From Acidobacteriota bacterium (lineage in GTDB: Bacteria > Acidobacteriota > UBA6911 > RPQK01 > JADFOI01): a stretch of DNA of 64,000 nucleotides. The stretch's first letter is position 1. Every line of letters starts with the position of its first letter. The translations under genes and the position numbers were made by a program. This document shows positions 1-64,000 of this stretch, piece by piece. The DNA is taken from NCBI GenBank assembly GCA_963663035.1, contig OY760074.1, positions 1,408,001 through 1,472,000 of the forward strand, given 5' to 3'. Below the pieces are notes generated by a model that was not told the DNA's origin, made no database searches, and was given only the letters and a program-made list of their open reading frames with translations.

Positions 1-1
1 G

Positions 2-2083
2 TATGTGGACGAGTATCAGGACGTCAATCCGGCGCAAACGGCCCTGATTAAAGCGATGGTTCCGCCCAACGGGAAACTGCGGGTTGTCGGGGACGACCTT
101 CAGAGCATCTACAACTGGCGAGGCAGCGACGTGACCAGGATTCTTGAATTCTCTAATGAGTTCGAGCCGGCCGAAGTGTTCCGTCTGTCCACGAATTACC
201 GATCGAGGCCTGAAGTGGTCACGGTTGCCAACGGCGTTGCGGAAGACATCGTTTTGAAGGACCCCCAGAAAGTGATGCAGCCCGGCCGAGAGAAGTGTGG
301 CCGAAAGGTTATTCACTGGCTTTCGACGAACAACGAGACGGATCAGGCGGAGACGATTGTTGAGATAGTTAAGCGGTTCCACAGCGCCGGTGTGCCGCAT
401 TCAAAGATCGCGATCTTGCTTCGTTCGGTTACCGGGGCAGGGAGGCCGATATACGAAGCCCTTAAGGCGGAGAGCATTCCCGTGGAATGTCCGATGCTCA
501 GTCGCGGCGGGGCTTTCATCAATACGTTTCTGCTCCCGGTTCTGAAGTGGCTGCGCACGGAACAGCTGGAGTCGAGAAACAGGCAGGAAGAGGAAGAGCA
601 AGAGGCAGACGCGCATTCGCTGTGGTTGTCGGTGGCTCCTTGGTTGTCGGTGGAAAACGCCGAGGACGTTTTTTGGAGTGGTCTGAATCACTGGTACGAC
701 CTCGTGCGGGGAGGCAAGAGCAGTGCATACAACGTAAGAAGCTGCCTTTACGATTTCCTGGACGAGTGTGGGGTCCGAGTAGCGCCCTCAGACACAGACC
801 TGATGGTCGGAATCGGCATAGCATCCCAGATCATTCGGAGGGTGGAAGAGATTCACCGAAGACGAATCAAAGGCCAAAACAGGCGTTCGGCTGCCGGGGT
901 TATCAGTGAGGTGTACTACGCGCTTATCCGCAATCAGGGAAACTTCGGTGAGAGCTTGCCGGTCAATCTAAAGGCCGAAGGGGTCGTTCTGACGACAGTG
1001 CATCAAGCCAAAGGCCTGGAGTGGCCGGTTGTATGCCTGCCGATGCTGAATAGAAGGCGCTTTCCGTTAGTAAACCGGCCAGCCAAAAGCAGCTTTCCAC
1101 CACTCATCTCCGACAGGTATGGGACCAAGTTGGACGATGAACGGCGCCTGTTCTACGTAGCGGTCACGAGAGCTCGTGAACGGCTTTTCATGCTGGATAC
1201 GGCGGCGGCGGACCCACGGGTAAGGTCGGCCTTCCTGACAGACCTAAAGCAGAGGGGAGTGCTCCCTCAAGAGGGTTTATCAGAACCGTCGGATTTAACT
1301 TGGTCGATTGCGGCGAAAGACTTGCGAAGCGACAGCCAGCCGCCAATCAGGGTGAGCCTTTCTGACCTCTTGCTGTACCTCGAATGCCCATATCAATTTG
1401 GCCTTCGCAGAGTCACCGGCCTCCAACCAGCAGTGGGCGATGAATTGGGTTTCGGGAAAGGACTCCATGAGCTGTTACAGCGGCGGGCGGAAAGCGATCA
1501 CGCATGGAACCAAGAGGAAGTGACGACCCAAGTAGAGAGCCACGTCCATCTGCCGCTGAGTTCGGATAAAGAAGAACAGCGCGCGAAACGTGCGATCGCT
1601 CAGAGGATTACCGAGCTTGACAAGCTCGGTGCATTCACGAGCGAACTCCGGCAGGAGCTGCCAGTGGAAGTATTCCTGAGTAGTGGCGTTGTGACTGGCG
1701 TCATCGACTTCGTCTATACGCAGCCGGATGGCTCCCTGGCCGTTCGCGATTGGAAAGCCAACGTCCATGACGAGTTCATCGCGCGATACGCCCGCCAACT
1801 GCAGGTCTATGTACACGCCTTGCGAATGCAGGGGCAGACTGTCAGCAGGGCAGAACTCGTTGACGTTGGCGCATCGATGAAAGCAAAGAAGCTCGTCACG
1901 ACCGCTGTTGATATTAGCGAAGCCACGATTTCCCGGTTGATGGAGGACTGCCAGCAAGCGTTGCAAGCAATACGGGAAGGCACGTTTAAGCCAAAACCTA
2001 GTGTCAGCGTATGTGGGAGTTGCGACGTGCGGCGGATATGCGCTGTGCGCGAGGGAGAAGAACGTGCGGAAACTGAAAACTAG
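2..2083 (+). CDS. UvrD/REP-family helicase fused to C-terminal RecB/Cas4-like PD-(D/E)XK nuclease (5'-partial)
   Basis: Helicase motifs VDEYQD, VGDDLQSIYNWRGS, LSTNYRS, TVHQAKGLEW, ERRLFYVAVTRA. Nuclease motifs VIDF..VRDWK..QLQVY with four Cys (LECPYQF ... CGSCDVRRIC). Frame is open at the window start. Confidence 0.93.
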   Translation, partial: YVDEYQDVNPAQTALIKAMVPPNGKLRVVGDDLQSIYNWRGSDVTRILEFSNEFEPAEVFRLSTNYRSRPEVVTVANGVAEDIVLKDPQKVMQPGREKCGRKVIHWLSTNNETDQAETIVEIVKRFHSAGVPHSKIAILLRSVTGAGRPIYEALKAESIPVECPMLSRGGAFINTFLLPVLKWLRTEQLESRNRQEEEEQEADAHSLWLSVAPWLSVENAEDVFWSGLNHWYDLVRGGKSSAYNVRSCLYDFLDECGVRVAPSDTDLMVGIGIASQIIRRVEEIHRRRIKGQNRRSAAGVISEVYYALIRNQGNFGESLPVNLKAEGVVLTTVHQAKGLEWPVVCLPMLNRRRFPLVNRPAKSSFPPLISDRYGTKLDDERRLFYVAVTRARERLFMLDTAAADPRVRSAFLTDLKQRGVLPQEGLSEPSDLTWSIAAKDLRSDSQPPIRVSLSDLLLYLECPYQFGLRRVTGLQPAVGDELGFGKGLHELLQRRAESDHAWNQEEVTTQVESHVHLPLSSDKEEQRAKRAIAQRITELDKLGAFTSELRQELPVEVFLSSGVVTGVIDFVYTQPDGSLAVRDWKANVHDEFIARYARQLQVYVHALRMQGQTVSRAELVDVGASMKAKKLVTTAVDISEATISRLMEDCQQALQAIREGTFKPKPSVSVCGSCDVRRICAVREGEERAETEN

Positions 2084-3359
2084 AGAGGATATCTGGGTTT
2101 TGACCCCGAGCGCTGATGACCTGAAGGCGGGAGCGTACTATGCCGCCGTCAGCCTTCCTTGGACATTCAACCGCATGATGCTCAACACGACTTCGGCCGG
2201 CCAACGGCATCGAGCCCTGAACATTGCGAAGGGCATCGTTGGGCAAGAAATACTCAAGCGCGAGATGGAACGGGTTGGAATAAAGGCTCAGATGCAGCGA
2301 AAAAGCTATCGCGATGAAGACCTGTTCGATTTTAACGTCGAAATCGGTGGCACTCTAACAAAGCTCGATTTGAAGAGCGTCAATTACTTTACGGACTACG
2401 CACCTATCGGACGCGAACCGTTTTCGGCAGATTTGCTCATGAAGTACACGGGATATGCTGACGCTGACTGGAGAACCTTCTTCCCGATGCTCGTGCCACA
2501 TACGCAAATCGAGCAGAGCAAGGAAGGTTACTGCTTCGCAATCGCGAGCAGTATCGACCTGAGAAAAGACATAGCGACCAAACGGACGGGCTACGCGCTG
2601 ACAGCGTTCCCTTATGGGGAACATCTAGGGTTTCTGAGTTCCAAGAAGCTCTGTCTGCTGCGGGAAGAAGCCAACAAGGGCTTCTACGTCGAATTCCTGT
2701 ACAAAGCGGACTCTCTTTTCGGCTCCGAAGTGACCCTGTCGGCGATAGGGGAGTGGGACGGTGAGCCTAGTATGATTGAGGTGAAGCTGCGTTCCGGCGT
2801 GGCAAAGCAAGTTGGGCCGTTCTCGTGCATCTCATCTTTCCAGGTGGACAAGGACAGCTATGACCAGCTTTCCGGATCGGTCGAAATATCGGTGAAGAAG
2901 AACGGCTTCAAGACGCCGGTTCTTAACACGCAAAAACGGAACACCAATAGGGTTCCCAAGGGATCTTTCAAGCTGGCGAGGCCCGACTTCTGCAATTTGT
3001 TCTTGCCGACGGACTACACGTTGTACGTGATCGGGTGGACGTACAAGGACGAGTTTCTTCAGGCATGCCGGCAGTACACGGGCTGGGTGTGGCCTAAGGA
3101 CAGCATCGACAAGTTCAAGAACCAAGCCTGGACCCAAATCACTGAGAAGGACCGGAAAAATCTAGGAAAAAAAGGGTTCGGGAGTTCTATACCAGACCCG
3201 CCGCGTATACTAAGAGCAGGGTGGCTCAAGACGACAGGCCATGGCGGAGGCGCCTGCTGCTACGTGTTTCCGAACATCGGAGCAAACGGAGGAGTGAAGG
3301 AGACAAATCTTTATATCCTGCCTCGGGATTTGTACACTATGGGCACCCTGGAACAGTAG
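2064..3359 (+). CDS. Hypothetical protein, putative PD-(D/E)XK restriction endonuclease
   Basis: GTG at 2064 after GAGGGAG RBS, overlapping the helicase 3' end. Motif GQE..LFDF..LDLKS and YVIGW..DEF. Sits directly upstream of a DNA methyltransferase. Confidence 0.6.
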   Translation: MRKLKTREDIWVLTPSADDLKAGAYYAAVSLPWTFNRMMLNTTSAGQRHRALNIAKGIVGQEILKREMERVGIKAQMQRKSYRDEDLFDFNVEIGGTLTKLDLKSVNYFTDYAPIGREPFSADLLMKYTGYADADWRTFFPMLVPHTQIEQSKEGYCFAIASSIDLRKDIATKRTGYALTAFPYGEHLGFLSSKKLCLLREEANKGFYVEFLYKADSLFGSEVTLSAIGEWDGEPSMIEVKLRSGVAKQVGPFSCISSFQVDKDSYDQLSGSVEISVKKNGFKTPVLNTQKRNTNRVPKGSFKLARPDFCNLFLPTDYTLYVIGWTYKDEFLQACRQYTGWVWPKDSIDKFKNQAWTQITEKDRKNLGKKGFGSSIPDPPRILRAGWLKTTGHGGGACCYVFPNIGANGGVKETNLYILPRDLYTMGTLEQ

Positions 3360-3372
3360 GGAACGGTTTTAG

Positions 3373-4905
3373 ATGAGCGGAAATATGGCAATTGGTAAAC
3401 AAGACAGGTTGACCTTCGACCCTTCCTCTGCCGCAAAGAGGCAGAAGGGCAATCGCGGCGGGCCACCGAATCGAATGAACGATTTGGTATACCGCGACTG
3501 GATGAAGTTCCAGAAGAGTTTCTTCCGGTTCGCATCAGATCAGGCGCTCATCGAAGAATGCGTGTACTTCTTCACGAAGGCGATCTGGGACGACGGAACC
3601 GCATCGCGGACCTTGATCGTGGGAGCAGAGGAGTTCTCCCAAGCGGCAATCCCCTCCCCTCGAGTCGTCACGCACGTCTGCGGGCACAAGTCGTTCGAGA
3701 CGGTTAACAACACCCTTTGCGGCCAGACCAGGAAGACCAGAGAGCACGACTTCGTGCTTGTGGACCTGCGCGCTCTCATCACAGAACAAGCCGAGCTGGA
3801 TGATTTCATCAACCGATACGCCGAGGGATTTTTCGAGGGTATCCGGGCGGCACTTAGAGATGATCGCTACTGCTGCGTGATGGTGGGACTTCCACAGACC
3901 GGTGGTGGTGGATTTCCGTTTCCGTGGGCAGTGGCCCTCGCGGCGCGCGCTCATCTGAGGCTGCGGGATGAGAAAATAGGCCTGATCGAGGACGAAGGGC
4001 GTGCATTCTACTGCCTGTTCATGCAAGCGAACGAGGATGGCCGGCCGCGAGAGAGTATGACCAAGAAAAGCTTCCATCTCTCGGATGCGGAGTTCTGCCG
4101 GGATGTACCTGCATGGATCATTCCAAGGCCTCCCCCTAGGAGGAAGAATGAAATTCTTCATCCTGCTAAGTTCCCGGAGACGTTAATCGAACAGCTTATT
4201 AAGATTCACTCTTCGGAGATGGATAACGTCTTCGACCCGATGGTGGGAACGGGTAGCACAGTGATTGCTGCGTTGCGGACGAAGAGAAACGGGTTCGGGA
4301 TCGATCTCTCAAAGGAATTCATCCAGACCGCGCAGGATCGAATAGCGCAAGAACAGGCACCATCGTTATTCCCCGGTGTTGAGCTAGAGGGGCGGGTTTT
4401 TGTTGGTGATGCCACTAGGCTCGATGAGATACACGAACTTGATGGGATTGAATTCCAGTACGCGGTGACGAGCCCGCCGTACTGGTCAATGCTGAAGAAT
4501 CCCGGCAGCGAGAATCAGAAGGCCAGGCGCAGCCGCAATCTTCCCCTGGTGTATTCCGATGATGTACAGGACTTGGGAAACATTGCCGACTACGACGAAT
4601 TTCTGAATGTCCTAGAGAGCATATACAACGATGTTGCCGTGCGACTAGCGGACGATGGAATGCTCACAGTTGTGGTGAAGAACGTAAAGCGGCATCATAC
4701 CCTCCATCCGCTGGCCTGGAATCTGACCAGCAGACTCTGCGGTCCGAAAGGTTCCTTCAATTACGTAGGTACAACGCTGTGGTGCCAAGACGATGTTGGA
4801 ATCAAACCTTTTGCAGTCGGAATCCTCTGGGTGAGCAACATCCTGCATACGTACTGCCTGCATTTTCAAAAACGGAAAGTCCCCGAAGAACCGCGCAAGA
4901 ACTGA
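3373..4905 (+). CDS. Amino-DNA methyltransferase (N4C/N6A) with degenerate N-terminal duplicate domain
   Basis: HPAKFP, VFDPMVGTGST (motif I) and VTSPPYW (motif IV) lie in the C-terminal half. The N-terminal half aligns by eye to the C-terminal half but lacks these motifs. Confidence 0.9.
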   Translation: MSGNMAIGKQDRLTFDPSSAAKRQKGNRGGPPNRMNDLVYRDWMKFQKSFFRFASDQALIEECVYFFTKAIWDDGTASRTLIVGAEEFSQAAIPSPRVVTHVCGHKSFETVNNTLCGQTRKTREHDFVLVDLRALITEQAELDDFINRYAEGFFEGIRAALRDDRYCCVMVGLPQTGGGGFPFPWAVALAARAHLRLRDEKIGLIEDEGRAFYCLFMQANEDGRPRESMTKKSFHLSDAEFCRDVPAWIIPRPPPRRKNEILHPAKFPETLIEQLIKIHSSEMDNVFDPMVGTGSTVIAALRTKRNGFGIDLSKEFIQTAQDRIAQEQAPSLFPGVELEGRVFVGDATRLDEIHELDGIEFQYAVTSPPYWSMLKNPGSENQKARRSRNLPLVYSDDVQDLGNIADYDEFLNVLESIYNDVAVRLADDGMLTVVVKNVKRHHTLHPLAWNLTSRLCGPKGSFNYVGTTLWCQDDVGIKPFAVGILWVSNILHTYCLHFQKRKVPEEPRKN

Positions 4906-5036
4906 GCAGGTCAGAACATGGGAGTTCGCTTCCTCGCAGTCGTTCCAAAGCGTCTGTAAGGGCTCGGAGACAAACGAAGGGTTGGAGTCTGATAAGGCGC
5001 TGCAAGAGAGCTGTGGCTGACAGTTGGTGACTGGCG

Positions 5037-6773
5037 TCACGTCAGCAGCGTCGTGATCTCGGATTTGAGACTTTCCCTCCTCGCCGAGTGAAAGGATTTG
5101 AACTCTAAAAGGTCGTCGGGCACATTGCCGAGCAGGTGCAGATTCAGGTACTCGGTCCGTTTCTCATCGGACTCGAAAGTGGAGAGCCATTCGGTCGGCA
5201 GTTTCGAGCGCTTCTCCTGGTTTTCGACACCCGCCAGGAGCTGGAGGTTCGGCAGGCTGTTCATCATCTCACGTAGGTCCGCTACCTCCTCTTCCGAGAA
5301 ACCTTTCGACTTCAACAGCGCCGCCGCGAATTGAGATTTGGGGAAGAAGTGGTCCACGTGAAAGTGATGCCTAAGATCGAGGTGTCTGAATATCAGCGAC
5401 AGTAGACAGAACGTACGTTTGTCCCCGTAGCGCATGTCGGTCAATTCGTCGATTTCCTCGCTGTTGAACACGAGGGACTTGCCGCGCGTGCTCATTGCTT
5501 TGCGCAATTCTTCAACCGGAAATCCGTTACCTTGATTGTCCTTTATTACTTGCCGGAGTAACGTTAGGAATGAGTCTAGCCCGCTTCCCCAGATACCTGA
5601 CTTCAGTAGACCAGAAACCAGCCACTTCCGAATTATCTCTCTGTCGGCGTTGGACTGCGCCTGGGTTAAATATCCGTCTTCCGCCCCAGTTCCATAAAAG
5701 TAGTAGGCTATTGGCAAGAGGGCGCTGTCTGTCCTGAGGGTTTCCGACTTGAAGCCGAAGTTCGAAGCCAGATGGACTGTAAGCGTCAGCGACCGTTTGA
5801 TTTTTTCCCACTTGCTCTCCAGTATCTCCATATTCTTTCGGTTGAAATTCTCCACTTTGAAACCAACGCTGCCAATGTCGCTGAGCATCAGACCGGCCTT
5901 GAGTACCCAATCCTTGGAAAATTCGAACCCGTTGCCGATCTTGTTGATATCGTCGACTAGCTGGTGAATCACCTCGCGGGCGTCGTACTTCGACCACTGG
6001 GCCACGGCGACGGATAGCAGCAGATCGGAGTAGGACAGAACGGTTCCTCCGCTGTTTGTCCGAATGAATATCTGAAGGACCTCCTCCAGTTCTTGGCTAG
6101 CCTCTTCGTAGAAGCACACCAGTAATCTCTCTCGAATGACAGTGTACAATTGGTGAAGCACCTTGTGGGCCTCCGCAACGGGGCGGTTGGGTAGTCGGTT
6201 CTCAAGCCACTCAGTCATGGCTGGTCCGCTGTCGGCCAGTTTCAAGATGTCCTTGACCTCAAACCAGCACGACGCACTGTTATCGACTTCCTCTCGAGTA
6301 CGAAAATCAAACCGATATTGAACGCCGACGTCGTCATCGTCATCGGGGGTCCAAAGCAGGTCGATGTAGAGGTGCTTTTGTGGGTATGCGTCGGGGTTGG
6401 TGCGCCGCTTCCAAGGGAGTTTCTTCGCCATCGAGCCGCGAGGACCGATGTTGAACGCGGTTAGGCGCTGCTGACCGTCGAGGACGGCGATCACATCCCG
6501 ATTCGGCATCTCGCCCAAGCGGTGGCAATGTGGATCATCTCTTTCGTGATACTCGCGGACAAAGTCGTAGAACTGGTAGCGGGTGTTGTGCTCCTGGCTA
6601 ACCTTCCAGTAAAGGAAGGTGCCGAAGGGGTAGCCTCGCATGAGGCTGTCAAACAGAGTGCAGATTTGCGCTGGCTCCCATACAAACTCGCGCTGGATGG
6701 CCGGCAGCACGAGTTGATGGCATTCGATTTGGTGGAGTGTCTGCTCGATCGTTACAGCCGTCTGGTACATCAC
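5037..6773 (-). CDS. DUF262-DUF1524 (GmrSD-like, type IV modification-dependent nuclease)
   Basis: LPAIQREFVW, LDGQQRLT, FIRTNSGG (DUF262); VDHFFP..NSLPNLQLL..N (HNH/DUF1524). Confidence 0.9.
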   Translation of the reverse strand: MMYQTAVTIEQTLHQIECHQLVLPAIQREFVWEPAQICTLFDSLMRGYPFGTFLYWKVSQEHNTRYQFYDFVREYHERDDPHCHRLGEMPNRDVIAVLDGQQRLTAFNIGPRGSMAKKLPWKRRTNPDAYPQKHLYIDLLWTPDDDDDVGVQYRFDFRTREEVDNSASCWFEVKDILKLADSGPAMTEWLENRLPNRPVAEAHKVLHQLYTVIRERLLVCFYEEASQELEEVLQIFIRTNSGGTVLSYSDLLLSVAVAQWSKYDAREVIHQLVDDINKIGNGFEFSKDWVLKAGLMLSDIGSVGFKVENFNRKNMEILESKWEKIKRSLTLTVHLASNFGFKSETLRTDSALLPIAYYFYGTGAEDGYLTQAQSNADREIIRKWLVSGLLKSGIWGSGLDSFLTLLRQVIKDNQGNGFPVEELRKAMSTRGKSLVFNSEEIDELTDMRYGDKRTFCLLSLIFRHLDLRHHFHVDHFFPKSQFAAALLKSKGFSEEEVADLREMMNSLPNLQLLAGVENQEKRSKLPTEWLSTFESDEKRTEYLNLHLLGNVPDDLLEFKSFHSARRESLKSEITTLLT

Positions 6774-6961
6774 AAATCTTTCTACGGGCCGAGTCTCGGA
6801 AAGGTACTTTGTCTGGGTGAGTTCGTCAAGCCGTGTCGAGATCGGGTCGGTTGCCGAGAGACCAAGCCATCATATCGAGTATTCAGGCGTGGTCTTACTA
6901 CCGATATCTTTGGGCTGTATCAGCTCGTGATGCGTTAACTTGACAACGCCTTCCCGAAGGG

Positions 6962-7327
6962 TCATGTGACGATGTCTTCGTAGGTCTTTTTTTGTTCTGT
7001 AGTTCCCTCTTTCTCGATCAAAGCCAGTACCGCACGTTCAAAGGTCGTATGGTCATACACGTCAAGGTGCGCGCCCATTTCTTGGAAAAGCTCGCGCATT
7101 GCAGGCCTGACCTTTAAGCCGAGTTGCATTGTATACGGCGATTTCTTACGGCGGCGGAGTGTTTTCCGGACGTTTTCCCTGCTCGGAAATCCAGACTGTT
7201 CCGCAACTCTTTGGAGGGTTTCAGGGTCTACGACATTTTTCCCCTTCCGGCTCTTCCCTGCTAATTCTTCAATATCCACGGTTTCACTATCACTAGTAAA
7301 GTCTAATGCGGCCCGTTGCTTGCCCAT
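6962..7327 (-). CDS. Small partition/stability partner of the upstream ParA
   Basis: 121 aa, 2 nt downstream of a ParA fragment; AEQSGFPSRE segment and basic C-terminal DNA-binding-like half. Confidence 0.55.
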   Translation of the reverse strand: MGKQRAALDFTSDSETVDIEELAGKSRKGKNVVDPETLQRVAEQSGFPSRENVRKTLRRRKKSPYTMQLGLKVRPAMRELFQEMGAHLDVYDHTTFERAVLALIEKEGTTEQKKTYEDIVT

Positions 7328-7329
7328 GG

Positions 7330-7642
7330 CTAGCGCTCCTTATCTTCAGCGTGTTGTGATGCTTTGATTTTCCGCAAAACTTCGTCGGTATAGGCTTCTG
7401 CATTCGCTATCGCGTTATCGACGCCAGAGACTTGGGACGGGTTCAGATCGTGCAACACGCCACCAAATGAGCGCATAGCCCGGAAGGCTTCACGGTCAAT
7501 CAATGAAATCTTAAAGAGATCAACTCCCGCCCCTTCAAACTGCTCGACAATATGGCGCAGGGTCCGCGGCTGTATTGCTGGACTCGTCCGCGTAAAGAGC
7601 ACAGAGAAAGGAATAACGCGCTTTAGAAGCTTCGATTGGTTC
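7330..7642 (-). pseudogene. ParA/VirC1-like ATPase C-terminal fragment, truncated by IS5
   Basis: VLFTRTSPAI..LIDREAFRAMRSFGG..NAIANA resembles a ParA C-terminus; frame runs up to the IS end. Confidence 0.7.
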
Positions 7643-8746
7643 AGCGTTGTTGCATGGATCGGGGCGGAGATGGAATTCGCCCTTTCCCAAGCGGTAGCGT
7701 CAGGCGCTGCGTTGGAACACAGGCCGCCCGAGTGCGGTCATTGTGTTCAGAACTTTCTGGCCGACCTGGATCTCCGTGATTTGCCTGGAGAAGCTGCGAG
7801 ATTTGAGCTTGGGGCCGATCGCGCTCTTCCAACGACCGATCTGCGTTTCTATCCGGCTGCGTTGGTTGTACCCTGTGGCCACTTGCCAGGCCATGCGGCC
7901 GTTGCTGCGGATCTGGGCAATATGGCGATCCCGAACGGTTGGATTCCGCGCCGATTGCGGTCGGATCACTGCGTTTTTCGGCGGCGGTATAACCACATCC
8001 AGGGTCTCCCCATACCTCTGCCTCAGCATATCCCGTATAGACGCTCCATCATAGGCGCCGTCAGCCAGAAAGCCCGTGACAGGAGCATCGAGTTGATCCA
8101 GGAGCCCGGGTAAGGCGGTGCTGTCTCCAACCTCATCGTGAGTCAGATCGGCGCAAACAATCGCACCGCTGGCCAGGTCCAGTCCGAGGTGGAGTTTGCG
8201 CCAGCGGCGGCGTATTCCCTTGATTTTATGCTTCTGGGCGAGCCATTCCCCCTCGCCGAAGATCTTGAGGCCGGTACTGTCCACCACCAGATGGACAGCC
8301 ACAGACCCGGCTTGCCTCATCGCCTGAGCGATGTTCAAGCCGTTTGCGCGACGCGACAGTGTGGAGTAATCCGGCACCCGTATATCCAGCCCCATGAGCG
8401 TGCCGATGGAGCCCATAAGTCCCTGCGTTTGCCGCAACGCAAGCCGATACGTCGTGCGCAGCGTCAGGCAGGTCTCGATCGCCAAATCCGAGTGTCTCCA
8501 CTGGCCACCCCGTGACGTGCGCCGCGCCGCGCTCCACACACTTTGCGCCTCCTCACTGACCCAGATCGTCAGATCGCCCCGCTGGCGCAGGCTCTCGTTA
8601 TATTCCGCCCAGTCGATCACCCGATACTGCGCCTTATCGAACTTGTGCCGTCGGGATGCGTTGAACTTATGTGGCATCTAAGTTATCCCCAGTGTTGAAA
8701 AACACCATGATTAGACATCCTTCGGGATGATCCATGCAACAAGGTC
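7643..8746 (-). mobile_element. IS5-family (IS903-like) insertion sequence
   Basis: Terminal inverted repeats agcgttgttgcatggatc / gatccatgcaacaaggtc; no target duplication visible. Confidence 0.88.
7700..8677 (-). CDS. IS5-family DDE transposase
   Basis: WAEYNESLRQRG, VVDSTGLK, WRKLHL, ADGAYD, RSRIET motifs. Confidence 0.95.
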   Translation of the reverse strand: MPHKFNASRRHKFDKAQYRVIDWAEYNESLRQRGDLTIWVSEEAQSVWSAARRTSRGGQWRHSDLAIETCLTLRTTYRLALRQTQGLMGSIGTLMGLDIRVPDYSTLSRRANGLNIAQAMRQAGSVAVHLVVDSTGLKIFGEGEWLAQKHKIKGIRRRWRKLHLGLDLASGAIVCADLTHDEVGDSTALPGLLDQLDAPVTGFLADGAYDGASIRDMLRQRYGETLDVVIPPPKNAVIRPQSARNPTVRDRHIAQIRSNGRMAWQVATGYNQRSRIETQIGRWKSAIGPKLKSRSFSRQITEIQVGQKVLNTMTALGRPVFQRSA

Positions 8747-8887
8747 TGTAATATCGAGGATGCTTACCGCGACCACTTTCTATTCTTCTGAAGCTTCAAG
8801 TTCCGTACTGCGACGGGAGATGAACTGGCGGATTTCATCATTCATTTTCGTGCCCGCCACCGCAACGTGGAGTTGCCCGCCGGCCTT

Positions 8888-8919
8888 AGCATGACTGCAT
8901 GTGTGCATGCAATCATGCT
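8888..8919. repeat. 4 x 8-bp tandem repeat (xGCATGxx), candidate centromere site
   Basis: agcatgac tgcatgtg tgcatgca atcatgct immediately downstream of the small par gene. Confidence 0.65.
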
Positions 8920-8922
8920 CCA

Positions 8923-9156
8923 TCAGGAGTGGTGTTCCTTGTAGTACTCCCAGACTTTTAGAAATAAGTGGCTGGAATGGAGATTCCGGGCTGCGGCGTA
9001 GGCCTTAAACTCGCACTTGGCTGCGGGAGGTATTCGCACCTGAAAAGGCACATTCTCCCCTGTCACGGGGCGCAGAAGATTGTCAGGCGTCGCGGCAGGT
9101 ATGGGAGGAGCTCCTTTGGGATTTGGCTTTTGGAGTGCGGCGTTGATTTTGGTCAT
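8923..9156 (-). CDS. Small ParG-like (ribbon-helix-helix) partition protein
   Basis: 77 aa, start overlaps parA stop (TAATG); flexible N-terminus then VPFQVRIP..KCEFKAYAA..LFLKVWEYY. Confidence 0.7.
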   Translation of the reverse strand: MTKINAALQKPNPKGAPPIPAATPDNLLRPVTGENVPFQVRIPPAAKCEFKAYAAARNLHSSHLFLKVWEYYKEHHS

Positions 9157-9812
9157 TAGGAGGCCTTTCTGTTAGTGATCTTGGTTATGGCGTCGATGAT
9201 GCTCTGTGCGGTGGTGTCGGCACGGCGGTTGAGGGTCTGGTAGTTGGTTTCGGTGGCGGTGCGGCCTGCATCGCTTGCACGCCGGTAGGCGATGCGCTCC
9301 GGTACCTCACCCGCTATCATTTGGTATCCTGCCGCTTTGATGTATTCCTTTGCGTGCTGTATCTCGATCTTGCTGTCGCCAACACGCCAAAGGACAAAGG
9401 CGAGCCGTTCCGGATCTACGCCGTGCTGGTGACTCAGTTCGTGGGCAAGGCCCACTTGCGGGTGAAGATCGTCAACGGCAAGGCCCGTGGGGAGTATCAC
9501 GAAATCGGATGCGCGGGCCATGTCGCGGGTAGCCCTACTGGCATGGGGGGCACCGTCAAAAATAAACAGGTCGAACTTATCCGCAGCGGTCAAAGCGGTG
9601 CTGACACTCGTGAAGGTTTCGGTGTGAATTTCCGGCATGACTTGGTTTGCAGCTCGGCGCTTGAACCAGTGGTAGCTGGTGGCCTGCTGCACATCCATAT
9701 CAGCGATGTTGACGAGCCATCCGTTGTCAGCGAACTCGCGGGCGATCAGGCGGGCGATGCTACTTTTCCCAACACCGCCTTTTTGTGAGACGACGGCTAC
9801 TTTGATTGCCAT
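9156..9812 (-). CDS. parA: ParA-family (type Ib) partition ATPase
   Basis: Deviant Walker A QKGGVGKSS, DMDVQQ, FIFDGAP; 218 aa with no N-terminal HTH. Confidence 0.92.
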   Translation of the reverse strand: MAIKVAVVSQKGGVGKSSIARLIAREFADNGWLVNIADMDVQQATSYHWFKRRAANQVMPEIHTETFTSVSTALTAADKFDLFIFDGAPHASRATRDMARASDFVILPTGLAVDDLHPQVGLAHELSHQHGVDPERLAFVLWRVGDSKIEIQHAKEYIKAAGYQMIAGEVPERIAYRRASDAGRTATETNYQTLNRRADTTAQSIIDAITKITNRKAS

Positions 9813-9862
9813 GGATGAAAGGATGAGGTTTGGGCAGAGCCAGTTCGGGCTTTGGGTAGCCT

Positions 9863-9902
9863 AGCATGTTCGCATGCACGCATAGATGCATGATAGCATG
9901 CA
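9863..9902. repeat. 5 x 8-bp tandem repeat (xGCATGxx), candidate centromere/operator
   Basis: agcatgtt cgcatgca cgcataga tgcatgat agcatgca, ~50 bp upstream of parA. Confidence 0.7.
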
Positions 9903-10025
9903 CGGAGAAAGGGGTCAACGATTGGGATTCGGTGGGTGAGGTGTGTGTCTTTTGAGTAGGATGCTACATGGTTGTAGAGGCAGGGCTGACTAAGCTTATG
10001 AAGATCATCGGCACCTCCTCGATAA

Positions 10026-10301
<276 letters not shown>

Positions 10302-11568
10302 TGACCTGCCCCCACGAACGAGTCCACCCTCTATGCTAGACCCGGGACCATTTGAAGTCCACTCCAAGGGATTGGATCCAGTGCCTGCGACCTAGGTAGT
10401 TTGGCCTCTGGCGCCGGCGGCCGATAGGCCAAGGCGCTGTGAGGCCGGATCTGATTGTAATCCCTCCGCCAGCGTTCTACCAACACCTTGGCTTCCCCCA
10501 GCGTGTCGAAGATCTCCATGTTCAGCAGCTCATCCCGTAGTTTCCCGTTGAAACTCTCAATGTACCCATTCTCCCAGGGGCTGCCCGGCTCGATGTACAA
10601 GGTCCTTACCCCAACAGCCTGCAGCCAGTCCCGGACCGCCTGTGCCGTAAACTCCGATCCGTTATCGGACCGGATAAACTCAGGCACTCCCCGATCAACG
10701 AATAACTCCGCCAGCCGGTCCAACACGTCTTGGTGATTCATCTGCCGTTTCACATCAATGGCGAGGCACTCTCTGGTGTACTCATCCAGGATCGTCAATA
10801 GCCGAAAGGCTCGCCCATCATGGGTCCGTTCATGCACGAAATCATAGCTCCAGACGTGGTTCTTGCGAGCCGCTCGTAACCGAACACAGGAACCGTCATT
10901 AAGCCACAGCCTCCTTCGTTTCGGCTGTCTGGACGGGACTTTCAGCCCTTCTTGTCTCCACAGCCTCTCCATCCGCTTAGGATTCCCCTTCCACCCTTCC
11001 CCATGAAGTATCGCCGTGACCCGCCGGTAGCCATAACGCCCGTATTGCGTAGCCAACTCCACCATCCGGGCCACCAATCGGGCCTCATCATCGGGAATTT
11101 GCCTTTCCCTTCGCTGGGTCGATCGAACCTGTCCCAGCACTTGGCAGGCCCGACGTTCGGAGACTCGCTCTGCTCCTAATCGCTCTCGTACCCACATCAC
11201 CGCTCGTCTCCTGTTCGCCGGGCCTAGAAGTTTCCCGAGGACACTTCCTTCAGGATCTGCTTGTCCAAAGACAGATCCGCCACCAGCTTCTTCAACCGGG
11301 TATTCTCCTTCTCCAACACCTTCAACCTCTTGGCCTGGTCCAACCGGAGCCCTCCGTACTCTTTGCGCCACCGGTAGTAGGTCTGCTCGCTCACCCCCAT
11401 CTGCTTCGACACCTGTCCCACCCTCTGTCCTTGGGCCAGACCCACCTCTGCCTCACGCAGCTTCATGATGATCTGTTCTGCCCTAAACCGCTTCCCTGCC
11501 ATCCTTGCCTCCTTCCTAAACCGGAAATCCTAACATTCAAACTGGACTCGTTTTAGGGGGCAAGGTCA
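10302..11568 (-). mobile_element. IS3-family (IS407-like) element, copy 1, 1267 bp
   Basis: TGACC..GGTCA inverted ends; orfA 11224-11502 and orfB (rve, [17 protein letters not shown]) with GGGAAAC slippery site; no TSD. Confidence 0.95.
10331..11502 (-). CDS. IS3 transposase OrfAB (-1 programmed frameshift)
   Basis: OrfA HTH plus overlapping OrfB integrase core; G GGA AAC near the orfA end. Confidence 0.9.
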
Positions 11569-11582
11569 GTGTCGCCTGGATC

Positions 11583-12974
11583 TTGAGGCTATGGACCACA
11601 GAAGGAAGCGCTTTGATGCACTATGGCTGGCTTTTGACCCTGGGGTATGGCTCGCACATCCTGGTGGATACCTTAAACAAAAGCGGAGTGGAACTTTTCT
11701 GGCCTTGCAAAGTGCGCTGTGTGTTTTTTTACAACGAGCACTATCGCATCGCCTCGGCCGGGGGCGGGGACTACTGGTTCATGACGGTTTGTTTGATCTT
11801 GAATCTGGGAATGTACCCGCTGGCCCGGGATGGATTCACGTTCTCTTTGCACCAAGCGTTTGGGGACATCTACTCCGTCTCGATGGATTTTAAACAGTAC
11901 GGCGACCAGAAGCGAATCTGGCTGGATCTGGAAGGCGTGGAGGCGATCTCCAATCAAAAAGTACAGGGCCGCTTTGAGATCCTGGCCGCCATGGACAACG
12001 CCTCGGTCCTGATCGAGCGCGACCGGGTCAAGCAAATTGTGTCGCGAACCAAACCGTTTCAGATCTTTCCCGACCGGGTGCGGATCTGGATCGACCAGGA
12101 GCAGCAGATCACGACCCAGGAGATCGAGATGGCGGGTCGAACCCTGGGGGAGATCCCGCATTATGCGGATGCACAGCGGGTGCTCTTTTACGGCTACCTC
12201 ACTCCGGCTAGGTTCACTCCGGTAAGCGTTTATGAAAATCGCTACAACCCGATTTCCCTTCGACTCGACAAACTCAAGTTCGAGCATGCGGATTACGAAG
12301 ACATTCAGGAACAGGAACTGGAACATGTGGCCATCCGCGAAGGAATCTTGATTGTAAAGATCTATCGGCTGGCGGATGCCACTGAAGAGCCTGCTAGCGG
12401 GCCGACTCTGGGCGTCCCCATCCATCATGTAGAACTTCGGTTTGATCCGACCGATGAAATCCTGTTTGCCGAAGGCGATGTGATCCAGGCAGGACAGGTG
12501 ATTGCTCGCGAGGATATCTCAATCCAGGTGGAAAAGCTGGAGGGAGACTACCGGCGGGACGTGGAGCGACTGAACCAGCAGCTCAGCCAGGTCCAGATCC
12601 AGCTTCTGGCGGCTCGGGAGGACTTGAGGGAAACAGAAAGTGAGAGAGAGGAACTCGAGAGTGAGCTGGGTAGGTTGGAGTTTCAGTCGCTGTTCGCAAG
12701 GGAGTATCTCCGTTTGCAGGATTCTCTGGCTTCGGCAAGCGCTCGAGCTGAGGACGACAGTGAAAAGATCGCGATGCTCGAGCAAAGGCAAAAGCAACAA
12801 AACAAACAGGTTGAGGCCCGGTCGGAACAACTGGCCGAGAGCCTTGCTCTTTTACGAAAAGGTGCGGAAATTGTTGCCAGTTTTAGCGGCGAAGTGTTGC
12901 GAATTGAGCGCAAACCCGAAAACAAGACTGTCGTGTATTCGGTGTTCTATCGGGAACGGGCTGAAAAGCAGTAA
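11583..12974 (+). CDS. YdjM-like membrane metal-dependent hydrolase fused to coiled-coil/HlyD-like hairpin; N-terminus probably truncated by IS3
   Basis: GYGSHILVDTLNKSGVELFWP motif; later EGDVIQAGQVIA - long coiled coil - IVASFSGEV. Confidence 0.6.
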   Translation: MRLWTTEGSALMHYGWLLTLGYGSHILVDTLNKSGVELFWPCKVRCVFFYNEHYRIASAGGGDYWFMTVCLILNLGMYPLARDGFTFSLHQAFGDIYSVSMDFKQYGDQKRIWLDLEGVEAISNQKVQGRFEILAAMDNASVLIERDRVKQIVSRTKPFQIFPDRVRIWIDQEQQITTQEIEMAGRTLGEIPHYADAQRVLFYGYLTPARFTPVSVYENRYNPISLRLDKLKFEHADYEDIQEQELEHVAIREGILIVKIYRLADATEEPASGPTLGVPIHHVELRFDPTDEILFAEGDVIQAGQVIAREDISIQVEKLEGDYRRDVERLNQQLSQVQIQLLAAREDLRETESEREELESELGRLEFQSLFAREYLRLQDSLASASARAEDDSEKIAMLEQRQKQQNKQVEARSEQLAESLALLRKGAEIVASFSGEVLRIERKPENKTVVYSVFYRERAEKQ

Positions 12975-13467
12975 ACACAGGGCTTTGCGGCCTAAGATTT
13001 CCGATTTATGGTGGTTAGAATGGATAGGACTGTTCTTCCTACCAAACTACAAGTGGAGGCACTTACCTGGGAACGAGGTCCTTGGGGAGAATGACGTTTC
13101 GGAGTTGATTCAGTTTATTGGGCTTCTGCACTGCGAAGCCGAAAGACGTGCCGGTTTGGATAAGACGAATCTCCAGCTGTTCTTTAAAATTCCTCCAGTC
13201 CACAGAACCCAGCCTTCCACGATATTAGAGATGATCGTAAGGTATCCCAGGTGGATTGCACGTTGGACTCGATTCGCGCAATCTAGGACCGTCGGGACCT
13301 GCTTCTCACTCGTCAGTGAGTGAGAGTGTTCGCGCGCGGAAATGCGAATATTGGAGCAGGACATTCGCCCCAGGCTCTCGATGCCTTCAATGGACCTGAA
13401 CCGACTGTGTTCAGAATCGGAGGTATTGTAATAGATCCCATTTTCGCTGAATAGCAATTGGGCTGCC

Positions 13468-15156
13468 TTACCTTCCACTGTGCGATAGGTGTCTTAGTTT
13501 GCGCAGTGCAACCGTTTGAATCTGGCGAATTCGCTCGCGGGTAAGGGAGAACCTCTGGCCCACCTCCGTCAGTGTTTGTTCGCTTCCATCCTCGATGCCA
13601 AAGCGCATGCGGATAATCTGCTCCTCTTTAGGTGTTAATGTCTGTAACACCGCCGCCGTCTGATCCTTCAGATGGATATTGATAGCAGCCTCGGCGGGGG
13701 AAACCGCGCCCTGGTCTTCGATAAAATCGCCGAGGTGGCGATCCTCCTTTTCTCCCAGTGGAGTCTCCAGTGAGATCGGTTGCTGAGCGATTCTTAGAAT
13801 CTTGCGCGCCTTGCTCGCAGGAATGTCCATCTTCTGGGCAATCTCTTCGGAAGTGGGCTCTCGACCATACTCGTGAACCAGCGCGTGCGAGGTCCGGATT
13901 AGCTTGTTGATGGCTTCCATCATGTGCAGCGGAATACGAATGGTGCGCGCTTGATCGGCGATGGCTCGTGTGATGGCCTGGCGGATCCACCAGGTGGCAG
14001 AGGTGGAAAACTTGTAACCCCGCTGATACTCGAACTTATCGACGGCCTTCATCAAGCCGATATTTCCCTCTTGGATCAAATCGAGAAATTGCAGTCCCCG
14101 GTTGGTGTATTTTTTGGCAATCGAGACCACCAAACGAAGGTTGGCTTCCACCAGCACCTTCTTGGCGATCTCCGCTTCCAACTCACCTTGCTTAATGGCA
14201 GCCAAGGTTCGTTTGAGCTCGGCCGGTGAGGTCAACACTTCGTCTTCGATTTCCTTCATCTCTTTGTCAATGGTCCGCAGGCTCAATTTCACTTTCTTGG
14301 CCTGATCGAGCTTCAGGGGGGAGCTCTGCAACTTCTTGAGTTTCTCGGATTCTCTCTCTAGTCTGACGATTCGATCAACCGTGCTCTTGATCACATTCAC
14401 AAGTTCCCCGTAAATACCGGAAGTGGGCTCCAGATCACAGATGATGCGGGCTATTGGGATACGATAGCGAGCCAGTTGGGAAAGCAGCCTCTTGTATGTC
14501 TTGCCGGGTTTCTTGGACCTACGCAGTCGTTTTCTTACTTTCGCGGCCTCCGCTTCCAATGCAGCGATTTCATCGATACGATTTAGAAGCCACCTGCGCC
14601 GCTTTTCGAGGATCTCATCGGTTGACTCCTTCTCATTAAAGTTCATCAGGTGCTTGATATTCAGCTCGTTCTTCCTGAGCTTTTCGCCAAACTTTAAGAT
14701 CTCTCCGACCACCACTGGCGAACGGCACAGCGCTTCAATGACACTCTTTTGGCCTTTTTCAATTCTCTTGGCAATCTCGACTTCTCCCTGTCGAGCCAAA
14801 AGAGGCACAGTACCCATTTCTCTCAAATACATCCGGACAGGATCATTGGTTTTCTCCAAGCTTTCAGCGGTAGGATCGGCCTCCTGATCCTTGTCCTCTT
14901 CTGCAGCTTTGGACCGGACGTTTCGTTTGACAGCCTTTAATTGCTGCTCAGAACCAATGACTTCAATCCCGTCATTGCCAAAGAGGTCAAAAATGCTGTC
15001 TAGGTCTCTTGAAGAGTCGATGTGATCTGGAAGGGCGTCGTTAATCTCATCGTAGAGAAGATAACCTCTCTCCTTCCCCAGGCTAATTAGCTCTTTGACG
15101 CCACTATATTCTTCTTTGATACTTTCCAATTTGTCGTTAATTCTAGCCCTCCTCAA
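13468..15156 (-). CDS. rpoD: RNA polymerase sigma-70 factor, divergent RpoD paralogue
   Basis: Regions 1.1, 1.2 ([11 protein letters not shown]), 2 ([23 protein letters not shown]), 3, 4 (TRERIRQI); shortened C-terminus. Confidence 0.92.
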
Positions 15157-15218
15157 AAGAGTCAGCTCTTCGTGAATCTGCCCAAGGGGGACAGATACGT
15201 ATGTGAACCGTAAGCGGC

Positions 15219-15746
15219 TCAGGCCGGTTTAGGAGAAGTGCCATCTGAAGGCTTAGCCCGGCACCGGCTTGGCGATGGATTGTCGCTGTTCCAGATGATA
15301 TTCCAATAGATCTTCCAGGAACCATCAGACTGTCTCTGCCAGATGTCAACAAACTTACCCAGATCCTGCATCTGTTCGCCACCCGCTATGGGGCTAACAG
15401 TCATCGCGAAGTTGCCTCGGCGAAAAGCCCAGTCACCTGTAACAACAACGTCTTGAGCGGAGATGTTAAAGTCCACCATCGTGAACTGATCAAAGAAGGA
15501 CTGCATCCAGGTCTGAATACCCTCGCTGCCTTTGGATACTGGCTCGTTAGGAGACATTAATACCGCATCTGCTGCATACAAGGACACGAGTTCTTCCGTG
15601 TCGTTTGCTCTGGCTGCGGCAACAAATTCCTCACTTGCCTTATTGATGTTCCCTATGTCGGCTTCGGTTGTGGCTGTCTCCTCCACAACGGACGGTGTGC
15701 AGGAAGCAAAAAAAAGTAGGAAAAGTAAAGTTAGGTGGGATCTCAT
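15219..15746 (-). CDS. SnoaL/DUF4440 (NTF2-like) lipoprotein
   Basis: Lipobox-like FASC; [29 protein letters not shown]. Confidence 0.85.
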
Positions 15747-15827
15747 GGGGTGACTCCTTTGGGTATTCCCCCGTTCAGTCTAAGCCAGCACTACCTTGCA
15801 AAAACATCAAAACTTCATTACTAGGAT

Positions 15828-16148
15828 TCATTGATTTTCGTGTAAATAAATGGTCACTCTTCTAGACGCGTAGGCTCGGATTCCCCACCGGTCCATTTCC
15901 AGGATGGCGCATACCCAGTGCAAACTTCCGGGATGAGTATCATCGGAAAAGAACCACTTCAACGCATCTCGTTGCCACATCTTCGGCTCACGACTGGAAA
16001 GCACTAGATCGAGAAAAGCCCGACGAAGAATACCCAGAGCCAATCGTCTCACTGCGGCATCTGATTTCTCTGTCTCAGGATATAACCCTTCACTTGCAGG
16101 CACGAGCACTGTCATACTGTTATTCCTTGGGTGAACCTTACTGCCCAT
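15828..16148 (-). CDS. Small helical hypothetical protein (paralogue of 54157-54573)
   Basis: RLALGILRRAFLDL..WQRDALKWFFS..PGSLHWVCAIL is shared with the 54157-54573 product. Confidence 0.7.
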   Translation of the reverse strand: MGSKVHPRNNSMTVLVPASEGLYPETEKSDAAVRRLALGILRRAFLDLVLSSREPKMWQRDALKWFFSDDTHPGSLHWVCAILEMDRWGIRAYASRRVTIYLHENQ

Positions 16149-16202
16149 AAAGTTTCAGCCCCACACTTCTGAGATTTGCCCTGGGTCGGATGAGAGGCGC
16201 CG

Positions 16203-16289
16203 CTACTGCACACTTTTCTCAAGGGACTTGATGGCCAAGTCTTTCTCATCCTCCGTCCATCGGTTTTTGTTTTCGATTACAGTGAACAT
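16203..16289 (-). CDS. Putative 28-aa small protein MFTVIENKNRWTEDEKDLAIKSLEKSVQ
   Basis: AAGGGG RBS; lies in the duplicated leader; the second copy shows several synonymous-type differences but is disrupted. Confidence 0.4.
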   Translation of the reverse strand: MFTVIENKNRWTEDEKDLAIKSLEKSVQ

Positions 16290-16371
16290 TGTGCTGTGTT
16301 CCCCTTACCCGCGAGCCACAACATGGTCGGGGTTAACTAAATTCTCACCAATGTACATTACGGCGAGCGCC

Positions 16372-16404
16372 TTTAAAAATAGAAAATTAAGTATAGATCT
16401 ATAG
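16372..16404 (-). promoter_or_regulatory. NhaR-like LysR operator/promoter motif, copy A
   Basis: Reverse complement of CTATAGATCTATacttaATTTTCTATTTTTAAA, followed by TGTACATT (-10-like). Confidence 0.65.
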
Positions 16405-16433
16405 GTATTTTATATGTATCATGGGGGGGGGGC

Positions 16434-16652
16434 ATGAAGTGGCTAAATTACCGTCACCTGCTCTATTTTTGGACCGTGGCAAGAGAAGGTATGATCACGG
16501 CCGCCTGCGAGAGGCTGCGTCTGGCCCAGCCGGCCATCTCCGCGCAGCTAAAGAAGCTCGACGAATCCCTTGGCCACAAGCTATTCAGGCGTGTGGGTAG
16601 CACAACCTGGCTCTGACCGAAACGGTTCGCGTGGTGTTCCGGTACGCAAACG
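16434..16652 (+). pseudogene. Truncated, frameshifted copy of nhaR-like LysR HTH
   Basis: MKWLNYRHLLYFWTVAREG.. is nearly identical to the N-terminus of the 26958-27857 product; similarity stops at 16652. Confidence 0.9.
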
Positions 16653-17148
16653 TATCACTCTAACGAGAAGCCAGCCTTACCTGTTCAACGTCAACCACTT
16701 TTTCCCATGCCTCCGTGGTCAATTTATTCGACGACCCGGTGACGGGAGACGCCTTGACGGACCATTGAAGTCCCCTCCCAAGTTGAAATGCCTTTCTTTC
16801 TAAATGAACAAGCTCCAACTGGTTTAAGGCTATGGGAATGGCCAATGTTGAAGGTGTTGAATAGTGGCGCAAGCTTGGTCAGAAAGTCCAATGCGTTAGG
16901 CGTGAGACGCAGGTCGTTTCTCTGTATGATGGTGCGCACTTGGATGTAGTCTAAGGTTCCATTTAAGCCAGCCTCGCCGTGCAGTTTGTGACATGACTCT
17001 CATGCTGGATCGGAGGATGAAACGGCAGGGGCTGAGGAGGGTTAATCCGCTGCACCGGATTTCAAGGTCAGGGATTACCAACAGAGGGGTCGGCGTCCGG
17101 CAGGAGCCCTTCGATTATTGGCCCTGTCTGCTAATACATGTAAGAACT

Positions 17149-17181
17149 CTATAGATCTATCCTGTATTTTCTATTTTTCAA
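17149..17181 (+). promoter_or_regulatory. NhaR-like operator/promoter motif, copy B
   Basis: CTATAGATCTATcctgtATTTTCTATTTTTCAA then TATATATT, outside the duplicated block. Confidence 0.65.
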
Positions 17182-17268
17182 CACCGTCCAAGCATTATAT
17201 ATTATAAAGAAGGCGGTAACGTCAGGCCCATAAATACTCTTACAGTTTTCCTAAGAACATGGGAAAGG

Positions 17269-17469
17269 GTGATGCCCAAAAGAAAAAAGCGCCAGACAGA
17301 GCCTCAGACGGATCTGCTTACAAAGCACCAGAAAACGAACAGAAAGGTCTCATCAACCGGAGGACAACGAGAGTTGCCCTGCCGAAGCTGCAACCTCATG
17401 GTGCCAACCTGGCGCAAAAATTGTATCCATTGTGGCGGTCCCTTGGCCACGCATTCGGCCGCATCTTGA
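17269..17469 (+). CDS. Small basic zinc-ribbon protein
   Basis: CRSC-x10-CIHCG; K/R-rich N-terminus; GGAAAGG RBS; downstream of motif copy B. Confidence 0.55.
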   Translation: MMPKRKKRQTEPQTDLLTKHQKTNRKVSSTGGQRELPCRSCNLMVPTWRKNCIHCGGPLATHSAAS

Positions 17470-17510
17470 TGACGAACATGAGGTTGTCTGACACCTCTAA
17501 TGAGTTCTAG

Positions 17511-17860
17511 CCCGGATTATGCATAAACTTTAATATTTCTCCCATTTTTTGTGGCAACCGGAGGGTCATCTTTGGAATTGGCACTGGATGGCGTGTTGGG
17601 ATGAGCAGAGTGAGGCATCAGGGGGAAAACAGGTTGATTTTGGAGACACTTCAACTGAGGTGCTCTTGAAACCCGACTGGGGGAAGCAGGACCAAAGGTC
17701 AGGTGGGACACAGTCGCTGCATCAGAAGCGAGAAGAACTCCTGCTGGGGATCAGATAAGAAGAAGCCAAATGAATCCAAATTCGGCGTGAGCTCTGCTGG
17801 ACTCGAGCCCCGATTTCAAAGAGCCTCCGACGCAGGGTCTCCACTTCCAGGGGGTGCCAA
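17511..17860 (-). mobile_element. IS1380-family remnant (one end plus transposase C-terminus)
   Basis: CTAG|CCCGGATTATGCATAA end; minus strand 17699-17850 encodes LEVETLRRRLFEIGARV..RRIWIHLASSY..LMQRLCPT, homologous to the 47810-49204 product. Confidence 0.85.
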
Positions 17861-19956
17861 AATTCTTGGCGAACAGAGATGCCTCTACCTTGCGAATCAC
17901 CCTTTGGCTGCTGTGTACCGGACTGACTGCACCTGCAGTGATGGCCCTTCCATCAGCCGAGGATTTCTTGCTGGATCAACCCACTTTGACTCTCCTTCAG
18001 GAGGAACTGTCGGGTGAGTTGGCCAAGGAGCATGTAGTCACCCTCGCAGCTTATAACCGAATTCAGGGCTCGCCCGGCTATTCCGAAGCTGCCCGCTATA
18101 TTCTCCAACAGCTTCAAAGCTTTGGCCTCAGAGCCTGGATCGAAAGCTTTCCAGCAGAGGGCAGAATCAGCTATCAAACCTGGCAGTCTCCTCCCGGATG
18201 GAGCATAGAATCCGCTGTACTGCGGATAGTAGAACCCGAAGATGAGTTGATTGTGAGTTACCCCGAGAGTGCCATGAGTGTTATGACCTATTCGAATCCT
18301 GGTCATGTGCGAGGCGAATTGGTGTATGTGGGAAAGGGAACCTCTGATCAGGATTATCAGGGAGTAGATGTCAGGGGCAAGCTTGTATTGGCCACAGGAC
18401 TCGATGGGACAGTGCACCGTTTGGCGGTTCTAAAATATGGTGCCGCAGCCGTAGTGTCCTATCTGGATGACGAACTGGCGACAGAGCATCCCGACATGCT
18501 TCGCTATAGGGAGTGGCGACCTAGCCCTGATGAACTGGTGCGCCTGACTTTTGGATTCAATCTGACGTCGCGGCAAGGTCAAAGGCTCAGAGATCTGCTG
18601 AATAGTGGAAGCTGTGTGGTGTTGGACGCCAAAGTGGAGGGTCGCGGAATCGAGTTTGGAAGCTTAGATGTTGTGGTGGCAGTCCTTATCGGAACCGAAA
18701 GACCCAAGCAGGAATTGCTTTACACAGCTCATTTGGACCTTCCTAAGGAGTCAGCCAATGACAATGCCAGCGGTAGCGCAGCCATCCTCGACATCGCCCG
18801 GAGCTTCCAGGCTTTAATCAGTGCGGGAAAACTAACGCCTCCCAAGCGCACCCTGCGCTTCCTTTGGGTTCCCGCGTTCTATGGGACGATGGCCTACATA
18901 GACGCCCATCCAGAAATACAGGGGCCTGAGTTGGGTGGAAACTTTCTGGGCAACCTCAACCTCGACGTGGTGGGAAGCAATCTTGAATTGCTCCACAGCC
19001 GCATGAACGTCACCTGGACTCCCCAGTCGATGTCCAGCGCCCTCACTGATGTGGTTGCCATAATGGTCGAATACGTTGACACCTTGGGAGGGGAGATCTC
19101 AACGACTCACAGTAACTTCAATTACCGGATCATTCCCTTCAAGGGAGGCAGTGACCATCTCATCTTTAACGACGGAATGATTCGAGTTCCCGCTATGAGG
19201 TTGGGACATTCGCCGGATTACACCCAGCATACCAGTGAAGACACAACTGACAAGGTTGATCCTATCGAACTGGAGCGGGCCGAACTGATTGCGGCCAGCG
19301 CCTTCTGGTATCTGGCAAACCTTTCCGAAGAGCAGAGCTTGAGTTTAACAAACCTTGTAGCGGCGAAAGCCCAGGAGCGACTGGCTTCAGATACACAGCG
19401 GGCTTCGGGCTGGCTGCTGGAGGCTCCAGCTGATCGCCTTGAAGAGATGTACAACGAAGGGCGGCGGGTCATTATGTTCGCCTTGGAGAGAGAACAGCAG
19501 GCCCTCAATAGCATTCTCTCTTTTTCCCCCTTTGGCACTACCCGGCAGTACGTCCAGATCTGGAATCAGACTCTGGACAGTCAATCTCAGGTGATTATTC
19601 GGACACTTCAGGCACTGGTCCGGCAACGGGGAGGAAAGCTTTCGTTCTCTCAAGAGCGCACTTTTGAGGAAAGGGAGGCAGCTTCTTGGATTCCCTCTCG
19701 ACTGACGCGAGGCCCGCTGGCACCCGACCTTCCCAAAGCGCGTCTCTCGGACCTAGAGCAGAGTTGGTATGAAACTTCAGAGGCCCAGTCCCTTGATCAG
19801 TATCTGTTGGTCAACTTCATCGATGGGGAGCGGACGATACTGGACATCCGCAATGCTCTGGCGGGAGTCTCTCATCCCGTCTCAGTTATAGCCGTTCATC
19901 ACTTTATTCAGGATCTGGCCAAGACCCAGCTGATCGAACTTCGCCGAGTCAACTAG
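17854..19956 (+). CDS. M28-family aminopeptidase with PA domain (DUF4910-like)
   Basis: Signal-like N-terminus; GELVYVGKG..VDVRGK (PA); AHLD, ANDNASGS, GGSDH, HTSEDT. Exact start uncertain. Confidence 0.88.
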   Translation: MPKFLANRDASTLRITLWLLCTGLTAPAVMALPSAEDFLLDQPTLTLLQEELSGELAKEHVVTLAAYNRIQGSPGYSEAARYILQQLQSFGLRAWIESFPAEGRISYQTWQSPPGWSIESAVLRIVEPEDELIVSYPESAMSVMTYSNPGHVRGELVYVGKGTSDQDYQGVDVRGKLVLATGLDGTVHRLAVLKYGAAAVVSYLDDELATEHPDMLRYREWRPSPDELVRLTFGFNLTSRQGQRLRDLLNSGSCVVLDAKVEGRGIEFGSLDVVVAVLIGTERPKQELLYTAHLDLPKESANDNASGSAAILDIARSFQALISAGKLTPPKRTLRFLWVPAFYGTMAYIDAHPEIQGPELGGNFLGNLNLDVVGSNLELLHSRMNVTWTPQSMSSALTDVVAIMVEYVDTLGGEISTTHSNFNYRIIPFKGGSDHLIFNDGMIRVPAMRLGHSPDYTQHTSEDTTDKVDPIELERAELIAASAFWYLANLSEEQSLSLTNLVAAKAQERLASDTQRASGWLLEAPADRLEEMYNEGRRVIMFALEREQQALNSILSFSPFGTTRQYVQIWNQTLDSQSQVIIRTLQALVRQRGGKLSFSQERTFEEREAASWIPSRLTRGPLAPDLPKARLSDLEQSWYETSEAQSLDQYLLVNFIDGERTILDIRNALAGVSHPVSVIAVHHFIQDLAKTQLIELRRVN

Positions 19957-20012
19957 CCGGGACTATTCATAAACTGTCTGCTGCAGCGACGACAGCTTAT
20001 GAATAATCCGGG
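19957..20012. mobile_element. 56-bp MITE with IS1380-type ends, CTAG target duplication
   Basis: ctag|ccgggactattcataaactgtc..gacagcttatgaataatccggg|ctag; ends match the IS at 47618-49256. Confidence 0.8.
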
Positions 20013-20310
20013 CTAGAGAGAGCCACGCTCCCCAAGTTCGTCAAACTCGAAGACATAGGCTGAGCCCCGGCCACACAGGTCAGAATCGACGACTTCTCGG
20101 CCCTCAAGGATCAAGGTCGAGATCCTTTGAGCTTACCTAATCGTCCGATTTAATATAGCGATCATGAGGAGGGTTCATGCAAAAAAGCGAAGGAAACTCT
20201 CGAGTTCGCTTTCGGCGTCAGATTCTCATTATTTTTCTCTTGGGGCTCAGGAGAATCGTGCTTGAGAGTTAGATGTCTGGCCCGATATATAACTGATCTT
20301 ATTCACACCG

Positions 20311-22005
20311 TCATGGCGCCCTCAGAGGCTGAGGAGACGGCGCGGGCATATTTGGCCAGGACCCCGTTTTTGTAGCGGGGTGAGGAGACGGCGCGGGCAC
20401 CCCGTTTTTGTTGGGAGGCTTCCACTGCTTGAGCCTTTTCTTGATCTCGGCCTGGGACAATTCCACCTGCAGCAAGCGCTTGTCCACATCAAGGACGAGA
20501 GTGTCTTTGTTGCGTACGATGGCAATGGGTCCGCCATCCGCTGCTTCCGGCGCGATGTGACCCACCATAAACCCGTGGGTGGCTCCGGAGAAGCGGCCAT
20601 CGGTGATTAAAGCCACATGCTCTCCCAAACCGGCACCCTGAACAGCAGCGGTCACGGAGAGCATTTCCCGCATGCCGGGCCCTCCTTTGGGCCCCTCGTA
20701 GCGGATTACCAGGACATCGCCCGGCTTGACTTTGCCCGCCTTGATGGCCTTGAAGCAGTCCTCTTCACGCTCAAACACGCGAGCGGGACCGCGATGGAGT
20801 TTTCGTTCCTCTCCCGAGATTTTCATGACGCATCCCTCGGAAGCCAGGTTTCCGCGCAGGATCACCAGCCCTCCACTCTTCTTAAGGGGTCGGGTGATGG
20901 ATCGAATGACCTTTTGTCCCTTTTTGGCACGGCCCCGCTTGGCTTCTTCACCGATGGAGCGGCCGGTGACGGTCAGCTCATTGGAATGAAGCTTTCCGGC
21001 TTCCAGAAGATGTCGGGCCACCAGAGGCATTCCGCCTGCGCTGTACATGTCTGGAGCGGTGAAGCGACCGGCAGGTTTGAGGTCGGCCAGTACGGGTGTC
21101 TTCCGCGAGACCCGGTCAAAATCATCAAGGGAAAGTCGGACGCCCGCTTCCTTGGCCAGGGCTAGGAGATGCAGAACCGCGTTGGTTGAGCCAGCTGTGG
21201 CCATGACACCGGAAATGGCGTTTAGAAGGGCCCTGCGCGTGACGATTTGGGAGGGTTGAATTCCTTTGCGGAGCAGCTTCATCACCAGACGGCCACATTC
21301 AAAGGCCACCTGGTCTTTCTTGGGATCCATGGCGGGGACTCCATTGAAGCCCATGGGGGAGATTCCCAACATCTCCAGTGCGGTGGACATGGTATTAGCG
21401 GTAAATTGTCCTCCACAGGCTCCAGCTCCAGGACAGGCATAGCTTTCGATGCCATGAAGTTCCGTAAGGCTGATGTTACCGCTGTTGTAGGCTCCCACGG
21501 CTTCAAAGACATCCTGGACGGTCAAATCGCGTCCCTGGTACTGGCCGGGCATGATGGAGCCGCCATAGAGGATCAGCCCCGGAATATTCAAGCGCAGCAG
21601 GGCCATGGTTGAACCTGGAATGGTCTTGTCGCAGCCGGTAATGGCAACCAGACCGTCAAAAAGGTGTCCTCGGCACACGAGTTCGATGGAATCGGCAATG
21701 ACTTCCCGGCTCACCAGAGAGAACTTCATCCCTTCCGTTCCCATGGCAATGCCATCGGTCACCGTGATGGTATTGAACTCAATAGGAGTACCTCCGGCGG
21801 CGCGGATCCCTTCCTTGACCTTCTCGGCCAATCGGCGGTGATTGAAGTTGCAGGGAGCGACCTCAATCCAGCAGTGAGATACACCCACCAAAGGACGTTT
21901 CAGATCCTCGTCGCTAAATCCGATCGCTTTGAAATAGGAACGGGCTGGTGCCCGATCGGGACCGTCCAAAAGAGTGCGACTGTTGTGACGTACATCAAAG
22001 GCCAT
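20311..22005 (-). CDS. ilvD: Dihydroxy-acid dehydratase with frameshifted last ~21 residues
   Basis: [48 protein letters not shown] 29-bp insertion shifts the native [22 protein letters not shown] tail out of frame. Confidence 0.93.
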
Positions 22006-22563
22006 ATTCTTTTTTTCCTGTAAGTTGCTTTGCCAGTGGATGCTGATTATACCCCGGGTTGAACCAATGACTATTTTCAGGCTGACGAGCGCTGGTGGCT
22101 TTACACCTACTTAGAGGGCAGCGGCAGCCGTTACATCCGTGATTTCCACTTTGACGAAAGCGTAGACGTCTATCGTAGTGAGGTCGCTGAGCCAATCAGG
22201 GATTTCTCCACCCAAACGGTCATAGGAGTTATAAAGGTGATCGTCGACAGTCATGATATTTTCGGGATAATGGAAATTGAGGTCGGCCAGAATGGTAAGG
22301 CCGTCCTGATGCATTCTGACGGTGCGGTGATCTTCAGTCCCGTCAGCGTAGCGATAGTAGTGATCCTCTCGTTGACTTTTTCATGGCTATTATCGAAACC
22401 CGTCATTGAACCCGACCTGCACCTGGAAAGTCTGTAGCTTCCACCCGACATATTTCAGAGGTGGTTACCCGAATCAACACATTCTTGACAGGGTTCGCTA
22501 TTAGACCAAGGTGGAACGGGTCTCGGCGAAGCGTTCCAGGTAGTGAACACACTTGGTTCGACC

Positions 22564-23949
22564 TCAATTCGTGTTAGATGATGGGTGGCCTGACGTTCCC
22601 TTATGCTGAACGTGCCACAAGATGAGCCATCCGATGAAACCTGAAAACAGCGAGGCCATCAGAATGCCTAGCTTCGCTGGTTCCATGAAAGCCGTATCGG
22701 AAAAGGAAAGCTGTGCAATGAAAAGCGACATTGTAAAACCGATGCCAGCGAGGCATGCCACGCCAAGAATATGACGCCAGGTCACTCCGCTTGGCAAAGT
22801 GGCGATTCCAGCAGAGACGGACAACCAACAAAACAGCACAATGCCGATAGGTTTGCCTAACACCAATCCCAACACTACCCCAAGGGTGACGGGGCTCAGC
22901 ATAAGCTCTCCCGAATTGCCAGAAAGCGAAACACCCGCATTGGCCAAGGCAAACATCGGCACAATTGAGAAAACGACCCAAGGGTGAAGAGCGTGTTCAA
23001 CGCGTTGAAGCGGCGTTGCCACATTGCGGCTGACGCGGCGAATTGAAAAAACAGCTCCAATTAGCTTCGCATTGGCTGTCCGATCGTCACCCTCTGCCAC
23101 CCCCTGCTCAAACATATCGAGAGACTGGCGACCAATCTTCAGAAATTGCTCACCTTTCATTTTCGAGCGTGCAGGTATCGTCATTGCAAGTAATACGCCA
23201 GCAATGGTGGCATGAACACCGGAGCTGAATACCAAGAACCACAAGACACCTCCAATGAGTAGATAGGGAGGCACACTGCGGGAACCGAGCCAATTCATCA
23301 GGACAAGCAGCGCCAGGATTCCACAGGCTGCGAGGAGATAGCCAGGTCGTAGCTGCTCAGTGTAGAACATCGCGATCACCAGCAGAGCACCGATATCGTC
23401 CACAATCGCCAGCGATGCCAGGAATACCTTCAGGGACACTGGAGTCTTGCCGCCCAGCAACATCAGGACCCCTAAAGCGAACGCAATATCCGTGGCCATC
23501 GGAATCCCCCAACCTCGAAGTGTCGGTTGGCCAGCGTTGATGGCAGCAAAGATTGCAGCGGGAACAAGCATCCCTCCAATGGCCGCGGCGATAGGGAGGG
23601 CGGCTTTTTTCACTGAGGCAAGCTCCCCGACCAGGATTTCGCGCTTAATCTCCAAACCGACCAGCAAAAAGAAGACCGCCATAACAAGGTCGTTAATCCA
23701 ATGAAGGATGGACATCGAAAGAGAATAATCACCGAGTTGCAAAGAGAGATACGTTTTTTCCCAGAGGTTTGCATAGGTGTGGGACCAGGGTGAATTGGCC
23801 CAGATTAGGGCAGCAGCTGCAGAGACGATAATAAGGATTCCACCAGCTGCTTCAAGCCGGGCAAAAGTACGAAAGGGACGTAGAATCAGGTCCGCTCGGT
23901 CTGCAGATGAACCGGGCTGGCCTTCGCTGAGATGCGGGGATTCAAACAT
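22564..23949 (-). CDS. nhaA: Na+/H+ antiporter NhaA
   Basis: HWINDLVMAVFFLLVGLEIKRE, GWGIPMATDIAFA, LAIVDD, GKPIGI, GIGFTMSLFI. Confidence 0.96.
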   Translation of the reverse strand: MFESPHLSEGQPGSSADRADLILRPFRTFARLEAAGGILIIVSAAAALIWANSPWSHTYANLWEKTYLSLQLGDYSLSMSILHWINDLVMAVFFLLVGLEIKREILVGELASVKKAALPIAAAIGGMLVPAAIFAAINAGQPTLRGWGIPMATDIAFALGVLMLLGGKTPVSLKVFLASLAIVDDIGALLVIAMFYTEQLRPGYLLAACGILALLVLMNWLGSRSVPPYLLIGGVLWFLVFSSGVHATIAGVLLAMTIPARSKMKGEQFLKIGRQSLDMFEQGVAEGDDRTANAKLIGAVFSIRRVSRNVATPLQRVEHALHPWVVFSIVPMFALANAGVSLSGNSGELMLSPVTLGVVLGLVLGKPIGIVLFCWLSVSAGIATLPSGVTWRHILGVACLAGIGFTMSLFIAQLSFSDTAFMEPAKLGILMASLFSGFIGWLILWHVQHKGTSGHPSSNTN

Positions 23950-24179
23950 GCGGCAAGTTTAGTTCCCTCTCCGTGTGAGTGCTAGTGCCAAACTTCTATC
24001 TTCTTTCTATTCTCGGTTTGAGTAGTTGATGTGCAAAACTCCTGTGCTCCTCCTGAACGGGATGTCCAGATAGTCGAGCTGGCTATATTTTGCCTTTCAA
24101 CTCGCAGCAATCGCGTCATTAGACGCCGCAGGAAAGTGGCCAATTCGTTTAAGGTCCTGACTCTTCTTCGCTCCGGCCC

Positions 24180-25322
24180 TTAAGAGTAATCCTCTAACAG
24201 GCGGTAACGAAGCAGACAGCCGACACCGCCGAATTGCGACAACGCCTCGCTTTTATTTACCACCTCGACCATACAGCCTTGCCGTTCGGCAACCCGTACC
24301 ATCTCCTCCTTGAGATCGAAGTTCTTCAACTCAGCCGCTCCGCATTCAGAACATGTGGCGGGCCTTTCCCGTGCTGGACTGAAGAACTCGCAAACGGTGC
24401 ACGCCCAGACTAGACCAGGTGCGTAATTCTTGGCTAGCACGAGGCTATCCACCTGGCCCCGCCTTAAGGTCTGGTAGCTGGCTGTAGTCCCAGCCACCGC
24501 GAGTCCTCCGCTGCGGACCTGCTTCGAAAGGGTCTCCACAACCGCCTGTGATTCTTTTTCCTCCGCCTCAATAAAGGAGGCAATGGTGGCCTTGACCACG
24601 TCCGAATTCGGCGCTTTGCCGGACACGCGAACTATGTCGACGAGTTTCATCAGTAAGTGCTTAGGAAGCGCCTTCCGCACTTGGGTGGTGTTGGCGGGGT
24701 GACCGGCTAGGATTAGACGAGAGTATCCGCCTGCTGACATCAGTTGCTCCAGGATCTTGACCTTCTCCTTGATAAATTTCTGCCCGTGTTCCTTCCTATG
24801 CTTCTGATAGTGCTCTTTGGTCCATTCGCGGCCCACCCGATTGCGAGTCTGGGGGTTCTCTGTCCACAGTTTCTCAATCACCGCTCCTAGGTTGATCGCA
24901 AAGATGCGTACACCCTCCCTCGTGCTGATCAGCACAACGTAACGATCGTAGGTGTCCTTGAGTTCCACGAGATGATAGATGTTGGGTGTCGAATCGAGTG
25001 CAATCCAATTTGGCAATGGGACCCGGAATTGGAGCGGCAGGAAGAAGGGGTCTTCTCCGGCTCGGGAAAATATCGCAGCCCCAATCGCGTCAGGCAGCAA
25101 TTCTTCCGCCAAGTATTGGTCTACAGGATCCAGTGCATCCCTAAGATCTCGCCAGGCTTTCCCAGACCCACTCTCCTTTAAAGACCGAATCTGTTTTTCA
25201 AAGGCTATGCGATCGTCGATGCGACCTTTTTTAAGAGTCATGTAACAACTAACGACTGGGGCGTTTGTTTCCGGCAAGATGGCCAAGGTTCGAATGTGTT
25301 TTTGCAGGTTTTTCAATTCCAT
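24180..25322 (-). CDS. aeRF1/Vms1-superfamily (baeRF-like) protein with C-terminal zinc ribbon
   Basis: Real start likely ATG 25322 (MELKNLQK). LILAG, GLAVAG..GQVDSLVL, CTVC..CSECG, EVVN..FGGVGCLLRY (eRF1 domain 3). Confidence 0.82.
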   Translation of the reverse strand: MELKNLQKHIRTLAILPETNAPVVSCYMTLKKGRIDDRIAFEKQIRSLKESGSGKAWRDLRDALDPVDQYLAEELLPDAIGAAIFSRAGEDPFFLPLQFRVPLPNWIALDSTPNIYHLVELKDTYDRYVVLISTREGVRIFAINLGAVIEKLWTENPQTRNRVGREWTKEHYQKHRKEHGQKFIKEKVKILEQLMSAGGYSRLILAGHPANTTQVRKALPKHLLMKLVDIVRVSGKAPNSDVVKATIASFIEAEEKESQAVVETLSKQVRSGGLAVAGTTASYQTLRRGQVDSLVLAKNYAPGLVWACTVCEFFSPARERPATCSECGAAELKNFDLKEEMVRVAERQGCMVEVVNKSEALSQFGGVGCLLRYRLLEDYS

Positions 25323-25639
25323 CGTTCTTCTCGCAACGGCCCGCCACTCTCCCTTGCCCGTCTGATCAAGGCGTCGGCTTGCATCCCGACATCCATGGCT
25401 TCCTGATAGCGTTTTTCGCTCAGCGCCTGCAGGGCCTGGGAAAGGCGACCCTCCATTTTCCGCAGCGTTCCTGAAGGAATCCCGGACTCCTCGAGTATGG
25501 TGATGCCCTGCTGCGCCACGCGGATGACCGTGATGGCGTGTCTTGCGGAGGGTGGGCGGGCAACGGCCAGGTACCCAAAACATGCCAGAAGGCAAACAAC
25601 ACAGAAAAGAAAAGATGGATAGCAGACACGGGTGGACAT
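25313..25639 (-). CDS. Small membrane-anchored helical protein
   Basis: 108 aa, hydrophobic N-terminus; fills the gap between terC and the baeRF gene with tight spacing. Confidence 0.55.
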   Translation of the reverse strand: MSTRVCYPSFLFCVVCLLACFGYLAVARPPSARHAITVIRVAQQGITILEESGIPSGTLRKMEGRLSQALQALSEKRYQEAMDVGMQADALIRRARESGGPLREERWN

Positions 25640-25645
25640 TTTGGC

Positions 25646-26575
25646 TCACCTTGGAACTGTTGTCTTTTGCCCTTTGAGGATCACCGAGGCCAGTATAGAG
25701 ACGGCCAGTATAGTCACCACCACCCCCAACGAGACGCCCACTGATATCGGGTAAACATCCATAAGGATCATCTTGATTCCCACAAAGCACAGGACCACGG
25801 ACACCCCGAGCTTGAGAAAACGGAACAGGCCGATTATTCCGGCCAGGAGAAAGTAAAGGGCTCGAAGTCCCAGGATGGCAAAGACGTTCGAGGTATACAC
25901 GATGAAGAGGTCCGTCGTGATGGCGAGGATGGCAGGAATCGAGTCGATAGCAAAAATGAGATCGGAAGCCTCCACAACCAGGAGTGCTGCAAAAAGCGGG
26001 GTGGCGTACCAAGCCTGGTCCTTCTTGACAAAAAAAGACTGGCCTTCAAAGCGATCCGTCACGGGCATGAACTTTATAAAGAGGCGCAGTACCGGGTTCT
26101 TGGCGGGTTCAATCTTCTGCTCTCCCGTCAGAGCCATCTTGGCTCCAATGACGATCAGAAACGCCCCGAACGGATAGACGACCCAGTGAAAGGCCTGGAT
26201 CAGAGCCACGCCAGCGAAAATCAACAGGAGTCGCATGACCAGTGCACCCAGGATGCCCCAGTGCAGGATCCGGGGCTGGTAAAGGGGCGGGATGTTGAAG
26301 TAACTGAATATCATTACGAAAACGAACATGTTGTCCACGGACAGGCTCTTCTCGATGATGTAGCCGGTCAAAAACTCCATGGCCCTTTGGGAGCCCATGG
26401 AGAAGTAAATGCCGCCGTTGAAAAGCAGGGCCAGAGAAATCCATAGCATGCTCCAAACCGCGGCTTCCCGGATGGAGACGACATGGGCGTGGCGGTGGAA
26501 GACGTAAAGGTCCAGAAAGAGAAGGCCGCCCACAACGATATTGAAAACGACCCAAAGCAGGATCTTGTCCTCCAT
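25646..26575 (-). CDS. terC: TerC/Alx-family membrane protein
   Basis: GYIIEKSLSVDN, DLIFAIDSIPA, TSNVFAILGLRALYF; start after AAGGGG RBS. Confidence 0.93.
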   Translation of the reverse strand: MEDKILLWVVFNIVVGGLLFLDLYVFHRHAHVVSIREAAVWSMLWISLALLFNGGIYFSMGSQRAMEFLTGYIIEKSLSVDNMFVFVMIFSYFNIPPLYQPRILHWGILGALVMRLLLIFAGVALIQAFHWVVYPFGAFLIVIGAKMALTGEQKIEPAKNPVLRLFIKFMPVTDRFEGQSFFVKKDQAWYATPLFAALLVVEASDLIFAIDSIPAILAITTDLFIVYTSNVFAILGLRALYFLLAGIIGLFRFLKLGVSVVLCFVGIKMILMDVYPISVGVSLGVVVTILAVSILASVILKGQKTTVPR

Positions 26576-26651
26576 CACAACGTTCCCCTTTGTCTCTGGC
26601 TGATCATCGGCTTGCTCCCTCTCGTGCGAGTGTACAGCTAAATCAATAGCT

Positions 26652-26690
26652 TTTAAAAATAGAAAATATTGCACTTATTAATAGATAAAA
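26652..26690 (-). promoter_or_regulatory. NhaR-like operator/promoter motif, copy C (terC promoter)
   Basis: Minus strand TATTTTCTATTTTTAAA followed 15 nt later by TGTACACT; upstream half is diverged. Confidence 0.6.
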
Positions 26691-26957
26691 ACTAATAATT
26701 TCCGCGACTTTTAGATCTGCTCCTGTTGTGTCCTGATTACTTGGAGGAAAAACTTCTTGACGTTGGTACTCACCCTTCAAAGGTGAGCCGCAAAGCAGTG
26801 ATTGTAATCTCGGATGGAATGCTCAACAGGTCTGCTGCAGCGGACCTGAACAGACCAGGTTGATTCTTAGGTTCGAGGGGAAGATTACTTCTGAAGGAGT
26901 TCTGGCCCCACTACCACTTTGCCTAGTGCCAAAGCGAAGAACCATTCCCATCATGAG

Positions 26958-27857
26958 TCAGTTGAAGATCTTGTCGTGGGCACTTTCAATAATCGCCGTC
27001 ACGGCCGGGTGTTTTAACTTTCGCTCCAGTGAGATCGCGTAATACTGTTCTCGCAGCGAGTCCAGCCTGCCAATCAGTGAAACACCATAGAACTTCTGAA
27101 TCTCTTTTTCAACAACCTTAGGTCCGGCGAACAAACCACCTCCTGTCGAAGCAAACACCTTAAGGAGCGCACTGTCCTCGAATTCCGCAACGACGAACGG
27201 ATGAATGCCCTGAGTGACGAACCAATGATCCAGTTGGCGTCGTATTGACGTGTTCTCAGTAGGTAAGTAGAAAGGAGCACCGTGGAGCGATTGAGGGAAC
27301 CCCCGGCGGTAACTAGAAGCTAAGTCGTTGGTGCCGAATATTGAGACGGAACACTCGCCGAGGTGATGATTGTAGGCGCGAAGCTTGGCTTCCGGACTCA
27401 TCGGTGAGTCAGACAAAACCAGATCCAGTTGGTGAACGGAAAGTTTTGCTAGGAGTGCTGTCGGTTTGCCCTCATAACATGTGAGATAGATCGACTCGGG
27501 AGAGCAAAGAGCCGGTTTGAGCAATCGGTGCACAATCACTTTGGGCAGGACGTCGGCTATACCGACTCTGAACCGTGTGCGTCTGCCCGAGGGGTGGCCT
27601 TCTAAGCTATCCATGAGCTCCTGACCGAGGGAAAAAATATCGTTTGCGTACCGGAACACCACGCGACCCGTTTCGGTCAGAGCCAGGTTGCGACCCACAT
27701 GCCTGAATAGCTTGTGGCCCAGGGATTCTTCGAGCTTCTTTAGCTGCGCGGAGATGGTCGGCTGAGCCAGCCGCAGCTTCTCGCAGGCGGCCGTGATCGT
27801 ACCTTCTCTTGCCACGGTCCAAAAATAGAGCAGGTGATGGTAATTTAGCCACTTCAT
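26958..27857 (-). CDS. nhaR: LysR-family activator, NhaR-like
   Basis: LNYHHLLYFWTVAREG, RVGIADVLPK, EFEDSALLKVF, YYAISLERKLKHPAV. Confidence 0.93.
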   Translation of the reverse strand: MKWLNYHHLLYFWTVAREGTITAACEKLRLAQPTISAQLKKLEESLGHKLFRHVGRNLALTETGRVVFRYANDIFSLGQELMDSLEGHPSGRRTRFRVGIADVLPKVIVHRLLKPALCSPESIYLTCYEGKPTALLAKLSVHQLDLVLSDSPMSPEAKLRAYNHHLGECSVSIFGTNDLASSYRRGFPQSLHGAPFYLPTENTSIRRQLDHWFVTQGIHPFVVAEFEDSALLKVFASTGGGLFAGPKVVEKEIQKFYGVSLIGRLDSLREQYYAISLERKLKHPAVTAIIESAHDKIFN

Positions 27858-27882
27858 GCCCCCCATGATACATATAAAATAC

Positions 27883-27915
27883 CTATAGATCTATCCTTAA
27901 TTTTCTATTTTTAAA
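27883..27915 (+). promoter_or_regulatory. NhaR-like operator/promoter motif, copy D (divergent from nhaR)
   Basis: CTATAGATCTATccttaATTTTCTATTTTTAAA then TGTACATT. Confidence 0.7.
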
Positions 27916-28587
27916 GGCGCTCGCCGTAATGTACATTGGTGAGAGTTTAGTTAACCCCAACCGTCTTGTGGCTCGCGGGTAAGGGGAACAAAGCACAACG
28001 TTCGTAGTAATAGAAAGTCAAACCGGTCGACGCAGGACGAAAAAGACTGGGCCATCAAGGCCCTTGAGGAAATGAGAAGTAGCGGCGCCTCTCATCCGAT
28101 CCAGGACAAATCTCAGAAGTGTCGGGCTGAAACTTTATGGCCAGTGAGGTTGTAGCGCAGGAGAAGTCACTTTTACCAATGCTCTTCGAAGACACCCACG
28201 AGAGCGGAAGGATTGGGCCCATAGTGGGAGAAACTGTCTTTTTCCGCTTCCAATATCGCAGCACTTTCTATGGTCTTTGTACATTTACGGCCAAGATTGT
28301 CGAAGGAACAAACCAACCTCTTAGGCTGGATAGGTATTCCATTTCTCTGGAAACTTACGAGTTAAAGAAAGGAAAATGTTCTAGGCTTATGAGTGTCGCG
28401 GAAGTCTTTTTTACGGCGATGTTAGTGGCCTATTCCTCCCTTAGTCAGTTGCGAGCTGATCCGCGGTTTGAAGAATGACGATGCAGCAGTGTCCAAGCAA
28501 AAGCCATCATCCCTCCCGGCATGAAGGTCGGCTGCTCTGGACATTTCTGTTGGATGCTGAGAGAGATCCAAACCAGGAGGTTATCGA

Positions 28588-29463
28588 GTGACTAAGCCTG
28601 AAGCCGCAGTCGATCAGATGACCTACTTTGACGACATTGCACAAGATTATGAGCGGGTCCGTAGGACTGATGAGACACCCGACAACCTTATGGGTCGGTT
28701 GAGAGTTTTTTACTGTTTAGATCCTATGCAGCTAGTACTCTCTCCAATTTGTTCCAATCGGTACCTCCCGTGCCTTTGGCGTTTATCGACTGCTGGTTGT
28801 TGCCTTTATTTTTGTTTGGTTAGTTCTTTGATCGTCAATCTGAGTGCACAAAATCGAGAAGAGGAAAAGCTGCCTCCAACTAATCAAAATCCAATTCTTA
28901 GGGACTATTTTCGAAAAGACTTCACTTACATGGGAGACTCTACTGACTCACGGGATTCACCGACCGATCCCCGCGCCGAGGAGTTTATTGACCAACAGAT
29001 TGATGGTTATGTGTCGGAACTGAGTGAAAGGCTTGCTCTTTTGAAAGCCCACTTTGCCGAGGTCGAGCGAGAAAGAGAAGCAATCCTCGAGTTGACAGGC
29101 AGTCAGGAAAGTCGAGAGGCCAGGGTTCGCTTGAAGGATGCTCTCGAGCAGGTTGGAGACCAAGCAAAGGATCTTTGGAACATGCTTCGTCACGTTTTCA
29201 CGGAGCTGAAAGACAGAAGTGGTTTCAAACACCCGATCGACAACCAAGGCAAGGGCCTTGTGTTCCAAAAAGAGATCAAATTTATGCGTGAGCAGATCAG
29301 GAGAAGCGAGGCGAGAATCATTGAATACTTTTTCGAGCCAAACAACACAATCAAGGCCGAAGATCTCAGAGGCGGAAACATGCTGGTCCATTTATACCAG
29401 GTGCATCGAATGACCAGGGAATTGAGAGAGCATCTGAGGTCCTCCGAATTGGAGTGCTTTTGA
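28588..29463 (+). CDS. Chimeric ORF: SAM-methyltransferase N-terminal remnant fused to a helical, probably exported hypothetical protein
   Basis: First ~28 aa (YFDDIAQDYERVR) match the N-terminus of the 45128-45895 product; the rest has a hydrophobic segment and coiled-coil character. True start uncertain. Confidence 0.55.
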   Translation: MTKPEAAVDQMTYFDDIAQDYERVRRTDETPDNLMGRLRVFYCLDPMQLVLSPICSNRYLPCLWRLSTAGCCLYFCLVSSLIVNLSAQNREEEKLPPTNQNPILRDYFRKDFTYMGDSTDSRDSPTDPRAEEFIDQQIDGYVSELSERLALLKAHFAEVEREREAILELTGSQESREARVRLKDALEQVGDQAKDLWNMLRHVFTELKDRSGFKHPIDNQGKGLVFQKEIKFMREQIRRSEARIIEYFFEPNNTIKAEDLRGGNMLVHLYQVHRMTRELREHLRSSELECF

Positions 29464-29470
29464 GGCTAAC

Positions 29471-29761
29471 ATGACGAAGAAACTCTATGTTGGCGGCTTG
29501 CACCATCACGTAACAGGCGAGATACTCGACAACTTTTTCTCAGCTTACGGGACTGTAAAATCAGCTACTGTCACTACCGACAAAATAACCAATCTGTCAC
29601 GAGGCTTCGGTTTTGTCGAAATGAGTTCTGAGTCTGAGGCTCATGAAGCAATGGAGAACTTGGACGGCATTCAGTTTGAGGGACGGACTGTTAGGGTGTA
29701 TGAGGCACGGCCTAGGCCAGTTCAACGTCGTGGGAAGGTCTTCAGGCTGGATCGCTGGTAA
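29471..29761 (+). CDS. RRM RNA-binding protein
   Basis: RNP2 KLYVGGL, RNP1 RGFGFVEM. Confidence 0.93.
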   Translation: MTKKLYVGGLHHHVTGEILDNFFSAYGTVKSATVTTDKITNLSRGFGFVEMSSESEAHEAMENLDGIQFEGRTVRVYEARPRPVQRRGKVFRLDRW

Positions 29762-29892
29762 AGTCTCCCTGCGCTTGCGATGCTCAAATACTTCATTACG
29801 GCTGCACTTGACATGACAGTCTCCTCCTCGAATAGAGGGATGTCATTGGATACACCGAAAAACGCCGAGTGATTTTACGAGAGGAGAACCAA

Positions 29893-30393
29893 ATGATGCC
29901 AAAGGAGCCAACTATTAGGGTGAAAAAGGGGGTGGAATTCGCCGTTTCTCTCCGTAATCGTCCCCTCGCAGAGTTACTTGAAAAACTCGCCGCCATACAG
30001 GTAAACATCAAGGCCTTTATGTTGTACACGGGCTTTATCAGTAATATCCCGAATGTGTGCCTGGCTGGCGGGGCATGCAAGATGCTGATGGATAACGACG
30101 AGGTGGCCCGTAAAGCGTTTCGTGACCTCAATGTCGAGTTCTGGGAAGAAGAGGTTCTCCTGCTGAGAGCACTACAGCAGCCTGGGCTATTCGCGACTGT
30201 CCTGGGAAGTCTGGCCGAAGCCGGCCTCAACGTGAAAGATGGCTACGCAAGCGTTCCCTCTGGTCGAGAAGACGTGCTCATGGTTTTCTCCGTTTACGAC
30301 ATTGAAGGGAGCCTTTCGGTTTTCTCAACTGCTCTAAATAAATCGAGCGAACAGCCGTTCCATCTGGGGACAGCTGTTCCCCCATTTCGCTGA
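29893..30393 (+). CDS. ACT-domain protein
   Basis: SLRNRP..LAAIQVNI and QQPGLFATVLGSLAEAGLNV tandem ACT pattern; GAGGAG RBS. Confidence 0.65.
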   Translation: MMPKEPTIRVKKGVEFAVSLRNRPLAELLEKLAAIQVNIKAFMLYTGFISNIPNVCLAGGACKMLMDNDEVARKAFRDLNVEFWEEEVLLLRALQQPGLFATVLGSLAEAGLNVKDGYASVPSGREDVLMVFSVYDIEGSLSVFSTALNKSSEQPFHLGTAVPPFR

Positions 30394-30686
30394 GAAGGAG
30401 ACCCGCCTGTACGACCCGGAGGATTTCCAAAGGCTGGAAGGAGAGTTTCCGGAATTGGCACTGGGGTCCTGAGATGAACTGTCGTTCGAGAAGCCGCTTT
30501 CCCGCGATCGTCTTCTGCACACCACGCGCCAGCGCAAATGCTCAACTTTTGCGTTCTATGGTGAGGAGGAGTTTTGGCGGGCCTATGCAACCTTTCGCTC
30601 GCGTCTGGGGTTCTGGAGTGACAGTTCTTACTTGGCCGAAATCGGGCTTATCGTCTTCCGACGCGGATGAAGGACTGAGTGGCTAA
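30354..30686 (+). pseudogene. C-terminal remnant of SAM-methyltransferase paralogue
   Basis: High nucleotide similarity to 45578-45895, with frameshifts. Confidence 0.88.
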
Positions 30687-30712
30687 GAAAGACCGGCTGA
30701 GGTTCGGGCCGA

Positions 30713-31652
30713 ATGCACAGAAAAGGTACCGACATCTCAAAAGATCAATTGCCCAACCTTTCTCCCAAAATCATCTTCATCGCCATAGCCGTCCTTCTCG
30801 GGGTGGTGGTGGTTCTGGACAGTTTTTACCAGGTTCAGCCTGAAGAGGTGGGCGTCATCAGGCGTTTTGGCCAATACCAGGCGCCCCCCAGGCCTCCGGG
30901 TTTGCAGTTCAAGTTGTCCTTTATCGACACCGTGGTCAAAGTGCCGGTGCAAAGGCAACTCAAACAGGAGTTTGGATTTCGTACGCAAACGCCGGGTCGG
31001 CGCACCCTCTATTCTCCCCAGGACTATTTGGGGGAATCCCTGATGCTGACCGGCGACCTGAACGTGGCGGTGGTGGAATGGATTGTGCAATACCGGGTCT
31101 CGGATCCCTATGAGTATCTCTTTAAAGTGCGCAACGTGGAGGACACCTTTCGTGACCTGACTGAGGCGGTGATGCGAAAAGTTGTCGGGGATCGAACGGT
31201 CACCGAGGTTCTGACAGTGGGTCGTCAGGAGATCGAAACCACCGTAAAAGTGCAATAGCAGGAACTGTGCAATCAGTACGAAACGGGCATTACCATTGAT
31301 CAGGTGGTCTTACAGGATGTGAATCTGCCCGATCCTGTGTAAACCCTCCTGGAATGAGGTCAATCAGGCCCAGCAGACCATTTTGCAGGCCCAAGGGTAC
31401 GCGCTGGACCGAGTCAATCGTGCCCAAGGGGATGCCACCCGTTTCAAGGCGCTTTACGAAGCCTATCGTCGGGCCCCTCAGGTCACCCGCCGGCGCATGT
31501 ATCTGGAAACCATGGCCAAGGTGCTGCCGAGGATGGGCGGCAAGCTTTACATCGACAAAGATGTCGAGGGAGTGATGCCGCTGCTTCCCATGGAGACTTT
31601 GCGGGGCCTAACCACAGGAGATGGAGCAGCCAACAGGGGGTTTGATCAATAA
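30713..31652 (+). pseudogene. hflK: hflK pseudogene
   Basis: SPFH motifs ESLMLTGDLN, VEWIVQYRV, RRRMYLETM; internal TAG at 31256, frameshift and internal deletion. Confidence 0.88.
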
Positions 31653-31745
31653 GCAGGAGACTTCTTCCGGCTCTTTTTGCGGGACTGATTTTTTTTGGGC
31701 GCTGCCTGTTCGTGTATGAAACCAAACAGCTGATTATCACCGCAG
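31643..31745 (+). pseudogene. hflC 5' remnant
   Basis: LFVYETKQLIIT directly after hflK resembles the HflC N-terminus. Confidence 0.45.
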
Positions 31746-32063
31746 GATTACAGTTGACAGGGCCCAAAAGCGGACAGACATTCACCTCAGGTCGAAGGGG
31801 TGAAAGACAAACCTAATGAGCAATCAGTTATAGCGTGTCTCCGTATAAGGATTCTGTCGTCGGAATCAAGTTTCAGGGAAGGAGAGCGTTCCATGCGTGT
31901 GCAAACTGCACCAACCGACTCAGCGTCCACCTTGAAGAGGCGATTGTACTTCCAAATCAGCTTATGCATAATCCCAGCCAACCGGGCTTTGCCCAGAGTT
32001 GGGTATAGTGAGTATAGGAAGGGAGTTGCTCTGAAACGGACGAAATACCGGCTTGTTTAAGAC

Positions 32064-34046
32064 ATGACCATACCCCTGCTCAATGACATCGTCATCATAT
32101 TCGGGCTCTCCGTTGGCGTCGTCTTCATCTGCCACCACCTTCAAGTACCCGCCATCGTGGGCTTTCTCCTGACCGGTGTATTGGCAGGGCCTCACGGACT
32201 GGGGCTGGTGAAAGCGGCTGATGAAGTTGAAATTCTGGCTGAAGTCGGGGTTGTGCTCCTCCTCTTTACAATTGGAATTGAGTTCTCCCTCAAGACCCTG
32301 CTGCAAATCAAGAAATCTGTGCTATTGGGTGGCTCGCTCCAGGTCATCCTGACCCTTTTGGTTGCTTTTCTCATAGCCAGGCGAACCGGCCAGAATGTTG
32401 GTGAATCCGTCTTCATCGGATTGCTGATTGCTCTCAGCAGCACGGCCATTGTGCTCAAACTCATCCAGGAAAGAGCTGAAATCGACAGCCCCCATGGACG
32501 AACCTCGCTGGCCATCTTGATCTTTCAGGACGTGGCTGTGGTTCCCATGATGCTGTTCATTCCGCTCCTGGCCGGTGCCACGGGTAACCCAGGTGAATCC
32601 TTGCTGATTCTGGCGGTGAAAGGGATCGGCATCATCCTCTTGGCGATCACTCTTGCCAAATGGATTGTTCCCCAAGTGTTGTATCAAATCGTTCGCACGC
32701 GCAGCCGCGAACTCTTCTTGTTGAGCATCTTCGTGATCTGCCTTGCCGTCGTGTGGTTCACTTCCCTGATCGGTCTGTCTTTTGCCCTGGGAGCGTTTTT
32801 GGCCGGCTTAATCGTTGCAGAATCTGAGTACAGTCATCAGGCTCTTGGCTATATTTTGCCCTTCCGCGACGTGTTCATCAGCTTCTTCTTTGTCTCCATT
32901 GGTATGCTGCTGGATGTCGGTTTTCTTTTCCAGCACCCTGGACTCATTGTGTTGGTTACAGTCGGTGTTCTGGGGTTAAAAGCCGTGATCGCTGGTTTGG
33001 TAACAATGTTGCTGGGACTTCCATTGAGGACGGCAATTTTGGTTGGTCTTGGACTCAGTCAAGTCGGAGAATTTTCTTTTATTTTGTCCAAGGCTGGTGT
33101 GGAGTACGGCTTTCTCGCCGGGGATCTTTACCAGCTGTTCCTGGCCCTCTCCGTGCTCAGTATGGCGGCCACTCCCTTCATGATCGCGCTGGCGCCTCGG
33201 ATCGAAAATGTTGTCCTTGGATTGCCCCTGCTGAGAAAGTTGAAGGGGGGTCTGTATCCGGTGCAAGCCAGCGACGATGTCGACATGAAAGACCACCTCA
33301 TTATCATTGGCTTCGGAGTGAATGGAAGAAACGTGTCACGGGCCGCCAAGGCGGCGGGCATCCCCTATGTCATCATTGAAATGAATCCCGAAACGGTCCG
33401 GGCCGAACAGGCCAAGGGGGAACCCATCCACTACGTTGATGCAACCCAAGAGGTGGCTCTGGACCACACCGGGATGAAAGAGGCGCGAGTTCTGGTGGTA
33501 GCCATCACCGACCCGGGCGCAACCCGAAAAATCACCGAAATCGCTCGGAGAATGAATCCCAGGACCTACATCATTGTCCGAACCCCTTACGTCAAGGAAA
33601 CCAAGGCTTTGTTGGAATTAGGAGCCGACGAGGTGATTCCCCAGGAGTTTGAGGCATCGGTGGAGATTTTTGCCCGAGTTTTGGTGAAGTACCTGATACC
33701 GAAGGACGAAATCGAGAGGTTCATTGCTGAAGTGCGATCCGATGGCTACCAGATGTTTCGAAGCCTTTCCGAAGAGTCGGTATCGCTTTCCAATTTGAAA
33801 CTTCATCTTCCCGATATCGATATTAATATGTTGCGGCTTCGCAACGGATCCTCCCTGGTCGGAAAATCGTTGGCTGAGATTGAGTTGAGAAAGGCATATA
33901 GTGTTACCTTGTTGGCCATTCGGCGGGGCACCGAAATACTGTCTAACCCCGGCGGAGACATCAGACTCTGTGCCAACGATGTCCTGGTGATCCTTGGGCA
34001 ATCAGATAAGATTGCCGACATCAGTGGATTATTCGAAAAAAGCTGA
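32064..34046 (+). CDS. CPA2/Kef-type cation:proton antiporter with TrkA-N and TrkA-C domains
   Basis: LAEVGVVLLLFTIGIEFS, LSSTAIVLK, LIFQD, LSQVGEFSF, IIGFGVNG. Confidence 0.95.
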   Translation: MTIPLLNDIVIIFGLSVGVVFICHHLQVPAIVGFLLTGVLAGPHGLGLVKAADEVEILAEVGVVLLLFTIGIEFSLKTLLQIKKSVLLGGSLQVILTLLVAFLIARRTGQNVGESVFIGLLIALSSTAIVLKLIQERAEIDSPHGRTSLAILIFQDVAVVPMMLFIPLLAGATGNPGESLLILAVKGIGIILLAITLAKWIVPQVLYQIVRTRSRELFLLSIFVICLAVVWFTSLIGLSFALGAFLAGLIVAESEYSHQALGYILPFRDVFISFFFVSIGMLLDVGFLFQHPGLIVLVTVGVLGLKAVIAGLVTMLLGLPLRTAILVGLGLSQVGEFSFILSKAGVEYGFLAGDLYQLFLALSVLSMAATPFMIALAPRIENVVLGLPLLRKLKGGLYPVQASDDVDMKDHLIIIGFGVNGRNVSRAAKAAGIPYVIIEMNPETVRAEQAKGEPIHYVDATQEVALDHTGMKEARVLVVAITDPGATRKITEIARRMNPRTYIIVRTPYVKETKALLELGADEVIPQEFEASVEIFARVLVKYLIPKDEIERFIAEVRSDGYQMFRSLSEESVSLSNLKLHLPDIDINMLRLRNGSSLVGKSLAEIELRKAYSVTLLAIRRGTEILSNPGGDIRLCANDVLVILGQSDKIADISGLFEKS

Positions 34047-34221
34047 TGGTGAGACATAATCTCAATCAGGTGACACTACTGCGCAATGCCACGCTGGTAA
34101 GGCATCCTCGCCTCGTGGTGATTTGATTCAACGGTGGGTAAAGGAGTCATGATGGAATGATTTCGGCTGTCCTGTCTGGATTTGCTGTGGTGCAAGTGCG
34201 CCGACTGTAGCGAGGAAAAGG

Positions 34222-34917
34222 ATGAACAAGGAAGTAGCAAAGTTAAAGGATCATTATATTGTCTGTGGATTCGGCAGGATTGGAAAACCCCTCGCTAAGG
34301 ATCTGAAACAGGAAGGCTACCCGGTGTGCATTCTGGAAAATGATCCTGAGCGAGAAGCAGAAATTCAGGCTGCAAAGCATCTCTATCTCATTGGTGACGC
34401 TACGGATGAATCGGTTCTCTCTTCCGCAGGTATCAAGAGGGCAAAGGTAGTTCTGGCCCTGCTTGCCTCCGACGCGGATAACTTGTTCCTGACCATCACT
34501 GTAAAGGAACTGAATCCCCAGGTCATGGTTATCGCCACGGCTTCTGATGAGAAGGTCGAACCAAGACTAAAGCGCAGCGGCGCAGATAAGGTGATCTCTC
34601 CCTATAAGACGGTTTATGCGCGCTTCGTTCACGCCGCCATTAAGCCCCCCGTCGTCGAGTTCTTGGAGCTGGTCACTCTTCAACTGAGTATGGAGGAACT
34701 CACGGTTTGTGATGGATCACCGTTTCAAGGTCTGACCCTTGCCGAGTCTGAAATCAGACGTAACTATGGCGTGGTCGTCGTCGCCATCAAACAAGCCAAT
34801 GGGGAAATCGCTTTCAATCCACAAGCTTCAACAGAGCTTGCGACTGACGACATTCTGGTGGTCATCGGGAAAAATCCTGACCTCAAAAGACTGGAAAGGG
34901 GGTGCAAGGGCAACTGA
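34222..34917 (+). CDS. TrkA/RCK domain protein (K+ channel cytoplasmic part; pore absent, probably truncated)
   Basis: HYIVCGFGRIG, GDATDE, GADKVISP, TrkA-C. Confidence 0.8.
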   Translation: MNKEVAKLKDHYIVCGFGRIGKPLAKDLKQEGYPVCILENDPEREAEIQAAKHLYLIGDATDESVLSSAGIKRAKVVLALLASDADNLFLTITVKELNPQVMVIATASDEKVEPRLKRSGADKVISPYKTVYARFVHAAIKPPVVEFLELVTLQLSMEELTVCDGSPFQGLTLAESEIRRNYGVVVVAIKQANGEIAFNPQASTELATDDILVVIGKNPDLKRLERGCKGN

Positions 34918-35010
34918 GGGATGTTACACCGCAAACAACCTGCGCAGAGTCTTTAAGATTCGTCAAATAACTAACCCGAAACGAAGGTAAGGGCAAAGGA
35001 GGGGTGAGCC

Positions 35011-35452
35011 ATGAAAAAGTACCTTTTATTGGTGATCATAGTTGCTGTCAGCGGTTTTGTTGCCTGTGACTCCGGAGCCAGATCCCCAATCGGATTCGGC
35101 CTGCCGGAGGGCGATATCGAGCAGGGAGAGGCAGCATTTCTAGAACTACAGTGTTAGACCTGTCATCAGGTGGCTGGTCTTGACCTACCAGAACCCACTG
35201 TTAAACCCCCTGTCCCAGTGGTACTCGGTGGAGAGGTCTTTTGAGGTCAGAACGGATGGTTACTTGCTCACTTCGATTATTCATCCTTCGTACAAGATAG
35301 CGCAAGGCAATCATCAGGAAGAGATCACCACGAGTACAGGTGAACGAATGCCAGACCACAGTGATGTCATGACGGTTCGCCAGCTGATAGACCTAGTGGC
35401 CTTTCTCCAGTCATCCTACAAGGTTGTTCCTCCACCTCAGCCAGTCTTCTGA
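35011..35452 (+). pseudogene. Cytochrome c lipoprotein pseudogene
   Basis: MKKYLL..VAC lipobox; heme motif C*TCH broken by TAG at 35155; a frameshift precedes TSIIHPS..RMP..LIDLVAFLQS. Confidence 0.8.
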
Positions 35453-35735
35453 GGATCGCCCGGAATGGGCTTTGCCGGGGTGAAGCACGATTTCGGCTGA
35501 TCTACTGTAGGAATGGCGAGTACTTTGAGTAGCTGATTGTTTGGTCCCGAGGTTCTGTTTTCGGGGTTGCAAGTCAGGCAAGCTTAGTCAGAGACAACAG
35601 CAATGAAGGCCACCACAAAAGGGCCTATAGCGGCAAAATAGAACGCCGCTGCACTCATCTTCATTGCCTTTCACAAGCTTGGCGGTCGAAGGTTCAAAAA
35701 ATTCTCGCAGCGTAAGCCACTGGGGAGGCGATTCT

Positions 35736-35935
35736 TTGATCGGCCAAACTATCTCCCCATAGTCCTTGAAAAACTCGACCACGGAGGCATGGACGAGGTA
35801 TACCTCGCCGAGGATGCCAGCCTGAAATGAGAAGTCGCCATCAAGGTTGCGCCCCAGCAATTCACGCGAGATCCCCTGCCATTGGCCCAGTTTGAGCGAA
35901 AGGCCCAACCGGTGGCTTCACTCAATCCCCCAGGG
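35736..35935 (+). pseudogene. Ser/Thr protein kinase N-terminal remnant
   Basis: MIGQTIS..LEKLDHGGMDEVYLAED..*EVAIKV..QFERKA..ASLN. Confidence 0.8.
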
Positions 35936-35952
35936 ATCCCCTGGCACACCAG

Positions 35953-36783
35953 TTACTCGAAGCGGACCTCAAATATTTTGGGCCAGAGCTTTCCCGTGAG
36001 AAGAAAGGTCCGTCGGCCCGGAATGTAAGCAATCCCGTTTAGAACGTCCTCGCTTGGCTCCTTCGACTGATAAGGAAGCCTGGAAGCGTCAATTACAGCT
36101 GTGACATGTCCGGTTAAGGGTTCAATTCTAACAATGTCCCTTTTCTGCCAAAGGTTGGCGTATACCGACCCGTCTGCAAACTCCAACTCATTCAATAGGC
36201 TCATAGGACGGCCCTTCAAAGTAACCGGCAAGCGACGCTGCACTGCGAAACTCTTTGGATCCCTAAAAGTCAAGACATCAGAGCCATCACTCATCACCAA
36301 CGAGGTCCCGTCGTAGGTCAGTCCCCAACCCTCTCCTGAATAGTTTAACCTGCCCAACTCGTGAAAGGTTTCGACCTCGTAAGTTAGCGCAACCTCTTCG
36401 CGCCAGGTTAGCTGGATGAGGCGATCACCAACCTTAGCGAGGCCTTCTCCGAAGAGTCGAGGTGAAAGTCTGACCTCATGAAGGACATCACCACTGTGCA
36501 GTTCCACTTTCCTAAGACTCGACTGCCCGTATTGCCCAGTGCTCTCGTAAAGGCTCCCATGGTGCCACAAAAGACCCTGAGTAAATGCTCGTGGATCGTG
36601 TGGGTATTCGGCCAAAACTCTTGCCCTGAGAAATTCTACTGATCCTGGATTTGACTCAGGAACGTCAATCTCATCACCTGTTGTCAGTGAAAAGAGGAAA
36701 AATACGAAAGCGAAACCGACAAGCAGAGAAAGAAGACGAACGTACCCAGAGATCGAATCAGGCAAGTTCACTTTCTGAATCAT
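35953..36783 (-). CDS. Glutaminyl-peptide cyclotransferase
   Basis: YPHDPRAFTQGL, LYESTG, FGEGL, EGWGL, LNELE, VLNGIAY, TGKLWP. Confidence 0.95.
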   Translation of the reverse strand: MIQKVNLPDSISGYVRLLSLLVGFAFVFFLFSLTTGDEIDVPESNPGSVEFLRARVLAEYPHDPRAFTQGLLWHHGSLYESTGQYGQSSLRKVELHSGDVLHEVRLSPRLFGEGLAKVGDRLIQLTWREEVALTYEVETFHELGRLNYSGEGWGLTYDGTSLVMSDGSDVLTFRDPKSFAVQRRLPVTLKGRPMSLLNELEFADGSVYANLWQKRDIVRIEPLTGHVTAVIDASRLPYQSKEPSEDVLNGIAYIPGRRTFLLTGKLWPKIFEVRFE

Positions 36784-37498
36784 TCCGACAGTACTAGGAT
36801 GCGGCCAAATAACACCCTATTATCCCACTTCGTCCCAAAGGCGGGAAGGATCACACCGAATTTCACCAAGACAGGCTTGTCCTTGTTTAAAAAGAGCCTG
36901 TGATTTCTGATGTACTCCAGGAGCCTGTCATCATTTTTCCGTTAGGCGTTCCATTCAGTCTACGAGAGAAAAAGGCCGCCACCCTCCGCTAAGTCCGAGA
37001 CGAAAACGTGGGAAATGGCAACTAGGCCGATCAAGACGGCACCGCTCAGAACTCGTATCTCCCACACTGCAAAATTCATGGTCGCGCTTTCTCTCCATGG
37101 GCGGTTTTATCTGGTGTCTACTTTGGCAATCAGCATGATATCGACCCTCAAGCATAACTTGGCCCGCCAATTAGGCCAATACATTCTTCATGATTCTAGT
37201 AATAAATTAGCAAACCATCGACCAGTAGTCCTGACATCCTAATTGAGACCGAACTCCCTCCATCTTTCAGCACCAGCTGGCTTCGGTTTATGGGTGTTAC
37301 GTTAAGGTCATCCAACGCATCTATTTGGGGTATATGGCCCAATTTCTCTGCGAAACTCATTCCCCTTGCTCACCCACACCTGTAGAGATCTCAGTCAGAG
37401 ATTAACTGATCGACGTTAAGTGACCACTCTCTCACTCCTGGTGCCTTTCCGCCAGAACGGGACTGAAAGTTGCATAAGAATAAAAAGGAAAGGAGATT

Positions 37499-37957
37499 TC
37501 ATGACTTTCCATGCGAAATATTGAAGCTTTCAATGATATCCCCAACCCTAACGTCCTCCTGTATCTGATTCCCTCGCAGAATTCCTGTCGCTCTGCTTCT
37601 ATCTTGAGTCTTTAGAAAGACCTTCAGATGGACAAACTCGAATTCCGGAGCGAATTCCCACGAACCTACCTTCCCAAAAAAGTACGCTGGTCGTAAACCC
37701 CAATACAGTGGACGATCAAAAGGTCTCCCCTCCCATTTGGCGTCGTGCAACAGCAAGTCCGTCTCGGTTGGAGGGTGATGGAGTATCAGAACACTCTGCT
37801 GAGTGTGATTTGGACCCGAGTACGCTGCCACAACGAATTCGTCAGCACGAGCTTCCCTACTAAAGAGGCACAGGAAACACATAAAGGGGAGAAGCCTGGG
37901 CTTTAAAAACATTTCACATACACTGTACAAGGCTGTCCACTTGGTCGGGGACTCCAA
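37499..37957 (-). pseudogene. Outer-membrane beta-barrel (lipid A oxidase-like) 5' fragment
   Basis: Signal peptide; WEGRPF..PLYWGLR..EFVHLKV..FNISHG, then abrupt stop. Confidence 0.5.
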
Positions 37958-38003
37958 ACTGGAACCACGAGGTTCTCACCTGGGAAGTGGAGGTGTGGGC
38001 CTT

Positions 38004-38300
38004 TCATGGAGCCGACCAGATAATCTTGCTGTTGTTATCGAGCAGATTTACACTCGGTTCCCCCTCGCTCCCCAAGCCTAATGTGATCCGGGGCTGCCCA
38101 TCTTCGTCATATAGGGCTAACCCTGGTTCGCCGTGGATTCCTAAAACAAACTTAGCCCGTATTCGGCCCTCGCTGTCGGAGAAATGGATTTCCTTCGCAT
38201 CAATGGTTTTGCCCATATACAACTGGGCTGATATTGCTCCACCCAACAAAGATGCACTCAAGGTCAATGCGATCACCAGCCAGTAATCTTGACGATTCAT
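38004..38300 (-). CDS. Small exported hypothetical protein
   Basis: GGAG RBS, N-terminal TM helix, repeated beta units (DSEGRIR, DEDGQPR). Confidence 0.7.
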   Translation of the reverse strand: MNRQDYWLVIALTLSASLLGGAISAQLYMGKTIDAKEIHFSDSEGRIRAKFVLGIHGEPGLALYDEDGQPRITLGLGSEGEPSVNLLDNNSKIIWSAP

Positions 38301-38490
38301 TTGAGACTCCTTTTGGTTTGCCTTGATTCTACACTGGCTAGGACCTCATCGTATCAGAGCTTCTCTCTATAGCATCGGGCCTGCATCACACCGTCGGCAC
38401 CCTGCTTCAGCATAATCAAAAACCGGATCGGTAGGAGTCCCGTTGCGTTGATGTCCAGCTGGCATGGCTATCTATCCCCCTTGGACAGAT

Positions 38491-39516
38491 TCACGAAGAG
38501 CAGACTCTGTTGAGAAGTGCCATATCACTGAGCATTTCACCTGTTCCCAGGACCACTGAAGACAAAGGATCTTTGGCCAAAACCACGGGCACGCTAGTTT
38601 CCTTTTTGATTTTCTGGTCCAAGTTTTTCAGAAGCGATCCACCGCCGGTCAAGACCATCCCATTCTCCGCGATATCTGCGGAAAGCTCAGGAGGGGCGCG
38701 TTCTAAGGCCGCGCGGACGGCATTGATGATGGTTAACAGTGGATCCGAGAGAGCCTCGCGGACCTCCTCATCGGTGATCGTGATGATTTTGGGGATGCCC
38801 TCGATGAGGCTTCGGCCTTTGATCTCCAGGGTCCTCTTTTCATTTAATGGAGCAGCTGATCCGATTTCGATCTTGATCTGTTCGGCGGTTCGCTCTCCGA
38901 TGAGCAGGTTATGCTTTCTCTTCATGTATTGAATGATCGAGTCGTCCATTTCGTCACCCGCTACCCGGACGGTCCGACTGTACACAATGCCAGACAGACT
39001 GATGAGGGCGATATCGGTGGTCCCTCCCCCAATGTCGATGATCATATTGCCACTTGGTTCGGAGATGGGAAGCCCGACTCCGATGGCTGCGGCCATGGCC
39101 TGTTTCACCAAGTAGACCTCGCTGACTTTGGCACTACGGGCCGCTTCTATAACTGCCCTTCTTTCTACCTGGCTGATTTCCGATGGGATGCTGATGACAA
39201 CACGGGGAGCGAGCAAATGTTTGCGGATATGGGCTTGTTTAATCAAGTATTTGAGCATCTCTTCAGTGAGGTCAAAATCAGCAATGACGCCATCTTTCAA
39301 GGGTTTGATGGCAACCATGTTTCTAGGTGTACGGCCCAGCATCTCCTTCGCTTCGCGTCCGATCGCCTCGACCCGGTCGGTCAATTTGTTGATGGCCACC
39401 ACGGAGGGCTCGTTGACGACGATTCCGCGGTTGGGAGTGTAGACGAGTGAGTTAGCAGTCCCCAGGTCAATCGCCAAATCATTGGAAAACAAACTCAAGA
39501 ATGAGCGCAGGTTCAT
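38491..39516 (-). CDS. mreB: MreB/Mbl actin-like protein, stand-alone
   Basis: AIDLGTANS, EPSVVA, PLKDGVIADF, DIGGGTT, LTGGGSLL. Confidence 0.96.
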   Translation of the reverse strand: MNLRSFLSLFSNDLAIDLGTANSLVYTPNRGIVVNEPSVVAINKLTDRVEAIGREAKEMLGRTPRNMVAIKPLKDGVIADFDLTEEMLKYLIKQAHIRKHLLAPRVVISIPSEISQVERRAVIEAARSAKVSEVYLVKQAMAAAIGVGLPISEPSGNMIIDIGGGTTDIALISLSGIVYSRTVRVAGDEMDDSIIQYMKRKHNLLIGERTAEQIKIEIGSAAPLNEKRTLEIKGRSLIEGIPKIITITDEEVREALSDPLLTIINAVRAALERAPPELSADIAENGMVLTGGGSLLKNLDQKIKKETSVPVVLAKDPLSSVVLGTGEMLSDMALLNRVCSS

Positions 39517-39533
39517 AAATCTCCTACAAACGC

Positions 39534-40800
39534 TGACCTGCCCCCACGAACGAGTCCACCCTCTATGCTAGACCCGGGACCATTTGAAGTCCACTCCAAG
39601 GGATTGGATCCAGTGCCTGCGACCTAGGTAGTTTGGCCTCTGGCGCCGGCGGCCGATAGGCCAAGGCGCTGTGAGGCCGGATCTGATTGTAATCCCTCCG
39701 CCAGCGTTCTACCAACACCTTGGCTTCCCCCAGCGTGTCGAAGATCTCCATGTTCAGCAGCTCATCCCGTAGTTTCCCGTTGAAACTCTCAATGTACCCA
39801 TTCTCCCAGGGGCTGCCCGGCTCGATGTACAAGGTCCTTACCCCAACAGCCTGCAGCCAGTCCCGGACCGCCTGTGCCGTAAACTCCGATCCGTTATCGG
39901 ACCGGATAAACTCAGGCACTCCCCGATCAACGAATAACTCCGCCAGCCGGTCCAACACGTCTTGGTGATTCATCTGCCGTTTCACATCAATGGCGAGGCA
40001 CTCTCTGGTGTACTCATCCAGGATCGTCAATAGCCGAAAGGCTCGCCCATCATGGGTCCGTTCATGCACGAAATCATAGCTCCAGACGTGGTTCTTGCGA
40101 GCCGCTCGTAACCGAACACAGGAACCGTCATTAAGCCACAGCCTCCTTCGTTTCGGCTGTCTGGACGGGACTTTCAGCCCTTCTTGTCTCCACAGCCTCT
40201 CCACCCGCTTAGGATTCACCTTCCACCCTTCCCCATGAAGTATCGCCGTGACCCGCCGGTAGCCATAACGCCCGTATTGCGTAGCCAACTCCACCATCCG
40301 GGCCACCAATCGGGCCTCATCATCGGGAATTTGCCTTTCCCTTCGCTGGGTCGATCGAACCTGTCCCAGCACTTGGCAGGCCCGACGTTCGGAGACTCGC
40401 TCTGCTCCTAATCGCTCTCGTACCCACATCACCGCTCGTCTCCTGTTCGCCGGGCCTAGAAGTTTCCCGAGGACACTTCCTTCAGGATCTGCTTGTCCAA
40501 AGACAGATCCGCCACCAGCTTCTCCAACCGGGTATTCTCCTTCTCCAACACCTTCAACCTCTTGGCCTGGTCCAACCGGAGCCCTCCGTACTCTTTGCGC
40601 CACCGGTAGTAGGTCTGCTCGCTCACCCCCATCTGCTTCGACACCTGTCCCACCCTCTGTCCTTGGGCCAGACCCACCTCTGCCTCACGCAGCTTCATGA
40701 TGATCTGTTCTGCCCTAAACCGCTTCCCTGCCATCCTTGCCTCCTTCCTAAACCGGAAATCCTAACATTCAAACTGGACTCGTTTTAGGGGGCAAGGTCA
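39534..40800 (-). mobile_element. IS3-family element, copy 2, with ACGC target duplication
   Basis: Near-identical to copy 1; ACGC on both sides; orfA 40456-40734, orfB ends 39563. Confidence 0.96.
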
Positions 40801-41052
40801 ACGCTTATACCCCTGGGGGCACTCAGGACTCGACACTTGTGACTTCCTTTCACCTGTCGACCCTGAGGACTAAAGTCTGATTTATTGCTTTCCCTAAAAG
40901 CCGAAAACGGAATTTGAAGACGACTGGAGGGAGTGAGAAAAGTCCCCACAAGATCGACTGTGAGAGATCCTGAGCCCGTAGTTCACGTGAACAATCAGGC
41001 TTTTCGGTGGCTGGACTGTAGAAAGATCTAGGAGAGAGCGCGCTCCGTGGGA

Positions 41053-41499
41053 TCAGGCGGCGGAGTTTGGACTTTCCCCCTCCACTTCAGGTTGCCGTTC
41101 AGAGGTGGCCTTTGTGGGTTTATAGAGCATCGCCAGAACCGTTCCGCAGATGATAGTTTGCAACAGGCCGTAAATAAACCACTGAAGAGCCAAAGAAACG
41201 GGGACAGGTAATACCACATAAAGGTTGAAGGCCATGGGAATGGAGATGAACAAGCCAATCCACAGTCCGTAGCGGACCCCCTCCATTACCCCTTTTCCCT
41301 CGTGACCTTTGGTGTAGATAAAGGTGAAAAGGACCGCCCAGATCACGCCCGTCAGCCCAATGATCCACGTTTTCTGGTCCGATCGCCACAGGTTTTCCAG
41401 CGACCCATACGAACCGCTTAAGATAACCTGGTGAATCCAGAAACCAAGGATTTGATACACGACGTAGACCATAATGCTTGCAATAAAGAACTTCTTCAT
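41053..41499 (-). CDS. 4-TM membrane protein
   Basis: MKKFFIAS start after GGGGGAG; four hydrophobic segments; GVMEGVRYGLWIGL. Confidence 0.75.
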   Translation of the reverse strand: MKKFFIASIMVYVVYQILGFWIHQVILSGSYGSLENLWRSDQKTWIIGLTGVIWAVLFTFIYTKGHEGKGVMEGVRYGLWIGLFISIPMAFNLYVVLPVPVSLALQWFIYGLLQTIICGTVLAMLYKPTKATSERQPEVEGESPNSAA

Positions 41500-41659
41500 A
41501 TTTGTAGTCTCCCCCCTTTCTATCAAGTTTGAAAGACAGTCAAAGGGCAAACAACGCCTGTTTTTGCCCTCATCCCTGCTACAGCTCCATTTTTGAGCTT
41601 AACGATCTCATTCGTGGTTTCGCCCAAGCCACTTTCGATCCACTACAAAAACGTGCTTA

Positions 41660-42178
41660 CTAGGTGCTTGGGGCGGCACCGCTGGAAGCAGGAAACGGGT
41701 TGCTACTGTTCCAGATGTGACGGGCGATCTGCCAGGAGCCGTAAGGTTGTTTCTGCAGGATCACGATGTACTTGCCATTATCTTCTGTGGGCTCGCCTCC
41801 AGCTTTAGAGGTGAGGGTAATCGTAAAAGTGCCCCGGTCGAATGCCCGGTTTCCAAGCACTTCAAGTTCCTCTGAGGAGACCGTGAGCTCGGCGGTGAAC
41901 TGCTCAAAAATGGCCGCATACCTTGAGCTGACTGCCTCGTGCCCAGTGACGCCTGGCTCGTTCGGGGGCATCAATACCACATCGTCGGTCATAGTGATTA
42001 TAAGACGCTCCACACTACTGGCGTTATAAGCGGCGACGTATTCCTGACGCAGAGCGTTAATCGCCTCCATGTCGGCCCCAGCTGTCGCTTCGGCCGCCTG
42101 TTCGGGCTCCTCTGCTCCCGGGGCGCAGGCGCCGAGCACAAAGCACAGCAGTGCTCCAATACCGAGATAGGATCTCAT
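41660..42178 (-). CDS. SnoaL/DUF4440 (NTF2-like) lipoprotein, paralogue of 15219-15746
   Basis: LGAC lipobox; DDVVLMPPNEP..GKYIVILQKQ..WQIARHIWNS; AGGAGG RBS. Confidence 0.88.
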   Translation of the reverse strand: MRSYLGIGALLCFVLGACAPGAEEPEQAAEATAGADMEAINALRQEYVAAYNASSVERLIITMTDDVVLMPPNEPGVTGHEAVSSRYAAIFEQFTAELTVSSEELEVLGNRAFDRGTFTITLTSKAGGEPTEDNGKYIVILQKQPYGSWQIARHIWNSSNPFPASSGAAPST

Positions 42179-42232
42179 TGTTAATGTCCTCCTTTGTAGC
42201 TTTCTATTCGTGTCATTGCTTGCTGGTGAGTC

Positions 42233-43499
42233 TGACCTGCCCCCACGAACGAGTCCACCCTCTATGCTAGACCCGGGACCATTTGAAGTCCACTCCAAGG
42301 GATTGGATCCAGTGCCTGCGACCTAGGTAGTTTGGCCTCTGGCGCCGGCGGCCGATAGGCCAAGGCGCTGTGAGGCCGGATCTGATTGTAATCCCTCCGC
42401 CAGCGTTCTACCAACACCTTGGCTTCCCCCAGCGTGTCGAAGATCTCCATGTTCAGCAGCTCATCCCGTAGTTTCCCGTTGAAACTCTCAATGTACCCAT
42501 TCTCCCAGGGGCTGCCCGGCTCGATGTACAAGGTCCTTACCCCAACAGCCTGCAGCCAGTCCCGGACCGCCTGTGCCGTAAACTCCGATCCGTTATCGGA
42601 CCGGATAAACTCAGGCACTCCCCGATCAACGAATAACTCCGCCAGCCGGTCCAACACGTCTTGGTGATTCATCTGCCGTTTCACATCAATGGCGAGGCAC
42701 TCTCTGGTGTACTCATCCAGGATCGTCAATAGCCGAAAGGCTCGCCCATCATGGGTCCGTTCATGCACGAAATCATAGCTCCAGACGTGGTTCTTGCGAG
42801 CCGCTCGTAACCGAACACAGGAACCGTCATTAAGCCACAGCCTCCTTCGTTTCGGCTGTCTGGACGGGACTTTCAGCCCTTCTTGTCTCCACAGCCTCTC
42901 CACCCGCTTAGGATTCACCTTCCACCCTTCCCCATGAAGTATCGCCGTGACCCGCCGGTAGCCATAACGCCCGTATTGCTTAGCCAACTCCACCATCCGG
43001 GCCACCAATCGGGCCTCATCATCGGGAATTTGCCTTTCCCTTCGCTGGGTCGATCGAACCTGTCCCAGCACTTGGCAGGCCCGACGTTCGGAGACTCGCT
43101 CTGCTCCTAATCGCTCTCGTACCCACATCACCGCTCGTCTCCTGTTCGCCGGGCCTAGAAGTTTCCCGAGGACACTTCCTTCAGGATCTGCTTGTCCAAA
43201 GACAGATCCGCCACCAGCTTCTTCAACCGGGTATTCTCCTTCTCCAACACCTTCAACCTCTTGGCCTGGTCCAACCGGAGCCCTCCGTACTCTTTGCGCC
43301 ACCGGTAGTAGGTCTGCTCGCTCACCCCCATCTGCTTCGACACCTGTCCCACCCTCTGTCCTTGGGCCAGACCCACCTCTGCCTCACGCAGCTTCATGAT
43401 GATCTGTTCTGCCCTAAACCGCTTCCCTGCCATCCTTGCCTCCTTCCTAAACCGGAAATCCTAACATTCAAACTGGACTCGTTTTAGGGGGCAAGGTCA
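42233..43499 (-). mobile_element. IS3-family element, copy 3
   Basis: Near-identical to copies 1 and 2; no TSD; orfA 43155-43433, orfB ends 42262. Confidence 0.96.
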
Positions 43500-44450
43500 G
43501 ACCTTTACTCTGTCTGCTCGTGCATGCTTAGCAACGTTGGCCAACAATTCGCGCACCGCCTGGAACAGAGTGATGCGAGCATCGTCGCTCAGCGGCTTGG
43601 ACTGCCTATCGTCCTCAAACTTGACCAAAAAGTCGTGCTCTTCTTGGATTTGTTCGCAGAGCGACTCCACTGCTCCCTCAAGACCCAGCTGGTCGAGGAG
43701 GGGAGGACTAAGCTGGAATGTCAACGACCGAGCCTCACGGATCGTCTCTCCAAGAAGGTCGTAGACTTCGTGCAGGGACTTCTTAAGCCCTCTGGAGGGT
43801 ACTGATTGTCGCAGCGTTGCTAACTTCAATCTGCTGGCAGCCAGGGTTTGGCCGATACCGTCGTGCAGGCCGGCTGCAATGCGCTGACGTTCCCTCTGCT
43901 CGGCAAATGTCAATTCGGATGCCAGAGACTTGAGTTGGTTTTGATAGGCCAGAAGCCGCTTCTCTGCCTGTTTGCGCTTCGTGATGTCACGCAGGACCGC
44001 CCTGCTGCGAACAATCCTTCCGCGGTCATCGCGAACGGCCGATATATTCAAACTCACTTCTATTTTGCTTCCATCTTTTCTTTTCAATTGAAGTTCGGTA
44101 TCACGCACCTCGCCAGTCTCGATAAACGACCGGCGCACCTGTTTTACATCCTCTAAGCAATCAGGATGATAGATATCGAAAATGTAGCGGCCGATAAGCT
44201 CTTTCCCACTGTAGCCTGTAACTGTCTCCAAAGTCCGATTACATTGGACAATTTTGCCCGTGACCACCTCCACGGAGAAAAACATATCGGGGGCGTTATG
44301 ATAGAGATCTTGATATCTGGCTTCCGAGGCTCTCAGAGCCTCCTCCGCCTGGTTACGCTCGTCTTCTGAGGCTTCAAATTCAGTAATCTGTTGGCGCAGT
44401 TCTGCCAATTCACTTATGAGCTGCTTTTTTGTCTTGTCCTCATCCTTCAT
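43497..44450 (-). pseudogene. PAS/PAC HisKA_3 sensor histidine kinase, ATPase domain truncated by IS3
   Basis: PAS-PAC, ERQRIAAGLHDGIGQ, ELLANVAKHA, then stop inside the IS end. Confidence 0.9.
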
Positions 44451-45127
44451 CTTAAAGGATGATAGAGTTGTTAGCTGATAGCGCTACTTCCGCCAGGCCA
44501 ATTCCTGAGGGATATGCCTTACAGCCTATTGAAATGCCTGCCAAAAGTCAATTCCTCTTCTCCTGTTGACTGGCATCCGGAACCGAGTAGATTCCGTCCC
44601 CTTTTTAATGACTTTTATGGAACAACTTCAAAAATTCACATGGGTCATGAACTATTTTTTTCCACTTTGTTCCTGGTAAAGCAAAGCGTTGGATCCGAAA
44701 GTCAGTCATGCCGGTTGGTCGAAATTCCGCAACGGCGTTAGCCGCAGAATCGGCATGTTCACTCTTAGAGTGGGGGTTTAACTGATTTGCTGAGACTCAA
44801 CAATCAGGCTTCGCCCCTGCCCTTATCCTGCCAAATTTCCACCATAATTGTGGAAAGATAGTGAAAAATCCTTTTCAGAAACTGCTAGGTTTGTTATCAA
44901 ATCGGGCTACTTGGCACTTTGCACAGTCTTTGTGCACCTGCTCCAAACTGTTTCGGAGGAGTGCCAGGGATTACTTGGGCGGACCCGATCGTCGTCGGTG
45001 CGGCATTTCTATCTTTTTCGTGGCAAGCAGCGAGCAAAGCTGGGCCTGCCTCTCCCCTTGACATCGAGGGAATTTCTGGTAGCAGTAAATCAGACATACC
45101 GGGAGCTCGAAGCCGGGAGTTTGTGAA

Positions 45128-45895
45128 GTGACGATGCCGGGAACCGTACTTGATCGAATAAGTTACTTTGATGACATTGCACAGGAGTACGAGTGTGTTC
45201 GTGGAACTGAAATCTGGCCTTCACTGCTGCAAACGATTCGTTCCGTTGACTCCAACACTCTGCGCGTGTTGGACGTGGCGACGGGTACGGGTCTGTTCAG
45301 TGTGAGGCTGGCCGAGGAGGGTTTTCATGTACTCGGTTTGGACCAAAACCCCCACATGCTGGCTCAAGCAATACGCAAAGCCAAGCAGCAGGCCTGTTCC
45401 TTTCAGGGAGTTCTGGGCTTGGCCGAGCAACTGCCCCTGCCAGAGAGAAGTATCTCGGTGATGTTTTCAACCAATGCCATCCACCATTTTGACCTTCAGG
45501 CCCATTTCACAGAGGTGAAGCGAGTGTTAAAGCCAGGCGGCTGCTACGTCGTTTACACCCGCTTTAGAAAACAAAATGCCCGCTCCATCTGGGGGCGGCT
45601 GTTCCCCCATTTCGCTGAGAAGGAGACCCGCCTGTACAACCCGGAGGATTTCCAACGGCTCGAAGCAGAGTTTCCCGAGTTGGCACTGGAGTCCTTAGAT
45701 GAACTTTCATTCGAGAAGCCGTTTTCCCGCGATCGTCTTCTGCAGACCACGCGCCAGCGCAAATACTCGACTTTTGCGTTCTATGGTGAGGAGGAGTTTT
45801 GGCGGGCCTATGCTACATTTCGCTCGCGCCTGGAGTCCTGGAGTGACAGCTCCTACCTTGCCGAAATTGGGCGCATTGTCTTCCGATACCAGTAG
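45128..45895 (+). CDS. Class I SAM-dependent methyltransferase
   Basis: VLDVATGTG, AEQLPL, RVLKPGG. Confidence 0.92.
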   Translation: MTMPGTVLDRISYFDDIAQEYECVRGTEIWPSLLQTIRSVDSNTLRVLDVATGTGLFSVRLAEEGFHVLGLDQNPHMLAQAIRKAKQQACSFQGVLGLAEQLPLPERSISVMFSTNAIHHFDLQAHFTEVKRVLKPGGCYVVYTRFRKQNARSIWGRLFPHFAEKETRLYNPEDFQRLEAEFPELALESLDELSFEKPFSRDRLLQTTRQRKYSTFAFYGEEEFWRAYATFRSRLESWSDSSYLAEIGRIVFRYQ

Positions 45896-45998
45896 AAGTC
45901 TGAGCAACAGACTACCTGAATATTCCTTCAATTCGGGGAAATAAGCGCGGCGATTGAAGCGCCACTTCCAGACCCTGAGCCACCTCGGCCCCACACCG

Positions 45999-47555
45999 TC
46001 AGTGGAAGATGACATGGCATAAGATTAACGACGTCAGCAAGGCCGTGCCAAATCGGACCGCGCTCCGGGTTGAGAGCAGGAGCAGCTCGTCCAACGGTAT
46101 CCGCCACCCGTTTTTGAGGACAGTGGGAATGGCCACTATGGCAAACGTGAGCACGATCACCCAGCCCGAACGCACAAAGTAGTTCATTTCCTCAAAAAGC
46201 TCATTGATGAGGTAGGTCACCGCCACGCTCGACAAGAAGGTGGCGAGCACCAGCCGTTTGGACGGATTCACGAGGAAGACTGCGGCTATGACCAGGAGCA
46301 CGAAGCCGTTCTTGACGTAGTAGGAAAGCTCGTTAAACCAGTGAGTCAGGGGAAATTGGGGATTACCATATTTGACGTATACCACGACGAAGCTAAACAA
46401 CACTCCCGTGATGAGCGTCGCAATGATAGCGAGCCTTCCCGCGCGCACCATCTGCTGCTCGGTGGCATCCTGCTTCAGGTAGCGCTTGTAGATGTCGACA
46501 GACCAGAGAGTCGAGACGGAGTTGTAGATCGAATCCAGTGTGCTCATCAGCGAGGCGAACAACCCGCACAGAATGAGCCCCCGGACGCCGGCAGGGAGGA
46601 GCATATTTACCAGGGTCAGATAGGCCAGATCGGGATCGTCAAGAGGGTTCTCGCGGAGAATTCCTGCCAGCGCGATACCCGGCACAACGATGATGAGCAC
46701 CATCAAGTATTTCAGCGCGCCTCCCACCAGAAGCCCGATCTGGGCATGTCGCAGGTTCTTGGCCGCCAGCGCTCGCTGCAGGATGACTTGATTCGCACCC
46801 CAGTAGTTGAGGTTCAACAGGAACATACCAAAAAGACCCACCCAAGGCAGTGTCTCGTGATCCCGCGGGAGGTGCAAATGCATGAGATCGCCCGTGCTGG
46901 TCCAAAGGCTAGACCAACCCCCGAGATGGTGAATGGCCACCGACAGTGTGATCAGTCCCCCCACGACCAAAAGGACGAGCTGCACAATATCAGTGCGCAC
47001 AACTGCTCTCAGCCCACCTAGATACGTGTACACGGCGGAGAACACTCCGGTTGCCACGATGAGGATGCCAAGCCGCACCACCGGATCGGAGTCCAGGACT
47101 CCCACTTGGCTGCTGAAAATCCCGTCGATAGCGTAGGCCGCCCAAAACAGTGCAGTGCCAAGGTAAAGGAGTGAGTACAGGACAATCATCAGCACCGAGT
47201 AGGCCAGGGCGACCTGGGGACCCAGCTTGGCCTCAAAGAACTGGGTGATGGTGATAACCTTCATTCGCAGATAGAGCGGGACGAAGAAAAAGGCCGCAAC
47301 CAGGATACCGAAAATGGCATTGATCTCCAGGTTAGCCTGTGCCAGCCCGTAGAGGTACGCCGAGCCGGCCATGCCGATAAAGTGGTTGGCTTGGATGTTG
47401 GTGGCGATGGTCGACATGGCAATCGACGGCCACTTCAGAGAACGTGCGCTCAAGAAGTACTCTTCGACCTGGACGTCTCTACGCACCCGAGCCCGTACGC
47501 CAATGGTCATGATGATGGTGAAGTAGGCAAGGATAATGCTAACGTCCAGAATCAC
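45999..47555 (-). CDS. Sodium:solute symporter (SLC5)
   Basis: EYFLSARSL, YTYLGGLRAVVRTD, NQVILQRALAA, FASLMSTLDS. Confidence 0.94.
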   Translation of the reverse strand: MILDVSIILAYFTIIMTIGVRARVRRDVQVEEYFLSARSLKWPSIAMSTIATNIQANHFIGMAGSAYLYGLAQANLEINAIFGILVAAFFFVPLYLRMKVITITQFFEAKLGPQVALAYSVLMIVLYSLLYLGTALFWAAYAIDGIFSSQVGVLDSDPVVRLGILIVATGVFSAVYTYLGGLRAVVRTDIVQLVLLVVGGLITLSVAIHHLGGWSSLWTSTGDLMHLHLPRDHETLPWVGLFGMFLLNLNYWGANQVILQRALAAKNLRHAQIGLLVGGALKYLMVLIIVVPGIALAGILRENPLDDPDLAYLTLVNMLLPAGVRGLILCGLFASLMSTLDSIYNSVSTLWSVDIYKRYLKQDATEQQMVRAGRLAIIATLITGVLFSFVVVYVKYGNPQFPLTHWFNELSYYVKNGFVLLVIAAVFLVNPSKRLVLATFLSSVAVTYLINELFEEMNYFVRSGWVIVLTFAIVAIPTVLKNGWRIPLDELLLLSTRSAVRFGTALLTSLILCHVIFH

Positions 47556-47617
47556 TGCTGCGCTCCCGTCACCCGTTTCTGAAAGACCTTGGAATGGGAA
47601 ATGGTCTGGCCGACTAG

Positions 47618-49256
47618 CCGCAATTATTCATAAGTTTGGGGTGAGTGTCGATTTTCTGCGGAAGTTCAGGGCTGAGAGTGTGTTCAGGTGCGATTACAAG
47701 GCGTCCAAGCTTGTTGAGCCGAATAGAGATGAAGCGAGAGCCCCTTCCGGAAACAGCTCGGCCCGCAGGGGGCTGTATATCTGTGTTGGCGCAGGGAGTC
47801 AGGGGACCGTCAGGTGGGACACAGACGGTGCATCAGTAATGCGAAGAGCTTTTGTTCGGGATAAGACGATGCCAGGTGCACCCAGATGCGACGAGAAGTT
47901 TCCCGAACCCGGGCACCGATTTTGAACAGGCGGCGGCGGAGCGTCTCAATCTCCAGGTTGTGCCAGGGAGTCCCGCACAGGTAATCCCGCAGGCGCAGGA
48001 TTAAGACATAGGCCAGGGCGTGGATGAAGAGTCGGAACTGGTTGGCCAGGAAACGGTGGCAGCTCAAGCGATCCATGGCCAGATCTTTTTTGAAAGCTTT
48101 CACGAAGTTCTCGCACTGGCCCCGTCCGATGTAGTGGTCATACAGCTGCCCGGCCGTGAGATCCTGGCGGTTGGTGACCACAAAGCGACGGTTGAACCCG
48201 CGCTCGCTCACTTCCACCTTGGCCACCATGCGCCGCTCCCGGTCCCAACTGTCGGCCTGATAGACGAGCTCGGTGAACTGGCGTTGCTTTTCTCCTGAGT
48301 CGTCATAGTCTGCTTGCACCTGCTCAACCAAGGGCTCGACGGTGGCCGCCAGCCGGGAGTTGCGGGCAAAGCCCACCACATACTGCAGTTTTTCCTCCTC
48401 ACAGAACTCGTACAGTGCCGGCGTCGCAAAGCCACTGTCGGCTCGCACTTCGATCGGAACATCGGATCCCAGAACCTGGCGCATCCGGGCCACCACCCGT
48501 TTGAGAACCGCCACCGCGTGGGCGGCCGCCCCCTGGTTGCCGGGCCGCAGTAGCGCACATACCAGATCGCCCGTCTCGCCATCGAATAGCAGCAGCGGAT
48601 GATACATGTGCTCGCGATAATAGCCGTGGTAAAAGCTGAACTCCTGCTGCCCATGCGTGACGTCATCCGTGCTGTCGATGTCCAGGATGATCTTCTCGGG
48701 CCGGCTCTTCTTGCGGTGCTTCAAGTAGGTCTCCAGCAGCCACTGTCCCAGGCGAGTGAGATCCTTCGAGTCCACCGAGTTCTCCAGTCGCGACAGCGTG
48801 GGTTGAGAAGCCAGATCCGGATCGCTTTCCGGCAGCCGATCACACACGGTCTTGAAGATGGGATCCGAGCGCAAGCTGTCGGCATCGTTGCAGTCCTCAT
48901 AGCCGGCCACGATCTGAAAGCTGCGCTGGGTGAGCAGTTCGCGAATCTGGTGGCGGACGTAGCGGCTATCTCGAGCGTCCTTCAGGCAGGAGGCAAAGCC
49001 AGCCGTCAGTCCGTGCTGTTGATCCAGGGCGTACAGACACAGCAGCCCGGCATCGGAGGAGAGCCGGCCTCCATCGAATCGAGCCACCACTTTTCTGTCA
49101 GGGTGAGATGGCAAGTTGATCTGGCAGACTGATGCATCGCTGGGCCGTACCTTTTTGGTTTGGAGTTGTTTCATAACCCCTTTTATATCAAAGAGGTACG
49201 GCATCTTTTTGTGCCCTCGATCAGACCCCTTCTTCAGAATTTATGAATAATCCGGG
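47618..49256 (-). mobile_element. IS1380-family element with CTAG target duplication
   Basis: Ends ccgcaattattcataa / ttatgaataatccggg, each flanked by CTAG. Confidence 0.93.
47810..49204 (-). CDS. IS1380 transposase
   Basis: FDGGRLSSDAG, GYEDCND, SQPTLSRLEN, LDIDST, RADSGF, RGQCEN. Confidence 0.96.
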   Translation of the reverse strand: MPYLFDIKGVMKQLQTKKVRPSDASVCQINLPSHPDRKVVARFDGGRLSSDAGLLCLYALDQQHGLTAGFASCLKDARDSRYVRHQIRELLTQRSFQIVAGYEDCNDADSLRSDPIFKTVCDRLPESDPDLASQPTLSRLENSVDSKDLTRLGQWLLETYLKHRKKSRPEKIILDIDSTDDVTHGQQEFSFYHGYYREHMYHPLLLFDGETGDLVCALLRPGNQGAAAHAVAVLKRVVARMRQVLGSDVPIEVRADSGFATPALYEFCEEEKLQYVVGFARNSRLAATVEPLVEQVQADYDDSGEKQRQFTELVYQADSWDRERRMVAKVEVSERGFNRRFVVTNRQDLTAGQLYDHYIGRGQCENFVKAFKKDLAMDRLSCHRFLANQFRLFIHALAYVLILRLRDYLCGTPWHNLEIETLRRRLFKIGARVRETSRRIWVHLASSYPEQKLFALLMHRLCPT

Positions 49257-49519
49257 CTAGGGCTCCCCTTCCTCTTAAGTCACAGGTGTGATTTTGCTAA
49301 ATAATAAGGCTTAATGGGTTTAGAAGGCAAAATCCACTGATTCATATATTAATCCGAAGAATAGATGGATCCGTTCTTCGGAAAATATACACGCTGTGCT
49401 TCTGCAACATCGAGCGCGTCGCTCAACGTACACCGGACCAGTTCCCTCCTCCGGTGTTTCACGGGGGTGAATAATGTGTTGCTAAATTTATCACATTGTT
49501 CATTAGGCTTTGGCAGTCG

Positions 49520-49725
49520 CTAGAGTAAGCTGGGCAAGTTGGGATTTCAGCAGCTGTTTGCGAAGAAGTATTTCAGTTTGCAGCATTCTGTGGCTTCAGC
49601 AACAGCGGGAATCGAGGATAACAGTGAAAAGATTGTGGCGCTCGAGCAAAGGCGAAAGCCGTTGAACGAACAGGTTGATGCCCGGTCGGAACAATTGGGC
49701 GAGAGCGTTGCTCTTTTACAAAATG
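49520..49725 (+). repeat. Diverged duplicate of 12655-12860 (coiled-coil segment)
   Basis: FQQLFAKKY..EQRRK..VDARSEQLGESVALL vs FQSLFAREY..EQRQK..VEARSEQLAESLALL. Confidence 0.85.
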
Positions 49726-49852
49726 ACATTCGGGGCTCCGTTTGTTTCTTAGAGCTTACTTTGAGCCGTCTCCTATTGTCGCAGCTCTGTTCATCTTGGA
49801 CCACCAGGCCAGCAGCCGCGGCAGCTGTCGTTGTAGAATGGTGAACAGAATC

Positions 49853-51025
49853 ATGAAGAAGTCCGGTATTGGCATCCTAACGGGTGGCGGCGATGTACCC
49901 GGTTTAAATTCGGTGATCAAGTCGGTGGTCTATGGGGCCAAACATCTTGCTCGCGAGGTCATTGGGATTCGCAGAGGCTGGCAGGGTCTCACCGATGTCA
50001 ACCTCTCTCAGCACCAGGACCCCGGGTTCATCATGCCTCTAAACAGATTGAACACTCGCAGCATTGACCGAACCGGAGGTACGGTTCTCCATACCTCCCG
50101 CACCAATCCCGCCATGATGAACAAATCCAAACTGCCTGCGCATCTTTCCGCGGAAGAGTTGCGTCCCCTCCAGGTTGACGAAGACGCCTATGATCTCACA
50201 CCGATCGTGATTCGAAATCTGGAGCAGCTTGGGATCGAGACCCTCATCGCGATCGGAGGAGATGATACACTGGGCTATGCTGCGCACCTGAGTGGCGAGG
50301 GTTTTCCCGTTATTGGCATTCCAAAGACCATGGACAACGACGTACCCGGCACGGAATACTGTATTGGCTTTTCCACTGCTATCACCAGGGCTAAAGAATT
50401 GATCACCCGCCAACGCACGACGCTGGGCTCGCATGAACGCATCGCCGTGTTTCGGATGTTCGGACGCGAGTCAGGCTTTACGGCCCTTTATACGGCCTAC
50501 GTTACGTCCACTCGCTGCCTGATACCAGAATACCCTTTTGACCTGGAGACGATCTGTCGCTTGATGGTCGAGGACAAATACAATGCTCCCAGTCGTTACT
50601 CCCTGATCGTGATTTCTGAGGGGGCCACCTGGCGAGGACAACCGAAGGCAGAGTTCGGCGAGACTGATGCCTACGGTCACCGCAAGACGGTGGACATCGG
50701 TCATGCTTTGGCGGCGGAGATTCGACGCCGAACTGGAGAGGAGACGATGACCTCCGATCTCACCTATGATCTACGCAGCGGGGATCCCGACTCACTGGAC
50801 AGTCTCGTTGCCGCGACTTTTGCCAACAACGCCATGGACCTGATCAGCAAGGGAATGACAGGTCAGATGGTCTCGGTCCGAGATGGCCGTTACCACCATA
50901 CCACCTTACCCGATCCTGCATCTCCTCCTCGTCGGGTCAACGTGGAGAGGCTCTACGACACCTCCCGCTTTCGGCCGCGCTACGACAACAAGCTAGGCTC
51001 CCCCATACTCCTTGACCACGTCTAG
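49853..51025 (+). CDS. pfkA: 6-phosphofructokinase, likely PPi-dependent
   Basis: LTGGGDVPGLN, GGDDT, PKTMDND, MFGR. Confidence 0.9.
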   Translation: MKKSGIGILTGGGDVPGLNSVIKSVVYGAKHLAREVIGIRRGWQGLTDVNLSQHQDPGFIMPLNRLNTRSIDRTGGTVLHTSRTNPAMMNKSKLPAHLSAEELRPLQVDEDAYDLTPIVIRNLEQLGIETLIAIGGDDTLGYAAHLSGEGFPVIGIPKTMDNDVPGTEYCIGFSTAITRAKELITRQRTTLGSHERIAVFRMFGRESGFTALYTAYVTSTRCLIPEYPFDLETICRLMVEDKYNAPSRYSLIVISEGATWRGQPKAEFGETDAYGHRKTVDIGHALAAEIRRRTGEETMTSDLTYDLRSGDPDSLDSLVAATFANNAMDLISKGMTGQMVSVRDGRYHHTTLPDPASPPRRVNVERLYDTSRFRPRYDNKLGSPILLDHV

Positions 51026-51194
51026 GAGCTTTGTGCTCGGGTGGCTGAGGCCGCTGGGCCTTCAGTCCGGCCTGAGTTTATCTCAGCCCGGGGCTTACCG
51101 CACGCTAGCCAGAATTGTTGCAGTCCAAGGCGGAGACCGTGGGTAGCTTTCTGCCCGGGCGGTCGCCGAACCGTGCCAAGCCTCAGGGCCCACA

Positions 51195-52223
51195 TTAGGC
51201 CACTTCCTTTTCCATCGCTTCATTGTAGCTTCCGCTGCGAGCAGCCCCATTGCAGCTGGCGCGGTGGTAGAAGGCCTTTTTGGCGGCTTCGATGTTCCGG
51301 CTCTCTCCCTGCCAGGCCTCGAGAACCGGGGCCTGGAGGGCGCGGCCGAAGGAAAAGCTGAGTTCCCATGGGAGCTTGCCCATGGCATTCATGGCATTCA
51401 GATTCGTCGTGGCCTGTACGTCAGACTGCCCGCCTGAGAGAAAGACCAAGCCGGGAACAGCCGCTGGAACATGACGGAGAAAACATCGCAGAGTGGCTTC
51501 CGCGACTTCCTCTGGATGCGCCTGAATGGTGCAGTCCTTCCCAGGCAGAACCATATTGGGTTTCAATAGGATTCCTTCCAGAAGTACACCACTCTCATCC
51601 AGAGCGCCAAAGACCGCTTCCAGGGTCTTGCCGGTCTCCGTTTCACAACGGTCTATACTATGAGCTCCTTCCATCAAAACTTCGGGCTCCACAATGGGAA
51701 CCAGGCCTTCTTCCTGACAGAGGGCAGCATACCTGCCCAGAGCATGCCCGTTGCAATGAATGCAGTAGCGGGATGGAGTCTCCTCTCCAATGGCAAGAAC
51801 CGCTCTCCACTTGGCGAATCTGGCCCCCAGCTGCCGATACTCCTTCAATCGGGCTCTGAGCCCGTCCAACCCCTCAGTGATCTTCTCTCCACGGCTGAAG
51901 GGTAAGGGTGTAGTGCCCTTGTCTACCTTGATGCCTGGAATGATCCCCTGTTTCAGGAGAACATCGGTAAAGGCTTGGCCCTCCGAGGTGGTCTGTCGGA
52001 TGGTCTCATCAAACAAAATGACGCCACTGATGAACTCGTTGGACCCGGAAGTGGTGAAAAAGATTTCGCGATAGGCTCGACGACGGTCCGTCGTAGAAGC
52101 CACATCGATCGTCTTGAACCGTTTTTCAATGGTGCTGAAGCTCTCGTCGGCTGCCAGGATACCCTTGTTCGGGGCTACCAGGGCCCGGGCCGTCTCTCTC
52201 AATGTATTTCCGTATTCGTACAT
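51195..52223 (-). CDS. Class I fructose-bisphosphate aldolase (eukaryote-type)
   Basis: KGILAADES, GIKVDKG, AKWRAV, VPIVEPEV, LKPNMV, FLSGGQS, FSFGRALQ. Confidence 0.95.
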   Translation of the reverse strand: MYEYGNTLRETARALVAPNKGILAADESFSTIEKRFKTIDVASTTDRRRAYREIFFTTSGSNEFISGVILFDETIRQTTSEGQAFTDVLLKQGIIPGIKVDKGTTPLPFSRGEKITEGLDGLRARLKEYRQLGARFAKWRAVLAIGEETPSRYCIHCNGHALGRYAALCQEEGLVPIVEPEVLMEGAHSIDRCETETGKTLEAVFGALDESGVLLEGILLKPNMVLPGKDCTIQAHPEEVAEATLRCFLRHVPAAVPGLVFLSGGQSDVQATTNLNAMNAMGKLPWELSFSFGRALQAPVLEAWQGESRNIEAAKKAFYHRASCNGAARSGSYNEAMEKEVA

Positions 52224-52449
52224 TAGAACACCCCATTTGTTGCCGCTGTTGACAACCTCATTTAAGGAAATCCAGAGCTGCGGGTCAACCATGAACCACA
52301 CAGGTCATAGGTTCTTGACGTTTTTGGAGTCCAGACGATGGCAATACCCTATCCAAACGAGAGATAGGTTGAAAGACTCTTCAGATTCCGGTATTTCGGG
52401 TCGTACGAATAGCCAACCGTCTGACCATCCTAATTCGAAAATGGTGTCT

Positions 52450-52752
52450 TCAATCATCTTTTACACGTACTAAGATCTTTTGTCGCAGGGTCTCAAATTG
52501 CCTCACCCACTCTTGAGAATTTTCATCTGTTGATTTCCGAAATTTAGGGTACTCCGTTTTCAAAATTTCATAGAAGTCGTTTTGAACTGTGCGGAGGTTG
52601 ACTTCGAAGGGAAGAGTTTGCATAAGATTTGCAACTCCGTTTAATTGCTTAACAAGAGGCAGGTTAGCTGGATTATTTCTCAGTTCGTTCATCATCCACT
52701 CAAAAGCCTGTGTGAAGCTGAAACTTAAACTAGCTGTATCGAAGGGGATGTT
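52450..52752 (-). pseudogene. C-terminal remnant resembling DUF3536/GH57 protein, cut by IS256
   Basis: LPFEVNLRTVQNDFYEIL..EWVRQFETL; frame is open to the IS boundary. Confidence 0.55.
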
Positions 52753-54132
52753 GAGCTACCCTCAAAAGGTGTGTAAATAGCACAGGCGGTGATTATCCTT
52801 CCGGGTGAAAATAAAAACCCGGGCGGAAGAGCCCGAAAGGAAGGAGTCACACCGCCATGAGCAAGAAGAACATTGATCACAGTGTGGAGTCAAGAGTCTG
52901 CTTTGAACAGCTGGAAGAGTGGGTGCGAGAGCAGATCCAGTTTTACGTACAGGAACTGCTGGAGGATGAAGTGACACAGCTGCTGGGACGAAGAAAGAAT
53001 GAGCGTCGCCGAGAAGTGGACGCCTCCGGTGGCTATCGCAACGGCTACGGCAAGGAGCGGCGACTGACGATGAGTTGCGGAACGATCAAGCTGCGGCGTC
53101 CCCGAGTGCGGGATCTGGAAGAGCGTTTTGAGAGCCGGGTCTTGCCGCTGTTTGCCAAGCGAACGCGAGAGGTACGAGACTTGATTCCAGAACTCTATTT
53201 ACATGGTCTGGCCGAGGGGGATTTCGATCTGGCCTTGAGAGGGCTTTTAGGGGAAGAAGCGCCGCTGTCCCCCAGCACCGTAGCCCGGTTGAAACAGAAG
53301 TGGCAGGGAGAAATGGAGGCCTGGCAGAGCCGTCGGCTGGATGATCTGGAAGTCGTGTATTTGTGGGCGGACGGCGTGTACATCAAAGCAGGGCTGGAGA
53401 AGGAGAAGGCCGTGATTCTGGTAGTGATCGCCGCTTTAAGTGATGGCACTAAAGTGGTGGTGTCCGTCAGTAGTGGTTATCGAGAATCGACCCAGAGCTG
53501 GTCCGAAGTGCTGCGGGATCTCAAAGAGCGGGGGATGAACCCACCCCGTCTGGTGATCGCTGACGGGCATCTGGGGATCTGGGGAGCGTTGCGCAACGTG
53601 TTCCCAGAAGCCGACGAGCAGAGATGCTGGAATCATCGCATCGTCAACTTGCTGGCCAAGATCCCCAAGAGTCGGCACAAAGCGGCCTTGTTGATGTTGC
53701 GGCAGATCCCTTATGCAGAAACACGGCAGGAAGCCGAGCGAGTCAAAGGACGATTCCAACATTGGTGTAGCAAGAGAGGCCTGGAGGCAGCGGCTGATCT
53801 GATCGACCAGGACTGGGAGCGGATGGTGACGTTTTACAACTATCCCAAACAGCAGTGGCAACATCTGCGGACTACCAACCCAGTGGAGTCTCCCTTCTCT
53901 GCTCTGCGACTGCGAACCGATGCTGCTCGAAGGTTCAAGAAAGTGGCCAACGCACGGGCTGTCATCTGGAAGATGCTGCTGGTCGCTGAGAAGAGATTTC
54001 GCCGTTTGAAGGCTCCCCACTTGATGAAGGATGTCTACCAAGGAGCCCAATATGTCAATGGAGTTCCAGTCAACCCAGTCACCCAGGAGAAAGCCGCCTG
54101 ATGTCTATTTACACACTTATTGACGGAACCTC
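52753..54132 (+). mobile_element. IS256-family element, copy 1 (1380 bp; transposase 52857-54101)
   Basis: IRs gagctaccctcaaaaggtgtgtaaatag / ctatttacacacttattgacggaacctc; YRNGY, WADG, QRCWNH, RTTNPVES; no TSD. Confidence 0.95.
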
Positions 54133-54156
54133 CTGTTTGAGTGCTAATCGACCTAA

Positions 54157-54573
54157 TTAGCTCACAGCAAATGATTGGGGCCGAATCTGCAACTCAGACA
54201 ACTTTCTGACTACTTCTTCCAGTTGCTTGCGATCACGGCGGATCCGGAGATATTTGAGGATTCTCCAGGAACCTATGTTTAAGATCTCACAAACCCAGTT
54301 AAAGCTTCCTGGAGTGGTTTCCTCACAAAAGAACCATTCCTGAGCATCCCTTTGCCATCTCTCCCAATTTTTTCTGTTTTCCTTTCCAGACTTGCTGGGA
54401 GCCCGAAGATCCCGGAGTGCCTGAAGTAAAATGGCAAGAGCCAGTTTTTTTACAGATGGCTCTAGCTTTTTCTCCCGGCCGTAACGCCCTGGGCTTGTGA
54501 GTTTTAGATGTTCAACATATGTGATTAACATCGCTTTGCTGATTCTTGACCTCCAGCCCATTAGATCGAACAA
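54157..54573 (-). CDS. Small helical hypothetical protein (paralogue of 15828-16148)
   Basis: KLALAILLQALRDL..WQRDAQEWFF..PGSFNWVCEIL; start uncertain. Confidence 0.7.
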   Translation of the reverse strand: MFDLMGWRSRISKAMLITYVEHLKLTSPGRYGREKKLEPSVKKLALAILLQALRDLRAPSKSGKENRKNWERWQRDAQEWFFCEETTPGSFNWVCEILNIGSWRILKYLRIRRDRKQLEEVVRKLSELQIRPQSFAVS

Positions 54574-54617
54574 GTGAGACTGCTTTGTGCGAACGCTCTA
54601 GTGCTAAGGACCTTCTG

Positions 54618-54743
54618 TTAGTGTGTCCTCCTTTCCCTCGAGTACCAGAGGTAGTTGCTATCAATGTACTGCTGCCACCGCTCGGGAACTTCCTCTTCAG
54701 GGAAAACGGCCTCCACGGGGCATTCTGGAACACAAGCACCACA
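54618..54743 (-). pseudogene. FdxA-type ferredoxin, C-terminal half only
   Basis: Minus strand reads CGACVPECPVEAVFPEEEVPERWQQYIDSNY; AGGAG RBS remains upstream but the N-terminal half is missing. Confidence 0.85.
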
Positions 54744-54761
54744 GAACAGGCCCCTAATCTC

Positions 54762-54787
54762 CTTTTTATACTATTATGTATAAAAAG
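54762..54787. promoter_or_regulatory. Perfect palindrome, candidate operator
   Basis: CTTTTTATAC-tattat-GTATAAAAAG between the ferredoxin remnant and the divergent regulator. Confidence 0.6.
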
Positions 54788-54881
54788 TATAGAAAGTCAA
54801 CACGCCTGATTTGCGTGTAGGAGACTTTTCGGAGGACAACCGGGAAAACATGACCGTGTTTTGCTGTTATAATGAGACAAA

Positions 54882-55508
54882 ATGCTTGACGTGAGAAGCT
54901 CAGCCAGCCGGAGACTTCTTGAGTTGCTCAAAGAGACGGGGAGAGGTATTGCCGTAAAAGAGCTGTGTGAAGAACTCCAGCTTTCCTCTATGGCTGTTCG
55001 CAGACAGCTAACATTCCTAGAAGGAGACGGTCTGATTTTCTCAGAAGATGAAAGAAAAAAGATTGGTCGTCCCGCTAAACGTTACTACTTAACTGATCAA
55101 GGGCATGAATACTTCGAGCGAGACTATGCAAACTTCGCCATTGAGCTTCTTGCTGCGCTTCGGTCTCTCAACGGTAAGAGAAACGTGAGCCAAGTATTCG
55201 AAAGGCGCATGCATGAAGATCTCGAAACTGCCAGAAAGCGGGTTTTAGGCAAAACTCTTGAAGCGAGAGTCCACGACGCCACGAAGTGGTTTACCGAGAA
55301 AGGTTACATGGCAAGGTGGGAGAAAATCGCTACTGACAAATACTTAATCAAGTTCATGAACTGCGCTGTACTGCAAGTGGCAAAAAAATTTCCGCAGATA
55401 TGTGTTTGCGAAGAGAATTTTCTTTCTGAACTCATTCAGGCTAAGGTCACCCGTCGGCATTATATCCTTAAAAATGGTCATTTCTGCTCCTACCTGGTTG
55501 AGGGTTGA
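54882..55508 (+). CDS. SufR-like HTH transcriptional regulator
   Basis: LQLSSMAVRRQL..GRPAKRYYLT; C-terminal NC..ICVCE..CSY cluster-ligand pattern. Confidence 0.82.
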   Translation: MLDVRSSASRRLLELLKETGRGIAVKELCEELQLSSMAVRRQLTFLEGDGLIFSEDERKKIGRPAKRYYLTDQGHEYFERDYANFAIELLAALRSLNGKRNVSQVFERRMHEDLETARKRVLGKTLEARVHDATKWFTEKGYMARWEKIATDKYLIKFMNCAVLQVAKKFPQICVCEENFLSELIQAKVTRRHYILKNGHFCSYLVEG

Positions 55509-55564
55509 AATTCGGCGGTCACTCATTTAGTAAATCCGGAAATTGCACGCCACATCCGAACAGA

Positions 55565-55615
55565 ACCCAAATCAACATCTTCCTCACCTGGTTCGAAGAA
55601 CTCAAACGCCTAGCC
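55565..55615 (+). pseudogene. C-terminal tail remnant of Ser/Thr kinase-beta-propeller protein
   Basis: TQINIFLTWFEELKRL resembles the recurrent (I)NVVLNWFEELKRL terminus. Confidence 0.5.
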
Positions 55616-55985
55616 ATGAGTACAGTCAGACCGCGATGTAGGTGACGACCAGAATGTCCAGGACTTCGTACCAGTGAAGCTGGCTGAAAAGGTAAGTAAG
55701 TGAGGCCACCATTTCAACTGTATGCCCGTCCCGCTTCAGAAGCAATGTCTGAATGTTCTTAAACAGCAAGACCGCTTTTAACTCTTTAGGAGTTACAAAA
55801 CTCGGCTTACATCTCCGCTTGCCGGCAAAAACTGACCAGCTAACCTCGTGACCCGCTGACCCACAATCCCATCTAGGGGTCAGGGAGGTCAGGTGGTTAG
55901 GTGGCCAGCTGTTTCCCCCGGTCCCCGAATGCTACAATGAGCACCCGCAAAGGAACAACTCAAGAACCACGCAACATGTCTTTGC

Positions 55986-57365
55986 GAGGTTCCGTCAATA
56001 AGTGTGTAAATAGACATCAGGCGGCTTTCTCCTGGGTGACTGGGTTGACTGGAACTCCATTGACATATTGGGCTCCTTGGTAGACATCCTTCATCAAGTG
56101 GGGAGCCTTCAAACGGCGAAATCTCTTCTCAGCGACCAGCAGCATCTTCCAGATGACAGCCCGTGCGTTGGCCACTTTCTTGAACCTTCGAGCAGCATCG
56201 GTTCGCAGTCGCAGAGCAGAGAAGGGAGACTCCACTGGGTTGGTAGTCCGCAGATGTTGCCACTGCTGTTTGGGATAGTTGTAAAACGTCACCATCCGCT
56301 CCCAGTCCTGGTCGATCAGATCAGCCGCTGCCTCCAGGCCTCTCTTGCTACACCAATGTTGGAATCGTCCTTTGACTCGCTCGGCTTCCTGCCGTGTTTC
56401 TGCATAAGGGATCTGCCGCAACATCAACAAGGCCGCTTTGTGCCGACTCTTGGGGATCTTGGCCAGCAAGTTGACGATGCGATGATTCCAGCATCTCTGC
56501 TCGTCGGCTTCTGGGAACACGTTGCGCAACGCTCCCCAGATCCCCAGATGCCCGTCAGCGATCACCAGACGGGGTGGGTTCATCCCCCGCTCTTTGAGAT
56601 CCCGCAGCACTTCGGACCAGCTCTGGGTCGATTCTCGATAACCACTACTGACGGACACCACCACTTTAGTGCCATCACTTAAAGCGGCGATCACTACCAG
56701 AATCACGGCCTTCTCCTTCTCCAGCCCTGCTTTGATGTACACGCCGTCCGCCCACAAATACACGACTTCCAGATCATCCAGCCGACGGCTCTGCCAGGCC
56801 TCCATTTCTCCCTGCCACTTCTGTTTCAACCGGGCTACGGTGCTGGGGGACAGCGGCGCTTCTTCCCCTAAAAGCCCTCTCAAGGCCAGATCGAAATCCC
56901 CCTCGGCCAGACCATGTAAATAGAGTTCTGGAATCAAGTCTCGTACCTCTCGCGTTCGCTTGGCAAACAGCGGCAAGACCCGGCTCTCAAAACGCTCTTC
57001 CAGATCCCGCACTCGGGGACGCCGCAGCTTGATCGTTCCGCAACTCATCGTCAGTCGCCGCTCCTTGCCGTAGCCGTTGCGATAGCCACCGGAGGCGTCC
57101 ACTTCTCGGCGACGCTCATTCTTTCTTCGTCCCAGCAGCTGTGTCACTTCATCCTCCAGCAGTTCCTGTACGTAAAACTGGATCTGCTCTCGCACCCACT
57201 CTTCCAGCTGTTCAAAGCAGACTCTTGACTCCACACTGTGATCAATGTTCTTCTTGCTCATGGCGGTGTGACTCCTTCCTTTCGGGCTCTTCCGCCCGGG
57301 TTTTTATTTTCACCCGGAAGGATAATCACCGCCTGTGCTATTTACACACCTTTTGAGGGTAGCTC
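55986..57365 (-). mobile_element. IS256-family element, copy 2 (transposase 56017-57261), 9-bp TSD
   Basis: Same protein as copy 1, inverted; TGTCTTTGC on both sides. Confidence 0.96.
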
Positions 57366-57425
57366 TGTCTTTGCCATGTCCGAACTCAATCGACGCGATT
57401 TCAAGCTTGCCTGTCGTTACCTGTA

Positions 57426-58427
57426 ATGCCGAACCTCCAGGATCCTACAAAACTTGACTACGGTGGAGGACTCACCGATATCCATGGGATCCTCGTCGGA
57501 CACTTCACCGACTCGCGCCGCCCCACGGGCTGTACGGTGGTTCTGGTGGAAAAGGGTGCGGTTGCGGGAGTCGATGTGCGCGGATCCGCCCCAGGGACTC
57601 GAGAAACCGATCTGCTGGAGCCCCGCAATACTGTCCAGAAGGTCCATGCGGTTGTTCTCTCCGGTGGGAGTGCTTTTGGTCTGGAGAGTGCGACCGGAGT
57701 TGTGCAATATCTAGAGGAAAAGGGCATCGGCTATCCCACCGCCTCCGTGCCGGTCCCCATCGTTCCCGCTGCCATCCTTTATGATCTGAGTGTGGGCGAT
57801 CCTTCCATCCGGCCTGACCGTCAGGCCGGTTATCGAGCCTGCCAGAACGCAACCACCGGGCCCGTGGAAGAGGGCAACGTGGGGGCTGGAGCCGGAGCCA
57901 CGGTGGGAAAGTTGCTGGGAAAGAAGCGCGCAATGAAGGGTGGTCTGGGAAGCGCCAGTCTTCAGGTCGGGCCATTGACGGTGGCGGCCCTGGTAGCGGT
58001 CAACGCCAGCGGCGACGTCATTGATCCAAAAAACGGGCGCATTCTGGCCGGAGCCCGCAGCCAGGATGGCCGATCCTTTGCCAACATGGCAGAAATTCTA
58101 AGGAAGAATCCTCTGAGTGCGATGCAAAAGCTGGGTGAAAATACCACCCTAGGCGTGGTGGCCACGAATACCTCATTCGACAAGGCAGCCCTGCAGAAAA
58201 TCGCCCAGATGAGCCATGACGGATTGGCTCGGGCAATTGTGCCGGTTCACCTCCCCACCGACGGGGACACCATCTTCTCTCTCTCGACGGGTGAAGTGAA
58301 AGGGCATGACCTAGGACAGGTTGGCGCCCTGGCCGCCGATGTCATCTCACAGGCTGTGGTGCGAGCCATTTTACAGTCTCGGGGAATTCCCGGATACCCT
58401 GACCATTTCCAACTCCTATCCCAATAG
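57426..58427 (+). CDS. P1/S58 (DmpA-like) peptidase
   Basis: GVDVRGSAPGTRET, SGGSAFGL, EGNVGAGAG, NTTLGVVATN, DGDTIF. Confidence 0.93.
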   Translation: MPNLQDPTKLDYGGGLTDIHGILVGHFTDSRRPTGCTVVLVEKGAVAGVDVRGSAPGTRETDLLEPRNTVQKVHAVVLSGGSAFGLESATGVVQYLEEKGIGYPTASVPVPIVPAAILYDLSVGDPSIRPDRQAGYRACQNATTGPVEEGNVGAGAGATVGKLLGKKRAMKGGLGSASLQVGPLTVAALVAVNASGDVIDPKNGRILAGARSQDGRSFANMAEILRKNPLSAMQKLGENTTLGVVATNTSFDKAALQKIAQMSHDGLARAIVPVHLPTDGDTIFSLSTGEVKGHDLGQVGALAADVISQAVVRAILQSRGIPGYPDHFQLLSQ

Positions 58428-58472
58428 GAAGTTCGTCATTCATAAACCCCTCTGCCCTCTGCCGGTGATACA

Positions 58473-58514
58473 ACTTTTAAGTAGAGGGTCGCTGGTTCGA
58501 GTCCAGCACGACCT
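58473..58514 (+). repeat. tRNA-Lys(UUU) 3'-half remnant, att-like site
   Basis: ACTTTTAA anticodon loop followed by GAGGGTC GCTGG TTCGAGT CCAGC; no 5' half. Confidence 0.65.
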
Positions 58515-58524
58515 TTAAGTCCAG

Positions 58525-58764
58525 GTGACCTTGCCTTGTGCTACCTGGCTGACTTTTCGAAGAACGTACTCATCCTGGGCTCATGTTAAAGGCGTGCCTC
58601 AGAAAGTAATTGCCGAGTTGATGGGTCACTCGAACGTGTACACGACACTGAACGTTTACACTCAGGTCATGGACGGCTCGCTGAGGGCCGCGGTGAACAA
58701 AGTCGGAGAAGAATTGCTCAGTATTGTTCAGTTTGGGGAGGGTGGCAGCGAGCTAACTCATTGA
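58525..58764 (+). pseudogene. Tyrosine integrase C-terminal remnant
   Basis: TFRRTYSSW..LMGHS..TTLNVYT; ends 5 nt from the tRNA-Asn CCA. Confidence 0.88.
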
Positions 58765-58769
58765 AAAGT

Positions 58770-58845
58770 TGGCTCCCCAGGTAGGACTCGAACCTACAAC
58801 CCTCCGGTTAACAGCCGGATGCTCTGCCAATTGAGCTACTGAGGA
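58770..58845 (-). tRNA. tRNA-Asn(GUU)
   Basis: TCCTCAGTAGCTCAATTGGCAGAGCATCCGGCTGTTAACCGGAGGGTTGTAGGTTCGAGTCCTACCTGGGGAGCCA folds as a cloverleaf with encoded CCA. Confidence 0.97.
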
Positions 58846-58934
58846 GCAATCAGGACTAGAGTATATCGTCAAATCCCATCTTCAGGTCAAGGTCCTTCGA
58901 GGTGTATTCGTTCTGGCGAAGCCTGGGCTTTGTC

Positions 58935-58950
58935 AGTGACTCATGTCACA
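58935..58950. promoter_or_regulatory. CRP/FNR-family-like box
   Basis: AGTGA-ctcatg-TCACA, 1 mismatch to TGTGA-N6-TCACA, ~90 bp upstream of the 59041 gene. Confidence 0.4.
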
Positions 58951-59040
58951 GATCTTTGACAAAATGGCCCAATTAGGTTAAAAAGGGGTCTCATAAACCT
59001 TGAAACCGGAGCGATCCGGTACAAGGGAGGTTAACGGAAC

Positions 59041-59448
59041 ATGTCAAAAACATTACTCGTGCTGATGATGATGGTTACTCTCCTGCTGGTCCCGCCAGTG
59101 GCGGCGTCTCCCCCAGCGGCTGCCGATGAGAAAGATGCCCTGACCGAAGAAGATACTTTCTCGGGGACCTTTAGGACACTGGAGCAAATGACGGGGTTGG
59201 GAATTCTGGGGATTCGTATTCTCTATGAAACCTCCGGTGCCCAGAACTTCGAGGAATTTGCTGAAGCTTTGATGACGGCCTACAACCTGAGTATAGACCC
59301 TCAGTTTGTGCTGCGGGGTCTGTATGGAAGCAGCTTGAAGGAGATCTTAGACGATTTTGGCTTGACTCCTGATCAAGTCAAGCAGGCCATTGAACTGACA
59401 AAACGTCAGCTCAAGGTTGCTGACGAGGATTGGAAAAAACGGACCTGA
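59041..59448 (+). CDS. Exported hypothetical protein
   Basis: GGGAGG RBS and signal peptide. Confidence 0.75.
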   Translation: MSKTLLVLMMMVTLLLVPPVAASPPAAADEKDALTEEDTFSGTFRTLEQMTGLGILGIRILYETSGAQNFEEFAEALMTAYNLSIDPQFVLRGLYGSSLKEILDDFGLTPDQVKQAIELTKRQLKVADEDWKKRT

Positions 59449-59467
59449 TGGTTGCCACGGGGAAGTT

Positions 59468-59884
59468 TTAGCCTTCTTTACTCTTAGACGCCTTCTTTTC
59501 CTTCTTCTCTGGAACCGCTTCCTCCCCTTCTCTATCCACCAGCTCGATAATAGCCTTTTCTGTGCAGTCACCCGGCCGGAAACCCAGCCGGATAATTCGT
59601 GTGTATCCACCCCCGCGGTCGGCATAGCGTGGGGCTAACGCGTCAAACAACTTGTGTACGACCGATTTCCTGCGGATGATTGACAGCGCCCGACGACGAG
59701 CGTGGAGGTTCTCCCGTTTGCCCAGGGTAATCATTTTCTCTGCAAAGGGGCGCAGCTCTTTGGCTTTGGCAATGGTCGTGATGATTCGTTCTTTTTCCAA
59801 GAGCTCCGTCACCATGTTGCGCAGCATGGCCATCCTGTGGCTGGATGTGCGACTCAGCTTTCGACCTGACTTGCGATGTCTCAT
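59468..59884 (-). CDS. rplQ: 50S ribosomal protein L17
   Basis: [18 protein letters not shown]. Confidence 0.98.
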
Positions 59885-59904
59885 TATTTCTTTAGCTTCT
59901 TTTG

Positions 59905-60888
59905 TCAGCTCTCCTCATTGACGGGCCGGCCTTGCTCATCCAATCTCATGGCGAAGGAAAGTCCCATGCCGGACAGAATCTCCCGAATTTCATTCAAGGA
60001 CTTGCGGCCAAAGTTCTTGGTCTTGAGCATTTCCGCTTCGCTTTTGGTGACCAACTCCCCGATGTTTCGGATATTGGCGTTTTTCAAACAGTTATAGGAA
60101 CGTACGGAGAGCTCCAATTCCTCCACTGACTTGCTGAGGTTCTCGTTGATGGAGTCAAGTTCTTCGTCTTCCTCTTCTGTTTCCGGGACCTCGGGCTCTT
60201 CTTCAAAATTGATAAAGATATACAGGTGATCCTTGAGAATCTTAGCGGCTTGTCCCACAGCATCTTGCGGCGAGAGACAACCGTTGGTCCAAACATCCAG
60301 GTTGAGCTGATCATAGTCGGTTAACTGCCCCAGTCGTGCGGCCTCAACATGAAAATCAACTTTCTTGACCGGTGAATACACTGATTCCAGAGGAATATAG
60401 GAGATGTCCAGGTCCTCGTCGAAATTCTCACCGGCCGGAACGTATCCGCGTCCAGCCTTGACCCGCATTTCCATTTTCAGACTGGCAGCATCATTGACGG
60501 TGGCAATAAAGATATCCGGATCCAATATCTCCACATCCGGATCGGGTTTGATATCGCCCGCTTTCAGATCGCCCGCACCAGTCGACTCCAGGTAGAGGGT
60601 CTTAGGGCGATTGACGTGAAGCCTGATGGGGATTTTCTTCAAATTCATTATGATGTCGGTCACATCCTCTCTCACCCCTGGGATGGATGAGAATTCATGA
60701 AGTATTCCCTCAACCTTGACTGCCGTGATGGCCGCACCCTCGATTGAGGAAAGAAGCACTCTGCGCATTGCGTTCCCAATCGTGGTGCCGAAGCCTCTCT
60801 CGAAAGGCTGAGCCTGGAAATTTCCGAAGGTCGGGCTGGCTGACTTCGGATCACTAAAAAGTCTTTTGGGTCTTTGAAAACCTGCCAT
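59905..60888 (-). CDS. rpoA: RNA polymerase alpha subunit
   Basis: [21 protein letters not shown]; [10 protein letters not shown]; NFGRKSL. Confidence 0.98.
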
Positions 60889-60930
60889 ATATAGTCTCCA
60901 ATATTTCTTTTGATGGACGGACTGATGGTG

Positions 60931-61566
60931 TTACTTAGAATAGAGCTCGACGATCAGTGACTCTTCTATGGGCATCCCGATGTCCTCCTGCCGGGGTAAC
61001 TCGAGTACCTGGCCTTTGAAATTTCCGCCGTCGAGCTGAAGCCAGCCGGGAACTCCTCGTCCTATCGTTTCTTCCATATTGCTGAGAATCAGCACATTCT
61101 TCTGACTCTTCTCCCGAATCGAGATCTCATCGCCTTTGGATACCAGACAGGAAGGGATACTCATTTTTCGACCATTGAGCATAACATGGCCGTGCCGGAC
61201 CCACTGCCGCGCCTGACTTCTGGAGCTGGCAAATCCGAGACGGAAAACAACGTTGTCCAGGCGCTGTTCCAAAGACTGCATCAGCAGTGCGCCAGTGATT
61301 CCCTTCTTGCGGGCAGCCTTTTCGAAGTAGCGTCGGAACTGCTTCTCCAGCACGCCATACATGCGTTTGACTTTCTGCTTCTCCCGAAGCTGCAGTCCGT
61401 AGCCCATAATTTTTCTTCGAAAGCGGCTCCTGCGTCCTTGCTCACCCGGCACAAAGTTTCTCTGCTCGATTGCGCACTTTTCGGAGAAGCATCGCTGCCC
61501 CTTCAGGAACAGCTTCATCCCTTCTCGTCTGCAAAGTCTACAAACAGGCCCTGTGTATCTTGCCAA
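60931..61566 (-). CDS. rpsD: 30S ribosomal protein S4 (Zn-binding form)
   Basis: ARYTGPVCRLCRREG..RLDNVVFR..IVELYSK. Confidence 0.98.
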   Translation of the reverse strand: MARYTGPVCRLCRREGMKLFLKGQRCFSEKCAIEQRNFVPGEQGRRSRFRRKIMGYGLQLREKQKVKRMYGVLEKQFRRYFEKAARKKGITGALLMQSLEQRLDNVVFRLGFASSRSQARQWVRHGHVMLNGRKMSIPSCLVSKGDEISIREKSQKNVLILSNMEETIGRGVPGWLQLDGGNFKGQVLELPRQEDIGMPIEESLIVELYSK

Positions 61567-61602
61567 AACTCTAGCTCCTAACTCCTATCTGCTTCTTCAC
61601 GG

Positions 61603-62010
61603 TCACACCCGGCGTCGTTTGGGCGGCCGACATCCATTGTGAGGAATGGGAGTGACGTCCTTAATGGTACGAACACCCAATCCTGCCGCCTGCAATGATC
61701 GAATGGCAGCCTCCCGCCCGGCACCCGGCCCCTTGACCCTAACGTCGCAGTACTTCATTCGGTACTGATCACGAGCGGCTACTGCGGCTGCATGAGCCGC
61801 TTGAGAGGCTGCAAAAGGCGTACTCTTGCGACTTCCCCGGAAGCCCCTTGCCCCGGCGCTGCAGGTGGTGAGCACATTACCCTCTAAATCCGTGATGGTA
61901 ATCACGGTGTTGTTAAAGGTCGCCTTGATGCAGGCAATCCCGTGCACGACGGTGATCTTCTCTTTCTTCTTCTTAGATCTCTTCTTGGCTGTCTTTTTTA
62001 CCTTGGCCAT
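61603..62010 (-). CDS. rpsK: 30S ribosomal protein S11
   Basis: [30 protein letters not shown]. Confidence 0.98.
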
Positions 62011-62024
62011 CTTCTGTGCTTGGT

Positions 62025-62393
62025 CTACCTCTTCCTTCTATGAATTCCCGCCTTACGTGGACCCTTTCTGGTACGGGCGTTGGTATGGGTCCTCTGGCCA
62101 CGCACGGGAAGGCCCCGCCGGTGACGCAATCCACGGTAACAGTTGATATCCATCAACCGCTTGATATTCAGCTGCAGTTCTTTGCGAAGATCGCCCTCCA
62201 CCCTTCCCTCATCCTGAATCAACTTGCGAATGCGCACTGACTCCTCTTCAGTCAAGTCTTTGATCAATGTATCCACACTCACATCGGCCTGCTTCAAGAT
62301 CGAGGTGGCCCGTGATTTCCCAATCCCATAGATATAGGTCAATGATATCTGGGCCCGCTTATTGTCGGGAATATTCACTCCTTCTATTCGCAT
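62025..62393 (-). CDS. rpsM: 30S ribosomal protein S13
   Basis: [25 protein letters not shown]. Confidence 0.98.
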
Positions 62394-62409
62394 AGAACCT
62401 CCATGAGTT

Positions 62410-62523
62410 TCATCCCTGACGTTGTTTGTGCTTGGGATTCGTACAGATCACTCGCACAACACCCTTCCGTCGAACAATTTTGCATTTCGCACAAATCTTT
62501 TTCACCGAGGCTTGAACTTTCAT
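62410..62523 (-). CDS. rpmJ: 50S ribosomal protein L36 (not in ORF track)
   Basis: [37 protein letters not shown]. Confidence 0.97.
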
Positions 62524-63281
62524 CAGCTGAGCCCGTTCAGTTCACTCAAAATCCATGGCCCATTGTCTGTCACGGCCACTGAATGCTCGAAGTGAGCACT
62601 GTACCCACCATCGGCCGTCACCGCTGTCCACTTGTCATCCAGCACTTTGACCTCAGGCCCTTGACTGTTCACCATGGGCTCGATGGCCAGAACCATTCCT
62701 TCAACCAGCCTTGGTCCTCGTCCCGGTTGGCCGTAGTTGGGCACCTGAGGTTCCTCGTGCAGGGAGCTGCCAATGCCATGTCCCACAAACTCTCGTACGA
62801 CTGAGAACCCGTTGGCTTCCACAAAGTCCTGGATGGTGGAGGAAATATCGGATACCCGGTTTCCCACCATGACCTTTTTAATCCCTTTATACAGTGAGTC
62901 CTTCGTCACTTCGAGGAGGAGTTTCAAATCGTCAGAAATTTCGCCCACCGGGAAGGTCCAGGCGGAATCCCCACAATATCCCTTATAGTGAACGCCCACA
63001 TCCAAGCCGATGATGTCCCCTTCCTGCAAAGTCCCATCGTGTGGAATCCCGTGGACAATCTGATCGTTCACCGACGCACACAGGGTTGCCGGGTAGCCCT
63101 GGTAACCCTTAAAGGCCGGACGAGCTCCCAGTTTGTTAATCATCTCCTCGGAAGTTCGATCGAGTTCGGCAGTCGTCGCTCCTGGTTTGACCAGAGTCCC
63201 TAAATGGTTCAGTACCTGTGCAACGATCAGGTTCGCTTCTCTCATCTTCTTCAGTTCCGCTTTCCCCTTACAAATAATCAT
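62523..63281 (-). CDS. map: Methionine aminopeptidase type I
   Basis: [33 protein letters not shown]. Confidence 0.97.
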
Positions 63282-63288
63282 GACGAGA

Positions 63289-63978
63289 CTATCGGTCAAC
63301 ACTCAAAGGTGGCTTGCCCGTCTTTTCCTTTTGACTCAGTAGTTTCCCTGATATCTCCTCAAACACAGCTTGAGGACTCAGGTTTCCATTGATTTCTATG
63401 AACACTTCCTTATTCGTGTAAAAAGCAACTAATGGCTCAGTTTCCTCCCGGTACACTTGAAGACGCTTCCGGACAACCTCAGGGCGATCATCTGGACGAT
63501 GAATCAGCTCTGCTCCACAAGCGTCACACACATCCTCCTGACCAGGAGGTGAGAAGTAGACATTGCAGATCTTACCACATTCCATACAATATCTCCGTCC
63601 CGACAACCTTTTCACCAGGAGTTCCTCATCCACTCGAAAGTTGACGACCCAAATCAGAGTCTCTCCTGCCATCTGTTCCAACAGGTCAGCTTGGGCCAGG
63701 TTGCGAGGAAAACCGTCCAACAGGAAACCTGCTTTCCCGCCCGAAGACCCCATACGCTCACGAAGCACATCAGCCACCAACTGGTCTGGCACCAGTTCCC
63801 CTCTTTCAATGATCTGGCCCACCTGACTTCCCAGCCCGGTTCCTTCCCGTGCTTTCTCTCGTAGGAGATCACCCGTCCCCAACTGGATCAAATGAAACTC
63901 CCTGGCCACCCTTTCGGCTTGAGTTCCCTTTCCAGCCCCAGGCGCTCCCAAAAATATGAGGATGTTGTCCTCTATCAC
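63289..63978 (-). CDS. adk: Adenylate kinase (Zn-lid)
   Basis: GAPGAGKGTQ, LDGFPR, CMECG..CDACG. Confidence 0.97.
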   Translation of the reverse strand: MIEDNILIFLGAPGAGKGTQAERVAREFHLIQLGTGDLLREKAREGTGLGSQVGQIIERGELVPDQLVADVLRERMGSSGGKAGFLLDGFPRNLAQADLLEQMAGETLIWVVNFRVDEELLVKRLSGRRYCMECGKICNVYFSPPGQEDVCDACGAELIHRPDDRPEVVRKRLQVYREETEPLVAFYTNKEVFIEINGNLSPQAVFEEISGKLLSQKEKTGKPPLSVDR

Positions 63979-64000
63979 CCCCTTCTCCCTCGTATCCTTC
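63975..64000 (-). CDS. secY: SecY extreme C-terminus (partial)
   Basis: RIRGRRG* overlapping the adk start; gene order supports secY. Confidence 0.6.

What the first reader, a model, noticed from the sequence alone, without database searches (positions are those of the whole stretch)
2..4905. Candidate undescribed defence operon: helicase-Fe-S nuclease + orphan PD-(D/E)XK protein + two-domain DNA methyltransferase
Seen: three tightly coupled genes (20-nt overlap, then 13-nt gap) encoding a UvrD helicase with an AddB/Cas4-type four-Cys nuclease, a 431-aa protein with a nuclease-like signature, and an SPPY methyltransferase. A GmrSD-like gene and plasmid relics lie next to them. Known: type I/III R-M use SF2 motors, Gabija pairs UvrD with an OLD nuclease, and AdnAB uses two helicase-nuclease subunits; none matches this trio. 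Inference: an R-M-like system in which site-specific cutting is followed by processive SF1 helicase-nuclease degradation. Further upstream genes may lie outside the window.
Basis: partly seen in the sequence, partly recalled or inferred. Interest (0 to 1): 0.85.

Follow-up and report, generated by a model that had tools for sequence, protein, structure and literature searches.

The report
Restriction-modification operon with built-in helicase-nuclease
A mobile four-gene restriction-modification cassette in which a classical controller protein governs a UvrD-type helicase-nuclease, an uncharacterised nuclease and a DNA methyltransferase; the same three enzymes travel together in very distant bacteria and an archaeon, so the helicase-nuclease is probably part of the restriction machinery.

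Summary
The helicase-nuclease is 907 aa, not the 693 aa visible. In front of it lie a 72-aa C (controller) protein and a near-perfect PvuII/AhdI-type C-box.

The helicase-nuclease, the 431-aa protein and the N6_N4 methyltransferase lie together in all 12 loci where the 431-aa protein has readable flanks. These loci span eight bacterial phyla and a Haloferax plasmid. Their helicases form one clade.

A 5.84-kb stretch running from just upstream of the C-box to the methyltransferase stop is 92.7% identical to DNA in a Bryobacterales genome, which defines the mobile unit. Here it sits, with a BrxU orthologue, between two inverted IS5 copies.

The 431-aa protein has no Pfam, NCBIfam, PADLOC or PHROGs match. 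It keeps an invariant D...D-x-K motif, and its model weakly resembles PD-(D/E)XK restriction enzymes.

The helicase belongs to the "UvrD-Cas4" fusion family, described in 2017 as a predicted accessory of Type III R-M systems. The helicase-nuclease family is therefore known. This Type II-like, C-controlled trio is not named in any library or paper I searched.

Verdict: a real new variant of restriction-modification. The mechanism (site cutting followed by ATP-driven unwinding and degradation) is inferred, not shown.

The parts
1..2083 (+). In-window part (last 693 codons) of the 907-aa SF1 UvrD-type helicase fused to a RecB/Cas4-type PD-(D/E)XK nuclease with four Cys (the 'UvrD-Cas4' family). 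The gene starts 640 nt upstream of the window, at G000:C1:1407360.
1..4916 (+). In-window part of the 5.84-kb mobile C-H-R-M unit (G000:C1:1407081-1412916). Three parts lie upstream of the window and cannot be given window coordinates. (1) C-box operator TACTtaaAGTC-CGTG-GACTttaAGTC at C1:1407091-1407116. (2) The 72-aa C (controller) protein gene at C1:1407141-1407359 (+), whose stop abuts the helicase ATG. (3) Further left, the left IS5 copy at C1:1405846-1406950 (+).
   Evidence: Unit boundaries: blastn of L003 3081-8916 against L004 5008-10847, 92.7% over 5840 nt. C-box: 15 of 16 positions match the consensus (consensus from PMC2175313). C protein: HTH_3 at E 1.4e-15 with a DRTY helix, 97% identical in L004. 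Left IS5.
2064..3359 (+). ORF2, 431 aa. Orphan family, predicted PD-(D/E)XK endonuclease with a beta-sandwich insert at about residues 169-290.
   Evidence: No family match. Invariant D86, D102, K104. AF2 model pLDDT 86. Best structural rows are restriction enzymes and Hjc, Z up to 5.0.
3373..4905 (+). DNA methyltransferase, 510 aa. The N-terminal domain (about 30-220) is a pseudo-methyltransferase. The core (about 236-510) is a circularly permuted N6_N4 domain with motif I (DPMVGTGST) before motif IV (SPPY).
5037..6773 (-). BrxU orthologue (GmrSD-type, Type IV restriction of modified DNA). Convergent with the operon; not part of the C-H-R-M unit.
   Evidence: PADLOC HEC-05 at E 1.8e-215. PDB 7P9K at E 2.3e-178 over the full length. 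HEC-05 is equated with BrxU in bioRxiv 10.1101/2024.01.29.577857. Absent from L004.
6962..7602 (-). Two small ORFs (121 and 90 aa) of unknown function inside the IS5-bounded segment
   Evidence: No Pfam, PADLOC or NCBIfam match. The only PHROGs hit is a ParA-like family at E 0.009 for the 90-aa ORF.
7642..8746 (-). Right IS5-family copy, inverted relative to the left one (which lies upstream of the window); transposase at 7700-8677 (-)

Best explanation
This is a horizontally mobile, C-protein-controlled restriction-modification system. Its restriction side has two proteins instead of one.

Proposed roles:
- The methyltransferase marks host DNA. Its active domain is a permuted N6_N4 core with an SPPY motif.
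- ORF2 is a PD-(D/E)XK endonuclease, probably dimeric. It cuts or nicks unmethylated target DNA.
- The UvrD-type SF1 helicase, with its Fe-S RecB/Cas4-type nuclease, loads at that break and uses ATP to unwind and degrade the foreign DNA. It is translationally coupled to ORF2.
- The C protein binds its C-box and delays or limits expression of the toxic helicase and nuclease genes when the cassette enters a new cell.

Shown here: the domains and catalytic motifs, the C-box/C-protein match, strict co-inheritance of the three genes, and the boundaries of the mobile unit.

Inferred, not shown: that ORF2 is the site-specific cutter, that ORF2 and the helicase act together or bind each other, the order of events, and the defence phenotype.
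For: (a) Gene linkage. ORF2 homologues were found in 8 genome-contig loci from 7 other phyla. All 8 have the helicase-nuclease directly upstream and the methyltransferase downstream, in the same order. A Haloferax plasmid has the order M-H-R at 31-40% identity. Metagenome loci L016 and L017 also carry all three genes; in L014 the contig ends 64 aa into ORF2.

(b) The identities of the three proteins rise and fall together across loci.

(c) On a helicase tree of 38 rows, the 12 trio helicases are one side of a branch with SH-aLRT 100. By contrast, the 26 other rows of the tree, like the 75 metagenome loci with other helicases, have no ORF2 beside them.

(d) The C-box matches the consensus at 15 of 16 positions. 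It has a CGTG spacer, and the C protein has a DRTY helix. This is the pairing described for the C.AhdI-type subgroup.

(e) DNA identity with L004 begins 10 nt before the C-box and ends 11 nt after the methyltransferase stop.

(f) ORF2 keeps D86...D102-x-K104 in all 39 aligned homologues, and also in paralogues only 20% identical. The top structural rows are DpnI, I-Ssp6803I, Hjc, NhoI, MspI, SwaI and PvuII.

(g) Some lineages carry two ORF2-type genes: L006 has two full paralogues, and L005 and L007 have a short one. This fits a dimeric nuclease.

(h) All helicase and nuclease motifs and the four Cys are invariant.

(i) The wider UvrD-Cas4 family sits beside R-M systems: 14 of 23 scanned loci have an N6_N4 methyltransferase neighbour, and 8 of those 23 also have a ResIII neighbour (PMC5704561).
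Against: - There is no experiment and no methylome.
- The structural matches of ORF2 are weak (Z 5.0 or less; Foldseek found nothing at E <= 0.001). Its nuclease fold therefore rests mainly on the motif.
- The methyltransferase lies last in the same operon behind the C-controlled genes. No separate promoter was found, so how methylation gets ahead of restriction is unexplained.
- C control is seen only in the window and L004.
- The host already has an AddAB-like pair, so a dedicated degrading enzyme is not obviously needed.
- UvrD-type motors move on single strands. This differs from the double-strand translocases of all characterised ATP-dependent restriction enzymes, so the analogy with CglI or Type III may fail.
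- ORF2 and the methyltransferase are unusually conserved for specificity-bearing proteins: mean column identity is 61-62% across phyla.
Confidence: 0.6

Rival explanations
1. Two independent defence genes happen to be neighbours. ORF2 plus the methyltransferase is an ordinary Type II R-M pair that works alone. The UvrD-Cas4 helicase-nuclease is a self-sufficient or generic accessory gene that merely hitch-hikes beside it, as its relatives do beside Type III, BREX and other systems.
For: Relatives of the helicase occur beside many different systems: Type III Mod/Res, BREX PglZ/BrxL, EcoRII and MmeI-like genes. The 2017 survey found the gene stand-alone or in non-conserved contexts too (PMC5704561).
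Against: No ORF2 was found without the helicase: 12 of 12 assessable loci have it. The helicase lies between the C gene and ORF2 and overlaps ORF2. The trio helicases form their own clade. The H-R adjacency survives the gene-order change in Haloferax.
Confidence: 0.15
2. This is a Type III-like holoenzyme. The methyltransferase is a single-chain pseudo-dimer and supplies all sequence recognition. ORF2 and the helicase-nuclease together replace the Res subunit and have no specificity of their own.
For: The methyltransferase has a second, degenerate methyltransferase-like domain. The helicase family is typically found with Type III Mod genes (PMC5704561). ORF2 is highly conserved, with no obviously variable recognition region. 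The three genes are tightly packed.
Against: There is no ResIII/SF2 motor in the cassette. The Haloferax methyltransferase lacks the extra domain. ORF2 has a separate beta-sandwich domain that could read DNA. C-box control is characteristic of Type II systems, according to the passages of PMC2175313 read.
Confidence: 0.17
3. The module is not restriction at all. It is a methylation-linked repair or maintenance module, analogous to Dcm-Vsr with a helicase, in which ORF2 nicks damaged or mismatched methylated sites and the helicase-nuclease excises the strand.
For: The second conserved context reported for UvrD-Cas4 is Dcm plus the Vsr nuclease (PMC5704561).
Against: A C protein with a C-box implies a product that is toxic on entry into a naive cell (PMC2175313). 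The distribution is patchy and mobile: 1 of 401 genomes of the window's own phylum hold ORF2, and the locus is flanked by IS copies and sits beside BrxU. The 2017 authors themselves read the Dcm-Vsr context as defence.
Confidence: 0.05

Closest known systems
UvrD-Cas4 fusion helicase-nucleases (Hudaiberdiev et al. 2017, PMC5704561; passages read)
   Same: Same architecture: an SF1 UvrD helicase with a C-terminal PDDEXK_1/Cas4-like nuclease and four Cys. Same association with methyltransferase-containing defence loci. The 2017 authors predicted an ancillary role in unwinding and cleaving DNA.
   Different: The contexts described there are Type III Mod/Res and Dcm/Vsr. Here the partners are an orphan 431-aa nuclease and a permuted two-domain N6_N4 methyltransferase. 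Linkage is strict, the genes overlap, and in this lineage a C protein controls them. The trio helicases form a separate clade.
CglI / NgoAVII ATP-dependent restriction systems (PMC4267653 and PMC5861437; abstracts seen in the search listing)
   Same: A three-gene R-M system: a methyltransferase, a site-recognising nuclease (R), and a helicase-like NTPase (H/N) required for cleavage.
   Different: Their H subunit is an SF2 DEAD-Z1 double-strand translocase with no nuclease of its own. Here the motor is an SF1 UvrD helicase carrying its own Fe-S nuclease. The R proteins are unrelated: from recall, R.CglI/R.NgoAVII use a PLD-type nuclease, whereas ORF2 has a PD-(D/E)XK motif.
C-protein-controlled Type II R-M systems of the PvuII/AhdI group (PMC2175313; passages read)
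   Same: A small HTH C protein with a DRTY recognition helix. The C-box follows GACT-N3-AGTC-CGTG-GACT-N3-AGTC just upstream of the C gene. The C gene is co-oriented with, and abuts, the restriction gene(s).
   Different: The C gene is followed by a 907-aa helicase-nuclease before the putative endonuclease. The methyltransferase lies downstream in the same orientation rather than on its own mapped promoter.
AddAB / AdnAB / RecBCD end-processing helicase-nucleases
   Same: A UvrD-like SF1 motor joined to a RecB-family nuclease. The four-Cys cluster is as in AddB. The nearest solved relatives are PcrA/UvrD (E about 1e-37) and AdnB.
   Different: It is a single chain with no partner subunit, and it is encoded on a mobile R-M cassette. 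The host has its own AddAB-like pair elsewhere.
Gabija (GajA OLD nuclease + GajB UvrD helicase)
   Same: The helicase core matches PADLOC GajB models, best E 8.6e-35.
   Different: There is no OLD/TOPRIM GajA and no methyltransferase in Gabija. The GajB matches cover only the helicase core, while here the nuclease is fused to the helicase.

Membership tests
C-protein-controlled R-M (PvuII/AhdI-type) | Small HTH C protein with a DR(T/S)Y or HRTY recognition helix | tested here: met
   72 aa, HTH_3 at E 1.4e-15, sequence ...GLDRTYIGG.... Helix classes are from PMC2175313.
C-protein-controlled R-M (PvuII/AhdI-type) | C-box GACT-N3-AGTC-N4-GACT-N3-AGTC upstream of the C gene, with a CGTG spacer for the DR(T/S)Y class | tested here: met
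   TACTtaaAGTC-CGTG-GACTttaAGTC matches 15 of 16 positions and ends 24 nt before the C start. There are 0 matches with 2 or fewer mismatches in the 64-kb window and 4 in 871,790 nt of other loci.
C-protein-controlled R-M (PvuII/AhdI-type) | Active DNA methyltransferase and a cognate endonuclease | tested here: inconclusive
   The methyltransferase motifs are present and invariant. The endonuclease is assigned only from the D...DxK motif and weak fold matches.
UvrD-Cas4 fusion family | UvrD SF1 helicase fused to a C-terminal pfam12705 nuclease with 4 conserved Cys | tested here: met
UvrD-Cas4 fusion family | Neighbourhood of Type III Mod/Res or Dcm/Vsr | tested here: not met
   The cassette contains no ResIII, Dcm or Vsr. 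Distant relatives do have Mod/Res neighbours.
CglI/NgoAVII-type ATP-dependent restriction | SF2 DEAD-Z1 helicase-like H subunit | tested here: not met
   The motor is SF1 UvrD/PcrA-like.
Type III R-M | Res subunit with an SF2 (ResIII) motor plus nuclease, and a Mod subunit | tested here: not met
   No ResIII match in any cassette protein.
Gabija | GajA OLD-family ATPase-TOPRIM nuclease next to GajB | tested here: not met
   Only the helicase hits GajB models. ORF2 and the other tested cassette proteins gave no GajA hit; the C protein and the 5' third of the helicase were not run against PADLOC.
Hma (PADLOC) | Helicase + m5C methyltransferase + ATPase | tested here: not met
   The methyltransferase is N6_N4 class and there is no separate ATPase. 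Definition from PMC8565338.
AddAB/AdnAB | Two-subunit helicase-nuclease encoded by adjacent genes | tested here: not met
   The cassette has a single helicase-nuclease. The host's two-gene pair is at C1:2.5389-2.5434 Mb.
BrxU / GmrSD (the neighbouring gene only) | Full-length similarity to BrxU, DUF262 + DUF1524 | tested here: met
   PDB 7P9K at E 2.3e-178, residues 2-577. GmrSD_N and GmrSD_C domains. PADLOC HEC-05.

The most novel reading that the evidence does not exclude
The trio is a distinct, so far unnamed class of restriction enzyme. An SF1 (single-strand) helicase fused to an Fe-S RecB/Cas4 nuclease is an obligatory subunit. It forms a complex with an orphan PD-(D/E)XK endonuclease, so that recognition of an unmethylated site is coupled directly to ATP-driven unwinding and shredding of the invader. 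In effect this is restriction with its own built-in RecBCD. By extension, the whole UvrD-Cas4 family would play this role for Type III, BREX and other methylation-based systems.
Probability: 0.35. Interest if true: 0.75.

Novelty: new variant of a known kind. Interest (0 to 1): 0.6.

Why it matters
All characterised ATP-dependent restriction enzymes use SF2 double-strand translocases: Type I, III, ISP, CglI and SauUSI. A restriction system built round an SF1 helicase-nuclease would be a mechanistically new way of turning site recognition into destruction of foreign DNA.

It would also give the first testable function to the widespread UvrD-Cas4 family. Since 2017 that family has been only a computational prediction.

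The cassette is small (5.84 kb) and self-contained. It has its own regulator and clear catalytic residues to mutate, so the question can be tested directly.

The methyltransferase is a neat natural example of a circularly permuted core joined to a degenerate second copy.

If the helicase turns out to be dispensable, the result is an ordinary Type II system with a new endonuclease family.

Tried and rejected
- **Complex prediction (helicase 339-907 with ORF2).** The queue was full, and then the tool was declared unavailable. Nothing was folded, so binding between the helicase and ORF2 is untested.
- **Foldseek of the ORF2 model against PDB.** No match at E <= 0.001.
- **ORF2 profile against PDB sequences.** Nothing meaningful.
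- **ESM Atlas.** Only unnamed clusters.
- **ORF2 against phage records.** No match.
- **Promoter scan.** The sigma-70-type scan found no + strand promoter in the cassette. It found 1 site in all, fewer than in shuffles, so no separate methyltransferase promoter was identified.
- **Target-site duplications.** None were evident by eye at the IS5 ends. 'Composite transposon' is therefore a structural description only.
- **N-terminal versus C-terminal halves of the methyltransferase.** hhalign gave only Prob 20%. The duplication idea rests on the fold.
- **Reads.** All four runs are contigs. The metatranscriptome run X20 holds short contigs over parts of the C gene, the helicase, the ORF2/methyltransferase junction (L003 7235-7683) and the methyltransferase. 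DNA carry-over cannot be excluded, so this is at most a weak hint of transcription. Runs X14 and X19 showed no cover over most of the BrxU gene, which proves nothing.
- **Considered and rejected as identities:** Hma, Gabija, Type III, AddAB/AdnAB and CglI-type membership (see the membership tests).
- **Literature.** Searches for a prior description of this trio found only the 2017 Cas4 paper, and that concerns the helicase family. Figures and additional files of that paper were not seen and could show such a locus.
- **First hand-in of this report.** It was returned because parts upstream of the window cannot carry window coordinates. They are now given as genome coordinates in the text of the parts.


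Full report
**What is there**

The window begins inside a gene. I placed the window in its genome (G000:C1:1408001-1472000) and read upstream. The first frame is a complete 907-aa protein that starts 640 nt upstream of the window and ends at window 2083.

It has a full UvrD/PcrA-type SF1 helicase and a C-terminal PDDEXK_1 nuclease (Pfam UvrD-helicase 4e-38, UvrD_C 5e-28, PDDEXK_1 3e-26, weak Cas4). NCBIfam gives only sub-threshold matches to PcrA, UvrD, Rep, AddA and RecB.

In an alignment of nine orthologues the following are invariant: the Walker A residues G36-T40 (GSGKT; printed context AGAGSGKT), DEYQD, the nuclease residues D783, D797-W-K799, Q813 and Y817, and four cysteines (C676, C885, C888, C894). 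The nearest solved relatives are PcrA/UvrD (E about 1e-37) and mycobacterial AdnB.

ORF2 starts at the GTG at 2064 (431 aa). It has a GGGAG 8 nt upstream and overlaps the helicase stop by 20 nt. The methyltransferase starts 13 nt after the ORF2 stop.

The helicase ATG is directly preceded by the stop codon of a 72-aa helix-turn-helix protein (HTH_3, E 1.4e-15).

Twenty-four nucleotides upstream of that gene lies TACTtaaAGTC-CGTG-GACTttaAGTC. Mruk et al. (PMC2175313, passages read) give the operator of PvuII-type controller proteins as GACT-N3-AGTC-N4-GACT-N3-AGTC. They state that the central spacer is predominantly CGTG for C proteins whose recognition helix reads DR(T/S)Y, and they quote the C.AhdI site as GTACT-N3-AGTCC-GT-GGACT-N3.

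The site here matches 15 of 16 specified positions, has the CGTG spacer, and the protein reads ...GLDRTYIGG.... The same pattern with two or fewer mismatches occurs 0 times in the 64-kb window and 4 times in 871,790 nt of other fetched loci.

This is a genuine C protein with its C-box. It is a regulatory device that I know only from restriction-modification systems, where it delays expression of a toxic endonuclease.

**The unit and its mobility**

blastn against the closest relative, a Bryobacterales MAG (L004), gives one block of 5840 nt at 92.7% identity. It runs from 10 nt before the C-box to 11 nt after the methyltransferase stop (L003 3081-8916). The mobile unit is therefore exactly C-box, C, helicase-nuclease, ORF2 and methyltransferase.

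In the window's genome this unit lies between two inverted copies of an IS5-family element (1118 nt, 98%). The same segment also holds a convergent gene and two small unknown ORFs. The genome has four full copies of the IS. I saw no target-site duplication.

The convergent gene is a full-length orthologue of BrxU (PDB 7P9K, E 2.3e-178; PADLOC HEC-05, E 1.8e-215). BrxU is a GmrSD-type enzyme that attacks modified DNA (bioRxiv 10.1101/2024.01.29.577857, passages read). It is absent from L004 and is not part of the unit.

ORF2 was found in 1 of 401 genomes sampled from the window's own phylum, namely only itself. This fits recent horizontal acquisition.

**Are the three genes a unit?**

- ORF2 as query found 8 loci in one-genome-per-species contigs: Acidobacteriota, Bacillota (two), Planctomycetota, Chloroflexota, Bacteroidota, Eisenbacteria and Actinomycetota. 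All 8 have the helicase-nuclease directly upstream and the methyltransferase downstream.
- The identities of the three proteins co-vary. For example, L004 gives 92/87/88% and L011 gives 37/44/41% for helicase/ORF2/methyltransferase.
- The single plasmid hit, Haloferax lucentense pSVX82-3, has the order methyltransferase-helicase-ORF2 at 40/33/31% identity.
- In the reverse direction, a metagenome scan with the helicase alignment kept 80 loci. The five best helicases are L014-L018. L016 and L017 carry ORF2 and the methyltransferase. L014 ends 64 aa into ORF2. L015 and L018 end inside the helicase. None of the other 75 loci holds ORF2 at HMM E <= 1e-3.
- I built a quick maximum-likelihood tree of 38 helicases. 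These were 10 from genomes and the plasmid, plus the 28 metagenome rows matched end to end by a single HMM domain; the others were left out. The 12 trio helicases form one side of a branch with SH-aLRT 100. The tool flags the Haloferax row as a long branch.
- The helicase stop overlaps or abuts the ORF2 start in nearly all bacterial loci.

**ORF2**

ORF2 has no Pfam, NCBIfam, PADLOC or PHROGs match. It has 227 homologues at 90% clustering, all 'hypothetical' except one UniProt entry called 'Restriction endonuclease'. Among 1.84 billion 50%-identity representatives there are only 91 hits, none longer than 457 aa, so there are no fused forms.

The family is strongly conserved (mean column identity 62%). 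D86, D102 and K104 form a D...D-x-K pattern. They are invariant in 39 homologues, and also in the Haloferax protein and in paralogues only about 20% identical.

The AlphaFold model is confident (pLDDT 86, pTM 0.87). Foldseek finds nothing. The exhaustive aligner gives only weak scores, but its top rows are DpnI (Z 5.0), I-Ssp6803I, Hjc, NhoI, D212 and MspI, with SwaI (rank 18) and PvuII (rank 34) further down. These are all PD-(D/E)XK nucleases. They align to the N- and C-terminal parts, while residues about 169-290 match beta-sandwich modules. By the tool's own guidance, Z under 8 is not proof.

Several lineages carry two ORF2-type genes. There are two full paralogues in the Phycisphaerales locus. 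In the two Bacillota loci there is a 303/307-aa short paralogue between ORF2 and the methyltransferase (hhalign Prob 59%, E 9e-5; motif conserved). This is what one expects of a nuclease that works as a homo- or heterodimer.

**The methyltransferase**

The Pfam match covers only residues 245-321, the motif X/I end of the profile. Against the solved beta-class enzyme TTHA0409 (2zie), query 262-328 aligns to chain 215-281 and query 394-439 aligns to chain 56-101. The core (about 236-510) is therefore circularly permuted relative to the beta class, with motif I (DPMVGTGST) before motif IV (SPPY).

The Haloferax enzyme (294 aa) corresponds to this core only.

Residues about 30-220 are confidently modelled as a second alpha/beta domain. 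The best structural matches of the whole model are RsmC, RlmG and phosphoethanolamine methyltransferases (E down to 2.6e-11). From recall, these are proteins with two tandem methyltransferase folds. The N-terminal domain lacks the cofactor and catalytic motifs and resembles the catalytic half only faintly in sequence (Prob 20%).

'Two-domain methyltransferase' is therefore confirmed. I read the N-terminal domain as a degenerate second copy, possibly standing in for the second protomer of the dimer that beta-class enzymes form. That last point is inference from recalled knowledge.

SPPY is, from recall, more typical of N4-cytosine than of N6-adenine enzymes. The nearest solved sequences include both kinds, so the modified base is open.

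**Prior knowledge**

PADLOC-DB v2.0.0 has no model for ORF2. The helicase hits only generic GajB-type and other UvrD models.

The system is not Hma (m5C methyltransferase plus ATPase; PMC8565338). It is also not Gabija, Type III or AddAB (see the membership tests).

The helicase-nuclease family itself, however, is in print. Hudaiberdiev et al. 2017 (PMC5704561, passages read) describe a monophyletic 'UvrD-Cas4' fusion. Its commonest neighbourhood is Type III Mod/Res and its second is Dcm/Vsr. They propose that it plays an ancillary role in several defence systems.

My metagenome loci agree. I Pfam-scanned neighbours in 23 loci with more distant full-length relatives. Of these, 14 have an N6_N4 methyltransferase beside the helicase, and 8 of those 14 also have a ResIII protein. 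Others sit beside PglZ/BrxL, EcoRII, an MmeI-like enzyme or NurA/HerA.

'UvrD-Cas4' occurs in no other paper of the library. Two further searches for the trio found nothing. I did not see that paper's figures or additional files.

The closest functional precedent is CglI/NgoAVII, which comprises a methyltransferase, an R protein and an SF2 helicase-like H/N protein needed for cleavage (abstracts).

**Most likely mechanism**

I propose that the methyltransferase protects host sites and that dimeric ORF2 recognises and cuts or nicks unmethylated sites. The helicase-nuclease, made in step with ORF2 through the overlapping genes, would enter at the break and unwind and degrade the DNA with ATP. 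This would be a dedicated counterpart of what RecBCD/AddAB do to restricted DNA. The C protein would hold back the helicase and ORF2 until methylation is established.

Points against this mechanism or left open:
- The methyltransferase lies last in the same transcription direction and no separate promoter was found.
- C control is limited to the window and L004.
- The host has its own AddAB-like pair.
- UvrD-type motors act on single strands, unlike every characterised restriction motor.
- A metatranscriptome run holds short contigs over parts of all four genes, including the ORF2/methyltransferase junction. These are contigs from an RNA library and do not prove transcription.

**Verdict**

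The feature is real and well delimited. It is a new variant of restriction-modification: a Type II-like, C-controlled system with an integral UvrD-Cas4 helicase-nuclease and a new endonuclease family. It remains unnamed, uncharacterised and easy to test.

Noticed in passing
G000:C1:1405846-1416746 (window up to 8746, and 2154 nt upstream of the window): The C-H-R-M cassette (aimed at unmodified DNA) and a BrxU orthologue (aimed at modified DNA) sit together between two inverted IS5 copies that are 98% identical. This looks like a composite-transposon-like mini defence island with complementary targets. No target-site duplication was seen. IS5-like remnants 87-89% identical also lie about 5 kb from the cassette in L004.
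   Followed up: partly
metagenome loci L019-L093 (for example L059, L089, L021, L052, L032, L064, L055, L025, L046, L026, L022, L043): More distant full-length UvrD-Cas4 helicase-nucleases (25-36% identity) lie beside Type III Mod+Res pairs in 8 of 23 scanned loci, and beside other N6_N4 methyltransferases in 6 more. Single cases lie beside BREX PglZ/BrxL, EcoRII, an MmeI-like enzyme and NurA/HerA. The Type III link is in print (PMC5704561). The other contexts were not in the passages I read.
   Followed up: partly
L006 7950-9305 and 11969-13297; L005 9311-10222; L007 9310-10233: Some versions of the system carry two ORF2-type genes. The Phycisphaerales locus has two full-length paralogues flanking the helicase. 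The two Bacillota loci have a 303/307-aa short paralogue that keeps the D...DxK motif. This suggests heterodimeric nucleases.
   Followed up: partly
window 3373-4905: The methyltransferase is a circularly permuted N6_N4 core preceded by a degenerate second methyltransferase-like domain. The archaeal version lacks the extra domain. It looks like a duplication intermediate, or a single-chain pseudo-dimer.
   Followed up: partly
G000:C1:2538917-2543382: The host's own AddB/AddA-like pair: two adjacent open frames of 1069 and 1209 aa with PDDEXK_1 and RecB-like matches. The cassette helicase-nuclease is therefore an extra copy, not the housekeeping enzyme.
   Followed up: no
window 9156-11502: The region holds a ParA-like ATPase (9156-9812, -), an unknown 176-aa ORF (9797-10327, -) and an IS3-type transposase (10331-11371, -) with a possible upstream orfA.
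   Followed up: no
L011 2080-5157; L004 11761-14580: Other defence-like genes lie next to the trio elsewhere. In the Nanopelagicaceae locus a 1025-aa SF1 helicase (AAA_11/AAA_12) fused to a PLD nuclease sits directly upstream. In the Bryobacterales locus a second UvrD-like 939-aa protein lies downstream.
   Followed up: no
L003 2800-11700 (runs X1-X20): Near-identical copies of the cassette are held by runs of 7 studies, including sponge metagenomes. Clusters at 90% identity hold 13-32 members for the C protein, helicase and methyltransferase, and several appear to share contigs (matching contig lengths). The cassette appears to circulate widely in one habitat type.
   Followed up: no

What the first reader, a model, noticed from the sequence alone, without database searches (positions are those of the whole stretch)
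3373..4905. Single-chain pseudo-dimeric methyltransferase: dead copy + live copy
Seen: the two halves align in order: LIEECVYFFT/LIEQLIKIHS; HDFVLVD/FQYAVTSPPY; LDDFINRY..IRAALRDDRYCCVMV/YDEFLNVL..VAVRLADDGMLTVVV; FPFPWAV/HPLAWNL; FYCLFMQ/TYCLHFQ. The N-terminal copy has lost both the SAM-binding and SPPY motifs. The live copy has HPAKFP-motif I-motif IV order, permuted relative to beta-class enzymes. Known: beta-class MTases often act as dimers, and tandem duplication is the proposed route to MTase circular permutation. Inference: a fused asymmetric dimer, possibly for one-strand or asymmetric-site methylation, or a scaffold for the partner proteins.
Basis: partly seen in the sequence, partly recalled or inferred. 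Interest (0 to 1): 0.75.

Follow-up and report, generated by a model that had tools for sequence, protein, structure and literature searches.

The report
Methyltransferase with built-in dead twin
This gene encodes a DNA-type methyltransferase made of two fused copies of one small enzyme, the front copy having lost its working parts, a design known from a few other methyltransferases and seemingly not yet described for this family.

Summary
Window 3373-4905 (+) encodes a 510-aa PF01555-type methyltransferase.

- **Two copies.** Residues 30-221 and 247-501 are two copies of one module. N half against own C half gives hhalign E 3.1e-10. N half against free-standing ~270-aa relatives gives E 2.5e-24, end to end. 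Reversed and shuffled controls reach only E 0.02-0.3.
- **Fold.** The N half modelled alone (pLDDT 93) has a class-I methyltransferase fold: 50 of 50 top rows, Z 9.5-11.9.
- **Dead and live.** The N copy lacks the HPAKFP loop, the glycine loop and SPPY. The C copy keeps all three, in an order circularly permuted relative to beta-class enzymes.
- **New here.** The duplicated unit exists on its own, and one copy lies elsewhere in this genome. The long form is a large family.
- **Context.** This clade sits in a conserved operon with a UvrD-type helicase-nuclease and an unknown 431-aa protein.

That the dead copy replaces a second subunit is inference. The principle is known (RsmC, PRMT7). I found no description of it for DNA-type amino-methyltransferases.

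The parts
3373..4905 (+). Whole methyltransferase gene, 510 aa (P0001)
   Evidence: ORF list and translation. PF01555 scores 79.5 bits against a cut-off of 26.7.
3460..3525 (+). N-terminal motif, aa 30-51 (GPPNRMNDL.Y.DWMKFQKSFF). It is the N-terminus of the ancestral short unit.
   Evidence: 13 invariant residues in 50 sequences. Column conservation is 0.93. The same motif opens the free-standing short forms.
3526..4035 (+). N copy core, aa 52-221. It has a methyltransferase fold without the motif X loop, the glycine loop or (S/D/N)PPY, so it is called the dead copy.
   Evidence: hhalign E 2.5e-24 to short forms and 3.1e-10 to own C half. Model pLDDT 93.4. 50 of 50 top VIA rows are class-I MTase-fold proteins, Z 9.5-11.9. 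Conservation is 0.57 against 0.38 for the linker.
4036..4110 (+). Poorly conserved linker, aa 222-246
   Evidence: Column conservation 0.38. pLDDT dips to 68-73 around aa 250-270.
4111..4875 (+). C copy, aa 247-501: the complete, presumably active methyltransferase unit
   Evidence: The short-form HMM matches aa 235-501, i-E 7.5e-84. VIA Z 17.9 to Trm11, 174 aligned, rmsd 2.5. Conservation 0.72.
4159..4176 (+). HPAKFP (motif X loop), aa 263-268
   Evidence: H263, P264, K266 and P268 are invariant and A265 nearly invariant. It aligns to HPAPFP of TTHA0409 and N4CMT.
4231..4257 (+). Motif I, FDPMVGTGS, aa 287-295
   Evidence: D288, M290, G292, T293, G294 and S295 are invariant and P289 nearly invariant. 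Pfam and PDB alignments agree.
4471..4482 (+). Motif IV, SPPY, aa 367-370
   Evidence: Invariant in 50 of 50 sequences. It aligns to TSPPY of the N4-cytosine methyltransferase 8s9m.
2..2083 (+). 3' 693 codons of a 907-aa UvrD-type helicase fused to a PD-(D/E)XK (Cas4-like) nuclease. The gene starts 640 bases before the window.
   Evidence: Pfam UvrD_C, PDDEXK_1 and Cas_Cas4. Full gene at L083 11360-14083. Conserved upstream in L001-L004.
2064..3359 (+). Unknown 431-aa protein (P0272) between helicase and methyltransferase. It overlaps the helicase stop and ends 14 bases before the methyltransferase start.
   Evidence: No Pfam, PADLOC, NCBIfam, PHROGs or PDB match. 229 homologues were found, one named 'Restriction endonuclease' by UniRef. 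R83, D86, D89, D102 and K104 are invariant. Conserved in L001-L004.

Best explanation
The gene encodes a single-chain, two-module amino-methyltransferase. It arose by tandem duplication of a ~270-aa, circularly permuted relative of the beta-class (PF01555) DNA methyltransferases. The C module (aa 247-501) keeps the HPAKFP loop, motif I, motif II/III acids and SPPY, and is the catalyst. The N module (aa 30-221) keeps the fold and a set of conserved core residues (FFTK, P..W, L.DEK). It has lost, by deletion, the motif X loop, the glycine loop, the SPPY loop with its ~35-residue tail, and the beta6-beta7 loop. It can therefore neither bind SAM in the canonical way nor catalyse. My reading of how it works, which is inferred: the dead module stands in for the second subunit that relatives of this lineage supply by homodimerising. 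It would give one active site per molecule and stabilise or position the live module on the substrate. In this clade the enzyme would be the modification arm of a three-gene restriction-modification-like operon. The other two genes are a UvrD-type helicase-nuclease and an unknown 431-aa protein with a D...D-x-K signature. The SPPY form of motif IV hints at N4-cytosine as target; that association is recalled, apart from the single N4CMT example.
For: Shown: homology of the two halves to each other and to the free-standing unit, with controls. Shown: methyltransferase fold of the N half modelled alone. Shown: a confident two-domain full model, pLDDT 84.1, pTM 0.84. Its top Foldseek rows are RsmC (3dmf, 2zul, 2zwv) and PMT2 (4krh), with RlmG (4dcm) at rank 28. 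The alignments span 417-461 columns but have rmsd of 18-21 A. That these are two-module methyltransferases comes from the abstract of PMC1934991 for RsmC and from recall for PMT2 and RlmG. Shown: the motif losses in the N copy are seen in every long form aligned, including seven at ~35% identity whose N copy is visibly closer to the C copy. The N copy is conserved well above the linker, 0.57 vs 0.38, with 13 invariant residues in 50 sequences, so it is kept for a purpose. Shown: permutation relative to beta class. Operon: helicase-nuclease and the 431-aa gene precede the methyltransferase in L001-L004, from four distant lineages. By my hand count, 44 of the 120 listed methyltransferase homologues share their longest-contig length with a listed homologue of the 431-aa protein (a proxy only). 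The two close relatives without these partners have a damaged methyltransferase: N-truncated in L005, in-frame stop in L006. From papers (passages read): tested beta-class enzymes are active only as multimers whose subunits divide SAM binding and DNA recognition (PMC10406627, PMC7544214). The RsmC domains are tandemly duplicated and functionally specialised (PMC1934991, abstract). PRMT7 is a pseudodimer with a dead second module that is needed for activity (PMC10908127).
Against: No coordinates could be compared, so it is not shown that the N and C modules pack like a beta-class homodimer. In the rigid second look at the full model, all 50 rows shown match essentially the C module alone, and no RsmC-like two-domain superposition appears. 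The N core is net acidic, -7 here and family mean -3.0, which does not suggest a DNA-binding role. Whether the free-standing short forms dimerise is unknown. Long forms at ~35% identity sit among housekeeping genes without the partner genes, so the architecture is not tied to defence. The closest solved folds of the C module are tRNA m2G methyltransferases (Trm11, TrmN, Trm14; Z 16.4-17.9). An RNA substrate is therefore not excluded, although a sequential aligner favours them because they share the motif order. Activity, target base and SAM stoichiometry are untested.
Confidence: 0.65

Rival explanations
1. The dead N module is mainly a docking or regulatory platform for the operon partners (the 431-aa protein or the helicase-nuclease). 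On this view it couples modification and restriction and does not imitate a second methyltransferase subunit.
For: Gene order is tight and overlapping, and the genes co-occur in L001-L004. The N core is acidic and conserved. The methyltransferase decays where the partners are absent.
Against: The same two-module architecture is kept in clades with no such partners, next to housekeeping genes. So the N module must have a partner-independent role.
Confidence: 0.2
2. The enzyme methylates RNA (for example an m2G-type tRNA or rRNA modification) and not DNA. The operon would then not be a restriction-modification system.
For: The best structural matches of the C module are Trm11, TrmN and Trm14 (Z 16.4-17.9). 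Full-model Foldseek hits are led by RsmC. Distant long and short forms sit in conserved housekeeping neighbourhoods.
Against: Sequence homology is to DNA methylases: PF01555 at 4.5e-22 against UPF0020 at 0.082. All 9 PDB sequence hits are DNA or putative DNA methyltransferases. PADLOC MTase_II scores 6e-31. The neighbours are a helicase-nuclease and a GmrSD-type enzyme. Sequential structure aligners cannot match the permuted beta-class enzymes well.
Confidence: 0.1
3. The N region is not a duplicate. It would be an unrelated Rossmann-like or target-recognition domain inserted after the N-terminal motif.
For: Free-standing forms join the N-terminal motif directly to the PPPR.K-HPA segment. In an alignment, aa 52-246 therefore looks like an insertion.
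Against: There is end-to-end collinear profile homology to the short form, E 2.5e-24. Family-specific motifs are shared (FFTK, P.AW, DEKI, YCL.F), and the controls are negative.
Confidence: 0.03

Closest known systems
Beta-class DNA amino-methyltransferases (Pfam PF01555: TTHA0409, N4CMT, DpnA, M.MboIIA, CcrM)
   Same: Clear sequence homology of the live module: HPA.FP, D-P-x-x-G-x-G-T, and the SPPY / LG.I.DY..FL block. From the passages read in PMC7544214 and PMC10406627, these enzymes work as dimers with divided labour.
   Different: The motif order is circularly permuted, X-I-II-III before IV-VIII. No separate target-recognition domain is evident. The second 'subunit' is a fused, degenerate copy in the same chain.
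RsmC (and RlmG) rRNA m2G methyltransferases
   Same: Two tandemly duplicated methyltransferase folds in one chain with functional specialisation (PMC1934991, abstract). They lead the Foldseek list for the full model. That the N domain is the inactive one is recalled.
   Different: They belong to another sequence family: no Pfam match to it at E<=1. The substrate is rRNA. No rigid two-domain superposition was found (Foldseek rmsd ~20 A).
PRMT7/PRMT9 pseudodimers; METTL3-METTL14 and DNMT3A-DNMT3L pairs
   Same: A catalytically dead paralogous module is required beside the live one. In PRMT7 it lies in the same chain and mimics a homodimer (PMC10908127, passages).
   Different: These are eukaryotic and have unrelated substrates. 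In PRMT7 the dead module is C-terminal. There is no homology beyond the common fold.
Free-standing ~270-aa permuted methyltransferases (e.g. L045 4963-5790, L037 7944-8750, and a paralogue in this genome)
   Same: They are the unit that was duplicated: N-terminal motif, PPPR.K-HPA.FP, motif I, SPPY, and YCL.F at the end.
   Different: Single module. No partner genes were seen in the two loci read. I found no name or study for them.

Membership tests
Pfam PF01555 N6_N4_Mtase (DNA amino-methyltransferases) | Profile score above the curated cut-off | tested here: met
   79.5 bits against a cut-off of 26.7, E 4.5e-22. There are two stretches, the best being aa 245-321 to profile 143-220.
Pfam PF01555 N6_N4_Mtase (DNA amino-methyltransferases) | Motif I (SAM loop) and motif IV (D/N/S)PP(Y/F) present and conserved | tested here: met
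   C copy only. D288, M290, G292, T293, G294, S295 and S367-P-P-Y370 are invariant, and P289 nearly invariant, in 50 sequences.
Class beta motif order | Motif IV precedes motif X and motif I in the chain | tested here: not met
   The live copy has X-I before IV. Against 2zie, query 19-84 aligns to chain 216-281 and query 150-195 to chain 56-101. A beta-order frame exists only across the dead-live junction, e.g. L007 aa 89-294 to profile 18-219.
Pfam PF01555 N6_N4_Mtase (DNA amino-methyltransferases) | Methylates DNA adenine N6 or cytosine N4 | not testable with these tools
   Needs expression and methylome sequencing.
Tandem-duplicated dead-plus-live methyltransferases (RsmC / PRMT7 type architecture) | Two class-I methyltransferase folds in one chain | tested here: met
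   Full model pTM 0.84. N half alone: 50 of 50 top rows have the MTase fold. C half: Z 17.9 to Trm11.
Tandem-duplicated dead-plus-live methyltransferases (RsmC / PRMT7 type architecture) | The two modules are homologous to each other | tested here: met
   hhalign E 3.1e-10, with controls at E 0.02-0.3.
Tandem-duplicated dead-plus-live methyltransferases (RsmC / PRMT7 type architecture) | One module lacks cofactor and catalytic motifs | tested here: met
   In the alignments the N copy has deletions or substitutions at motif X, motif I and motif IV in all long forms examined. SAM binding itself was not measured.
Tandem-duplicated dead-plus-live methyltransferases (RsmC / PRMT7 type architecture) | The dead module packs against the live one as a pseudo-dimer and is needed for activity | not testable with these tools
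Needs a structure and deletion mutants.
RsmC/RlmG sequence family | Sequence membership | tested here: not met
   No Pfam family other than PF01555, Methyltransf_25 (0.013) and UPF0020 (0.082) at E<=1.
Restriction-modification system | A cognate nuclease encoded beside the methyltransferase | tested here: inconclusive
   A helicase with a PD-(D/E)XK domain and a 431-aa protein with invariant D89...D102-x-K104 lie upstream and are conserved in L001-L004. Neither matches a known restriction enzyme family.

The most novel reading that the evidence does not exclude
The three genes (UvrD-Cas4-type helicase-nuclease, the unknown 431-aa D...D-x-K protein, and this dead-plus-live methyltransferase) form an undescribed kind of ATP-dependent restriction-modification or defence system. 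In it a single-chain pseudo-heterodimer replaces the Mod dimer of Type III-like systems, and its dead module couples methylation to the nuclease partners. In addition, the family preserves in living genes all the states that the duplication model of methyltransferase circular permutation requires: the beta order, the permuted short form, and a tandem duplicate holding both reading frames of the fold.
Probability: 0.25. Interest if true: 0.7.

Novelty: new variant of a known kind. Interest (0 to 1): 0.55.

Why it matters
Beta-class DNA amino-methyltransferases are thought to need dimers in which one subunit catalyses and the other helps hold DNA. A natural single chain in which the helper copy is fused and degenerate would be a clean system for testing that division of labour, because it has one active site and a fixed geometry. 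The family also shows, in living genes, a tandem duplicate of a circularly permuted methyltransferase. This is the kind of intermediate that the duplication model of permutation postulates. The conserved operon with a helicase-nuclease and an unknown protein may be an unnamed restriction-like defence system found in several bacterial phyla.

Tried and rejected
- **BLASTP of the two halves.** With the single sequence it gave E 0.30, which is insufficient alone; profiles were needed.
- **Complex prediction.** Complex prediction of the full methyltransferase with the 431-aa protein returned 'no answer' (score 0.00, mark 0.32). This is neither for nor against binding.
- **Rigid structural second look at the full model.** Only C-module matches appeared, with no two-domain match to RsmC, RlmG or others. 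A similar domain arrangement can be neither claimed nor excluded.
- **The 431-aa protein.** No hit in Pfam, PADLOC, NCBIfam or PHROGs, none in PDB by profile (best E 0.15), and only unnamed clusters in the ESM Atlas.
- **Known defence systems.** PADLOC gives only generic MTase_II and GajB-like helicase matches.
- **Literature.** Seven answered searches found the RsmC, PRMT7 and beta-class precedents. None described a dead-plus-live tandem DNA amino-methyltransferase or this operon. Bujnicki's 2002 paper on methyltransferase permutations was not held, so whether it lists this permuted class is unchecked. No supplements were read.
- **Earlier notes of this scan.** Nothing on this place or sequence. 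The three analogous notes on other enzyme families do not bear on this protein.
- **Tree of the catalytic module.** It could not settle whether the long form arose once. 42 of 43 long forms lie in one 54-row subtree (SH-aLRT 91) in two clades, with short forms in a polytomy and one outlier (P0211). Fragments labelled by length inflate the count of changes.
Full report
**What is there.** Window 3373-4905 (+) is a 510-codon ORF with an ATG start. Pfam finds one significant family, PF01555 N6_N4_Mtase (79.5 bits, cut-off 26.7). Its best stretch covers only aa 245-321 and matches the C-terminal end of the profile, positions 143-220 of 221. PADLOC gives generic Type II methyltransferase models (best 6e-31). 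NCBIfam gives only partial hits far below cut-off. The gene is the third of three co-directional, nearly touching genes. A UvrD-type helicase fused to a PD-(D/E)XK/Cas4-like nuclease ends at 2083. An unknown protein runs from 2064 to 3359. The methyltransferase starts 14 bases later.

**Is the internal repeat real?** With the single sequence it is not demonstrable.

The protein, however, belongs to a large family of full-length relatives. The word-indexed search returned 791 proteins at E<=1e-3 among 8000 scored candidates. The 120 listed are 49-91% identical and nearly all cover more than 90% of the query. In the 50%-identity representative library, 105 representatives reach E<=1e-30.

Profile-profile comparison of the two halves gives these results:
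- P 8.3e-4 with 50 close homologues, with two further short collinear matches.
- E 3.1e-10 (Prob 96.7, 171 columns) with a more diverse 50-row alignment.

Reversed targets give E 0.14-0.32. The best of 20 column-shuffled targets scores 21.7, against the observed 71.3.

**The key to the architecture: a free-standing unit.** Many relatives found in genomes match only aa ~225-500. Reading two of them (L045, 275 aa; L037, 268 aa) and 18 cluster representatives showed a ~250-295-aa enzyme. It has these elements in order:
- an N-terminal motif (R/K)LNDL...W.KF.KSWF;
- directly after it, PPPR.K..HPA.FPE;
- motif I, then SPPY;
- a C-terminal HHYCL.F.

The N half of the window's protein (aa 28-248) aligns to a profile of these short forms end to end: aa 31-221 against positions 1-280, Prob 99.6, E 2.5e-24. 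The shuffled-control best score is 18.5 against the observed 162.5. Even without the N-terminal motif, aa 136-208 alone give E 3e-16.

HMMER alone sees it too. The short-form HMM hits this protein at aa 118-216 (i-E 1.2e-4) and at 235-501 (7.5e-84). It hits the N copy in 85 of 118 close long forms and in 25 of 29 long-form representatives.

Seven long forms at ~35% identity (L007, L009, L011, L013, L015, L019, L027) have an N copy that is plainly closer to the C copy by eye (YLT...N....P.AW....KDEKIGC....YCLNFR).

So the 510-aa protein is a tandem duplicate of the short unit:
- Copy 1 (aa 30-221) kept the N-terminal motif.
- Copy 2 (aa 247-501) kept only its last residues (W..P.PPPR.K).
- A poorly conserved linker (222-246) joins them.

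**Fold.** AlphaFold2 with the family alignment gives pLDDT 84.1 and pTM 0.84. Blocks covering aa 51-220 score 92-97. Foldseek against the PDB is led by RsmC (3dmf, 2zul, 2zwv) and the nematode phosphoethanolamine methyltransferase PMT2 (4krh), with RlmG at rank 28. The alignments span 417-461 columns but have rmsd of 18-21 A. These are, by the abstract of PMC1934991 for RsmC and by recall for the others, two-module methyltransferases.

The N half modelled alone (pLDDT 93.4, pTM 0.91) was aligned without Foldseek to 48,161 representative chains. It returns class-I SAM-methyltransferase-fold proteins in all 50 rows shown, Z 9.5-11.9 with 126-162 residues aligned. The first is residues -1..166 of PMT2, which I recall to be its vestigial N domain. 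Foldseek agrees, with 102 matches at E<=1e-3.

Its secondary structure is that of the fold minus one beta-alpha unit: helix, b1, b2, helix, b4, long helix, b5, helix, b6, b7.

**Dead and live.** The alignments to the short form and to the C copy show what the N copy lacks:
- It has deleted PPPR.K..HPA.FPE (the motif X loop).
- It has no D-P-x-x-G-x-G-T loop after the FFTK helix.
- It carries (D/Y)(F/Y).L.DLR where the C copy has TSPPYW plus a ~35-residue Arg-rich loop.
- In this clade it lacks the b6-b7 loop (QDD...PF..G..WVSN).

The C copy keeps H263, P264, K266 and P268. It also keeps D288, M290, G292, T293, G294 and S295. S367-P-P-Y370 is kept as well. All of these are invariant in 50 sequences.

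The N copy is not decaying. It has 13 invariant residues in its core, and its column conservation is 0.57 against 0.38 for the linker and 0.72 for the C copy. That it cannot bind SAM is inferred from the motifs and was not measured.

**Permutation.** Against TTHA0409 (2zie), the C half's HPAKFP-motif I-motif II segment (query 19-84) aligns to chain 216-281. Its YSDD..LGNI.DY..FL...VVVKNV block (query 150-195) aligns to chain 56-101. The live unit is thus a circular permutant of the beta-class order.

The duplicate holds both frames. In L007, Pfam's beta-order profile runs contiguously (positions 18-219) across the dead IV'-VIII' part and the live X-I part. Both copies are collinear with the permuted short form, and copy 1 carries its N-terminal motif. 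The duplication therefore followed the permutation. It is the kind of intermediate that the duplication model invokes (PMC7544214, passages; Jeltsch 1999 as cited there), but it is not the one that produced this permutation.

**Distribution and context.** A quick maximum-likelihood tree of the catalytic module (112 rows) puts 42 of 43 long forms in one 54-row subtree (SH-aLRT 91). They form two clades (99 and 87), with short forms in an unresolved polytomy and one outlier. One or a few origins are possible.

Other architectures reuse the short unit behind unrelated N-terminal extensions, or carry a large insertion.

Of the loci fetched, the helicase-nuclease and the 431-aa gene precede the methyltransferase in L001-L004. 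Their record titles name a Candidatus Porisulfidus, a Candidatus Eisenbacteria, Salirhabdus and Planococcus. The two Bacillota loci carry one more unknown 303-aa gene in between.

The 431-aa protein has 229 homologues, none with a Pfam domain. One is named 'Restriction endonuclease' by UniRef. R83, D86, D89, D102 and K104 are invariant. This is a D...D-x-K pattern typical of PD-(D/E)XK nucleases, but that is my reading of the alignment and not a test.

By a hand count, 44 of the 120 listed methyltransferase homologues share a longest-contig length with a listed homologue of this protein (a proxy only). The two close relatives without partners have a truncated (L005) or stop-interrupted (L006) methyltransferase.

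By contrast, long forms at ~35% identity lie beside housekeeping genes: trpE/G/D, selA and phosphoglycerate mutase, dnaG.

**How it most likely works.**

Shown:
- two homologous methyltransferase folds in one confidently modelled chain;
- one with and one without the cofactor and catalytic motifs;
- conservation of the dead copy;
- a conserved operon in this clade.

From the literature:
- Tested beta-class enzymes act as multimers whose subunits split catalysis and DNA handling (PMC10406627 and PMC7544214, passages).
- In RsmC and PRMT7 a degenerate duplicate in the same chain supports the active one (PMC1934991, abstract; PMC10908127, passages).

Inferred:
- The dead N module replaces a second subunit, so that the enzyme is a monomer with one active site.
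- In this clade it protects host DNA from the helicase-nuclease and/or the 431-aa protein.
- SPPY, as in the N4-cytosine enzyme N4CMT (PMC10406627), hints at m4C. The general S-for-cytosine rule is recalled.

Against, or open:
- The packing geometry could not be compared with real dimers.
- The N core is net acidic.
- Structural neighbours of the C module are tRNA m2G enzymes, although they share its motif order and are therefore favoured by a sequential aligner.

**Verdict.** The dead-plus-live reading is supported. The functional inferences remain untested. The principle is established in other methyltransferase families. For PF01555-type enzymes and for this operon I found no description in seven literature searches. 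No supplements were read, and one relevant older paper could not be obtained. I rate it a new variant of a known kind, of moderate interest.

Noticed in passing
window 7642-8746 and 2154-1050 bases before the window start (L083 9846-10950): Two inverted copies of a 1105-bp insertion sequence, 98.8% identical, with a transposase carrying DDE_Tnp_1 and DDE_Tnp_1_5. They flank the block helicase-nuclease / 431-aa gene / methyltransferase / GmrSD gene / two small ORFs. This is a composite-transposon-like arrangement on a single-contig 3.59-Mb chromosome.
   Followed up: partly
window 5037-6773 (-): A 578-aa GmrSD-type enzyme lies convergent to the methyltransferase and 132 bases from its stop. Pfam GmrSD_N scores 2.1e-26 and PADLOC HEC-05 scores 1.8e-215. 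This kind of enzyme is annotated as a nuclease for modified DNA, so two defence-type modules sit side by side.
   Followed up: partly
own genome G000:C1:2051782-2052258 (-), locus L082: The same genome also carries a free-standing short-form paralogue. It is a 298-aa open frame matching the short-form HMM at positions 3-269, E 2.7e-62, with TSPPY intact.
   Followed up: partly
L005 7908-9134 and L006 7938-9476: The two close relatives (59% and 48% identity) that lack the helicase and 431-aa genes have a damaged methyltransferase. In L005 it is N-terminally truncated next to a serine recombinase and DUF2924. In L006 it has an in-frame stop in the N copy. Both records are metagenome bins, so an assembly error is possible.
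   Followed up: partly
L003 and L004 (L004 7089-8000): The two Bacillota operons have an extra 303-aa gene of no known family between the 431-aa gene and the methyltransferase.
   Followed up: no
proteins P0172, P0179, P0183, P0192, P0200, P0222, P0233, P0242; P0173, P0190: The short methyltransferase unit also occurs behind other N-terminal extensions of 150-470 aa that are not recognised by the N-copy HMM. In two representatives it is split by a large insertion after about profile position 130. Whether these extensions are still more degenerate copies was not tested.
   Followed up: no
window 10302-11569, 39534-40800, 42233-43500; window 48264-49260: There are three 99.8%-identical copies of an IS3-type element (rve plus HTH_Tnp_1). 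A 997-bp stretch is identical to DNA lying 12 kb before the window start. The region is rich in mobile DNA. A ParA/MinD-type ATPase lies at 9156-9812.
   Followed up: no
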